Source: the human T2T-CHM13v2.0 reference genome, Homo sapiens. Taken from it: DNA of 64,000 bases. A program made the translations under genes and the position numbers. Positions 1 to 64,000 of the stretch are shown here, piece after piece. Where the stretch lies: NCBI RefSeq assembly GCF_009914755.1, contig NC_060929.1; one strand, given 5' to 3'. Each line of letters begins with the position of its first letter. Position 1 is the stretch's first letter. The notes beneath the pieces are model-generated. The model was not told where the DNA came from. It saw only the letters and a list, made by a program, of their open reading frames with translations, and did no database searches.

Positions 1-346
1 ACTATCCATTGAACTATTTTATTAAATTATAAAACTCTTTGGGGCATATGCTTGCAAATTCAATTTAGTTAAATTAACACAGTCTTTAAAATCTCTAAAT
101 ATTGATCTCCAGGTTTGAAAACTTTCTCTAAATAATATTTATGCCAGAATTTTGGGCAGCCAATTCATAGTCATGATATCTTCAAATATCCTAACCTTAT
201 CAGCAAAATCTTTTGTTCTTCCAAATTTAGCTACTTATTTAAAACTACATAATGTCTTTTTTTTTCCTTTTTCTTTGTAAGTTTACATAATGTCTTTTTT
301 TCCTTTTTCTACATAGATTTTTACCTATTTATAAAGCTCTGATTTT

Positions 347-650
347 GGCCAGGTGCGGTGGCTTACGCTTGTTATCCCAGCACTTTGGGAGGCTGAGGCG
401 GGTGGATCATGAGGTCAGGAGTTCGAGGTCAGCCTGACCAGCATGGTGAAACCCTGTCTCTACTAAAAATACAAAAATTAGCTGGGCTTGGTGGCACATG
501 CCTGTAACCACAGCTACTCAGGAGGCTAAGGCAGGACAATCTCATGAACCTGGGAATTGGAGGTTGCAGTGAGCCGAGATCAAACCACTGCACTCCAGCC
601 TGGGTGACACAGTGAGACTCCCTCTAAAAATAAAAATAAAAATAATAAAA
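347..650 (+). mobile_element. Alu SINE (AluS-type), full length
   Basis: GGCCAGGTGCGGTGGCTTACGC start, dimeric body with TACTAAAAATACAAAAATTAGC linker, A-rich tail; TSD AAAGCTCTGATTT at 333-345 and 651-663. Confidence 0.97.
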
Positions 651-2769
651 AAAGCTCTGATTTACCCGCAACCCAGTCAGAAGTCCTCACACACATCAAT
701 AAAAAGAAATGAGTAGAGTGAACATTTTATGTATATCCAGTGCATTTTTACACTTCTCTCTCGGAGTCCACATGACTCCTTTATTTCTTTGAAGAATAGA
801 CTTTTATCCTTGCCAAATTCAGTTATTGTTTACCTCATTTTCTTATCTCTGCCTTCCCTACCATCTCTTCCAGTGGCTTGCTTTCTTGAATATTCTCTGC
901 TTTTCCTTCCCTATTGTCAGACTTTCCACACTCATTAACTCATTCCTGTAAATGTAAAAATACACTCATTTTTTTCTAATAAATTATTATTTTTAGAAAA
1001 AATTTAAGATTTACAGAAAAACTGAGAAGATAGTAAAGAGGGTCCCATACACCTGGCACCCAGTGTCTTTTGTTTTTAACATAGCTTGTTAGTATGGCAG
1101 GTTTGTTACTGTTAATAAACCAATGTTGGTAAATTAGTATTAATAAAAGTTTATATTTTATTCAAATTTTCTTAATTTGTATGTAAAACACTTTTTCAGT
1201 TCCAAGATCCTACTCAGGATATCATGTTACATTTCAGCATGAGGTCTCCTTAGGCGTCACTTGTCTGTGACATTTTCTCAGACTTTTATTATTTTGATGA
1301 TTCTGACCGAGAAACAAGGGTAAATTAGTTTATCAACTGCAGCTAGATTATAATTTGTCTTTTTTTCTCATTATTAAACCAGAGTTATAGATTATAGGGA
1401 GAAAGACAACAAAAATAAAGTGCCATATCCATTATAGAATATCAAGGGTATACACTGTCAACATGAATTACAACTGTTGATGTTGACCTGATACCTAGCT
1501 GAAGTAATGGTTGCCAGCTTTCTCCTCTGAAAAGTTACTTGCCCTCTTTCTCTACCTTTTTTGTGAGTCCAAAATCTATGTGAATATTTGTAATTATTCT
1601 GTACATATTTTTCTCCTCCCCCAAAAGCTCCCCCATTTATTTATTCAGTCATTTATTTATATCAGGATGGACCAATAGATATTTATTTTATACTTTGAGT
1701 TCTAATCTGATACTACTTTATTTATTTTGATGTTCAAATTTTCCATCGTTGCTTATCGAGAGGCCTTTCAGGTCCTGTCTCCCTTTGCTGTCCATAACCC
1801 ATCAATGTGCCATTGTCATTACCTCCTTCTTCCTTTTTGTTCTTTACCTCCTCCCCCTCCTCTTTCTACTTCCTCTTTCCCTCAGCATTTTCTTACTTTG
1901 GCCACAAGATCTTCCATGCTCATCTTGTGTATTTCCTACCCTAATTCTAGAATCAGTCATTTCTCTAAGAAGCTTTGCTTCTGTTTATTGGAGAATGGTA
2001 TGATAAACCAAGATATGGGCACTGGGTGTGCTAGTTACTAGTGAGGTGTCATTGATTCTGAAATATCTCAGCTGACAGAGAAGGAACACATATGTGTCTA
2101 GGCTAACCACATATCTATAAATATGTCTGTGGGCAGCTATGTACATCTCTGTTAAGCTAAGTAGGAGTTCATATGGATGTCTTTAACCCTACCTCATGAC
2201 CACAAGGGCAATTCTAGACTCCTTCTCTTGCTTATCTGTAAATTCCCACTGCAACTGGCTGGTTCCAGACATTCATGATATATTCACTAAGTTGTTGAAT
2301 TCCAGTATACACGTATTGTAGTATCAGAATTTGTAATCCAGATCCTTGCAGGAAATACCTTTTATTAACTAGAGTACAGTGATTATGAACAGTTTTATTT
2401 TTTACCTTTACTTTTATAGATCCATCACATTTTTACTCATTTTGGTGAGCCTTTTTTCCTCCCTAAGCCTCTTTAGTGAAGTTGCTTCATACATTCCTAA
2501 TTAGGTTAAATTGTTTTGTCATATTGTGCATTTCATCCTGGAATTCCACTCTCCTACAAAATGACCCCATACAATTTACATATTTGAAGGTTCACTCTTC
2601 TATGCCTTTGGAGAAATGTACAGTGTCATGCATCCACAATTAAAGTATCATGCAGAATAGTTTTATATCTCCCCCCAAATCCCTATTCTTTATATATGAA
2701 ACCCTCCCTTTTCTTCACAAAACACTGCAAAACACTAATCTTTTGCTGTCTGCATGGTCTGCTATTTTC

Positions 2770-3379
<610 letters not shown>

Positions 3380-4213
3380 TAATGTCTTTTATTAGAACCA
3401 TACGTCATAGAGCATTTCAGACTACCTTCTTCACTAAGCAATGTTTAAGATTCATCTGTGTCTTTCTGTGGCTTTATAGCTCTTTACTTTTTATGGTTGA
3501 ATTACATTCCCTGATATGGATGTACCACAGTTTGTTTATGCATACACATATTGAAGGACATCTTGGCTGTTTCTCATTTGGGACAGTTATTAATAAACTT
3601 TTCCTAAACATCATTGCTCAGGTTTCTCTGTGAACCTAAGTTTTCGAAACAGTTTGATAAATACCTACAAGTGCAATTACTTGTTGTAACTAAGATTATA
3701 TTTTGCTTTGTAAGACATTGACCAACTGTCTTCCAAGTGGTTGTATGATTTTTGTATTCTCGCTGGCAAGAAATGAGAATTTATATTGTTCTTCAGTAAT
3801 TGGCATTGGCAGTTTTTTGAAACTTATTTATTCTAATAGGTTGTAATGGTATCTAATTGTGGTTTAACTTTGAATTGCCTAATGACAGATGACGTTAAAC
3901 ATCTTTTTATATTTTTATTTGCCATTTGTATAAGTTATTTGGCAATGTCTCGAGATATTTTGTCTACTTTATTATTTGTTTCCTAATTATTAAGTATAGG
4001 AGTTTTCTGTCTGTTTTGGATACAAACTGTTTATCAGTTATTTGATTTGTAAAGAGTTTCTCTCAGCCCGAGGCTTGTGTTTCCAACTCTAAACATTCCT
4101 TTTGCAAAGTAGAAGTTTTTACTTTTATTAAAATCAACTTACCAGTTTTTCTTTTCTGGATATTTTTGCTATTGTGTCTAAAAATTCATCATTAAATCCA
4201 AGCTCACTTAGAT

Positions 4214-4674
4214 TGAGGGAGGAGACCACCCCTCATATTGTCATATGCCCAACTTCTGCCTCCAAAGAAAGAAGGAGTAAAAACTAAAAGGCAGAAATGG
4301 AATCCACAGGCAGATAGCCCAGCACCACACCCAGGGCCTGGTAGTTAAAAATCAACCCCTGACCTAACTGCTTGTGTTACCTACAGATTTTAGACACTAT
4401 GGAAAAGCACCGTGAAAATCCCTGTCCTGTTCTGTTCCGATCTAATTACAGGTCCATGCAGCCCCCAGTCATGTACCCCCTGCTTGCTCAATTGATCACG
4501 ACCCTTTCAAGTGGACCCCCTTAGAGTTGTAAGCCTTAAAAGGGACAGGAATTGCTCACTCGGGGAGCATGGTTTTTGGAGACGTGAGTCTGCCGATACT
4601 CCCAGCTGAATAAAGCCCTTTCCTTCTACAACTCGGTGTCTCAGGGGTTCTTGTCTGCAGCTCATCCTGCTACA
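4214..4674 (+). mobile_element. Solo LTR2 (HERV-E family LTR)
   Basis: TGAGGGAGGAGACCACCCCTCATATTGTC ... CCTTAAAAGGGACAGGAATTGCTCACTCGGGGAGC ... AATAAA ... CATCCTGCTACA; TG...CA termini; matches recalled LTR2 consensus. Confidence 0.9.
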
Positions 4675-6944
4675 TTTTGCTCCTATGTTTTCTTCTAGAA
4701 GCTTTAAGGTGTCATGTGTTACCTTCAGATCTAAGATCCATTTTAAGTTAATTTTTATCATATGATTGCCTGTGTATAGGAAAATAATTTACATTAGTAT
4801 ATCAACCTTGTATCCTGCTACCTTGATTTACTTATTCCAAATGTTTTATTTTCCATTTTTACTTATTATATTGACTATCACATTGTCTTTGAACAAAGAC
4901 AGCTTTATTGCTTCCTTTACAATCTGTCTACTATTTATTTCCTTTTCTTATTATATTGTACAAGTTCAGTTGTCTAGCACAACATTGAATAGAAAGGGTG
5001 AAATAAAACACCCTTGCCTTTTTCCCAGTCCTAGATGAAAAGCATTTCTACTATTCAGTATAATATTAGCTATAGGTTCTTTCTAAAGTTGAGGAAGCTA
5101 CCCTGTATTGCTAATTTATGAGGGCTTTTATCATGAATGGGTACTAGGTTATGCAAAAGGCTTTTTCTGCATCTATTGATATTATAATATTTTTATTCTT
5201 CTTAGGCTCTTGATATGGTGAATTATATTAACGGATTTTTCAATAAGGAATCAGCCTTACATACCTGGGACAAATCCCACTTGATTGTGGTGCATAATTA
5301 TTTCTATACATTTTTAAAATTCAATTTGCTAACATTTTGTTGAGCAACTGTGGATCTGTATTCCTGAGAATTATCAGTCTGAAATTTTCTTCACTTACAA
5401 TGTCTTTATCTGATTTTGGCAGTTGATTCATTGTGACCTCTAAAATGACTTAGAAAATATGACTTATTCTTCTATAATCTAGAATAAATTGTTAGAAAAT
5501 GTTGTAATTTTTTTCTTAAATTGTTCATAGAATTCACCAGTGAAGCCATTCGAACCTGGTGCTTTTATTATTTTTTGAAATGTTATTAGTTGTAGATTAA
5601 ATATCTTGACTGAACATATTTATTCAGATTATCTGTTTCTCCTTGTGGGAGTTTTGGGAGTTTGTGCTTTTCAAATAATTGGTATATTTAATATATAAAA
5701 TTTGTGAGCATAGAATTATTCATAGTGCTCATTTATTATACTTTTAATGTCATTTGTGAGGTGTACATTGAAGGAGTCTGTTTCCTTTACAATATTGGTA
5801 ATTTGTAGCTGCTCTCTCTCTCTTTTATCCTTTGTCAGACTGGTTAAAGTTTTATCAATTTTGTCTACCTTTTCATAGAACTTGCCTTTAGTTGTGTTAA
5901 TTTTTTTGTCATTGTTTTTAATTTATTGTTCTCTGCTCTAATTTATATCATTTCTTTCTTTCTGTTTGCTATAAGCTTAAATTGTTATGTTTTCACTAGT
6001 GTTTTGAAAGTGAAATAAATTGCTAGATTATTGAGTTAAGAAATATTTTTCTAATATAGGCATTTAATGAAATGGATTTCTCTCTAGGCACTGTTTTCTC
6101 TGCATCCCACAAAGTTCAATAAGTTAGATTTGTATTCTTACTTAGTTCCAACTTTAAAATATTTCTTGTGAGACTTTTTCCTGGACTTCTGCATTACTTA
6201 GAAGTATGATGCTTAGTCTCCAATTATTTGTGGATTTTCCTGCTATATTTATATTATTGATTCCTAGTTTGATTCATTATGGTCTGTGTACATTGTTTGT
6301 ATAATTTTATAGTTTAAATTTGTTAAGGTGTGCTTAATGGCCCAGAATGTGATCCGTCTTGGTGAATGTTTTATGTTAGCTTGAGAAGAATATGTATTCT
6401 GTTGTTGTTCAATGAAGTATTCTATAAATGCCAATACAATTACGTTAATTGATAATCAATACTCATTTTCTGCCCACTTGTTCTATTAATTACTGAAAAA
6501 GAGATGTTGAAATCTCTATACAGGTCAATTAGTCCATTTTTTTCTTGCACTTTTTTTTTCAAATTATGTCCATCACTTCTATCCATTGATGCCCTGTTGT
6601 TAGATGCATATATTGTAGATTGCTAGGTCTTCATGGAAAATTGATCACATATGATTATGTCACTATTTCTTTATTCCTGATGACTGTTCTTGAACTGAGG
6701 TCCACTTTGTCTGAAATTAATGGAGCAACTACTCCTTTTTAAATTAGTCATCATATTATGATATCTTTTATCCCTTTTCTCCTTTCCTAAAAAAATCCTT
6801 ATAGTTAAAGTGGGTTTTACAGACAACATATAATTAAGTCTAAATTTCATCCACTCTGGGAATCTTTCTAATTAGTTTCTTTAACTTATTTATACTTAAT
6901 GTACTTAAATAAATATGAGATACATAGCCAGGTATGTATACAGA

Positions 6945-6980
6945 AATAGAGATAGATATGAATAGATAGATAGATAGATC
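6945..6980 (+). repeat. (GATA)n-like microsatellite
   Basis: ATAGAGATAGATATGAATAGATAGATAGATAGATC. Confidence 0.8.
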
Positions 6981-9034
6981 AACCATATTTGTAAGGTTAC
7001 ATATAATTCTATTTTTATTCTCTCTTAGCATATTAAGTATATTGCTTTATAAAGATAATTTCAGGAATTTCAGTATTTTAAACTATTCTGTATTCCTTTA
7101 AATAACACTCTACTGCTTTACTTATAGTACATATAACACAGTGTTACATCTATGTAACAGAGTATGTCCATTTTCTATTTCCCATCCTTTGTGACATTGC
7201 TGTCATCCACTTACTGTGCTATAATCATCCAAAATATCATTGTTATTATTATTAGTTTAAATATTTATCTTTTAGTCAGTTAACAATAATTTTAAATATT
7301 TTTAAAATTTATTCCTCCTCTGATGTTCTTTCTTTACGTAGATACTAGACTTTTACTAATATCAAAACTTTTCCAGCTGAGGAAAATTCTTTAATAGTTC
7401 TTGCAGCACAGGTCTGCTGCTGATGAATTCCCCCAATTTCAGTTTTCTGAGAAAGTTTTTATTTCGACCTCATTTTTGAATAATAATTTTAGTAGTTAGA
7501 TAATTCTAGGTTAACTTTTAAAAAATGTTTAACATATTAAATATTGTAGTTTTCTTTTTTCTAGCTTGCAAATTTTCTGTCATGAAGCCGGAGATTTCAA
7601 ATTCCTCTAGTGTCTTTTTGTTTCCACTCTTAACTTCTCTAAGTTTTCCTTTCAAGAGTTTGCGTCTTGAGGCCCTTTCATCTATAATCCACTATTATTA
7701 TACTAGAGCCTTGTTAGTGTCATGCTAATGTATGATGAATGGTGAAAGAACATGCCTGTTAAATCTGTCTTTCAATGGGTTTATGCTTCTTGTCTATAAC
7801 CTTCACAAGTGCTTCTTCTTGTAACTTTCTCTTCATTCCCACCTCAGATGAGGCAAAAAGGATATATATCTCCTACATACAGATAGCAGCATGTTAAATT
7901 TTAGTATAGTACATTGGAACTTATGATTCTAACTTTTGAAAGTAGAGTGTTACTATCTACAGTTGCAGTCAAATGGTAGTTGGGGTAGAAGTCACCTTAA
8001 AGATTTCTTTAATGTTACGCCTGACTAGGAATTATGGTAATAAGCTGGGTCCTCAGTAGAGACCATTGGTTAAATTATATAAATGTGACCTCTACCTATA
8101 ACCAGGAATTTCTTGTAGTGTGATGACCTGGTTTGAAGGTCAAGGATATCACATTTTCTTACCTGGTCTTAGAAGTTATGGAGCATCCCTTCAACCACAT
8201 TATGTTTCTAATAATTGGGTGACTAACTCAATCCTATATTTAGTAGGAAGGAAATTAGATTCTAACTCTTAAAAGAAGTATCAAATAATTTGTGTATTTA
8301 TTTTAAACACTCCATACATACTTTACACTCCATTTTGTGTATATATTAGCTTAGAACATCTAAATTAATCCAATAATGTCTTCTAGAATCTTCTATTTCC
8401 TATCTATTGCACAATGCTATCAATGTTCCCCAAATTCTTTTATGTTCCCTCATGCTCTGTTGTAATATAAAACGGATCACTGATTATTCATACACTTAAT
8501 ATGAATAGTTCACATTTGTTTATAGATTTCTTCTCCGTTTGTTAATGACCTTTTTTGTTTGTGCTTATATCTAAGGGCAAATACAGATTTCCAGTACTTC
8601 TATATTCCCAAAGAATTGCTGATTTAATGTAATTTTATTTTAATACTTCACTTCATTCTCTCTTGGCTGCTTAGCTTTCTTTTCTACTTCAAATTTCAGT
8701 TCTGTATTCACCAGGATATTCCTCAAAAGAAAACTGTAAATCAGGGTCACACTACTTGTCACTTAATAGGACACACACACACATACATACACACATGCTC
8801 ACCTGACTGTTTTGTTTTATATGGTCTTCTTCCTTGACATTGTAATACATATAGACATTATCGTTTTGTAATTATTTTAATACTTATCTATAGTATTTCA
8901 TATCTGCCACAGTGTCGAATATATATAATGAGATATTCTCAAGAAAAATTCCCTGTCATATATGAATAACAAAAACAAAATGGCACAAATAGTCTGTAGG
9001 ATGGTAATACATGTTTTTATTTTATAAAATTTTA

Positions 9035-9700
9035 ATGACTTTAATGAGAAATAATTTTCATAATATATAATTTACCTAATTAAAATGTTCAGTGGTTGTT
9101 AGTATATTCTCAGAATTGAGCAACCATCACCCACAATAAATTTTAGAACACTTTAACAACCTCCAAAGGAAACTCCTTACCCATTAGTGGTTATTCAAAA
9201 ATTACCCAAACTTCCTAGTCTTGAGCAAACATGAATCTTCCTGTTTCTATAGATTTGCCTCTTCTGCATTTTTTTATTTTGAGGGGGAGTCTCGCTGTGT
9301 AGCTTAGCCTGGAGTGTAGTGGCACAATCTTGGCTCACTGCAACCTCCGCCTCTCAGGTTCAAGCGATTCTCCCACCTCAGCCTCCCGAGTAGCTGAGAT
9401 TACAGGTGTGCGCTACCAGGCCTGGCCAATTTTTGTATTTTTAGTAGAAACGGGGTTTCACCATGTTGGCCAGGCTGGTCTCAAACTCCTGACCTCAGGT
9501 GATCCACCTACCTCGGCCTCCCAAAGTGCTGTGTTTATAGGGCGTGAGCCACCACGCCCAGCCTGAATATTTTATATAAGTAAAATTATACAATATGTGG
9601 TCTTTGGAGGTCTGACTTCCTTCATTTAGCATACTGTTTTCAAAATTCATCTCTGTTGTAGCATGTGTCTGTGTTTCATTTTCATGTCTCGATAATATTA
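9035..9700 (-). mobile_element. L1MB-like 3' end fragment interrupted by an Alu
   Basis: TTAGTATATTCTCAGAATTGAGCAACCATCACC ... TTTCTATAGATTTGCCT ... TTCATTTAGCATACTGTTTTCAAAATTCATC. Confidence 0.75.
9269..9563 (-). mobile_element. Alu (AluSx-type)
   Basis: CTCCTGACCTCAGGTGATCCACC, full dimer. Confidence 0.95.
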
Positions 9701-10051
9701 AATTCCTAGTAACTTTTATAAACAATTTAAAGTCTATTTTTGACTGAAATTATTATAGTAACTCAGTCTTCCTTATGGTTGCATGATAAAGCTTGCTCCA
9801 TCCTTTTACCTTTAACCTAATTGTATTTTTTTTATTTAAAGTGTTTCCATTAGAAAGCAGAGTTGGATCTTGTTTTTATTGCCAAGTGTATTAATCTCTG
9901 TCTTTTATAATTATCAAATGACCTTAGCCATTTTCTTTACTTTCTGTATGTATTTGAATTACTGTTTTGAGTCACTTGATTTCAACCTGAAGAATATCCT
10001 TTACTATTTCTTCTAAAGCCAATCTAATAGCAGCAAAAGCTCTGTGTTTTT

Positions 10052-10358
10052 CTGTTTTGTTTTGTTTTGTTTTGTTTTGTTTTGTTTGAGACAGAGTCTC
10101 ACTCTGTCACCCAGGCTGGAGTGCAATGGTGTGCTCACTGCAACCTCTGCCTCCCGGGTTCAAGTGATTCTCCTGCCTCAGCTTCCTGAGTAGCTGGGAT
10201 TACAGGTGCTGCCACCACACCTCGCTAATTTTTGTATTTTTAATAGAGATGGGGGTTTCACCATATTGGCCAGGCTGGTCTCGAACTGCTGACCTTGTGA
10301 TACGCCCAGCTCGGCCTCCCAAAGTGCTGGGATTATAGGTGTGAGCCACCGCGCCTGC
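10052..10358 (-). mobile_element. Alu (AluS) with (TTTTG)n tail
   Basis: (TTTTG)n then GAGACAGAGTCTCACTCTGTCACCCAGG. Confidence 0.95.
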
Positions 10359-10868
10359 CAAAATCTCTGTCTGTTAAAATTTTTCTAGTGATGTCCTTTT
10401 TGTCTTTATTTTTGAAAGATAGTTTTCTGCAGATAAGATACTTGATAGCCTTAACTTTCTTTGCTATAAATGTATTCCCAGTGATTTCTAGACTCCATTG
10501 TTTTTCCTGCTAAGAAGTTAGGTGTTATTTTATTAGGGTTTCCTTTTACCTGAAGAGTGATTTTTCTCTGTTGTTTTCGGGACATTGTCTTTAGCTTCCT
10601 ATATTTTTACTATGCTGTGTCTGGGCAAGACAACCCTTCGGCTTTTCCTACTTAGCATTTTTTAAATCTTCTTTGGTATATAAATTAATGTTTGCATCAT
10701 AATTTTGTAAGTTTTGCCCTATAATTCTTCAAATTTTTTTTCTGCTTCTTATCTCCCTCTTGTCCTTTGTGCTTCTATGATGTGTATGTTGGTGTATTTC
10801 TCTGGAACTCCCTTCACTTATCTTCATTCTTTTCTCCTGTCTTCTTTAGATTGCATAACCTACATTGA

Positions 10869-11282
<414 letters not shown>

Positions 11283-13464
11283 TAGCTACTATGCTTTTTA
11301 ATTCCAGAATTTTTATTCATTCCTTTTTGTAATTTCAATTTTTCTAATTGATATAATGTATTTGATAAGGTATTGTCATCATATCTTTCTTTTTCTTTTA
11401 AGCATGGTGTCATTTAGTTCTTTGAAAATTTACAATAGCTATTTTGCTTTTGTCTGCTGAGTTGAGATTGGGGCCCCATGAAGGACAGATTTTACTTTAT
11501 TTCATAGGTATACATTGCTCTTTCTTGTTTATTTGCATTTCTCATAATTTGTCATTAGAGATTTAATATTTTAGATAACATATTACAGTAATTGCAGATT
11601 CTATTACCACTTCCCATCTTGCTCCTCATCTAGGGCTTGTTGTGGTTGCTATTGCCTACTTCATTTGTTTAGTGACTTGGGTGGAAAATTTTAGTTAAGC
11701 ATATTTCCCAAGCAGGGTGCCCACTCTGATGCCATCTTCAGAGGTCATAGCCTTGGACTTGCACACAGTCACTTTGGGATAATGTTGGGGTTCACAGGTC
11801 TGCTTTTGAAAGTACACTGTGATATTTCTGTAAATCTACCTACCTCTGTTAGTATCACATGCAGCTATAGTTTTCATTACTTCCCAACTGGCTTCTCTCT
11901 TGTTTTTCACAATGTCCTCAGATAGAAATTGTTCCACAGTCTGATCAAAGTTTTGGTGCGTCTTCGTGGGTCTTCCGTTATGCTACTCTTTGAGGTTTGT
12001 TCTGACTCAGTGAGGAACTGTTATTAGCAATCTCTTTCCCCAGTTCTCAGTTCTCTCTGGTAAACCTTTAATTTATATCAAGTTTAGCTTGTTACCTTAT
12101 GGAGTTATCAGTCTATTCTCAATTTTTTTTTTACCACCATTGTGTTCTAGAGTGTAAATGGGCTTATTTTTCCCCAACTCTGTCCCAAATAACATCAGTT
12201 CTTTGGGGTTCTCCCTGCGCAAACACTCTTTGCCACTTTTCCAGATCTAGACATAGATACAGCGACCCGCTTCTCTTGGCATGACACTTCTTATAAGTGG
12301 GATCCTAGCAAAGGCCCTAGCTTATGGTCTTTAGGGCTTGCCTCTCCAAGCCTGTAACCTCAATCCTACTATGAGCTACAGGAGATCTATTTGTGTCTTC
12401 ATATACTCAGCCTGCCATGTCTAAGATGAAACTTTCACCCTACAGATGGGGCTAGGTGGAAGAAGAGAGTCCAAGCCTTTTCAGCTGTTCTTGCCTTAAT
12501 GAGAACTTCTGCCAAATGAAGTGATGGTAAATAAAAAAAGGCTGATGGTTTGTTTCTTGGGGGAGATCTTTACCTCATGACTCATTGCTGGGAGAACAGG
12601 AAGTCCTGTGTCCTTGGATACACCTGCAAAAGTGGAAAATTCTGCATGCTGAGCTTGTGAGCAGGAAGAGTGGGTCATGGCTCAAATGCCATAGATTCAC
12701 TATTCTTAGCAAGATTTGATCGACTTGCTTGAATAAATGCTCTTTTTATAGTTTCTGTATTCCATTAGGGTAATTTCTAGAGATTTATAAACGGCAAGCT
12801 TATAAATTTACCATTTTCACTAGTTATGCTGTTTCACTAGAGAATGTGTCTGCATTGATATATATGCCACCATTCTAGAAGTTATAAAGCTCTCATAGAA
12901 ATGTGTTGAAATAGTTTACTTGTAAGGGCATCTGTTGATTTCCAAACACAATGTAAGACTAGATTTTCCACTTTTCTTTTATTTCTGCATCCATACATGG
13001 ACAGCTGGTACTCTCAATTCTGCACCAGATGGAATGAAGTCTACTGTATGACTCTCTGGATAATGGTACCTATATTCCTGTGTTGACTCTTTCAACTTTC
13101 CTCTTTAGTACTTTGTGAAAACTGTAATTTTAAAGAACCTTTTATTCCCCTAGGATAAAGGATGTAAATGGCCCCCAATGAATATAAAGGATAAGTATAT
13201 GATGATAGTTTAGTTTCTGAAAAATGAAGAAAAGAATACTATTTCAGTGAGTGAGTCCTTTTATCAAAATATCAAATAATTGACTTTCTGGCACTATCTT
13301 CATTCTTTCTAGTATCCTCAAGGTAAATCTACAAAAAATGATGTCTATTTAGTTTACTGAATCCTATGTATAAAATATAATGACTAACTCTTTGTATCTC
13401 CAGCAGAGTTGAGTCATAGGGTGAAATTTTGTGCTGTATAAACCTAGAAGACATAAATCTAGTC

Positions 13465-13600
13465 ATTTTACTGCACAGATTGGTAAACTGAGGTTCACAA
13501 AGACTAACTATTTTGCCCATGGTGACATAAATGGTTACTAACTGAAAATATGAGCTTGTGAATCTGGGTTATGTTTTCTTCCCGCTACATCACTCTGCTT
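13465..13600 (-). mobile_element. MIR fragment
   Basis: MIR core-like ACAGATTGGTAAACTGAGGTTCACAAAG...TTGCCCATGGTGACA. Confidence 0.65.
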
Positions 13601-15049
13601 TACCAAAAATGTAGAACCACTTCTCTTTCCAAAAAACAAAATAATTCTGTTATTGTTGTCTTTCAGAAAATATACAGATGACACTTGGTGTAATTTATGG
13701 GCTCCAGGTAGTTATCCATCAGTGAGCAAAAAGAACCATATAGCTTCATGTGATTACACACAGAGTGATCAATAGCTACTGGTTACTTTTTTTTTTTCAC
13801 TTTTATTGCCTTGAGTATTACTGAAGAAGTCAAAATGTTATAGTTTATTAGAAGCAGAGAAGGGACACTTAATTCTGTATCTCTTGGTAGTTTCTGATAT
13901 TATACTATATTACTATGATAGGTGAGTTTGGGGGAAGTTTTAGAAGGAGCAAAATTAAGTGCCCATATGACACTAATATTCTTTTTAGGGAATCCAGAGG
14001 TAAGAACTTGCCTATAGCTATATTTTTCTCATAGGTTTATCTGAAAAGGTAGGGACGCATAGCAGAGACTGTCCTAAAACAAGTAAGTTATATAATTTAT
14101 TAAATTATTTATTGAAATCTATAATTCAGTAAATTTCCACCCTCTGTTTCCTTCTTTCTTCATTCTTAAAGAGTAAATCCTAATTTTTTATCAAAATTAA
14201 TCTCTTAAAAATAATCAATTCCACATCACTGTTGCAAACTTAAGTCGTTCTCATATATGTATTTAGACTTTTATCCTTCTAGTAGCTCAACTTTCAACAT
14301 TTCTTCTACTTTTTTTTCAGATCAGTTATGTATTCCTAGCCTACAATTAACCTTACAAATAATTTCCATTACTCTATAATGTATTTATTGAATAATATCC
14401 TTTTTGTAATAAGATGAGTACAGTGCATGCAAATATTCCTGGAAGTCAGTACTGAATGTGAACCACATAAACATATAGCATGAAAGCCAAACTCAAAGTG
14501 TCCTTCAGCCAAAGTCCCCTTATATGCATACATAAATTCTTGTGGCTATTCTAGCACCATCTGATATAAGAGAAATGTGATTATGAGAAAAAGGTGGACA
14601 GAAAGAAATAGTAATGTTAGCTAATTGCAGATAAATAGGTTATTTTGCAAAATTTATAAAAAATACATGCTCACGTGAGTACATTATTAATGCCCCCTCA
14701 TGGGCCCATGTAAGAGAGTGGTCTTGAAGGTTAATCTGTATTAGTTTTCTGATAAAGATTCTTCTGCTTTTATTCACTCCCAACACTTTGGGAGAAGCAT
14801 CTCTACTCATGTAACTCTTGAGAAACATCTCTACTCATTTGAACTCTTCCTGTGAAGGATGAGATTACATTTACTATGGGACTTTAGCTTCTTAAATTAT
14901 CTCTAATGTTACCGCATTATTCTCTTTATTTATAGGAATTAATCCTATTTATAAAATACAAATATAGTATTGTATCACATTCTTCATTTATTTAGAATGC
15001 ATCACATTCTTCATTTATTGTATCACGTTCTTCATTTATTTACTTCCAA

Positions 15050-15540
15050 TGCCTTCTATTGTTATTTAAATAAATCTGAAGTCCTTATCATCGTTTACAA
15101 AGCCCTGTCTTATCACTACAACCAAGTCTCCTGTCCCTCACATTTGTTATTAAATATCCCAATCACACTACACTTATTTATGGTTCTTGAGAAACCTAGA
15201 TGTGTTATAATCTCCTGGGTTTTTATCTATTTTTAATCTAACGTTCTTGGAAAGATTCCCCAGTTCTTCACAAAGCAATCTTCTACGTGCAGTGGATACC
15301 TATTTCTAAATGTTCTCCTAGAGAGTTTCCGATGAGCATCCCAACATCATTAATCTCTCTGCAGTTATTTTAAACAGTATTTGCCACAATTTGAAATTAA
15401 CTACATTATATGTATAATAGATCTTTATAATTTTTTTTTTCTGTGAGAGCAAGGCATTCTCTCTTATTAATCACTATTTCCTCAGTGCCTACACCAGTGG
15501 CTAAAATTCTAGTGATGTTGGATGAATAAATGAGTTAATA
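15050..15540 (+). mobile_element. L2 3' end
   Basis: AAATCTGAAGTCCTTATCATCGTTTACAAAGCCCTG ... TGTGAGAGCAAGG ... CAGTGCCTACACCAGTGGCT ... GTTGGATGAATAAATGA. Confidence 0.75.
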
Positions 15541-17069
15541 GCTACGGATATTTAGAAGATGGAGAGAAGTTATCACCTGAAGAAAATGTGCAGGGTAAGT
15601 TGAGAGACATTGCAAAGAGAAGGAAACAAAAGACTACAAATTCTAAGTAGTTTACATTGTGAAACAGGCATGTCAAATTTACCTTTTTTCCACAGTTCAC
15701 GCATACTTTGGAGATACTGTAGGTTTGGTTTCAGACTGTCACAATAAGTAAGTCATACAACTTTTTAGATTTTCGAGTGCATATAAAACTATGTTTATAC
15801 TATATTGTTGTCTATGAAGCATGTGGTAGAATTATATCTTTAAAAAGTATGTATCTTAATTTAAAAACAATTAATTGCTTAAAAAATACTATTATCTTAG
15901 CCTTTAGCACCTTGCCATATTTTTGCTGTTGCAGGGTCTTACCTCGATGTTGATTCCTGGCAAATGATCAGTGTGTTTGTTGCTGAAGGCCGTGGTGGCT
16001 TTGGCAATTTTTTACCATCAGACAGTGAAGTTGCTGCACCACTGACAATTCCTTTTACAAGAGGTTGCCCTGTAGTACTTAGTGCTGGTTGATAGTATTT
16101 TACCCACAGTAGAACTTCTTTTAAAGTTGGAATCAATCCTCTCAAACCCTGCTATTGCTCTATTATAGTCTATGTAACATTATAAATCTTTTGCTGTCAT
16201 TTCAACAATATTCACAGCATCTTCATCAGAAGTAGATTCCATCTCAAGAAGCCTTTACTCATCCAGCAGAAGCAACTCCTCATCCATTCAAATATTATGA
16301 TAAGATTGCTGCAATTCAGTCACATCTTCAGGCTTCACTTTTAATTTTAGTTCTCTTGCTATTTCCACCACATCTGCAGTTACTTCATCCACTGAGGTGT
16401 TGAACCCTTCAAAGTCATCCATGAGGATTCAAATAAATTTCTTCCAAATTCCTGTTAATATTGATATGTTAGCCTATTCCTATGAACCTTGAATGTTCTT
16501 AATAAATGTAGAATGGTGAATTATTTCCAAGAGATTTTTAATTTACTTTGCCAATATTTATTGGATAAATTCCTGTCTATGGTAGTCATAGCCTTATGAA
16601 ATATATTTCTTAATAATAAGACTTGAAAGTCAAAATTACTCCTTGATCCTTGGGCTGCAAAATGGATATTGTGTGAGCAGGCATAAAAATAGCATTAATC
16701 TCATTGCACATGTCCATCAGAGCTTCTGGAAAAATAGGCGCATTGTCAATGAGCAGTAATATTTTGAAAGAAATATTTTTCTGTACAACAGGTCTCAAAA
16801 GTGGGCTTAAAATATTCAGTAAACCATGCTGTAAACAGATGGGTTGCCATCTAAGCTTTGTTCCTCCATTTATGGAGCACAAGAAGAGTAGACTTAGCAT
16901 CATTCTGAAAGGCTCTATGATTTTCAGAATGTTCAGAATGATAAATGAGTGTTGGCTTTAGTCACCAACTGTAATTGCCCCTAATAAGAGAGTCAGCTTG
17001 TTGTTTAAAACTCTCTTTCTTCTTGAATCTAAAATGCTGACTTTTTTCTGGATGTAACACTCCTGGCAG

Positions 17070-17253
17070 CCAAATATGTCTAGTTATAAAGAGAAGATTT
17101 TGGGGCCAGTTCTTGTGGGTCTGGAGACAGAAACATTGGATAAAGTCATCAAGATCATAAATAACAACCCATATGGAAATGCAACCGACATCCTCACCAC
17201 CAATAGAGCTACAACTTGGAAACATTCCCACTCGTGTGGTGGAAGTCAGAGAA
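17070..17253 (+). pseudogene. ALDH6A1: ALDH6A1 (MMSDH) exon-like remnant inside the BBOF1 retrocopy 3' UTR
   Basis: PNMSSYKEKILGPVLVGLETETLDKVIKIINNNPYGNATDILTTNRAT vs recalled ALDH6A1 [48 protein letters not shown]; preceded by CAG, followed by GTTTGT. Confidence 0.88.
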
Positions 17254-17528
17254 GTTTGTGGACAAACTTTCAGAAGATTCTTAAAGCCATTCACCATCTC
17301 TTCAGTGGAGATAGTAAACAATGATCAGCACTGCATTTTATTTAAAGATTGTCCCTCTAATCTTTCACAATGCTCCATTTCTGACTCAGTAATGAAAGAT
17401 CAGGGGTGGAAAATTGGGTAGAAGGTGGGTATTTAAAAAAGGTCTCTGATGCTATTGTAGTTCCACATGATGTGCTTCTGTCTTTGAGTCCTTTGCTTAA
17501 TATTTGACGTGGATTTATTCTGCTGTAA

Positions 17529-17627
17529 GCGAAAATGAATGCCACTAATCCAGTGCCTTTGCAAATGTTCCCTTTTGCCAGCTTCTGATCTTCCCTCATG
17601 GGAGACACTAATTTCTGTGGCAAACAG
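17529..17627 (+). pseudogene. ALDH6A1: Next ALDH6A1 exon-like remnant (99 bp)
   Basis: MNATNPVPLQMFPFASF*SSLMGDTNFCGKQ vs [31 protein letters not shown]; ends CAG|GTAACT donor. Confidence 0.85.
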
Positions 17628-19887
17628 GTAACTTCTGAGTTAACTTTCTTTCCTTTAAGATACTTTCTTGAACATAATCTGTAGTAAGACTTCTACAAGG
17701 AAATGCCTGCCCACAGCTTCTGTGCAGTTACATGCTGTTCATCTGTGGTTCTCAGAAGGTCCCTGTGTCAGACACTTGTAATTTTTTCTTTCCAAAATAT
17801 TGGGAAACATCATTTCACGAAAAGAGTCTGATAGTGGAATTTGCCAGGTGATGAAAGTTGGATCTTGAAGCTTACTTTCATTCCTCAATTTTTTTTTTTT
17901 CTCCACCGTCAGAGACAACACAGCCTGGAACTAGAGGTCTAGAAATCTGACTAAATTTCCTAGAAACAAAACTGTTTATTTTTGCAAAGAGAAATTTCAT
18001 TACTTTCTCATTCTGCTCCCAGATCAAATCTCCAATATTCATATTTCCTTCAATACTTGTCTATTTCTGTCTCTGTAAGAGCCCGTTTCACTATTGATGC
18101 TGTGCTCTCTGTCATCAATTGTTCTGATTTGGGGATATTCCATTCTTCCTGTAAGTGCTGATCTCATTTGTAATTGAAAGCCCCTTGTGCTTTCAATTTA
18201 AATGCTTCCTGATAAATAGGATCTGTTATTTCACTTGGTGTAGGGCATTTAAAAAAGAACTGTCCAATGCTGTTCTCTCACCTAGCATGTTCTTGGCCAG
18301 CTTCTTCACTCAATTCATTTTTCTTTTGTTCACCTGACTTTGCTACTGCTTGTCAGTTTATACGTAACCTGATTGGTTCTCTATCATTGCTGTTGCTACA
18401 GTTTTAACACTTCAGTCTCAAACTCTGGTCCTATAACTTAGAGCAGTCTCCAACCTTACTACCTTCTTCTGAAGTGTTTGGATTTGTGTTTTCTACTGGG
18501 TAAGCTGCATAATCTTTTCCTTAACCAAGAGCTCATTAATCTCCTTTTGATGTAAAAGGATTTGATTCTATTGCAACTTCTGGGAGCGTTTTTGTAGAGC
18601 ATAAACTTCTTTCAGGTGGTATGCAAGAGCATTCTGGAGATAACTACTCTCTTTAAACACATTTTTTCCATCATTGTTCAATTGCACGACAACTTCATGA
18701 TGGGATCTCATCGCCAGCATTGTCTTTTTTCAGCCTTTTGTTCTAGTCGATGATTTTCTTCAAAAACCATGCCTTCCCAGGTCCTAACAGTCTCCTTATG
18801 TTTCTATTAATTGTTCTTTAAATTCTTCTTTAGAACATCTTATTCTTTCTTGTTTATTGTTTTCAGCTCTGTCTGAATAAGGCTAATTCCTTCGGATTTT
18901 TTAATGGAACTATTCCTCCAGCTTATTTATTTGCACAGTGTACTTTTGTTTCAGTTTTCCTTTCTCCTCCTGGGATTTTTCCTTTATTTCAGTCAGTTGC
19001 TTTTTCAGATTTTCAGTTTTTTCTGGTCCTTGCCTCTGCTCTTGCTTTTCCTTTTCCTTTTGTCCTTTCCCTTTGACAGCTATCTTGGCGTCTCCAGTGG
19101 CCTCACTGTTGTCCTTGACCAGCCACTGACACTCAGGCTGGCTTTTTCTCTAAGAAAAGCTGCATTTAAAGTGAGTAAATGTTCCCTCTGGGTCATTCCC
19201 ATGCATAAAGAGTGCCTCTGCACCTGACATGGCTGGGGCACAGGAGTAAGGTAGATCACACCAGTGCAATGTATGTGCAGTGAGTATGCAAGTGGTACAG
19301 GTGCCTGAGCCTGCCCAGTATAGGTCACACTGGGTGGGCAGTCCTGCTTATCCTTTGAGCTTTGAAACCAGACATTGACTTCTCCTCTCTAGCTATTTAA
19401 GTCCTAGATGGCATCGTCTTTCAATAGAAGACTATTTCATCTCCGTTGAAAATCTGTTGTTTATTGTAGCCACCTTCTTCAATGATCTCAGCTAGATCTC
19501 TGGATAACATGTTGCAGCTTCTACATCAGCACTTACTGCTTCTTCTTGCACTTTTATCTTATGAAAACACTTTTTTTCTTTAAACCTCAAGAACTAATCT
19601 CTGCTAGCTGCAAAGGTCTCCAGATTCCTCATCTCTCTCCGCCTTTCAATAATTGAAGAGAGTTCAAGCTCTGTATCAAGCTTTGGGTTAAGGGAATATT
19701 AAGGACGGTTTGATATTCTATCCACACTACTAAACCTTTCTCCATGTCAGCAATAAGGTTGTTTTGCTCTCTTAACACGTGTGTCTTCACTGAAGGAGAA
19801 CTTTCCTTCAAAAACTTTTTCTTCTCATTCAAAATTTGGTTAACTATTTGGTGCAAGAGGCCTAGTTTTCAGCCTATGTCAGCTTTC

Positions 19888-20090
19888 TTTTTTTAATAAT
19901 TGCAATTTTTATTTTAGATATGAGGGTACCTGTGCTTGTTTGTTACATGGGTATGTTATGTGATGCTGAGGTTTAGATGTCAAGTTCTTGAATGCATGGA
20001 TCATGATGTTTTTAATCTTTGTCAACCCAGTGTTCATCATAGTGCATGATATATGATAGGTATTCAATAAATCTTGGTTAAATTAATGGG
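19888..20090 (-). other. Putative 3' transduced segment: L1PA15-17-like 3' tip (19895-19978, -) plus L2 3' fragment (19981-20088, +)
   Basis: TTTTATTTTAGATATGAGGGTACCTGTGCTTGTTTGTTACATGGGTATGTTATGTGATGCTGAGG, then L2-like AAGTTCTTGAATGCATGGATCATG...CCCAGTG...ATAGGTATTCAATAAATCTTGGTTAAATTAATG; lies between the TSD and the L1PB 3' end. Confidence 0.7.
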
Positions 20091-23000
20091 ATTTTATTTT
20101 ATTTTATTATTATTTCAACAGTTTTGAGGGAACAGGCAGAGTTTGGTTACATGGATAAGTTCTTTAGGTGTGATTTCTGAGATTTCAGTGCATCTATTAC
20201 CCAAGCAGTGTACACTGCACCGAATGCATAGTCTTTTATCCCTCACCACACTCCCAACCTTACCCCCAAGTTCTCAAAGTCCATATATCCTTCTTATGCC
20301 TTTGCATCCAAATATCTTAGCTCCCACTTCCAAGTGAGAACAAATAATGTTTGGTTCTCAATTGCTGAGTTACTTTACTTAGAAAAATGGTCTCCAACTC
20401 CATCCAGGTTGCACGAATGCCATTATTTTATTTCTTTTTTTGGTTGAGTAGTATTTTATGGCATTTATATATCACAAATTCTTTATCCACTCATTGGTTG
20501 ATGGACATTTAGGTTGGTTCCATATTTTTGCAATTGTGAATTGTGCTGCTATAAACCTGTGTGTGCAAGTGTCTTTTTTATATACTGACATCTTTTCCTC
20601 TAGGTAGATATTCACTAGTGGGATTGCTGGATCAACTGGTAGTTCTACTTTTAATTCTTTAAGGAATCTCCACACTCTTTTCCATAGCAGTTGTACAAGT
20701 CTACATTTCCACCAACAGTGTAAGAATGTTTCCATTTCACCACATCCATGCCAACATCTATTACTCTTCGATTTTTAAATTATAGCCATTCTTGCAGGAG
20801 TAAGGTGGTATCACATTGTGGTTTTGATTTTCACTTTTCTTGATAATGATGTTGAACATTTTTTCATGTTTGTTCACCATTTGTATATCTTCTTTTGAGA
20901 ATTGTTATTCATGTCTTTAACCCACTTTTTGATGAGATTTTTTTTTCTGATTTGTTTGAGTTCCTTGTAAATTCTGGATATTAATCTATGTATTAATGCA
21001 AATACATAATTTGCAAATATTTTATCTCACTCTGTGGGTTGTCTGTTTACTCTGCTGATTATTTCTTTTGCTGTGCATCAGCTTTTCAGTTTAATTAAGT
21101 CCCAACTATTTATCTTTGTGTTTGTTAAATTTGCTTTTGGATTCTTGGTCATAACCTCTTTGCCTAAGCCAATGTCTAGCAGAGTTTTTCAGATGTTATC
21201 TTCTATCTTCTATAAGGTGAAAGATGAGGATCCAGTTTCATTATTCTATGTGTGACTTACCAATTATCCCAGCACCATTTGTTGAATAGGGTGTCTTTTC
21301 TGCACTTTATATTATTGTTTTCTTTGTTGAAGATCAGTTGGCTGTAAGTATTTGGCTTTATTTCTGCGCTCTCTATCTGGTTCCATTGATCTACCTGCTT
21401 ATTTTTATACCAATACCATGCTGTTTTGGTAACTATAGACTTGTAGTGTAGTTCGAAGTTGGGTAATGTGATGCCTTCATATTTGTTTTTTTTGCTTAGT
21501 CTTGCTTTGGCTATCTGGGGTCTTTTTTGGTTCCATATAAATTGTAAGATTGTTTATTTCTAGTTCTGTGAAAAATGATAATGGTATTTTGATGGGAGTT
21601 GAATTTATAGATTGCTTTGGCAGTATGGTCATTTTCACAGTATTGATTCTACCCATCCATGAGCATGAGAAGTGTTTCCTTTTGTTTGTGTCATCTATGA
21701 TTACTTTCAGCAACGTTTTATAGCTTTCCTTGTAGATCTTTCACCTCTTGAGTTAGATATATTCCTGAATATTTTATGGTTTTTTTTGCAGGTGTTATAA
21801 AAGGGTTTGAGTTCTTGATTTGATTCTCAGCTTTGTCACTCCTAGTGTATAGCAGTGCTACCAATTTGTGTACATTGATTTTATATCCTAAAGCTTAACT
21901 GAATGCATTTATCAGATCTAGAAGCTTTTTGGATGAGCTTTTAGGGTTCTCTAAGTATAGGATCATATCATTGATGAACAGCCACAGTTTGACTTCCTCT
22001 TTACTGATTTGGATGCCCTTCATTTTTTTTCCCTTTTCTGATTGCTCTGGCTAGGGCATCCAGCACTGTGTTAAATAGAAATGGTGAAAATGGGCATCCT
22101 GTCTTCTTCCAGTTCTCAGGGAAAATGGTTTCAACTTTTCCTTATTCAATATAATGTTGGTTGTTTGTTTGTCATAGATGGCTTTTATTACCTTAAAGCA
22201 TGCCCTTTCTATGATGATTTTGCTGAGGATTTTAATCATAAAGGGATGCTGAATTTCATCAAATTTTTTTTCTGCATCTACTGAGATGATCATATAATTT
22301 TTGTTTTTACCTTTGTTCCTGTGGTATATCACATTTATTGACTTGTGTATGTTAAACCAACCCTGCATTCCTGGTATGAAACCCACCTGATCATGGTGTA
22401 TTATCTTTTTGATATGCTGTTGGATTTGGTTAGCTATTTTTCTGAGGATTTACATCAAAGATATTGGTTTGTAATATTCGTTTTTTGTTATGTCCTTTCC
22501 TAGTTTTGATATTAGGGTGATACTGACTTCATAGAATGATTTAGGGAGGTTCCCCTCTTTCTCTATCTTTTGGAATAGTTTCAGTAGGATGGTACAAATT
22601 TTTCATTGAATGTCTTATAGAATTTAGCTGTGAATCTACCTGGTCCTGGATTTTTATTTGTTGACAATTTATTTTATTACTGTTTCAATCTTCCTACTTT
22701 TTATTTGGTCTATACAGAGTTTCTGTTTCTTCCTGATTTAATCTAGGAGGATTGCGCATTTCTAGGAATTTATCCATCTCCTCTAGCTTTTCTACTTTTG
22801 TGTGTAAAAGTGTTCATAGTAGCCTTGAATGGTCTTTTGCATTTCTATTGGTTGTAATATCTCCAATTTTGTTTCTAATTGAGTGTATTTGGATTTTTGT
22901 CTTCTTTTCTTGGTTAATTTCATTAATGATCTGTTGATTTTGTTTATGTTTTCAAAGAACCAGCTTTTCATATCATCTATCATTTGATTTTTGTTGTTGT

Positions 23001-25272
23001 TGTTTCAATTTTATTTCATCCTACTCTGATCTTTGTTATTTATTTTCTTCTGCTGGCTTTTGATTTGGTTTGTTCTTGTTTCTCTAGTTCTTTGAGATGT
23101 GAACTTAGGTTGGCTATTTGTGCTCCTTCAGACCTTTTGATGTAGGCATTTATTGATGTGAGATTTTCTCTAACACTGCTTTTGCTGTGTTCCAGAGGTT
23201 TTGAAAAATTGCACCACTATTATCATTAACTTCAAATAATTTTAAAATTTCCATTATGATTTCATCATTCACCCAAAGATCACTCAGGAGGATATTATTT
23301 ATTTTCTATATATTTGTATAGTTTTGAGGGTTCCTTTTGGAATTAATTTTCAATTTTATTCCATTGCCGTCTGAGAGAGTACTTGATATGATTTCAATTT
23401 TCTTAAATTTATTGAGACTTTTCTTGTGGCCTATCACATGATCTATCTTGGAGAATGTTCCATGTGCTGATTAAAAGAATGCATACTCTGCAATAGTTGG
23501 ATAGAATATTCTGTAAATATCTGTTAAGTCCATTTATTCTAGGATATAGTTTAAGTACATTGTTACTTTGCTGACTTTCTGTCTTGATGACCTGTCTAAT
23601 ACTGTCAGCAGAGTATTGAAGTCCCCCACTATTTTTGTGTTGCTGTCTGCCTTATTTCTTAGCTCTAGTAGTAATTATTTTATAAATTTAAGAGCTCCAG
23701 TATTAGGCACATAGATACTTAGGATTGTGATGTTTTTCTGTTGGCCTGGTCCTTGTATCATTATATAATGTTCCTTTTGTCTTTTTAAACTGTTGTTGGT
23801 TTAACATCTGCTTTGTCTGGTGTAAGAATAGCTACTCCTGCTTGCTTTTGGTATCCATTTGCATGGAATATCTTTTTTCACCCCTTTACCTTAAGTTTAT
23901 GTGAGTCCTTCTGTGTTAGGTGAGTCTCCTGAAGATAGCAGATACTTGATTGGTGAATTTTTATCCATTCTGCCATTCTGTATCTTTTAAGTGGAGCATT
24001 TAAGCCATTTACATTCAATATTAGTGTGGGGATATGAGGTACTGTTCTATTCATCATGCTAGTTGTTGCCTGAATACCTTGATATTTTTTTCATTGTGTT
24101 ACTGTTTTTTTATAGGTCCTGTGAGATTTACGTTTTAACAGGGTTTCATTTTGGAGTATTTTGAGGTTTTGCTTCAAGAGTTAGAACTCCTTTTAGCATT
24201 ACTGGTAGTGCTGGTTTGGTAGTGGTGAATTCTCTCATCATTTCTTTGTCTGAAAAAAATTTTATCTCTCAATGTATAAAGCTTAGTTTCACTGGATACA
24301 AAATTCTTGTCTGATGATTATTTTGTTTAAGGAGGCTAAAGATAGGACTCAAATCCCTTCTGGCTTGCAAGGTTTCTGCTGAGAAATCTGCTTTTAATAT
24401 GGTAGGTTTTTCTTTATAGGTTACCTGGTGCTATTTTTTTCCTCACAGCTCTTAAGATTCCTTCCTTTATCTTGACTTTAGATAACCTGATGACTACGTG
24501 CCATGGTGATGATGTTTTAACAATGAATTTCGTAGTAACTCTTTGAGCTTCTTGTATTTCAATGTCTAGATCTCTAGCAAGACCAGAGAAGTTTTTCTCA
24601 ATTATTTCCTCAAATAAGTTTTCCAGACTTTTAGAATTCTCTTATTCCTTGGGAACATCTATTATTTTTATGTTTGCTTGTTTAATATAATCCCAAATTT
24701 ACTGGAGGCTTTGTTCATGTAATTTTTTTTCTTTTTCTTTGTTGGATTGGGTTAATTTGAAAGACTTGTCTTCAAGCCCTGAAGTTCTTTCTTCTACTTG
24801 TTCTATTCTATTGAAACTTTCCAGTGTATTTTGCATTTCTCTAAGTATGTCTCTCTTTTACAGAAGTTGTGTCTGTCTTTTCTTTATAATATCTATTTTT
24901 CTGGAGAGTTTTGCATCCAAATCCTGTATTGTTTTTAAAATTTCTTAAGTTGTTTTTCACCTTTTTCTGGTGCCTCCTTGAGTAGCTTAATAATCAACCT
25001 TCCAAATTCTTTATCTGACAATTTAGAGATTTCTTCTTGGTTTTAATCTATTACTGGAGAGCTGGTGTGATCTTTTGGGAGTCCTTGTTTTGTCATTTTA
25101 CCAGAATTACTTTTCTGGTTCCTTCTAATTTGGGTAGACTGTTTCAGGGGAAAGATCTGGAACTCAAGGACTGGTGTTCAGATTCTTTTGTCACACAGGG
25201 TGATCCCTTGATATGGTGCTCTCCCCCTTCCCTTAGTGATGGGGCTTCCTGAGAGCCAGACACCAGTAATTG

Positions 25273-25919
25273 TGTATTAGTCTATTTTCACACTGCTGAT
25301 AAAGACAAACCCAAGACTGGGCAATTTACAAAAGAATGAGATTTAATTGGACTCATAGCTCCAAGTGGCTGGAGAGGCCTTACAATCATGGCAGAAGGCA
25401 AGGAGGAGCAAGTCACATGTTACCTGGATGGTGGCAGGCAAAGATACAGCTTGTGCAGAGAAACTCCCATTTTTTGTTTTGTTTTTTATACTTTTAAGTT
25501 TTAGGGTACATGTGCACATTGTGCAGGTTAGTTACATATGTATACATGTGCCATGCTGGTGTGCTGCACCCACTAACTTGTCATCTAGCATTAGGTATAT
25601 CTCCCGATGCTATCCCTCCCCCCTCCCACCACCCCACAACAGTCCCCAGAGTGTGATATTCCCCTTCCTGTGTCCATGTGATCTCATTGTTCAGTTCCCA
25701 CCTATGAGTGAGAATATGCGGTGTTTGGTTTTTTGTCCTTGCGATAGTTTACTGAGAATAAGCTCTCCTGAGACTCATTCACTATCACAAGAACAATGCA
25801 GGAAAGACCCACACCCATAATTCAATCACCTCCCACTGGGTTCCTCCCACAACTTGTGGGAATTCTGGGAGTTACAATTCAAGATGAGATTTGCATAGGG
25901 ACACAGCCAAACCATATCA
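25273..25919 (-). mobile_element. THE1 (THE1B-like) MaLR solo LTR, interrupted by an L1 fragment
   Basis: TGTATTAGTCTATTTTCACACTGCTGATAAAGAC ... GGACACAGCCAAACCATATCA; 5-bp TSD AATTG/GATTG. Confidence 0.93.
25470..25759 (-). mobile_element. Young L1 3' fragment (L1PA2-like)
   Basis: GTCATCTAGCATTAGG, GTGTGATATTCCCC, CATGTGATCTCATTG and GAGAATATGCGG match L1PA2/L1HS; AAG rather than the Ta-type ACA at the diagnostic site. Confidence 0.88.
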
Positions 25920-28157
25920 GATTGTTATTGTTCTTCTGAGTCTAGCCACCCAGCAGGACTACTGAGCTCCAGGGTGGTTCTAGGGAATGTCAGTAAAGAT
26001 TCCTGGGATGTGATCCATCTTCAGGTCTCCAAGCTATGGATACCAGGACCTACTCTGGTGGAGGTGGCAGGGGAGTGAAGTGAATTCTGTGGGAGTCCTT
26101 GGTTATAATTTTGTTTAGTGGGCTGGTTTCCCCAAATACTGATTATACTAGCAGTGAATTTGTCAAATGGACAGACTTGGGACCCCTGGTTAGCCAGAGT
26201 GTTGCAGGTGGTGGAAGTAGCTGTTGTCTTCTTCTTCTTGGAACAGGGCTGCTCTGTTATGAGTTGCTGTTATGGTTTGAGTTGGTTGGTCTCCAGCCAG
26301 GAAGTTGTGCTTTCAAGACAGCATAAGTTGCAGTAGTAGAAGGGGGATATAATCTTGCCCTACATTGGCCAGGATAAGTTTTCAGGTTACTCAGGCAATG
26401 GCCAGGGCCATAGAGCTCCCAAGAATTTATGTCTTTTGTCTTTGGCTGCCAGAGATGGTAGAGAAAAACCATTAGGTGCAGGTAGGGTGAGGTGGATCTG
26501 AGCTCAGACTCTTCTTGGGCAGGACTTGCTGCAGGCCCTGTGAGGGATGGGGGTGTGGTGGTCAGGCCAATGGAGTTATGTCCCCAGGGGGATTATGGTT
26601 GCCTCTGCTGAGTCATATCAGTTACTTGGGAAACTGGGAAAGCTGGCAGTGACAGGCCTCACCCAGCTCCCAGGCAGCCAGCAAGTCCAGTCTCACTCCT
26701 GCTGTGCACCCCCAACCACACTGAATTTATATCCAGGCAGCCAGGGAGCAGGGTAGAAATCTTGCCCAAAGCTACAAGCCTCCCTACTGAGAAAGCAAGC
26801 AGGGCTACAGCTTTATCTCTCTCCCCACCTCCCTGCACCTTCAGCTGTGGCTTCTATGCTCCTATCTGCACTTCCTTTTCACCCTTCTGGATTCTGTTCA
26901 GGAAACTTCATGCTCAATTGACATTATTGCAAAGTTCAGCTAGGAGCTTCTTTCACCCTGTGGCCCCTCCCCAGTTTTCCTGGCTGCCTTCCATTCCCCG
27001 AGGACCTCTGTAAAATAAGGCCAGGAATGGCTTCCCTGGGTTCTAGCTGGGGACTGGGAGTGCCCACAAGGTTCTTCCCACTGCTTGTTCTACTTTTATA
27101 TTTCACTTGGCTCCCTAAATCCATTTCAGCTCTAGGTAAGTTTAAACCCTTCTCCCTTGATGTGGATTTTCAGGTTCCCCAGTGGGGATGTGTTTTCAGA
27201 GGCTAACTTTTCCCCCTCTCACACTTTGAAAACTCACAGTTTTTTGGCTGTCTTGTGGCACTTGCAGCAGCAAACTGTTTCTTTCAAAGCGTTTGTGAAT
27301 TCTTTCAGTTTTCCTGGTATGTTCCTGCAGTGGTTCTTAGAGCAAAAGTTCACAATGTGAGTCTCCAGATGTTGCTCTGTCCATCCAAGTGGGAGCTGCA
27401 CATTAGTGCTGTCTCCCATCTGCCATTTTATCCAGATCATCCTGTGTCATCTTTCAGTATGCCTTCTTGAAAAAGTTTAATTATGTCTAGCTTTTGATTT
27501 AAAGTGAGAGACAAGAATTTTTTTTTTCACTTGAAGATTCAGAAGTCACCGTAGAGTTATTGGCCTAATTTCAATATTATTGTGTCTCAGGGACTAGGAG
27601 GTGCCCGAGAAGAGGGAGAGAGATGGAACAATGGCCAGTGGGTGGAGCAGTAAGGACACACACATTTACCTATTAAGTTTGCCATCTTATATGGGGGTGA
27701 TTTGTGGTGCTTCAAAATCATCACAATAGTAACATCAAAGATCACTGATCACAGATCACCATAAAGATATAATAATAAAGAAAAAGTTTGAAATATTGAA
27801 AGAATTACAAAAATTTGACACAGAAGCAAAAAGTGATCATACATTGTTGGAAAAATGGCACTGATATACTGGCTCAAGGCGGGGTTGCCAGAAACTTTCA
27901 ATTTGAAAATTGGCTTTGGATTTTTTATGTGAAGCATAATAAAGCAAAGCACAATAAAATGAGGTAAGCCTGTACTGAAACTTTTCTTGCAAGTTCAGAA
28001 TAAACTAAGTAAATCCATCAGCAAAATATAAAAATTAATTTGTGTTTCTTTGTTGTTAAATTTTAAGCCATATGCATAAAATTAAAAGGGACATAATAGA
28101 AAGTGAGGTTAAAAACTCTGAAATAAATTCAACGAGTTTAAACTTTAAATACCCATA

Positions 28158-28544
28158 TGTTATTGACTTAATTGTGATCACCCCTAAGGTTTTTATGTTG
28201 AAGGTCTTAACTCCTGGTACCTCAGAATGTGACTGGTTTTGGAGACAGGGCCTTTAAAGAGTATGGCTATTAGGATAAGGCTTTAATCTAGCAAGGCTGG
28301 TATCCTTTGAAGAAGAGGAAGAGACACCAGGGATTTGAGTGCACATAAGATAGACCATATGAGGACACAGAAAAGGTGATTGCTTGCCATCTGCAAGCAA
28401 AGGAGAGAGAGAGAAACCTTAAAAGACACCAAACCCACCAGCACCTTGAACTTGGATTTCCAGCCTTCAAAACTATTAGAAACTAAGTGTTGTTGCTTAA
28501 GCCAGCCAGTCTATAGTATTACAGCAACCTTAGCAAATTAATAC
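28158..28544 (+). mobile_element. MLT1 (MLT1A/B-like) MaLR LTR
   Basis: GGTACCTCAGAATGTGACTG...GGAGACAGGGCCTTTAAAGAG...CACCTTGAACTTGGATTTCCAGCC...GCAAATTAATAC. Confidence 0.85.
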
Positions 28545-29229
28545 TTCATATGAAGTTTTAAGATAACGTGAATTAATATTAGAGAACCCTATTGCATTGG
28601 CTCTCTTTGAAATGGATAAATTAACATCATTAGAATATGTTAAAATTTTATTTTATTTTGCTAAAATAAAAGAGAGATTTAATTTAAAAAATATTTTTAA
28701 AGAAGTTTTATATACTTGAACTTTGTAAAGACAATAACACATGCAGTCAGGAAAGGAAAAAAAGTCTGAGAAGAATGATTACATGACATTAAAATGTATG
28801 TTATTTTAAGAGTTATTATGAATTCAGCTAAGTGCAATTTGAAATAAGCAAAAAGTTAAGTTTGTAAAGATTAAGACTTTAAAAATTTGTGGTTAGTGGT
28901 GTTGGTTGCTTGTTTGTTTTTCACCAGGTATAAAGTTTTTATTATATTCAGTATTTTCCTTATACAAAAAAATTGACCAATGATTACATTATGTCTATGA
29001 TGTCTTATTTAATATTTCCTCTGACCATCAAAAACTGATGATAAAAAAAATCATTTTTGCCTTCCACAGATTAAAAATTATAAATTTAGAGAAATCGAAA
29101 GAAACCCCCTACATACACAATTGTTATCCAGTAACCTTTTTATTGCACTTTGAAATACCAGGTGGGAATATCAACTTAGTATAATATTAAATTGTCACAA
29201 TATTAAAATGGTGCTCTTCTTATACTTCT

Positions 29230-31835
<2,606 letters not shown>

Positions 31836-33660
31836 GTTCAGTAAAGTAGCAGGATATAAAATCAACATACAAAAATCAGTTGCATTTCTATACACCAATA
31901 ACAATATATTCTTCAAACATAACAAATATTGAGGAATAAAAGGAAGTAAAATACTTGTACACTGAAAACTATAAAATGTTGATGAAAAAAATTAAGGAAG
32001 ACACAAAAAATAGAAAGATATTTTGTGTTCATGGATTGGAAGGTTTAATATTGTTAAAATGTTCATTCTACCCAAAGCACTTTACATAGTCAATGAAATT
32101 TTTATTAAAATTCCAATGGCCTTTTCACATAAATAGAAAAAAAATTTAAATTTTATATGGAAGTTCAATAGAACCCAAATAGGGAAAGCAATCTTGAGAA
32201 AAAAACAAACTCATCACACTTCCTGATTTCAAATTATATTATGCAGTTATAATTAAAACATTATGGTACTTTAATTAAATAGATGCATAGACCAGTGGAA
32301 CAGAATAGAGATCCCAGAAATAAATCCAAGCATGTGTGGTCAACTAATGTTCAACAAGGCCACCAAAAGACACAATGAGGAAAGGACTGTCTTGTCAATA
32401 AATGGTTTTAGAAGAACTGGATAGCAACATGCAAAAGAATGAAACTGGACTCGTTTCTTATACCATATACAAACATTAACTTAAAGTTGATTAAATACCT
32501 TCATTTAAAGATTTAAAACTGTAAAACTCTCAAAGGAAAAACAGAAGAAAAGATCATTGCCATTGGCTTTGGTAATAATTTTTTTGATATGTCACCAAAA
32601 GCTCAAATAACAAAAGCAAATATAATTAAGTGGAACAACATTAAACTAAAAAGGTTCTCCACAACAAAGAAAACAATGAATAGAAGGAAGGGCAGTGTAT
32701 GGATTGGGGGAAACTATTTGAAAACCATATGTCTGATGAGGGGTTAATATGCAAATATATAACGAACTCAAACAATTTAATAGTAATTAAGAAAAAAAAA
32801 CCTAACTACAAGTGGACAAAAATCTTGAACAGACATTTTTCCAAAGAAGACATAAAAAGGGTCAACAGGTATATGAAAAAGTACTAAATATTGTTAATCA
32901 TCAAGGAAATATAAATCAAAACCACAGTGAGATATCACCCTATACCTGTTAGGATGAATATAATACAACAGACAAGAGATAACAAGTGCTGTTTAAGAGT
33001 GTGGAGAAGGAAAACTCTTGTACGCTGTCGGTAGGAAGATAAATTGGTACAGCCATTATGGAAAAGAGTATAGAGGTTCCTAAAAGATTAAAAATAGAAC
33101 TATCACATCATCCAAAAATCTCACTATTGGACAAATACACAAAGAGAATAAAATCAGCACCTTGTAGAGACGTCTGCATATCTGTGTTCATTGCAGCATT
33201 ATTCACAATAGCCAAGGTATAGAAACAATCTAAGTACCCATCAATGAATAAATGGTTTAACAACTATAGTATGTATACATTATGGAATACTATTCAGCCT
33301 TAAAAAGAAGATACTGTCTTTTATTTAAAAAAAAAAAAACAGGATGAATTTAGAGGCCATTATTATGCTCAGTGAAATAAGCCAGAAACAGAATGAAAAA
33401 TTCTGTACGGTTTCACTTATATGTAGAATCGATACAAAGGTTGAATACATAGAAATGAAGAGTGGAATATTGGTAACCAGGGGTGGGGAGGGGCAGGAAA
33501 TTAGGAGAAATGCATCAGTGGATACAAATTTTCAGTTATTTACAATGAATAAATCTAAAGATCTAAAGTATAGCATGATGACTACAGTTAATAATACTGT
33601 ATTATATTGTACTGTGTACTGAAAATTTGCCACGAGTAGATTTTAGCTGCTCTTATTTCT
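31836..33660 (+). mobile_element. L1MA-type 3' portion (ORF2 C-terminus and 3' UTR)
   Basis: TTCAGTAAAGTAGCAGGATATAAAATCAACATACAAAAATCAG; ORF LNRHFSKEDIKRVNRYMKK; 3' UTR GACTACAGTTAATAATACTGTATT. Confidence 0.88.
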
Positions 33661-34699
33661 CTTCCCCACCTCACAAAGATGCATAAAATAAGTCTGGGCT
33701 TGGTGAGGTTGGGAGAGAAAGATCAAGAAAGGATCAAGAAAAGTGGAAGATAGGTTGGAAAGTATTTATATGAATATTGAAATAAATTGTCATCAGATTT
33801 TTAAATAAAAGGAATTATGCAAATAATCACAGTGATAAATTTAAACTATCCTCAAAAGTAGAAAAGTACAAACTCAATTAGAAAATCTAATTAATATACG
33901 GTGAAAGAACCTTTGAAAGCAGGATGTTCTTCCTACTTCATAGATGACAAGAATAAAAATTTTTAAAAAGGAAAGAAAAAATAACTGTAGAAAGGTGAGC
34001 AGCTGCATGGGACTGAAAATGGATAACGCTTCATCCCACAAATAATTGACTCTTTAAAAGTTTTTTTAAAATACTTAGTCACTAGGATAGACAAATGCTT
34101 CAGAGATTTACTAAAGAAAACAAAAATATTTTGATGTGACCTAGACATGAATCCATAAATAAAAATAGCTTATTTTACTACAGCAAAAAATAATGAAATA
34201 CAATAATATCTAACTATACCACTAAAACTATGAATTTCAAAAATCACTAGAAGCTCTGATAATCATCTTTAGGAAAAAAAGAAAGATGATAAAGGCATAG
34301 TAGGAATGAATCTGTGTATTTAGACCGTTCCTGTAAACAATAACAATAGCAATATAACACAGCAAATAGCAGCAACAATGACAAGGTCACCATTAATAAA
34401 ACCCAAAATGTTGTACAATCGTTCAGATTTTCAAAGAGAAACTATGCTCCAATATGTAGAAAGTTTACTACTCATATTAATTTTCTGAAAAATATTTTCA
34501 AACTGTACCCTGGCCAAATGAGAGATGAATAAAAATAATCGCAAATGGGAACATTTAGATATAAAAGGCAGTGAGCAATGATGGCACTCTTCTAAGTTAG
34601 GCTTCAAGAGTCATTTGCACAGGATTTAGTAATCAGAATGAATCACAGAAAGTTGATACAACATCAGGTGCTGCTGCAGCTCAAGCTCATTGTCACACT

Positions 34700-35280
34700 T
34701 TCGCTGGTTCACCCTGTTGGCAACTAGTGGCTTCAGAACACTCAGCTCCTCTAAACCCTGCTGATCTCCCTGTGCAGCATTTGGGCTTTAATCCTTTCAG
34801 CTTCCACCACATTCCTTTGTTTATTTTCCTCAATTCCTAGGCATGGTTCATATGTATGTCTGTGGCAAAGTGTGCCAGTTCTTCTGCAGGTTGCTGGCAT
34901 CAGTGAAGTTGGCGAATAGAAGGGGTCATTAAAAAACATTGATTCCTGTTCATTTAATGAATTCCATTTCACCCTTGAGGGGTCCACTTTGCCTGGATAC
35001 TCCTTTTTTGAAATATAGGCCTCAAATGATCCTCCCACCTTGGCCTGTCAATGTGCTGGGATTACAGGGCTGAGCTTCCGTGCCCAAACCATATACCCCC
35101 TTTTCATGTTTGTCTTTGCTCCCTGCCAGCCAGACTAGCTGACATCAAGACCAGAACATTTGGTTACAGGATAACAAATTACATAGCTTGCTTAAGCCAG
35201 TCTCAAAATTGTGTAAGATCCTATCACCATAATAAATCCATTTGTATCACTCATAATGATTCTATTCTTCAATACAAAGA
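34700..35280 (+). mobile_element. Possible old ERVL-type LTR with a short Alu-monomer fragment (35018-35087, -)
   Basis: GCTTAAGCCAGTCTCAAAATTGTGTAAG...AATAAATCC...TATCACTCATAATGATTC resembles ERVL LTR 3' ends; GGCCTCAAATGATCCTCCCACCTTGGCC is Alu. Confidence 0.45.
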
Positions 35281-35940
35281 ATTTAGTAATGATTTATGTA
35301 ATAACAATAAATTCTATCCTAATTTCCAGAATAAAACATGAGAAAGCATAGAATGGGAGAGAGTACAGTAGAAAGAGCTAATCTTTGCTGATATCCTCAA
35401 TTTGTGCATGGGAAAAGGATGGTAAGTAAATAAGGACATTAAAAATAATGTTCTAAACCATCAACCACACAATGTCTCTGAGGAAGTATATTCTACTTTG
35501 CAAGATAAAACATAGAGAAGTTTTTATGGAGGTTGGATTAGATTTTAAGCGAACAAAGGGAACCTTTCAGTAAGGTGATGTGCATGAGGGAAAGAGACAT
35601 TCTGGTTGATTAAGAATGTTATTTTGTTATTTTTTAAGGGAGAAATAAGGTCCTCTGGTTTACAATGATGGTGCATCTGGCAGACAGACAGATTTGTTGT
35701 GATGCAGCCATGCTTTTCGTTGGTAACAATGCCCCCACTTCTGATTGACAAAGAAATCTCTGAGCTGCCAGTACATGTATGAGGAAATACATCAACCCAT
35801 TAAGCAGAATACTCTGAAAATTTTAACACGATTTGCTGTGAAATTTTATAAACAGCCTTCCTGTAGTAGAAATGTAATATGCTCAATAGAGTAAGAAGGA
35901 TAAATTTTGCTATTATATCAGCTGTGACTTCTGTGACTTC

Positions 35941-36410
35941 TTTTTTAAATTTATTTTTGTAATTAACACTACAATTGTATGTATTCATTGTGTACATGAT
36001 GTTCTTCAGTACATATACATTGTGAAATGCTCAAATCTAGCTAAGTAACAAATGTATTACCTTACACATAGTTACCATTTTTGTGATGAGAAATTTGAAC
36101 ATCTACCCTCTTAGCAGTTTTCAAGAATACAATATACCATCATTAACTAGAGTCACCATGTTGTACAACAGAGCTCTTGAACTTATTCCTTCTATCTAAC
36201 TCTAATATGAATGCTTTGATCAGTATCTCTACAATTGCCCCTCCCTGTGGAACCACCCCAGCCTCTGGTAACCATGCTGCTCTCTAATTCAGTGAGATCA
36301 ACTTTCTTAAGTTCCACATAGGAGTGAAATCATGCAGTATTTGTCTTTCTGCACCTGGCTTATTTCACTTAGCATATCAGACTTCAGGAACATCCATATT
36401 GTTGCAAATG
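35941..36410 (-). mobile_element. L1MA 3' end fragment
   Basis: Poly-T, TACATTGTGAAATGCTCAAATCTAGC...TTCAAGAATACAATATAC...GAGTGAAATCATGCAGTATTTGTCTTTCTG. Confidence 0.85.
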
Positions 36411-38629
36411 TGTCTTTTGACTTTAAAGACAGTGAATGCTTCACAGTGCAAATGACATCATTTCCTGACACTGATTCCTCAACCCAAGTACAATTTGCAT
36501 ATCTATTCTCTGATTTGTTTATACTTTTTCAATGGAATAAGTTTCAGGAAATATACTCTGCTTACTGTACTTTGTAAATGAGATGAAATATTTAAATCTT
36601 AAATTTTCATTTATCACTGGCTTTGAGTTAAATGTGTGTGTGTAATTTCAATAAGAAATGTGATGAGGAATATTTTGGCTCCTGACTGATAAGAGAAGCT
36701 CATGCTTAAATCCTTCTTATAAACTAAGTTGAATTTTAAGAATAGAAAGAGGACACACACACTTGACAACAGATTTCTGTGGGCAAACTAACATAGGACA
36801 GAGGAGATTGGAAGAAAGTAATTCCAATTAGAGAGCATAAATCACCAAGCCAGAAGGATGGGATAAAATGAGTTAAGGGTTTATACACTTACAAAAGGAA
36901 ACAAAGACACACGAATGAGTGAACAGATCTGGCTCTTAAAATGATTATTGAGCGTGTTAAGTCTACAGCTATCCTGTTTTGAGATCAAAGAGGAGTTTCA
37001 GAAAATTCAACATTAATTTGCACTATTTTTGTCAGCTGTGAAATCATATGGGAATCAAAGCTTAGCTAAAACAGTTCTTTTTTTATTTTTTGGTCAATCA
37101 CAGAAAGTTAGACATTTTTAAAGTTGCAATGGGCTTTTTGATTTAACAGCTTCAATTATGGCCACTGAATATATAAAATTTAACTCAGTAATAAAACATA
37201 GAAAATATCTGGGGAAATGGACTACATTTTATACTGTCAAAATATAATTTTTAAAAAGTTAACAGCATGACTCAAAGAAATATGACATGAAAATGTGTCA
37301 AAAATGTATTAATTCACTAATGAGGAAAACAGTAAAAAGATAAAACTAACTTAAAGAGCATTTAGAAAAACTGGGCATTGAAAGTCATTTTGACAAAAAT
37401 ATTAAAGGATTTTAAAATAATGTGTCCCAGTTAACTACAAAACAAGTAAATGTCTTATGGGGCAATAAAATTTTGAACCCCATTATTTTCTTCTCTATGG
37501 GACAGAAATCTTCATACTAACATGTACGTCACATAGTCTGGGCTCAAATGAAATAATGGTAACACAGACACATTCCCTGAGATAATTAAATAATTGTAAT
37601 GTAGGCTTGTTAAACAATAGCTCATATGGCATTGAAATTATACTGTACATATTTTGTTTTGTTTATTTTCAAATTTTGGGTACTTTTTCTCTACAGTTCA
37701 TTTACAACAGAAGAAACTGGCAGGTCATGTTAATCCTTGTAATAAATATAATAGACGTATTTCAGTTTATGATTAAGGATGTACTTATGTAAACTAATGA
37801 TACTGTATATGTAAAATTAGATTCTAAAATATTAAAACTTAACAATTCCATCTTTATATAAATAAAAAGTAATGCATACTTGATCTCAATTGATAATTAT
37901 GGCTGTTCCATTCCATATGTTATTTACTTACAGAAATATGGTTGGTAGTATTTTAAAAAATAAGTTCCATTGCTGGCTATGCAATATATCTACACACCAA
38001 AACTACAATTTACCCCCAAGCATGTAAAAAAAAATTTAAAGAAAAATAAAAACAAGAAAAAATAATTAGAAAGTAAGTGCATACGAACTTTGTCAATGGC
38101 CACAGCTTTTACCACTGTTGCTTTTCACTATCATTTTAATTTCCACATTTAAATATTCATTTTTAGGTAATAATTTTTTTTTGGTAACTAGATCTTTAAA
38201 ATTAACCCTTCATTTATATTATCAAGAAAAAGGATAGTGATAACTAGAAATAAGTCAAAAAGTGACAGAGGCAGAAGAATGGGAATGGTCCTATGGAAAA
38301 TAAACTTTTAAGTCTGTAATAATTGGTATGGAAAGATGCCAAATGCATACTAACCTGCTTTTGAACTTGCAGCTACAGTGGTCAATTATTTTACAAGCCA
38401 ATTTTAGACATTTAGCAAAGCTTCACTTAAGCCAATTTTGTCGGTTTATGCTCAATATAAAGTTAATTTTTAAAGGGTTGATTTGGGCAGCTAAGCAAAT
38501 TCAGCTATAGCATCTGACATCTGCTGCTTAGCAAATAATAACATTAGTAAAGGAAGAAGAATTTCCAAAAGTGGAGGACATGGTTTAGTAAATCACTGGA
38601 AAACTTTAATCATAACTCTTTTCTCATAT

Positions 38630-40376
38630 TGTGTCCAGACTTGGTGGGTTCTTGGTCTCACTGACTTCAAGAATGTAGCCGCGGACCCTGGCGGTGACTG
38701 TTACAGCTCTTAAGGTGGCGCGTCTGTAGTTTGTTCCTTCGGATGTTCAAATGTGTTCGGAGTTTCTTCCTTCTGGTGGGTTCGTGGTCTCCCTGGCTCA
38801 GAAGTGAAGCTGCAGACCTTCGCGTTGAGTGTTACAGCTCTTAAGGCAGCGCATCTGGAGTTGTTCATTCCTCCCAGTGGGCTCATGGTCTTGCTGGCTT
38901 CAGGAGTGAAGCTGCAGATGTTCACGGTGAGTGTTACAGCTCATAAAAGCACTGTGGACCCAAAGAGTGAGCAGTAGCAAGATTTATTGCAAAGAGCAAA
39001 AGAACAAGGCTTCCACAGTGTGGAAGGGGACCCGAGCGGGTTGCCACTGCTGGCTCCGGCAGCCTGCTTTTATTCTCTAATCTAGCCCCACCCACATCCT
39101 GCTGATTGTTAGACGGGAGTGGCCTGTTTTGACAGGGTGCTTGATTGGTGCGTTTACAATCCCTGAGCTAGATACAAAGGTTCTCCATGTCCCCATCAGA
39201 TTAGTTAGATACAGAGTATGGACACACAGGTTCTCCAAGGCTCCACCAGAGCAGCTAGATACAGAGGGTGGATTGGTGCACTCACAAACCCTGAGCTAGA
39301 CACAGGGTGCTGATTGGCGTGTTTACAAACCTTGAGCTAGATACAGAGTGCTGATTGGTGTATTCACAATCCCTGAGCTTGACATAAAGGTTCTCTAAGG
39401 CCCCACCAGAGCAGCTAGATACAGAGTGTCGATTGGTGCACTCACAAACCTTGAGCTAAACACAGGGTGCTGATTGGTGTGTTTACAAACCTTGAGCTAG
39501 ATACAGAGTGCCCATTGGTGTATTTACAATCCCTGAGCTTGACATAAGGTTCTCTAAGGCCCCACCAGAGCAGCTAGATACAGTGTTGATAGGTGCACTC
39601 ACAAACCCTGAGCTAGACACAGGGTGCTGATTGGTGTGTTTACAAACCTTGAGCTAGATACAGAGTGCTGATTGGTGTATTTACAATCCCTGAGCTAGAC
39701 ATAAAGGTTCTCCACCTCTCCACCAGACTCAGGAGCCCAGCTGGCTTCACCCAGTGGATTCCGCATTGGGGCTGCAGGTGGAGCTGCCTGCCAGTCCCGC
39801 GCCGTGCACCGCACTCCTCAGCCCTTGGGTGGTCGATCAGAGTAGGCACTGTGGAGCAGAGGGCGGCTCTCATCGGGGAGGCTCTGGCGGCACAGGAGCC
39901 CACGGAGCGGGTGGGAGGCTCAAGCATAGTGGGCTGCAGGTCCCGAGCCCTGCCCCGTGGGAAGGCAGCTAAGGCCCAGCAAGAAATCGAGCGCAGCGCT
40001 GGTGGGCTGGCACTGCTGGGGGACCCAGTACACCCTCCGCAGCCGCTGGCCCGGGTGCTAAGCCCCTCATTGCCTGGGGCCGGCAGGGCTGGCCGGCTGC
40101 TCCGAGTGCCAGGCTTGCCAAACCCACACCCACCCGGAACTCCAGCTGGCCCGCAATTGCCACAAGCGGCCCCGGTTCCCGCTGACGCCTCTCCCTTCAC
40201 AGCTCCCTGCAAGCTGAGGGAGTGGGCTCTGGCCTTTGCCAGCCCAGAAAGGGGCTCCCACAGTGCAGCGGTGGGCTGAAGGGCTCCTCAAGTGCTGCCA
40301 AAGTGGGAGCCCAGGCAGAGGAGGTGCCGAGAGTGAGCGAGGGCTGTGAGGACTGCCAGCATGCTGTCACCTCTCA
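38630..40376 (-). mobile_element. Solo LTR12 (LTR12C-like, ERV9/HERV9)
   Basis: - strand TGAGAGGTGACAGCATGCTGGCAGTCC ... AGAACCCACCAAGTCTGGACACA; exact 4-bp TSD ATAT (38626-38629 / 40377-40380). Confidence 0.96.
39130..39710 (-). promoter_or_regulatory. LTR12 U3 tandem enhancer array (repeated CCAAT and GATA motifs)
   Basis: More than 10 copies of ~41-bp GAGCTAGA(T/C)ACAG(A/G)GTGCTGATTGGTG units; ATTGG is CCAAT on the - strand; NF-Y/GATA array known in ERV9 LTRs. Confidence 0.85.
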
Positions 40377-40401
40377 ATATTACAAAAAAAAAAAGAAAGG
40401 A

Positions 40402-40762
<361 letters not shown>

Positions 40763-41299
40763 TTACTATCTGGATAGAAGACAAATTTTTATTTATCGGG
40801 GAAAACTACTCACACTTAAATAATAGACTTCAGTTTATTTTCTGTTCTTTGTAGCGAAATATGATTTTGTCTCTGTAAGTTGATATCCAAGGCTAAGGGT
40901 AAGCGTCTGCATTCTTTCCTTTCTTTTAAATTTTATTTCTGTCAGCTTATAGGGAATGCATATCATAGCAACACCAATGTTTAGGCAAGGGAAAAGTCGT
41001 AGTTTCTGTAAGTAATATTAGTTTACCAGGAAGGAGACAAAACTATTTTGAGACCAGAGAGGAAACACACCAAAAAGCAACAGAACCAATGTGAGTAAAA
41101 AGCATCTGCCTATACCCATTCTTTCTGTGTGGGGAATCTTAGTAATTTAAATCTGGAACCATAAGGTTGATACATTTTTAGCAACCTTTATAACACAGCC
41201 TCCATGCTATGAAATATTGTGCTAAAGGACTTGCATTATTGTTTTCAGTGCTACTTAAATCCTTGTGTATGTTAAATTTATAGTTGAAGTCAAGATAGA

Positions 41300-41660
41300 T
41301 GCCTCATTCAGTCCAGGTTGCTATAGTAAAATACAATAGATGTGGTGGCTTAAACAATAAACATTTATTTCTCATAACTGGAGGTTAAGTCCAAGATCAA
41401 GGTGTCACCAGATCCAATATCTGATGAAGGCACTTCTTCTCGTTTGTAATGGATTTTTTTTTTCTTATATACTTATATGGTGGACAGAGAGAGGGAGAAA
41501 ACAAATTCTCTTATGTATCTTCTTATAAGAGCACTAACTCCTTTCATGAGGCCTCCACCCTAATGACCTAAATAACTCCCAAAGTCCCCATTTCCATTAC
41601 ATTGGAGGTTAGCATTTCATTATATAAATGTTGAATGGACAACAACTTCAATCCATAACA
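41300..41660 (-). mobile_element. MLT1A-like MaLR LTR
   Basis: GGTGGCTTAAACAATAAACATTTATTTCTC...AAGTCCAAGATCAAGG...TTCAATCCATAACA. Confidence 0.82.
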
Positions 41661-41908
41661 ATATATTAATAAGCATTAAACATCTACGATACATTCAAAA
41701 TCATCAAAGTGATGTTATGAGATAACAATGATGTTAAAAAAAAAAAAAGGCTTTCCTGGTGTGAGTAAATAGACTTGAACTTTCAGGTTCATGGTTTTCA
41801 ATTAAAATGTTATTCAAAGGGATCAAACTGTCTACTTCAATAGAAACATGGAAAAAAATGAATCACCATGGCAAATAAAGTATTTTATTATCCTTGAAGA
41901 AAAATATC

Positions 41909-42232
<324 letters not shown>

Positions 42233-43199
42233 TAAGGAATCTTAACAATATGTCACTTTACATGAATAAAATCAAAAGTTAATAGATCTGCTTTTGTAGA
42301 ACCATGTATAGAATAGCAAATACTTTGTTATGTATTATAGTTCATGATTGCTGTCTGAATATCAATAATATTTTAAAATGCATTATAAAAACAATAATTA
42401 AAATAATTATCTGAAATTTAAAAATCATCCCTGCATTAAAAATGCAAATAATTTGTGATAGATGCAATTTTAAAATAAGTGTGTTTGCCTTTGTAATTAT
42501 TTTCTTCCACCTTTATATAAAATGCCCTTATGTGGTCAAATGAAATTATAATTTTCTTTCAAATAAAACCCATGAGCATCTATTTAGTTTATTTTCTAGA
42601 TAATTGGCTAATTATGTGTTTCTCTTTCCATCTCATTTTTCTCTCCATTTATTATGGCAGAAAGGTTAAATAGCGTATAGGTGGTCCCAGAGAATTCACT
42701 TCTATCACACATGAATCTCCATTTCTCTACAAAATTCACATGGATTATCCTTTCTAACTCACCCCTCAGTCCTTATCACTTTGAATGAGCCTCTTTCATG
42801 GAACACTTCTTTACATCTGTGCCTACTGTAAAATGTTCTTATAGTTGAATATACATACCGTGATGCAGTTGAAAGACAAACAGTATAGTATAATTATGTC
42901 AGGAAGCATGAAACTTTCCAAAGTTCATGAGACTATAAATGTCTAAACATAATGAAATTTCAGAATCTCATCCTTTTTTTACATGCTTCTTTAAAACTTA
43001 TTTTTTTCAGGAATTCATCTGCTAATCCTTTCTTGCCTACCCTTTTGCAATTGTCCTCTCATATATCTCTCACATATTTGAAGTCTTACCATAGAACAGT
43101 AACCTGGGAGTAAAAATTTCTGGCATAACAAAGGGACATTTCAAAATACAGTACTTAACTGATGAAATCTCTCTTATCAAAATAAGAGCTATATAGGCC

Positions 43200-43992
43200 A
43201 AGCAAGCATAGGAAAAAAAAATGTTCAACATCACTAATCATTAGAGAAATGCAAATCAAAACCACAACGAGATACCGTCTCACACCAGTCAGAATGGCTA
43301 TGATTAAAAAGTCAAAAATTAACAAAAGCTAGCAAGGTTGCAGAGAAAAGGGAACACTTGTACACTCCTGGTGGAACTGTAAATGAGTTCAGCCACTGTG
43401 GAAAGCAGTGTGGCAATTCCTCTAAGAACCTGAAACAGAATTACCATTTGAGCCAACAATCCCACTACTGGTTATACACTCAAAAGAATATAAATTGCCC
43501 TACCATAAAGACACACACACCTGCATGTTCATTGCAGCACTCTTGACAATAGCAATGACATGGAATCAACCTCAATGCCCATCAATGGTAGACTAGATAA
43601 AGAAAATGTGGTACACATACATCATAGAATCACACACAGCCATAAAGAAGAATGAGATCATGTCCTTTGCAGCAACGTGAATGGAGCTGGAGTCTATTAT
43701 TCTTAGCAAACTAACAGAGACACAGAGAAACAAATCCTGCCTGTTCTCACTTATAAGTGGTAGCTAAACAACATGAACACATGGACACAAAGAGGGAAAC
43801 AACTGACACTGGGGCCCGCTTTTGGGTGGAGGTAGGAGGAGGAACAGGATCAGAAAAAAATACCTATTAGGCATTACGCTTATTACCTGGGTGACAAAAT
43901 AATCTGTACACCAAACCCCAGTGACACACAGTTTACCTATATACAAACCTGCACATGTAACTTTGAACCTAAAATGAAAGTTATAATAAAAA
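43200..43992 (+). mobile_element. L1PA (mid-age, about PA8-PA13) 3' fragment
   Basis: CAACATCACTAATCATTAGAGAAATGCAAATCAAAACCAC...AACCTGCACATGTA; flanks AGCTATATAGGCCA / AGTTATATAGACCA resemble a TSD. Confidence 0.9.
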
Positions 43993-44574
43993 AGTTATAT
44001 AGACCATGAAATTTTATTATTAATACACATCAAAATTTATATACAGGTTTTAGATAATACTGTACTGATAATTTTATTTAAAATGTAAACTGAGAAGCAT
44101 CTATTTAAAACTTAATCACTCAAAAATCAGAAAATTACCAGTACTCTTTTTGTCTCTTTTCTGTCACTAACTCCACCTACAAAAATGTAAGCCCTATCTT
44201 GATTTTCAAAACCAAAGATGAGTTTTTTCTGTCTTGATATACATTCATATAGAACATATTCTTGGATCTTGGTCTTTCATAAATATTATCCTCATAAGAC
44301 TATTCTATATCATTCTATGTACTTATTCTAATTACTAAATAATATTCTATTACATAACAAAATGCTATTCTGAAGTTGATGAGCATTTAGCTGATATACA
44401 GTTTCTGATTTTAATGTATAATGTACATTTCTTCTTGTAAAAGTGTAAACACATTTCTGTTAGCTATTTACCTGGAAATAAAATTACTGAGTTATAGAAT
44501 ATTCATATGGTTATTTTTTCAAATTTCATTACCAACAGTAATTACGATATTGTAAGCAGTTTGAGACTTCCTAA

Positions 44575-45025
<451 letters not shown>

Positions 45026-45039
45026 CAAAACTTTTTATT

Positions 45040-47067
45040 TATCTCCCTTTCCCACCAGCACTTTCTATGCACAGCACTCCCTTATCTAATTACATGCTTG
45101 CTTAGAAATTCTAGGGGCAATTTTAAACTATACTATAAAGCTACAGTAACCAAAACAGCATGGTACTGGTACAAAAACAGACATGTATATCAACAAAACA
45201 GAATAGAAAACTTAAAGTTACACACCTACAACCATCTGATCTTGTACAAGGCAGACAAAAACATGCAATGGAGAAAGGATTCTTTATTCAATGAATGGTG
45301 CTTGGATAACTGTTAAGCCATACATCAAAGACTGAAGTTGGATCCCTACCTTTCACTATATACAAAAAATTAACTCAAAATGTATCAAAGATTTAAATGA
45401 AAAACCTCAAACTATGACAATTTTAGGCAGCAACTTTGAAAATACTCTTCTTGATATCAGCCTTGCAATGAATTTGGAGTAAGTCTGCAAAAGCAATTGT
45501 AACAAAAACAAAAGTAACCAAAACAAAAGTAGACAAGTGGGACCTAATTAAACTAATTACTAATAAAATTAGTAATTAGTTAATTAAAGAGATTCTGCAT
45601 AGCAAAAGAAACTATCAACAGAGCAAACAAACAGCCTACATAATGGGAGAAGATATTCATAAACAATACATCCAACAAAGTCCTAATAACCTGAATCTAT
45701 TGGGAACTTAAATCAACAAGCAAAAACAAAACAAAACAAAACAAAACAAAACAAAAAACACCAAATAACTCCATTAACAAAATGGGCAAAAAATATGAAC
45801 AGAAACTTCTCAAAAGAAGACATGCAAGTAGCTAACAAACAGATGACAAAATGCTCAGCATCACGAATCATGCAAGAAATGCAAATCAAAATCACAATGG
45901 GATACCACTGCACACCAGTCAGAATAGCTACTATTAAAAAGTCAATAAACAGATGCTGGTGAGAGTGTGGAAGAAAGGGAAAACTTATACACTGTTGGTA
46001 GGAATGTAAATTAGTACAGCCACTGTGGAAAGCAGTCTGGAGATTTCTCAAAAACCTTAAAACAGAGCTACCATTCAACCCAGCAATTTAATTACTGGGT
46101 ATGTACCCAAAGGCAAATAAATGATTCTACCAAAAGGACACATGCAGATGTATGCTTATTGCTGTGCTATTCATGATAGCAAAGACATGGAATCAAACCA
46201 GGTGTACATCAATGGTAGACTGGATAAAGAAAATGTGGTGCATATACACCATTAATTCTATGCAGCCATAAAAAATAGAATCATGTCCCTTGCAGCAACA
46301 TGGATGCAGTGGGAGGTTATAATCTTAAGTGAATTAATGCAGGAACAGACAAACAAATACGGCATGTTCTAACTTATAAGTGGGAGCTAGACATTGAGCA
46401 CACATGAATATCAATGTTGGAATAATAGACATTGAAGACTGCTGGAACAGGGAGGGCAAGGGGGGGATGGGTTGAAAAACTACCTATTGAGTCCTATGCT
46501 CATTGCCTGAGTGATGGGATCCTTATCCCAAATTTCATCACCCAATATCCTCATGTAACAAACCTGCATATATACCCCATATACCTAAAAGTTGAAATTT
46601 TTAAAAAATTACATTTTACCTTGTAAATATATATAATTATTATATATTAATTACAAATAATTAAAAAAATCCCCCTCCCCCAAAAGAAAGAAGTTCCAGG
46701 GGCCAATTTGAATCAAATCAGGGATAGACATCAAGCTGCCAAATCCCCCTGCTTAGTCTACCACTACTGGGCCAAAGTCAGCATGACACAAACCCAACCT
46801 CCAGACAGGTGATTATGCAAGATAACATTCAGAACAAGACACGCAGAGCTGCGCCCTCTTGCCCCACCCCTGTATATTCCCCACACCAAATTTTACTTCC
46901 TAAACCCCTTCACTCAGCCCAGAAGGCTGAGATGGTTCCTTTGAGGCTTGAGGCCAGCCATTCTCCCATCTGCTGGCATTTGGTTGATAAAAGCTGCTTT
47001 CCTTTACCACACCTAGCTTCTCATGTTTTGACTCTGAGCACCAAACAGCTGGACTTGAGCTGGTACA
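45040..47067 (+). mobile_element. ERV1-type LTR remnant (family uncertain) split by an L1
   Basis: Pieces 45040-45123 and 46689-47067 share AGAA(A/G)TTC(T/C)AGGGGC(C)AATTT; the second ends GATAAAAGCTGCTTTCCTT...GCTGGTACA like an LTR U5. Confidence 0.55.
45124..46610 (+). mobile_element. L1PA15-17-like 3' portion
   Basis: [24 protein letters not shown]; 3' UTR GGGTTGAAAAACTACCTATTG; TSD 45104-45123 / 46689-46709. Confidence 0.9.
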
Positions 47068-47137
47068 TTAAGTGCAATCATCTCTTTTTTTTTTCCAAAT
47101 AATATATCTTTTATTTTAAAAATTTTCTTATGGTGTT

Positions 47138-47190
47138 GCATTGTATTGTCTTTATTTGTCTTGTATTGTATTGTATTGCCCTGTATTGTA
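47138..47190 (+). repeat. (TATTG)n degenerate pentanucleotide repeat
   Basis: TTGTATTGTATTGTATTGCCCTGTATTGTA. Confidence 0.7.
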
Positions 47191-47374
47191 CTGGTGTTGG
47201 TGGAAATTTTTGGCCTTCTTGTCTGGCTGTGCCCCAGTTCTGTAGAATGATTTGTAGTATACACGATATCAGGCATCCTTGTCTCATGCAGAACTCAGAG
47301 TCAACTTGTTCATACTTCACTATTATTTGTCATCTTTGTACTTTGTTGTAGTTTTCTGAACTATTATGTTTTTA

Positions 47375-47533
47375 TTGGTTTTATTTTTTATCAATACGTA
47401 ATAGTTGTACATATTTTTGAAGTACATGTGATACTGCTGGTGATGATCCTGGTGCTGGATATTTGGTTTTGGTTTTCTGTCGGGGAGTGAAGCCAGATTA
47501 CTTGCATTCTGCCATTTTTGGTGATGTCACTCC
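47375..47533 (-). mobile_element. Miniature L1: 5' terminus joined directly to an L1MA-like 3' terminus
   Basis: - strand GGAGTGACATCACCAAAAATGGCAGAAT...ATCACCAGCAG|TATCACATGTACTTCAAAAATATGTACAACTATTACGTATTGATAAAAAATAAAA. Confidence 0.6.
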
Positions 47534-47547
47534 ACTGAGGTATTACT

Positions 47548-47879
47548 CTTTTTTCTTTTCTTTTTCTTTTTTCTTTTCTTTTCTTTTTTTTTTTTTTGAG
47601 ACAGGGTCTAACTCTGTTGATCTGGCTGGAGTGCAGTAGCACAATGATGGCTCACTGCAGCCTCAACGTCCTGGAGTCCAGCAATCCTCCTAGCTAAGCA
47701 ACTTGCGTAACTGGGATTACAGGTGCACAGCACTACACCTGAATAATTCTTGCAATTTTTGTAGAAAGTGAGTCTCACTATCTTGTTTAGGTTGGACTCG
47801 AACTCCTGGGTTCAAGCGATCTACCTGCCTCAGTCTCCCAAAGTGCTGGGGTTACAGGCTTGAGCCACCACACCTGGCC
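47548..47879 (-). mobile_element. AluJ-type
   Basis: GAGACAGGGTCT, GGCTCACTGCAGCCTCAAC, CTCCTGGGTTCAAGCGATC; TSD GTATTACTCTTT on both sides. Confidence 0.92.
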
Positions 47880-47899
47880 AGTATTACTCTTTATTTTAA

Positions 47900-48545
47900 T
47901 AAAAAGGTCATTCTCTATTTCTACTTTACTGAAAGTGAATATTATGAGTACATTTATTATTATTTATTAAGTTTTCTTTATTGAAATGATATGACCTTCG
48001 ATTTTTGTTAACGTTATGAATTATATTGAATGTTTGCAGATGCTAACTTACTATTTCATCTATGAATTAACCTGCTTTGGTCAATGAATTTATCCCTTTC
48101 CTTATTGCCTAATTTCTTTTGCTAATATTTCATCAATGATTATTAAATCTATGTTCCGGACATGATGTTTCTGCATTTTTCTCTTCTTGTAATAAATTTA
48201 TCCTGTGTTAGTATCATTGCTACTGTGGCCTCATAAAAATAATTGTTATTTCTTCCTTCATTTTTCATTATCTGGATGGTTATGTATAAATTTGATATGA
48301 ATTTCTTAAGTATTTGGAAGAATATGATGAATCTATGTGGGTCTAAGCATATGAGTTTATTTTTATAGTTTTTTTAAATAATAGATTTTAATTTTGTAAT
48401 AGATATCAGACTTTCAGAATACCTATTGCTTCCTTTATTTGTTTTGGTACATTGTGTTTCTCAAAAATTACCACTTTCACAAAAATTGTCCAATTAATTG
48501 GTATAAAGTTGTTCCTGCTATCCCCCATCTTTTGAAAACCTGTTC
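47900..48545 (-). mobile_element. Old L1M ORF2 fragment
   Basis: TTTGCTAATATTTCATCAATGATTATTAAATCTATGTTC; GTGGCCTCATAAAAAT. Confidence 0.6.
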
Positions 48546-49407
48546 ATGTTTCCGCTACACCAATAAGAAATGCTAATAGTAAAGTTATGATGTTAGATCA
48601 TAAAAATCATTTCTAGAAACAAAAACATAAAATATTTGTAACATATTTTTTAAGTGAATGGTGCTTTAAATTTTTAATTAGTTCGACTATATATGCAGAG
48701 AAAGAAAAAATAGAGTGAGGCATACACAGGCAAAGGGCATACACTAAAGTCATAGCAAAGCTATCCCTGGACAATGGGAAGACAAAAATGCTTATCATTT
48801 TGTTATTACAGGTTTATTTTTCTACATTTTACAAGGTAACCATAAACATAAGTTGTTTTCATAATGAGAGCAAGGATTCAAATTAAAAAAAAAGGACACC
48901 ATCGTTTTGTCAGAATCAGTTTTAAAATGAATTCAATTTCTAAATAATATTTATAGTTATGTAAATAAATGCAGTAATTTTATGTATTCCAAGGGCTTCC
49001 TAAATGGGCAAATGTACAGACTTTTATTTCAATATTTGTTTACAGAAGAATAAAATAGTATGTCTCTAAATCTTTTTCTACTTTTTCTGTAATGTTTACT
49101 TTCATTAGAAAATAAATGTGATGCCATTTATTTATAATGATATGCCAAATGCAGGTTGTTATTTCTCACAATTATAATTTAGTGTCATAATTTAACAGGG
49201 TATAAAGTTGGAAAACATTATAGAAAAACTACTTTTTGTTTTTGCTTGTGAAAATCTCTACTGACATAGAAGGCATGGCAACATGATCAATCAGTTGCAC
49301 AATTGGGCTCTAGGTAAGTAATAATAGGAGATAGACGTGACATCAAGAGGAGAGTTATGCATACTTCTGAGTCTAATTTAGTCCTCTGCAAAACTATTAA
49401 CATGTTA

Positions 49408-50037
49408 TGTGATGGTCCCTAATATCACTGAGGTTCAGTAATTCATCAGAAGGGCTCACAACACTCAAAAGTTGTTATACTCAAGGATATGGTTTATCAT
49501 AGCAAAATTATACAAATCAAAATCAGCAAAGGGAAAGTGCATAGGGCAAAATCTGGATGAAATCAGGTTCATATTCTTTCCCAGTGGAGCAGCATAGGAC
49601 CCACTTAATTTTTCCAGCAAACAGTGTGACAAAATGCTTTAAGTGTTGTCTCTAAGGAAATATCATTAGAGAATCAGTATTCAAGGTTTGCACAGAAGCT
49701 GTTGCTGTACGCATCCTCTGTCTTGTGGTCAGCCTACAGAGCAGGATAGATCAGCACCCAAAATTTGGTTTGAATGTCAAGGCTGATGAGGAACCATTTA
49801 CCCACCAAGTTTCTAGACACCAGCCAAGGGCCAATCTGACCAGCAGACTAGAAGGACTCACAGCACCCAAAAGTTGTTACCCTCAAAGTTATGGTTTATC
49901 ATAGCAAAATTATACATATCAAAATTAGCAGAGGGAAAGTGCACTGAGCAAAATCTGGAGGAAACAAAGTACATGAATCCAAGAGTTGCTTAGGATAAAA
50001 GTCTGAGCCAACAGTGTAAACTCATTTTTTTTCCACA
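49408..50037 (-). mobile_element. MER68/MER77-like ERVL LTR with an internal duplication
   Basis: AGAAGGGCTCACAACACTCAAAAGTTGTTATACTC...AAAATCAGCAAAGGGAAA...CCCAGTGGAG; CCAGCCAAGGGCCAA; ends AACTCATTTTTTTTCCACA; strand assignment from recall. Confidence 0.65.
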
Positions 50038-51129
50038 GGTGTACACTGAAGTTTAGATTGATTACTTGGCCACTTGGAGAGCATAAGATTTTTTTTAGCA
50101 AAGCATTAGAATTTGTTTCCTAGACTTGTGCTCCTTATGTAACCTGCAGATAATAGGATGTATTCAAATAGAGATATGAATATATAATATTCAAATGATG
50201 TGTTGTACAAAATATCTCGTCTGTCTAGAGTCTGGGTTTTTATTTGAGTCATCAACTTTAAACTTTTTCTTCTAACTTTCTTTGTGTAGTGTGAATTGAT
50301 GAGGTGATTTTATGGGGAACAGATCTACTGTATTGCCAAGGCATAGTGTCTTAACAACCAAGCAATGAATGTGTAAAATATATTTTTGCCTTTTTGCCTT
50401 CTCTGCCCTGAGTGGTTTGTAGTTTGTATCTGTAGTTGTCTTCATATATAATCTAATTCTTTTGGATAGCCTTTGCCTAAAAAGCTACTATTTCTATATC
50501 TACAGTTACAGATATTTATATATTTATATTAGTTCCCATATACTTTAGTTTGTCTTTTTTAATAAGAAATCAATTAATAAACATTTTGAAACAAACCTTG
50601 CACAATACGAAAATAGAGTTTAGTTAACTTACATCTATGTGTCTGGTAAGTATCGTCAGTATGCTTTCAAGGTTAACACTTTTCCATTTGAAGGTTATAG
50701 TTTTAAAATGTAATTACCTTTAGATATGGGAAGAATCAAGTTATTTTTGTTGAAGCATAGTTATAATTCTTTTAATGAAAAGGAGCTTGAATATATATGC
50801 AAAGAATGGCACATTTATTAAAGTAATTATACTTTGAATACTTAGCTACAAATTTTATACCTCCTGGCTGAGGAGTAAAATTGAAATAGAAAACATGCTA
50901 TAATGCAATTTACAATGTAATTAGTTGTCAGTGGCATTATGTATTTCGTGTAACTCCATTATTAAAACATTTACAATTTACATAATCAGACAAATAATTT
51001 AATGAGTTTGAGATAGAAGAGTTTTTTTCCTACTTACAATAAAAGGCTATTTACAAGCAGAAGTAATGGCCAGTTTTAGATACAGGGACAGATTAAGCAC
51101 CATAAACTAGTTTGAGATGTTTAACCTGA

Positions 51130-51360
<231 letters not shown>

Positions 51361-51994
51361 CCTGGAGAACTTTATAAAGTTCCCATTGCCTGGAGAACTT
51401 TATAATTTAGTGTAATCTCAAAAAGAGTTAACTGTGAGTGGGTTTTGGGGTTAGGATTACAGAAGGAAACACAATTTCCATGCACGCAAGTGGTAAATAA
51501 GGGAACTATAATGGTGCATTTTTTGTTAAAAGAGCAACTGAAATACCCCAAGCTTCTCACAGAAACAATTCTGTAATACTTTACAGGGCTCTGAGGTCTT
51601 TGTAAAGAGGAGCCAGTAATAAAGGGGACTATTTCAGTTAATTTGTTATCATCATTATTGTGTCTTGAAATGGCTACTCTGTGCCTCCAGTTACTGGTGT
51701 GAAATTGTTGTCAATTTAGAATGATAATCTTCCATTCCTCCCTGGTGCAGCTATGTTTGATGGCAAGGCTGATTTAGCACTGAGTGAAACTCAAGATATT
51801 TTTTGTACCACCTCTGTCTTTTCTTAGAAAAAAATCAGATTAAAATTAAGGAATGCCTTCAATGACAAGAAAATCTAGAAGTTGTGTAGGTTTTTAGTTT
51901 TTATTTTAGGCCTTTTGCACCCAACAGAGTACTTTGCACATCTCTTCTTGTAAGTATTATTTAATCACTTGTTTTATCTAAAAAATTGTTACCT

Positions 51995-52680
51995 AGAATG
52001 GGCATCTACATACTATGGCCTATACACCACATTCACTCCACAGCATGTTTTTCTATTTTTTTTAATTAATTAATTTTTTGTTTACCCACTAACCAAGTAT
52101 TGCTTACCATTTTTTAAATGGCTTGTTAAAGAAGAAGTAGAGGGAGGAGAAGGAGAAAAGAGACTGCATATAGGCTGCAGAACCTGAAATATTTATTTCT
52201 TGACTCTTTACAAAAAGTAAAAATAAAAATTGTTGATTTTTGCTGCAGAGCAGCACTTTCAATATTACTTTCAGCAATGATGGAAATATTTTACATCACA
52301 GATATCCAAGACAATATTCACTCTTACAGGAGTAATTATTTAACACTTAAACTATGGGGAGTGGAGTATTACAGAAGAAATGAATTTTCTTGCTGTTTCA
52401 TTTAAAATAAGTTACATTTAAGTGTAAATGCCACACATGACTGGTGGCTACCATACAGTGCAGTAGAACAGAATGTAAGCTACTAAAAGGTAGAGTCCAT
52501 TGGATATTCTTAAGCATTGAGTATTAAATTTTAATGTGCACATACACCACCCGGGGTCTTTGAAAAACAAGGATTTGGGTTTGGTAGATCTCAAATGAGG
52601 TCTGAGATTCTGTGTTTTTTAGAAGTTTTCAGGTAATGTTGTTAAATGATGGTGTTCAGATCATACTTTAAGAAGAAAGG
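51995..52680. mobile_element. Cluster of hAT-Charlie MITEs: MER58-like (~51995-52245), MER3-like (~52248-52463), MER5-like (~52515-52680), with L2-like remnants nearby
   Basis: CCTGAAATATTTATTTCTTGACTCTTTACA; GCAATGATGGAAATATTTTACATC...CACATGACTGGTGGCTACCATA; GGTCTGAGATTCTGTGTTTTT...CAGATCATACTTTAAG. Confidence 0.65.
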
Positions 52681-52910
52681 CAGAATATCTTGAGAACAGC
52701 AGGTAACAAATTGTTGAATAAACAAATTTTACAATGTCATTTTCAGGAATTCTTATAAGATGAATAAAAAATTCATGAAAATAGGTGATTTATAACTACA
52801 CATGTAAACTTAAGTCTGTCTTAGCACTAGCTCCTAAGCTATATCTGTCACCTTACTAAGGGGTGCTGTCAGAAGGTAAGACATCTAAGAGTGTATTAGA
52901 CCCCAAGTTA

Positions 52911-53219
<309 letters not shown>

Positions 53220-53429
53220 CAGACCTCGTTATTTTCCAGGAATTATTCTGGGTATGTGTTTGTGCACATGTTTGTGGTTGGAAATGTTAAAACTGGTCAC
53301 TAATTGAGTACTATTATAATGAACAATTATGATAGACTATGCCATGTAACATGAGCTCTAAAAGAAATCTAACTTAATACAGCCTGCATTTGTAAGGACT
53401 AAGGATACTTAAAATAATGAATTCTAAGA

Positions 53430-53570
53430 GATGGTGATTAACAGCGTGAACTTTAGAACCAAATTGCCTGGACTCCAACACAGGCACTACCACTAACAAA
53501 CTTTGTAAATTTGGATATATTACTTACCCTGTCTGTGCTGCAGTGTCACTTTTTGAAAGTGACATTGAAA
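53430..53570 (+). mobile_element. MIR fragment
   Basis: GTGATTAACAGCGTGAACTTTAGAACCAAATTGCCTGG...CACTAAC...TTACTTACCCTGTCTGTGCTGCAGT. Confidence 0.7.
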
Positions 53571-54912
53571 ATAATTAGGGATAATGAAGGTAATTATGAC
53601 ATACTAATACATATCATGTTTACTAGGTGTCAGCTATTCATCTCAAAATTTTAATATATATATTACTTACCTAGAGCCCAATTGTGCAACTGATTGATCA
53701 TGTTGCCATGCCTTCTATGTCAGTAGAGATTTTCACAATCAAAAACAAAAACTAGTTTTTCTATAATGTTTTCCAACTTTATACCCTGTTAAATTATGAC
53801 ACTAAATTATAATTGTGAGAAATAACAACCTGCATTTGGCATATCATTATAAATAAATGGCATCACATTTATTTTCTCATGAAAGTAAACATTACAGAAA
53901 AAGTAGAAAAAGATTTAGAGACATACTATTTTATTCTTCTGTAAACAAATATTGAAATAAAAGTCTGTACATTTGCCCATTTAGGAAGCCCTTGGAATAC
54001 ATAAAATTACTGCATTATTTTAATATATTAACTCAATTAATCCCTAAAAGAAACCTCTGATATAGGCATGCTATTGTTATGCTCACTTTCTGGACAGAGA
54101 AAATGAAGCACATTGATGTCAACTGGAAAAGTTGCATTATAGTAGATTCAATCATTCAGCATCATTTATTTTAAAAATCTATCCTTTGCTCACTGATTTG
54201 TGATAAAATCTCAATTAAATATCAAGTGTCCATAAAATGAGTCTATTTCTGATCTCTCTTTTCTGTGTTGCTATGTTTCCATATGCCATATTATATTAAT
54301 ATAATTCTGTCTGAATTACTGTACCTTGATGACAAATCTCATGATTAAGAAAAGTTCATTAGCTCTGTTATTCTTCTCTAATGGTATCTTCACTATTCTT
54401 GGTTCTTTGTATTTTCAGATATATTTTTTAAAATTTTGTTCAGGACTGTCAACAAAGTAAATTTTTGGAATTAGGATTTTGATTGATATGGCTTTAAATC
54501 TATATCCCAATTTAGAGATAACTGACATCTTTACAGTTTTAAGTCTTATTTTATATGATCACAGGAAGTCTGTTCATCCGTTTGGATTTTCTTTTTTGAC
54601 TATGTCATTTTCCCATGACAATTATTCATGAAATCATTTGGGGTAAATGATTTCAGAAATTATATGTATTTGCTTATCTTAGACATTTAGGAAAACCATC
54701 TTTTGGATTAAAATATTATGTGATCTTGGCTTGCAAATCTATGTTAAGATTTTCTTTTGATTATACAATCTCAAGGAAATCCTTACTAGACCTCCTGCTC
54801 TAAGATCAGTAACTTTTATTGTAATCTTCTTGTGATGAGGAAGTTGGAAGGGTTTTAGACTTGCTTCTCACTTTCACAAAAATTATAACTTTGTGTGACT
54901 GTAGATATTTAA

Positions 54913-55049
54913 TTTTTTTAACTTTTATTTTAGGTTCAGGGTTACATGTATAGGTCTGTTATGTAGGTAAACTCATGTCATCGGGGTTTGATAGCAGAAA
55001 AAATAACTACTGGGTACTAGACTTAGTACCTGGGTGATTAAATAATCTG
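54913..55049 (-). mobile_element. Tiny L1PA 3' fragment with 5' inversion
   Basis: Antisense TTTAACTTTTATTTTAGGTTCAGG...GGGGTTTG followed by sense GAAAAAATAACTACTGGGTACTAGACTTAGTACCTGGGTGATTAAATAATCTG. Confidence 0.85.
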
Positions 55050-55407
55050 ATAGTAGATTTATATCAAAAGGTTATTGAAATCAACTGGGGAAGGTGTTTG
55101 GGACTGTGTTCTCATCTCTTGGTATATACTGTGTCAAGGAGAACCAAAATTTGTCAAGTTCATAATTTTTGTGATAATGTCTCCAGGACAAAACTGTCTC
55201 TGATTCTGGGTCCCCATGTTCCCTTAAATATTCTATCTAGCTCCTTCTTTAATGAATTTAAGAACTTTCATAAAGAGTTCACGTACTCCTAACTGCAGCC
55301 TTTTTGTTTTCAGGACATCTAGTCACCTACTTTAACAAACATAACTCAAATTTATTTACGTAAATATTTTATAGTTATTATTACCTGCCCTTGTTGAATA
55401 TCTGTAC

Positions 55408-56265
55408 TGTTGTAATATAAGAAGAAATATCTATTTGTTTTTTTCCTTCAGTTCTTGACATACGGCTCCTGAAACTTTTATAGATAGGGGTACTAAGAGA
55501 ATCTTCTGTTCCAATATTTGGACTTTGACCTCAGTTCCTGACACAGATCTCCTAAATCCTTGGCAATTTCCTGGATGATAGGATCATCTTTTGTTCTAAT
55601 GAAGCAACTCTTGGTGGGCTCACAGAGAGTCTCAAGACAGGAGCTGGTTGCCAAGGAAACCAACCATGCAATAAGAGGATTAGAATATTCAGCCCCACCC
55701 CATGACTTCCAGAGACAGAGGAAAGGCTGAAGGTTGAGTTGATTACCAGTAGCTCACGATATAATCATTCATGCCTACATAACACAGCTTTCATAAGAAC
55801 CCAATAGGACAGGGTTCAAGGACCCTCTAAAGAATGCCACACCTATAGAGGCATGGAAACTCTTTGCCACTTTCATCTGACTATTGATCTATATCCTTTG
55901 TAATGCCTCTTATAAGAAATGGGCAGATGTAAGTAAAGCGTTTCTCTGAGCTCTATTAGCTGCTGTAGAAATTAACCAAAACGCAGGAGGCTGTCTTGGA
56001 AACCTCCCATTTATAGTTGGTCAGTCAAAAGTATAGGTGATAACCTAGTTCTCAAGATTGGTGTCTGAAGTTGGGTCAATCTTGTGGGACTGAGCCTTCA
56101 GTCTGTGAGATCTGATGCTGTCCCCAGGTTGGCAGTGTCAGAATTGAGTTAAATTACAAAACACTAGTTTGGTTTCCACTGGAGAATCTGGAATCAGAAA
56201 TATTCTTTTGAATGTCCATGTAAAAGAGTAGAGAGAAAAAACGTATGCTTTTGTCTTTACAATAT
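55408..56265 (+). mobile_element. MER21-family LTR
   Basis: CAGTTCCTGACACAGATCTCCTAAATCCTTGG...TTTTGTTCTAATGAAGCAACTCTTGGTGGGC...CTTGTGGGACTGAGCCTT. Confidence 0.82.
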
Positions 56266-58656
56266 CCTATTGCAAATTTTTCTAACTTTTACAAACCACA
56301 TATGTTTATATGATTGTTTGTATTTATATACAACATATTTATTATTCCTTTATTTGTACTTTCTAGGAACAAACTTTAATTATTAAAAATTACTAATATT
56401 ACTGTTTAATATTAAATGTTGTGATTTCTCACATATCATAAAGATATAAGGGACTATAAAGATGAACTGATTTTATCAATAGAAAACATTCATATGGTGT
56501 ATAATATATCAAAAGAAAGTCTAAAGCTGGAAACACAGTAATTAGTCATTCAGTGTTATGTATTGAGAGGTACAGTTTAAAAACTTTATTGTAAAAACAA
56601 ACAAATAAACAAAAAAGAAGCCTCTCATACTTTTAATATTTTCAAGGATAAAGATCAGTTGAATTACCCATATTTAAAATTTAAATATGAGAACTTAATG
56701 TACCAGTTGATAATTAAAGACAAAGCCACCTAATTTCTTACAATTTAGAAAGAAATTGTGGAGATTCCACAGTTGGAAAATGAAGAAAATATTCTGGGCT
56801 TTAGGGATGTGGACAAAGTTACAGATCTTTCAAATCATATGCTAAAAACTTAATAAAAATATATTTTTGCCAGCTGTTTGCAGATTTTGTAAATTACAGT
56901 AAATGAGTTTTAAAAGCCATGTGCCAGATGGAGAAAGGCTCATATTTCCTAAAGTGTTAATGAAATTTAGTTATAGCAAGAGAGACACAGGGAAAAAATA
57001 ATATTAGTATGAGACTGATAATGATTTTGTCAAGCCACAGCTGTCACAATGAACTACTCATCTGTCCGTATTTGGGCATGCTTCCCATATTTGCTACCAC
57101 ATTTATCATATAATAAAATACTGAAACTGTTGGTTTTTGATGCAAGTCAAGTTTAGTGGAGGTCATTTATTTTATAGATAACAGTTCTAATATAATGTGA
57201 TATTGTATAACTACAATAATTCTAAGAAAACATGAACGGTTTTATGGGTAATTTTAAAATTCACATTAATTATAAAGGGTCACCATTTGAAAATATTTCA
57301 GGAATTGATAAGAAAGAACATATACAAATAATTCTATTCATTTTGTGATTTCAATGTGTTTTTAAATGCATTAATGATAATTTGAGAAATCAAAGCTTTT
57401 ACTACACAAAAGTAGAAAATTAGCCATCGATAATATTGATAAATCCTGCAGCTCAAATTACTTCTCATTTTAGTATTACAAAAAGTTGCCTTCACAAACA
57501 CAGTATCTTTTTGTGTTAGAAATCAATAGGTAAAAATGTCTTCCTGAAACATGAAATAGTGTCCAGTAAAATATGGCACCCTCTTAAATTTCATATATTG
57601 TATCAATCAAATAGAGAAAATAATTTTGCAACGGTGAGAATGTTGTAGGATGAGCAAGGAAGTTATCAAATCCTGACACATTTACCAGAATATATTGTTT
57701 AAATGTATGCGATATTTAAATGGGTATTCTTCCTTCTCTCAAATATTAAGGGAACGGATATTGTCCAAATTGGCTCCATATCTTCTTTTAGTTAGGCATG
57801 CTAAATGAGAGCTTTAGAATTATTTAAATCCACTGACATGCTTAATTTGAAACAATGTTGTTTGTTTGGGGGACATCCAGAAATTTCAGTTTTAAATAAT
57901 GATATATTAGCTGCAGGTGTAACAGTACCTATGCATTTATTGCTTCACAGTCTAGCAGTGTTTGTGAGAAAAACTGATGGATCCTGCAGATTAACTATGG
58001 ACAGCCAAATATTGAGTAAAGTGATGTCTACAACAGCATCAGCTATGCCTGATATGGTGTTAATTCACATTGTGAAGGTAAATTGGTATTTTGTGATGGA
58101 AAACCCAGGGCCAATTTTCATTAATGTGAGATGAAACAAAATACACATTTATTGTTCTCCTAGAAGGACATTTAAATTTGTGTATGTGTTGACACCACTC
58201 AGTAAGAAGAAACAATTTTGATTTAATTGAAAGCTATTGTTATTATGTTGATGATATAATGCTGATATATATTTTAACCTGAAGATTAAGCTAAAAATGA
58301 ATGAAAAGTAATGGTTATTTATATAAATACCCAGGGAAGAGTTACATTACTGATTATATGGATTAATTTGAATGAAGTACAGGACAAATAGTAAAATTCA
58401 TGTTTATTACTTGGGCCAGAGTAACTAAAGACATTCCTCAATCAACCAAAAATAAATTATTGTGCTTTTCCAGTTCCAAAATCAGAAGATGATACAGAAA
58501 GATTGCTCTGGTTGCCTGGTTTCTGAAGAAATCGTGTACCCTGTCTGGATAGTGTCTTACTTCCTATCCACAAAGTTGTGAAATAATCTGGAATTAAATG
58601 GCAACCTAAACAACCCTAGAGTTGCCTGAACACAGAGCCATTGCTGTGTTGATCAT

Positions 58657-59203
58657 TATAGCAGGTAGATTTTAATTTGGCCCCTAATATTCTTCACCTC
58701 TTAGTATTTTCACTCTTATGCAATCTCTCTTATTTGAGTATAGGCTGGTTTAGTGACTTGCTCCTTATCAACAGAATACAGCAAAGGAGATGAGATGTCA
58801 CTTTCTTAATTAGTTTATACAAAATATGAGTTCTGCCTTGCTATCTTGTTGGCTTCAATAAAGGGAAGAGCCATATATATGAGGTCCACATGGACAAGGA
58901 AATGAGAAATTCCCTGAACAACAGCTAGCAAAGAACTGAGACTCTCATTCTAACACCTCACAAGGAAATGAATCTTGCTAACAACCACATGAGCATAAAA
59001 GCAGATTCATTCTTAGTCTAGAGTTCAGTTGAGACCCCAGCCTTGGCTAATACCTGTATTACAGTCTTGTGATAGACAGAAACAGAGAAGCCAGCTAAGG
59101 CATACAGAGATTCCTGATCCACAGAAATTATGAGAAAACAAATGTGTGTTGTTTTAAGCACCTACATTTGGGAAAATTTGTTACATAGCAATAGATCAAT
59201 AAC
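58657..59203 (+). mobile_element. MLT1 (F-H-like) MaLR LTR
   Basis: AGTGACTTGCTCC...AACAGAATACAGCAAAGG...ACAGCTAGCAAAGAACTGAG...TGTGTTGTTTTAAGC...TTGTTACATAGCAATAGAT. Confidence 0.85.
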
Positions 59204-60423
59204 ATAAGACCACGTGTGACCCTTGTGCTTAAAAGATATTAGAAGTGTCAGCAATGACACTTATGCTGGATGGAGCCTTTGGCAAAGGCCTGCAAGTACC
59301 ACCTGGTGGTAGTCACTAGAAAATAATCTGAGGCTGCCTTCATGTCTACTCTCCTTGAAAGGCAAATGATGGCCTTTTATTGGGGTTTAATGGAAACTGA
59401 AACATTCATATTAGGATTTATATAAGAACAATATTCCAATACAAAGAAAAAGGCACAGAGAAACCCCCTCATCAAATGAAAATGGTTTATTTAAGAATAT
59501 GCATCAGAACTGACCACAGGCAGTATTGATCATATCTATGAACAGGTAGCTCATAAGTCTTTAGGTCCTGTGTTAAAATTTTAGATGTTAACTAACCCCA
59601 TAATTTTAAAAAGCTTAGAAGTTCTCTTGTATAATCAGTTATTAGAGGACTTCCTAACAGGCAGCATTGCTCAGGATGGAGATTCCACATTCAGTCCGGA
59701 AGGCATCTATATTGTGTCCTGTGATCGCTGCATTTTACTGACGAAGAAAAATATGTATCTTCTAAATGAGCAGAATTATGAGGGTGTTTCCATTGCCTTA
59801 GAAAAAATACACAATAACAATAATAGCAAGGTTAAGGGTTTATACAGTTTCTTAGGTAGTAACTGAGAGACTGACAATATGGTAAGGAAATGAGCCTTGG
59901 ATGACTGGAGGATAAAAGAAACCCTACTGTGATGGTTAAGTTGAGGTGTCAACCTTGCTGGACTAAGGGGTACATAAATAGCTAGTAAAGCATTGTTTCT
60001 GGGTATATCTGTGGGAGTTTCCAGAACAGACTGCCATTTGAAATCAGTGGACTGAGTAAGGAAGATTCACCCTCAATGTGGGAGGCAGCATCCAATCAGC
60101 TGAAGACCAAGTAAAATAAAAAGGTAGGAGAAAGGCGAATTCAGTCTCACCTGAATTTGGGACATACTTCTGCCCTTGGACATCGAATCCTCAGGCTCTC
60201 TGGCTTTTGGACTCTGGGACTTGCACCCACAGCCCCCTGGGATCTCAGGCCTCTGGCCTCCAACTGAAAGTTATACCATCAGCTTGCCTGCTTCTGAGGC
60301 TTTTGGATTTGGACTGAACCAACCTACTAATATCCCTGGATCTGCAAATTCAGACAGCGTATCATAAGACTTCTCAGCTTCCATAATCCCATAAGCCAAT
60401 TTTCCTAATAAATTCCCTTTCTT

Positions 60424-60448
60424 CTATCTATCTATGCATCTATCTATG

Positions 60449-60489
<41 letters not shown>

Positions 60490-60505
60490 ATCTATCTATC
60501 ATTTA
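60424..60505 (+). repeat. (CTAT)n microsatellite
   Basis: Direct inspection. Confidence 0.95.
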
Positions 60506-60518
60506 TCTGTCTTACTGG

Positions 60519-60785
60519 TTTTTTTTTCTTTTTTTTATTATACTTTAAGTTTTAGGGTTCATATGCACAACGTGCAGGTTAGTTACATATGTATACATGT
60601 GCCATGTTGGTGTGCTGCACCCAGTAACTCGTCACTTAACCATTAGGTATATCTCCTAGTGCTATCCCTCCCCCCTACCCCCACCCCAAAACAGGCCCCA
60701 GTGCGTGATGTTCCCCTTCCTGTGTCCATGTGTTCTCATTGTTCTATTCCCACCTATGAGTGAGAACATTCGGTGTTTGGTTTTT
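60519..60785 (-). mobile_element. L1PA3-6-like 3' fragment
   Basis: TTATTATACTTTAAGTTTTAGGG...TGTGTCCATGTGTTCTCATTG...GAGTGAGAAC. Confidence 0.9.
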
Positions 60786-62053
60786 ATCTCTCTGCAGAAC
60801 ACTGACTAATACTCATACTTTGGGCAATGTGCTAAGAAGAGGAAATTTCAAAGTAGACTTATCAGTATCAATGAAAACAAAACACTTACAAATTCAGTGG
60901 CAGCCAGAAACAAACAAGGGGATGCCCCTTGTTCACTAAGTGGAAGTGGCCACTTGGCTAAATGAGATACACGGTTATGGAGGAATTCAAACAATGCAAA
61001 AGAGAGAAAAAGAGGAATCTCTTTGTTGGCCTCACTATCAAGCATGCACTTTTTCTTGCTGCCGTCTGTGGAACAATTGCTGAACTATTGAAAACTGCAC
61101 ACCAAGGGTAAAAGCTGGAGCTTAATTCCCCCTAAATATATCTACCCTCTTCTTTTTTAAAAATGTATTTCAATTAAAATTAGTGTTCTCTCCGTTTTAA
61201 CAGGCATACTTTTGGATTTTTAATTTGTAATTTAAATAACCCTGCATAGTTTAGATGAGAAAAGTGTGTGAGAAGTCCTACTGATATCACTTTTCCTACT
61301 ACTACTATTACCATTAGCTTAATTAAATATATGCTGAGTCCGGTTTTATTTAATCATTTTCTTGAAATTTTTTTAGTAAAATTTAACAATTTTTCTTAGC
61401 GAATATTATTAATATCCTCATGGCAAGTGAATTACTTTCCTGAGGCACACAGTTGGTAAGTGAATAATGAATAAATATTTTAACCCAGGCAGGCTCCCTT
61501 CAGAAAAGACATTCCAAAGCACTTTGTTACACTGGATTTAACAATATCTTAACATAATTCCTCAGCAGGTGGGTCATAGATAATGAAATGTACACTAATG
61601 TAAGCTGTTCAAGTATATGAGCTATGATTTTACTTCTGATTTGTTCTGTAGGCAAATGTAGAAATCATTCTCTTTAGAATTTCCTGGCCTCTGTGGTCAT
61701 TCCTGAGTACATCCCCTCTCCCCTCAGACACACACAGTCTTCACTAATGATTAAGAATACATTTTCTGATTAAGAATACATTTTCTGTTTCTGATACCTG
61801 CTGTGGTATTGAACTCTGGGAGAAAATACTCTATTTTCTTATTTTTTTTCCATATACTGGAATGTACCCAAAAATATTTCCACAGAACAATTCTACCATT
61901 ATCAGCAGGTAGTGACCAGTCAACTTTTCTGTGATGTTTGAATGGCTTATTATGAGAGTGAGAGCATTGATTTTGTTTCTCAGTTTTTATAATAGAATGT
62001 GACCTGCACTACAGAAATCATTTTTAACTCATTTTTGGGTATGATTGAGCAGT

Positions 62054-62780
62054 TGTGTGATAAAGAATTTGGCCTTTGTCCCCAGTTTCTGGGAGGTAAC
62101 CTCTAAATACTGGGAATCTCTTCAGTGATAGAAGTGTCTTTGTTATTCATGGTGGACTCTTTAGACCACATATGATGGTTTATGTAGAGGTGATTCAGGG
62201 TGTACCTTTAGATAATTTGTGCTAAAGACGTGATTTAAGATGGGGACTGGTCATGCCAGAAAGATCAACCTTGTAAAGCTTAGAGCTTTGAGCCACATTA
62301 TATCAGCCAGACATCTGGAGAGGGGAAGGAAGCTGGAGGATGCGCTCAATAGCATGCACAGTGATTTAGTCTATCATTCTTAGGTAATGAAAATCCAACA
62401 AAAACTCTAGACATGGAAGCTTGAGTGAACTTCCTTGGTTGACAGTGCCGTATATTGTCATACATCGTGGTTCTAAGAGGGTAATGTGTACTGACTCCGC
62501 AGGGAGGAAACAATGAAACGCCTGTAGTTACAATCTTCCCAGAATTTGCCCTACATGTCTCTTCCCTTGGCTGATTTTGATCTGTATGATTTTGCTATAA
62601 TAATAAAACTGTAATCATAACTCTTTCTGAGTTCTGTGAATTGTTGTAGCAAATTATCAAACCTGAGCAGGTAGTGAGAGCCCCAGAATTTATAGCCAGC
62701 TGATCAGAATTGAGGGTGGCCTTGGAGCATGTAGCTGGTGTCTGCAGTGAGGGTGCTCTTGTGGAGAACCACTTCTTCCT
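62054..62780 (+). mobile_element. MER21C-like LTR
   Basis: CTTTGTCCCCAGTTTCTGGGAGGTAACCTCTAAA...GTCTTTGTTATTCATGGTGG...TTTCTGAGTTCTGTGA...GCTGGTGTCTGCAGTGAGGG. Confidence 0.8.
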
Positions 62781-64000
62781 TAGGTGTGGACACGTGAAGT
62801 TACGTGGATGTCTGTTTTCCTCAAATCCGTATATGGTTTGGTTTGACTGTCACTCTGAATAGAGTCAGGTGTACCCCAAGGAAGAGGCCCTGGGGTTGGC
62901 AAAATACCTCTTTATGAATATTCATGTGCCTTGGCACTTCAAAAGGCTTGAAAAAAAAAGTGCTTCAGTGTTTGCAGGATGCTAGAATCACTTGCTGTAA
63001 AAATATTTACAGCTGTGCTTCAGTTTCCAGGTCTTTGAAAAGATGTTTCAGTAGTGTGGGTGCTGAGTAGCTTGTGTAAAATTTTTATTGTGAGCACCAC
63101 CTTTTCTGGGCACTGACTCCATTTACAAGTGTATCATTCCCCACTGTGAGCCAAGTTTACAGCCAAACCAAGGCAGAAAAACACCCTGGAATTCACATGC
63201 AGTTTTCATCCACAGATCCCAACCCAGGAGTCTGCCTGAACTACAATCCCCAGAATCACCCACTCCTTACCTGACCTCTAGAACTACTTACTGTTCCTCC
63301 ACTTGCAGGCATCTCAGTGTCATTAACACTCATCCCCTTGCCTTTTGCGTTCCACTTGACACTGACCTCCTCCATCAGCAGAATGAGATCTGTCATTTGG
63401 GATACACATTCTGTCCATTATGCGTAAATGTAATTTAGGTCCTTGCTGCCCAGGTTGAGTCTTAAGTCTTTCATGCAGTGAATGCACAGAAAATAGAATA
63501 AGCTGAAACTTGTTTGCTCCATTCTAAACAAAAATGTTTATGAGAAAAATAGTAAAGTGGTTTCACCAGTTTTCCTCAAGTAACAGTAATAATTTAAAAG
63601 TATTAAATATTACCAACTTCTGTTAGTGAATAAATTACAGTAACACCTTAAAACATAAGGTATACATAGTAGTCTAAGATTTAAAGGTATTAAACTTTTT
63701 TTTTGAGTTTAAACAGTATATAATCTCAGGACCTAACCTTGTTGTCTATAGTCATGTTTTTAATTATTTAAAAAATGTATCGGGTAAGTTACGTAAGGTT
63801 AAGTTGTATGAGGTTTAACTTTAAGTGATCACTTTTACTTTCAGTAAAATTTCATAAATATATTAATCAGAAAGGAAAGTAAAACTTAGAAGTATGCTAA
63901 TTGTCTTGTGCTTTGCGAAATAGATGGAATGAGACCACTTAGAATAGAATGAGGCTTTGTTCTTAATTGCTGTCAGGTGAATGATGTTACAATTTTGCAC

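What the first reader, a model, noticed from the sequence alone, without database searches (positions are those of the whole stretch)
17007..17751. Retrocopy that carries another gene's exons and intron on the opposite strand (ALDH6A1 exon-intron-exon inside a BBOF1 processed pseudogene)
Seen: one TSD-bounded insertion holds an intronless BBOF1 CDS on - and, past its stop codon, two ALDH6A1-like coding blocks on + (17070-17253, 17529-17627). These are separated by ~275 bp of non-coding sequence starting GT, and the second is followed by CAG|GTAACT. Recalled: BBOF1 and ALDH6A1 are convergent, overlapping genes at human 14q24.3. Inference: the retrotransposed BBOF1 mRNA had a last exon running antisense across these ALDH6A1 exons, so an intron was copied through an RNA intermediate. 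The copy would be a fossil of this sense/antisense overlap from some time after Tigger1 inserted.
Basis: partly seen in the sequence, partly recalled or inferred. Interest (0 to 1): 0.8.

Follow-up and report, generated by a model that had tools for sequence, protein, structure and literature searches.

The report
Old BBOF1 retrocopy carrying antisense ALDH6A1 pieces
This is an ancient, dead processed copy of the BBOF1 messenger RNA whose tail carries two exons and an intron of the neighbouring ALDH6A1 gene backwards, because the two parent genes overlap tail to tail on chromosome 14; it is a neat but expected by-product.

Summary
Window 17013-19339 (minus strand) is one L1-type processed pseudogene of BBOF1, nested in a Tigger1 element. 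It has a 16-22 bp target-site duplication (16991-17012 and 19340-19361) and a 12-nt decayed poly(A) remnant.

It aligns to chr14 as 11 colinear intron-less blocks. The last block (17025-17763) matches 719 contiguous bases of chr14 (68272354-68273072, 80% of 710 aligned positions). In the parent this stretch begins at a good splice acceptor and holds the BBOF1 stop codon 12 nt in.

On the opposite strand that same stretch holds parts of the methylmalonate-semialdehyde dehydrogenase gene (ALDH6A1): 46 nt of an intron, its third-last coding exon, a 260-bp GT..AG intron, its second-last coding exon and 134 nt of the next intron. The "intron" is therefore plain exonic 3'UTR for BBOF1.

The ALDH6A1-like frames decay neutrally. 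The copy is about as old as its Tigger1 host, roughly 70-100 Myr by inference. This is an ordinary mechanism and a tidy fossil of an old sense/antisense overlap. In five literature searches I found no description of this copy or of the idea.

The parts
16991..17012 (.). Target-site duplication, copy next to the poly(A) end (16-22 bp; a stretch of the host Tigger1)
   Evidence: Left-flank and right-flank alignments overlap by 10-25 bp in each of 10 of 10 uninterrupted Tigger1 copies tested; 4 of the 10 overlap by 22 bp.
17013..17024 (-). Decayed poly(A) tail remnant (12 nt, purines only on the minus strand)
   Evidence: The copy departs from the parent right after chr14 68273072, and an A/G run follows before the duplication.
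17025..17763 (-). Homolog of the last BBOF1 exon (4 codons, stop homolog at 17752-17754, then 3'UTR)
   Evidence: Contiguous alignment to chr14 68272354-68273072: 570 of 750 columns identical and 569 of 710 aligned positions identical. The parental acceptor is a T-run followed by AG just before 68272354.
17025..17069 (+). Last 46 nt of the ALDH6A1 intron that precedes its third-last coding exon, including the acceptor
   Evidence: 91% of 45 aligned positions identical to chr14 68273027-68273072. The acceptor context is shown.
17070..17253 (+). Homolog of the ALDH6A1 third-last coding exon (60 codons in the parent; 4-nt insertion near its end in the copy)
   Evidence: 83.9% of 180 positions identical to chr14 68272847-68273026. 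Pfam Aldedh E 3.7e-8. TIGR01722 E 7e-12. 20 of 59 codons change the amino acid.
17254..17528 (+). Homolog of the 260-bp ALDH6A1 intron (GT kept, acceptor AG now AA)
   Evidence: 76.4% of 258 positions identical to chr14 68272587-68272846. Searched alone it finds only that place, E 3.1e-28.
17529..17627 (+). Homolog of the ALDH6A1 second-last coding exon (33 codons; one CGA to TGA stop)
   Evidence: 77.8% of 99 positions identical to chr14 68272488-68272586. Frames are shown. The parental exon hits TIGR01722 positions 429-463.
17628..17763 (+). First part of the following ALDH6A1 intron (donor GT kept), ending where the BBOF1 last exon begins
   Evidence: 80.5% of 128 positions identical to chr14 68272354-68272487.
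17764..19154 (-). Intron-less homolog of ten upstream BBOF1 exons (coding part disabled)
   Evidence: Ten further colinear blocks on chr14 68227073-68264901, 73-85% identical. Minus-strand stop-to-stop frames here are at most 79 aa. RefSeq labels 17802-19020 a BBOF1 pseudogene (hub table).
19155..19339 (-). Probable CpG-decayed 5'UTR of the source mRNA
   Evidence: No ordinary match in the genome. A CpG-tolerant local alignment to the CpG island upstream of exon 1 scores 119, against 61.6 +/- 8.0 for 100 shuffles (max 87), 89 for the reversed parent and 70 for the reverse complement.
19340..19361 (.). Target-site duplication, copy at the 5' end of the insert
   Evidence: as for the other copy.

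Best explanation
A spliced, polyadenylated BBOF1 mRNA was reverse-transcribed and inserted by the L1 machinery into a Tigger1 element on chr5, long ago. In the parent locus on chr14, BBOF1 (+ strand) and the methylmalonate-semialdehyde dehydrogenase gene ALDH6A1 (- strand) converge and overlap. The last coding exon of ALDH6A1 sits inside the last BBOF1 intron. The last BBOF1 exon (4 codons, stop, 3'UTR) runs antisense through part of an ALDH6A1 intron, its second-last coding exon, a 260-bp intron, its third-last coding exon and 46 nt of the intron before that. All of this is exonic for BBOF1, so it passed through the RNA intermediate unspliced and now lies on the + strand of the window as an exon-intron-exon fossil. 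Nothing in the copy works: both reading directions are broken and evolve neutrally. Shown here: colinearity, intron loss, junctions, flanking duplication, the overlap in the parent, and decay. Inferred: L1 as the agent, the age, and the 5'UTR assignment.
For: 1. Spliced origin. There are 11 colinear blocks on chr14 + strand with the introns gone. The penultimate/last exon junction in the copy matches the spliced parent exactly at 17764|17763.
2. Contiguity. Window 17025-17763 aligns without a break to chr14 68272354-68273072 (570 of 750 columns; 569 of 710 positions). It is the only other genomic match (2 of 2 places; for the intron alone).
3. The stretch is a real BBOF1 exon. The parent has a T-run plus AG acceptor. 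An open frame through the parental exons ends at a TGA 12 nt into this exon.
4. Opposite-strand content. TIGR01722 (MMSDH) exon hits lie on chr14 minus strand at 8 places between 68272485 and 68280064. These include 68272841-68273032 (positions 368-431) and 68272485-68272589 (429-463). The parental intron is 260 bp, GT..AG. A last coding exon lies at 68268312-68268416, inside the BBOF1 intron.
5. Retroposition marks. A purine-only tail remnant lies at the 3' end. A duplicated 16-22 bp of Tigger1 is shown against 10 of 10 other copies.
6. Neutral decay. pN/pS is 0.75 over 92 codons, 35 of 92 codons change the amino acid, and there is one stop and one 4-nt insertion.
7. Nesting order fits. The host Tigger1 has K2P 0.17 from a majority of 16-17 copies. 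The copy's own drift is about 0.145-0.17 (half of the intron K2P 0.289; pN 0.171).
Against: 1. No canonical AATAAA/ATTAAA lies in the BBOF1 sense between chr14 68272354 and 68273738, so the copy's 3' end at 68273072 is not next to a canonical signal in today's parent. The tail remnant is only 12 nt and impure.
2. The Tigger1 sequence at the nick does not fit the recalled L1 endonuclease preference (T-run then A) well. This was read by eye.
3. A 229-nt coding exon (chr14 68230579-68230807), needed for the parental open frame, is absent from the copy. The source RNA was therefore not the full coding isoform, or the exon was lost later.
4. The 5' 185 nt match the parent only under a CpG-tolerant score.
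5. No chr14 annotation, RNA data or other mammal was available. The present-day use of this last exon is inferred from the acceptor and the reading frame.
Confidence: 0.93

Rival explanations
1. Chimeric retrocopy. L1 reverse transcriptase switched templates between a BBOF1 mRNA and an unspliced ALDH6A1 pre-mRNA, so two RNAs were joined in one insertion.
For: Two genes' sequences lie in one insert bounded by a single duplication. Template-switch chimeras are a known class (recalled).
Against: The ALDH6A1-like part is antisense to the BBOF1 part and exactly colinear with it in the parent genome. It starts at the BBOF1 splice acceptor and holds the BBOF1 stop codon. The tail remnant lies at the end expected for the BBOF1 sense, not the ALDH6A1 sense. 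A template switch would not reproduce genomic colinearity.
Confidence: 0.02
2. DNA-level event. A genomic chr14 fragment with the two ALDH6A1 exons and their intron was duplicated or transduced next to an independent BBOF1 retrocopy.
For: An intron is present between two exons, which usually signals a DNA-based copy.
Against: There is no separate flanking duplication and no extra chr14 DNA. The fragment ends on one side at a BBOF1 exon-exon junction and on the other at a tail remnant plus duplication. Its divergence is in the same range as the rest of the copy: 76-84% identity for these exon and intron parts (91% over the 45-nt intron tail) against 73-85% for the BBOF1 blocks.
Confidence: 0.01
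3. The process is the same, but the source was a minor or aberrant BBOF1 transcript (exon-skipped, cut at a weak proximal poly(A) site). The copy then says little about the regular extent of the sense/antisense overlap at the time.
For: The 229-nt exon is missing, which breaks the frame: 0 open paths without it against 5184 with it. No canonical poly(A) hexamer lies near the copy's 3' end in today's parent.
Against: The overlapping last exon carries the stop codon of the parental open frame, so it belongs to the coding isoform. No canonical hexamer occurs before 68273739, so transcripts using canonical signals would run even further into ALDH6A1 than the copy does.
Confidence: 0.15

Closest known systems
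L1-mediated processed pseudogene (retrocopy) of a protein-coding mRNA
   Same: Introns are lost at all 10 junctions between the 11 aligned exons. There is a tail remnant and a flanking duplication. The copy lies on a different chromosome from the parent and its frame is disabled. RefSeq already labels 17802-19020 a BBOF1 pseudogene.
   Different: The RefSeq span covers 1219 of the 2327 bp I assign to the insert. The unlabelled 3' part holds recognisable exons and an intron of a second gene on the other strand.
Intron-retaining ('semi-processed') retrocopies
   Same: A bona fide GT..AG intron sequence sits inside a retrocopy.
   Different: The intron belongs to the antisense neighbour, not to the retrotransposed transcript. 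No BBOF1 intron is retained between the aligned exons, so no incomplete splicing is implied.
Chimeric retrocopies made by template switching
   Same: Sequences of two genes lie in one insert.
   Different: Here both derive from one contiguous genomic stretch and one RNA.
Processed pseudogenes used as 'genomic fossils' of past transcripts (Shemesh et al. 2006, PNAS 103:1364; seen only as an entry in the reference list of PMC5470649; the paper itself is not held; content recalled)
   Same: The copy records an old transcript structure: splice junctions, a skipped exon, a 3' end.
   Different: What is recorded here is a sense/antisense gene overlap. I found no paper using retrocopies for that purpose in five full-text searches.
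Tail-to-tail overlapping gene pairs / natural antisense transcripts in vertebrates (for example PMC2151771, 'Birth and death of gene overlaps in vertebrates'; passages read)
   Same: The parent pair is a convergent overlap in which one gene's 3' exon covers exons of the other.
   Different: The passages I read treat retroposition as a source of new overlaps, not as a record of old ones.

Membership tests
L1-type processed pseudogene | Parental introns absent, exons joined exactly at splice junctions | tested here: met
   11 colinear blocks spanning 46 kb of chr14 are packed into 2.3 kb. The last junction was checked base by base, and the exon 1 to 66-nt exon junction.
L1-type processed pseudogene | Poly(A) tail at the 3' end of the sense strand | tested here: met
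   A 12-nt A/G run lies at 17013-17024 (minus strand), exactly where similarity to the parent stops. It is short and decayed, as expected at this age.
L1-type processed pseudogene | Target-site duplication flanking the whole insert | tested here: met
   The two flanks overlap by 10-25 bp in 10 of 10 uninterrupted Tigger1 copies.
L1-type processed pseudogene | Insertion at an L1 endonuclease-like site (T-run then A on the nicked strand; motif recalled) | tested here: inconclusive
   The Tigger1 sequence at either candidate boundary fits only loosely. This was read by eye, and the true sequence at the time of insertion is unknown.
L1-type processed pseudogene | Loss of coding capacity / neutral evolution | tested here: met
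   Minus-strand frames are at most 79 aa and the start codon homolog is lost. The ALDH6A1-like frames have pN/pS 0.75, one stop and one frameshift.
Intron-retaining (semi-processed) retrocopy | An intron of the retrotransposed gene itself is kept | tested here: not met
   No BBOF1 intron sequence lies between the blocks. The kept intron lies on the opposite strand inside a BBOF1 exon.
Template-switch chimeric retrocopy | Parts derive from RNAs of separate loci, or are not colinear in the genome | tested here: not met
   The parts are contiguous and colinear in chr14 68272354-68273072.
Methylmalonate-semialdehyde dehydrogenase gene (ALDH6A1) fragments | Similarity to the MMSDH/aldehyde dehydrogenase family at matching model positions in copy and parent | tested here: met
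   TIGR01722 hits window 17064-17237 at positions 368-425 and chr14 68272841-68273032 at positions 368-431. Pfam PF00171 positions are 359-418 and 360-419. Each exon hit is below the whole-protein cut-off, as expected for single exons. The second exon alone (33 aa) gave no Pfam hit but hits TIGR01722 in the parent.
BBOF1 (parent gene identity) | Protein-family or structure match naming BBOF1 | tested here: inconclusive
   The largest parental exon (164 aa) gave only sub-threshold coiled-coil-type Pfam hits and no PDB match. The name rests on the RefSeq pseudogene label supplied by the hub.

The most novel reading that the evidence does not exclude
The copy is a dated snapshot, roughly 70-100 Myr old, showing that an early eutherian germ-line BBOF1 mRNA already ran antisense through the two ALDH6A1 exons that encode model positions 368-463. 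That would make this exon-on-exon overlap an ancient, maintained arrangement rather than recent transcriptional leakage. The same snapshot records a frame-breaking exon-skipped isoform and a proximal non-canonical 3' end. Generalised, retrocopies of 3'-overlapping genes could be mined genome-wide to date sense/antisense overlaps, and would give a neutral yardstick for constraint on doubly used sequence.
Probability: 0.6. Interest if true: 0.35.

Novelty: new member of a known kind. Interest (0 to 1): 0.22.

Why it matters
The mechanism is textbook retroposition. The pseudogene's coding part is already labelled in RefSeq, and nothing suggests function, so the practical weight is small. Three modest points follow.

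1. Annotation. The retrocopy is about twice as long as the labelled span. A similarity-based pipeline could wrongly call 17070-17627 an independent 'ALDH6A1 duplicated pseudogene fragment with intron'.

2. Evolution. The copy gives a time-stamped record that the BBOF1/ALDH6A1 tail-to-tail overlap, including exon-over-exon coverage, is about as old as the Tigger1 host.

3. Method. The case shows that retrocopies can date gene overlaps. I did not find this use in print. GENCODE, RCPedia and RetrogeneDB could not be consulted.

Tried and rejected
- Pfam scans failed because a reference contained a stop codon. I corrected the frames and re-ran.
- Rfam on 16900-19500 gave 0 matches at E up to 1.
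- The largest parental BBOF1 exon gave no PDB sequence match. One search gave no Pfam family above its cut-off for it, so BBOF1 identity could not be confirmed independently of the hub label.
- Ordinary searches for the 5' 185-193 nt found nothing (best E 0.10 within the 80-kb parent). Only the CpG-tolerant alignment placed it.
- My first splice reconstructions of the parental open frame failed (22 aa; 0 open paths). One search then found the 229-nt exon missing from the copy, and one search gave open paths with it. The exact boundaries of two middle exons remain ambiguous: 24 combinations fit the boundaries I fixed by eye, and the six printed give 509-523 aa. I did not settle the protein length.
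- **My notebook entry:** It gives the last junction as about 17776|17777. This is wrong, and searches place it at 17764|17763. In one search the 'intron 11 part' was therefore taken 13 nt too long. One search repeats it correctly with the same identity (80.5% of 128).
- Earlier findings of this scan were not open to the session.
- A literature search failed on a term's syntax and was replaced.
- The Shemesh et al. 2006 paper is not held.
- **Considered and rejected:** template-switch chimera, DNA-level duplication, and a retained BBOF1 intron (see rivals and membership rows).
Full report
**What is there**

The window is human chr5 (T2T) 29202001-29266000. I read 16500-19800 and listed stop-to-stop frames.

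On the + strand, the frame 17058-17324 is open and matches Pfam Aldedh PF00171 (E 3.7e-8, 32.8 bits against a cut-off of 23, profile positions 359-418). The NCBIfam MMSDH model TIGR01722, run over the whole assembly, hits window 17064-17237 (E 7e-12, model positions 368-425).

Window 17529-17627 reads in frame as 33 codons with one stop.

**Parent locus**

Window 17007-17800 has only two places in the 3.1-Gb assembly. One is itself. The other is chr14 68272354-68273072 on the opposite strand, at 76% identity and E 2.9e-144.

The rest of the insert (17740-19343) hits five more chr14 stretches. After fetching 80 kb of chr14, a sensitive blastn gave 11 colinear blocks on the chr14 + strand from 68227073 to 68273072, at 73-85% identity. 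So the window's minus strand is an intron-less copy of a chr14 + strand gene. RefSeq (hub table) calls 17802-19020 a BBOF1 pseudogene.

**The last block**

Window 17763-17025 aligns to chr14 68272354-68273072 without interruption. 570 of 750 alignment columns are identical, and 569 of 710 aligned positions.

In the parent this stretch is preceded by a T-run plus AG. The preceding parental exon ends at 68264928 before GT. The copy shows exactly the spliced join at window 17764|17763.

Read in the parental frame, a TGA follows 12 nt into this exon (chr14 68272363-68272365). Its homolog is window 17752-17754. The finding's interval therefore lies in the 3'UTR part of the last BBOF1 exon.

**What lies on the other strand of that parental exon**

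TIGR01722 finds eight exon-sized hits on the chr14 minus strand between 68272485 and 68280064. Two of them are 68272841-68273032 (model positions 368-431) and 68272485-68272589 (positions 429-463).

From frames and splice signals, the parental exons are 68272847-68273026 (60 codons) and 68272488-68272586 (33 codons). They are separated by a 260-bp GT..AG intron at 68272587-68272846.

A further open piece followed by a stop lies at 68268312-68268416. I found it with a three-residue motif recalled for the C-terminus, and it is the likely last coding exon. It lies inside the 7.4-kb last BBOF1 intron. So the two genes converge and overlap by at least 4.7 kb.

Humans have one MMSDH gene, ALDH6A1 (general knowledge). 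The exon numbers 10 and 11 of 12 are recalled, not checked.

**Segment by segment (copy against parent, ALDH6A1 sense)**

| Segment | Window | Identity | Notes |
|---|---|---|---|
| Preceding intron, last 46 nt | 17025-17069 | 91% of 45 | |
| Third-last coding exon | 17070-17253 | 83.9% of 180 | 4-nt insertion |
| Intron | 17254-17528 | 76.4% of 258 | GT kept, AG now AA |
| Second-last coding exon | 17529-17627 | 77.8% of 99 | CGA to TGA stop |
| Next intron, first part | 17628-17763 | 80.5% of 128 | |

The intron homolog searched alone finds only chr14 68272635-68272846 (E 3.1e-28), beginning at the first intron base.

**Ends of the insert**

Similarity to the parent stops at chr14 68273072, which corresponds to window 17025. 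A 12-nt purine-only run follows on the minus strand (17013-17024), and then Tigger1 sequence.

With flanks included, the genome search returns many Tigger1 copies: 46 matches, with 40 of 2434 candidates scored. I aligned both flanks to 10 uninterrupted copies. In 10 of 10, the left-flank alignment and the right-flank alignment overlap by 10-25 bp, and in 4 of the 10 by 22 bp.

That gives one target-site duplication of 16-22 bp at 16991-17012 and 19340-19361, and an insert of 17013-19339 (2327 bp). The fit of the nick site to the recalled L1 endonuclease preference is loose.

**5' end**

Window 19155-19339 has no ordinary match anywhere and no Rfam match. The parental region upstream of exon 1 is a CpG island, with GC 70% and 83 CpG in 701 nt.

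I ran a local alignment that lets parental CpG match TG or CA. It places the 185 nt colinearly at about chr14 68226856-68227060 with score 119. Controls scored 61.6 +/- 8.0 for 100 shuffles (max 87), 89 for the reversed parent and 70 for the reverse complement. I take it as the decayed 5'UTR. This is suggestive, not proven.

**Decay and age**

Minus-strand frames between the start and stop homologs are at most 79 aa, and the start codon homolog is lost.

In the two ALDH6A1-like blocks, 35 of 92 usable codons change the amino acid. pN is 0.171, pS is 0.228 and the ratio is 0.75. That is what a neutrally drifting copy compared with a conserved parent should give.

The intron K2P is 0.289, or about 0.145 per lineage. 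The host Tigger1 flanks are 0.166-0.170 from a majority of 16-17 other copies. So the insert is no older than its host and not much younger. With a recalled mammalian neutral rate near 2e-9 per site per year, that is roughly 70-100 Myr. This age is an inference.

**Points that do not fit neatly**

- A 229-nt exon (chr14 68230579-68230807) is needed for any open parental frame: 0 open paths without it and 5184 with it. It is absent from the copy, where exon 1 joins the next exon directly. The source RNA was therefore an exon-skipped, frame-broken isoform, or the exon was lost exactly afterwards.
- No AATAAA or ATTAAA occurs in the BBOF1 sense between 68272354 and 68273738. The copy's 3' end thus reflects a non-canonical or since-mutated site. 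It also means that present-day transcripts using canonical signals would extend even further into ALDH6A1.

**Mechanism and comparison**

This is a standard L1-type processed pseudogene. It is not an intron-retaining retrocopy, because no BBOF1 intron is kept. It is not a template-switch chimera or a DNA-level duplicate, because the two parts are colinear in one parental exon and share one duplication.

**Literature**

Five full-text searches found no description of this copy or of retrocopies used to date antisense overlaps. The BBOF1 + ALDH6A1 co-mentions are 10 papers that, judged from their titles and abstract openings, are gene-list studies, mostly livestock GWAS (listing only).

I read passages of two papers:
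- PMC2151771 treats retroposition as a source of overlaps.
- PMC5470649 cites Shemesh et al. 2006 in its reference list. That paper itself is not held, and what I say of its content is recalled.

GENCODE, RCPedia, RetrogeneDB, RNA data and other mammalian genomes were not available.

**Verdict**

The feature is a correct and tidy fossil of an old sense/antisense overlap, but it is an expected consequence of the parent locus architecture and has no sign of function. Interest is low to modest.

Noticed in passing
window 19015-19026 (junction); parent chr14 68230579-68230807: The copy joins BBOF1 exon 1 directly to the 66-nt exon. It lacks a 229-nt parental exon without which the parental frame closes after 22 codons. 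The source mRNA was probably an exon-skipped, frame-broken isoform.
   Followed up: yes
window 19155-19339: The 5' 185 nt of the insert match nothing by ordinary search. They align to the parental CpG island only if CpG to TpG/CpA decay is tolerated. This shows how a CpG-island 5'UTR becomes unrecognisable in an old retrocopy.
   Followed up: yes
window 17013-17030; parent chr14 68273040-68273800: The copy's 3' end is not preceded by a canonical poly(A) hexamer in today's parent. The first AATAAA in the BBOF1 sense lies 667 nt further on, at 68273739.
   Followed up: partly
window 17802-19020 against 17013-19339: The RefSeq pseudogene span covers 1219 of the 2327 bp of the insert. Both UTR homologs, including the ALDH6A1-like pieces, are outside it.
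   Followed up: yes
window about 16300-16990 and 19362-20300: The host is a Tigger1 copy, about 15% diverged (K2P 0.17) from a majority of 16-17 other copies. It is split by the insert.
   Followed up: partly
G000 chr5:77772299-77773654 (+) and chr9:38420043-38421461 (+), outside the window: The MMSDH model also hit two intron-less aldehyde-dehydrogenase-like stretches. One has 2 TAG stops and looks like a processed pseudogene of another ALDH. The other is a fully open 577-aa frame and looks like an intron-less ALDH gene. Neither is ALDH6A1-derived, judging by score.
   Followed up: no
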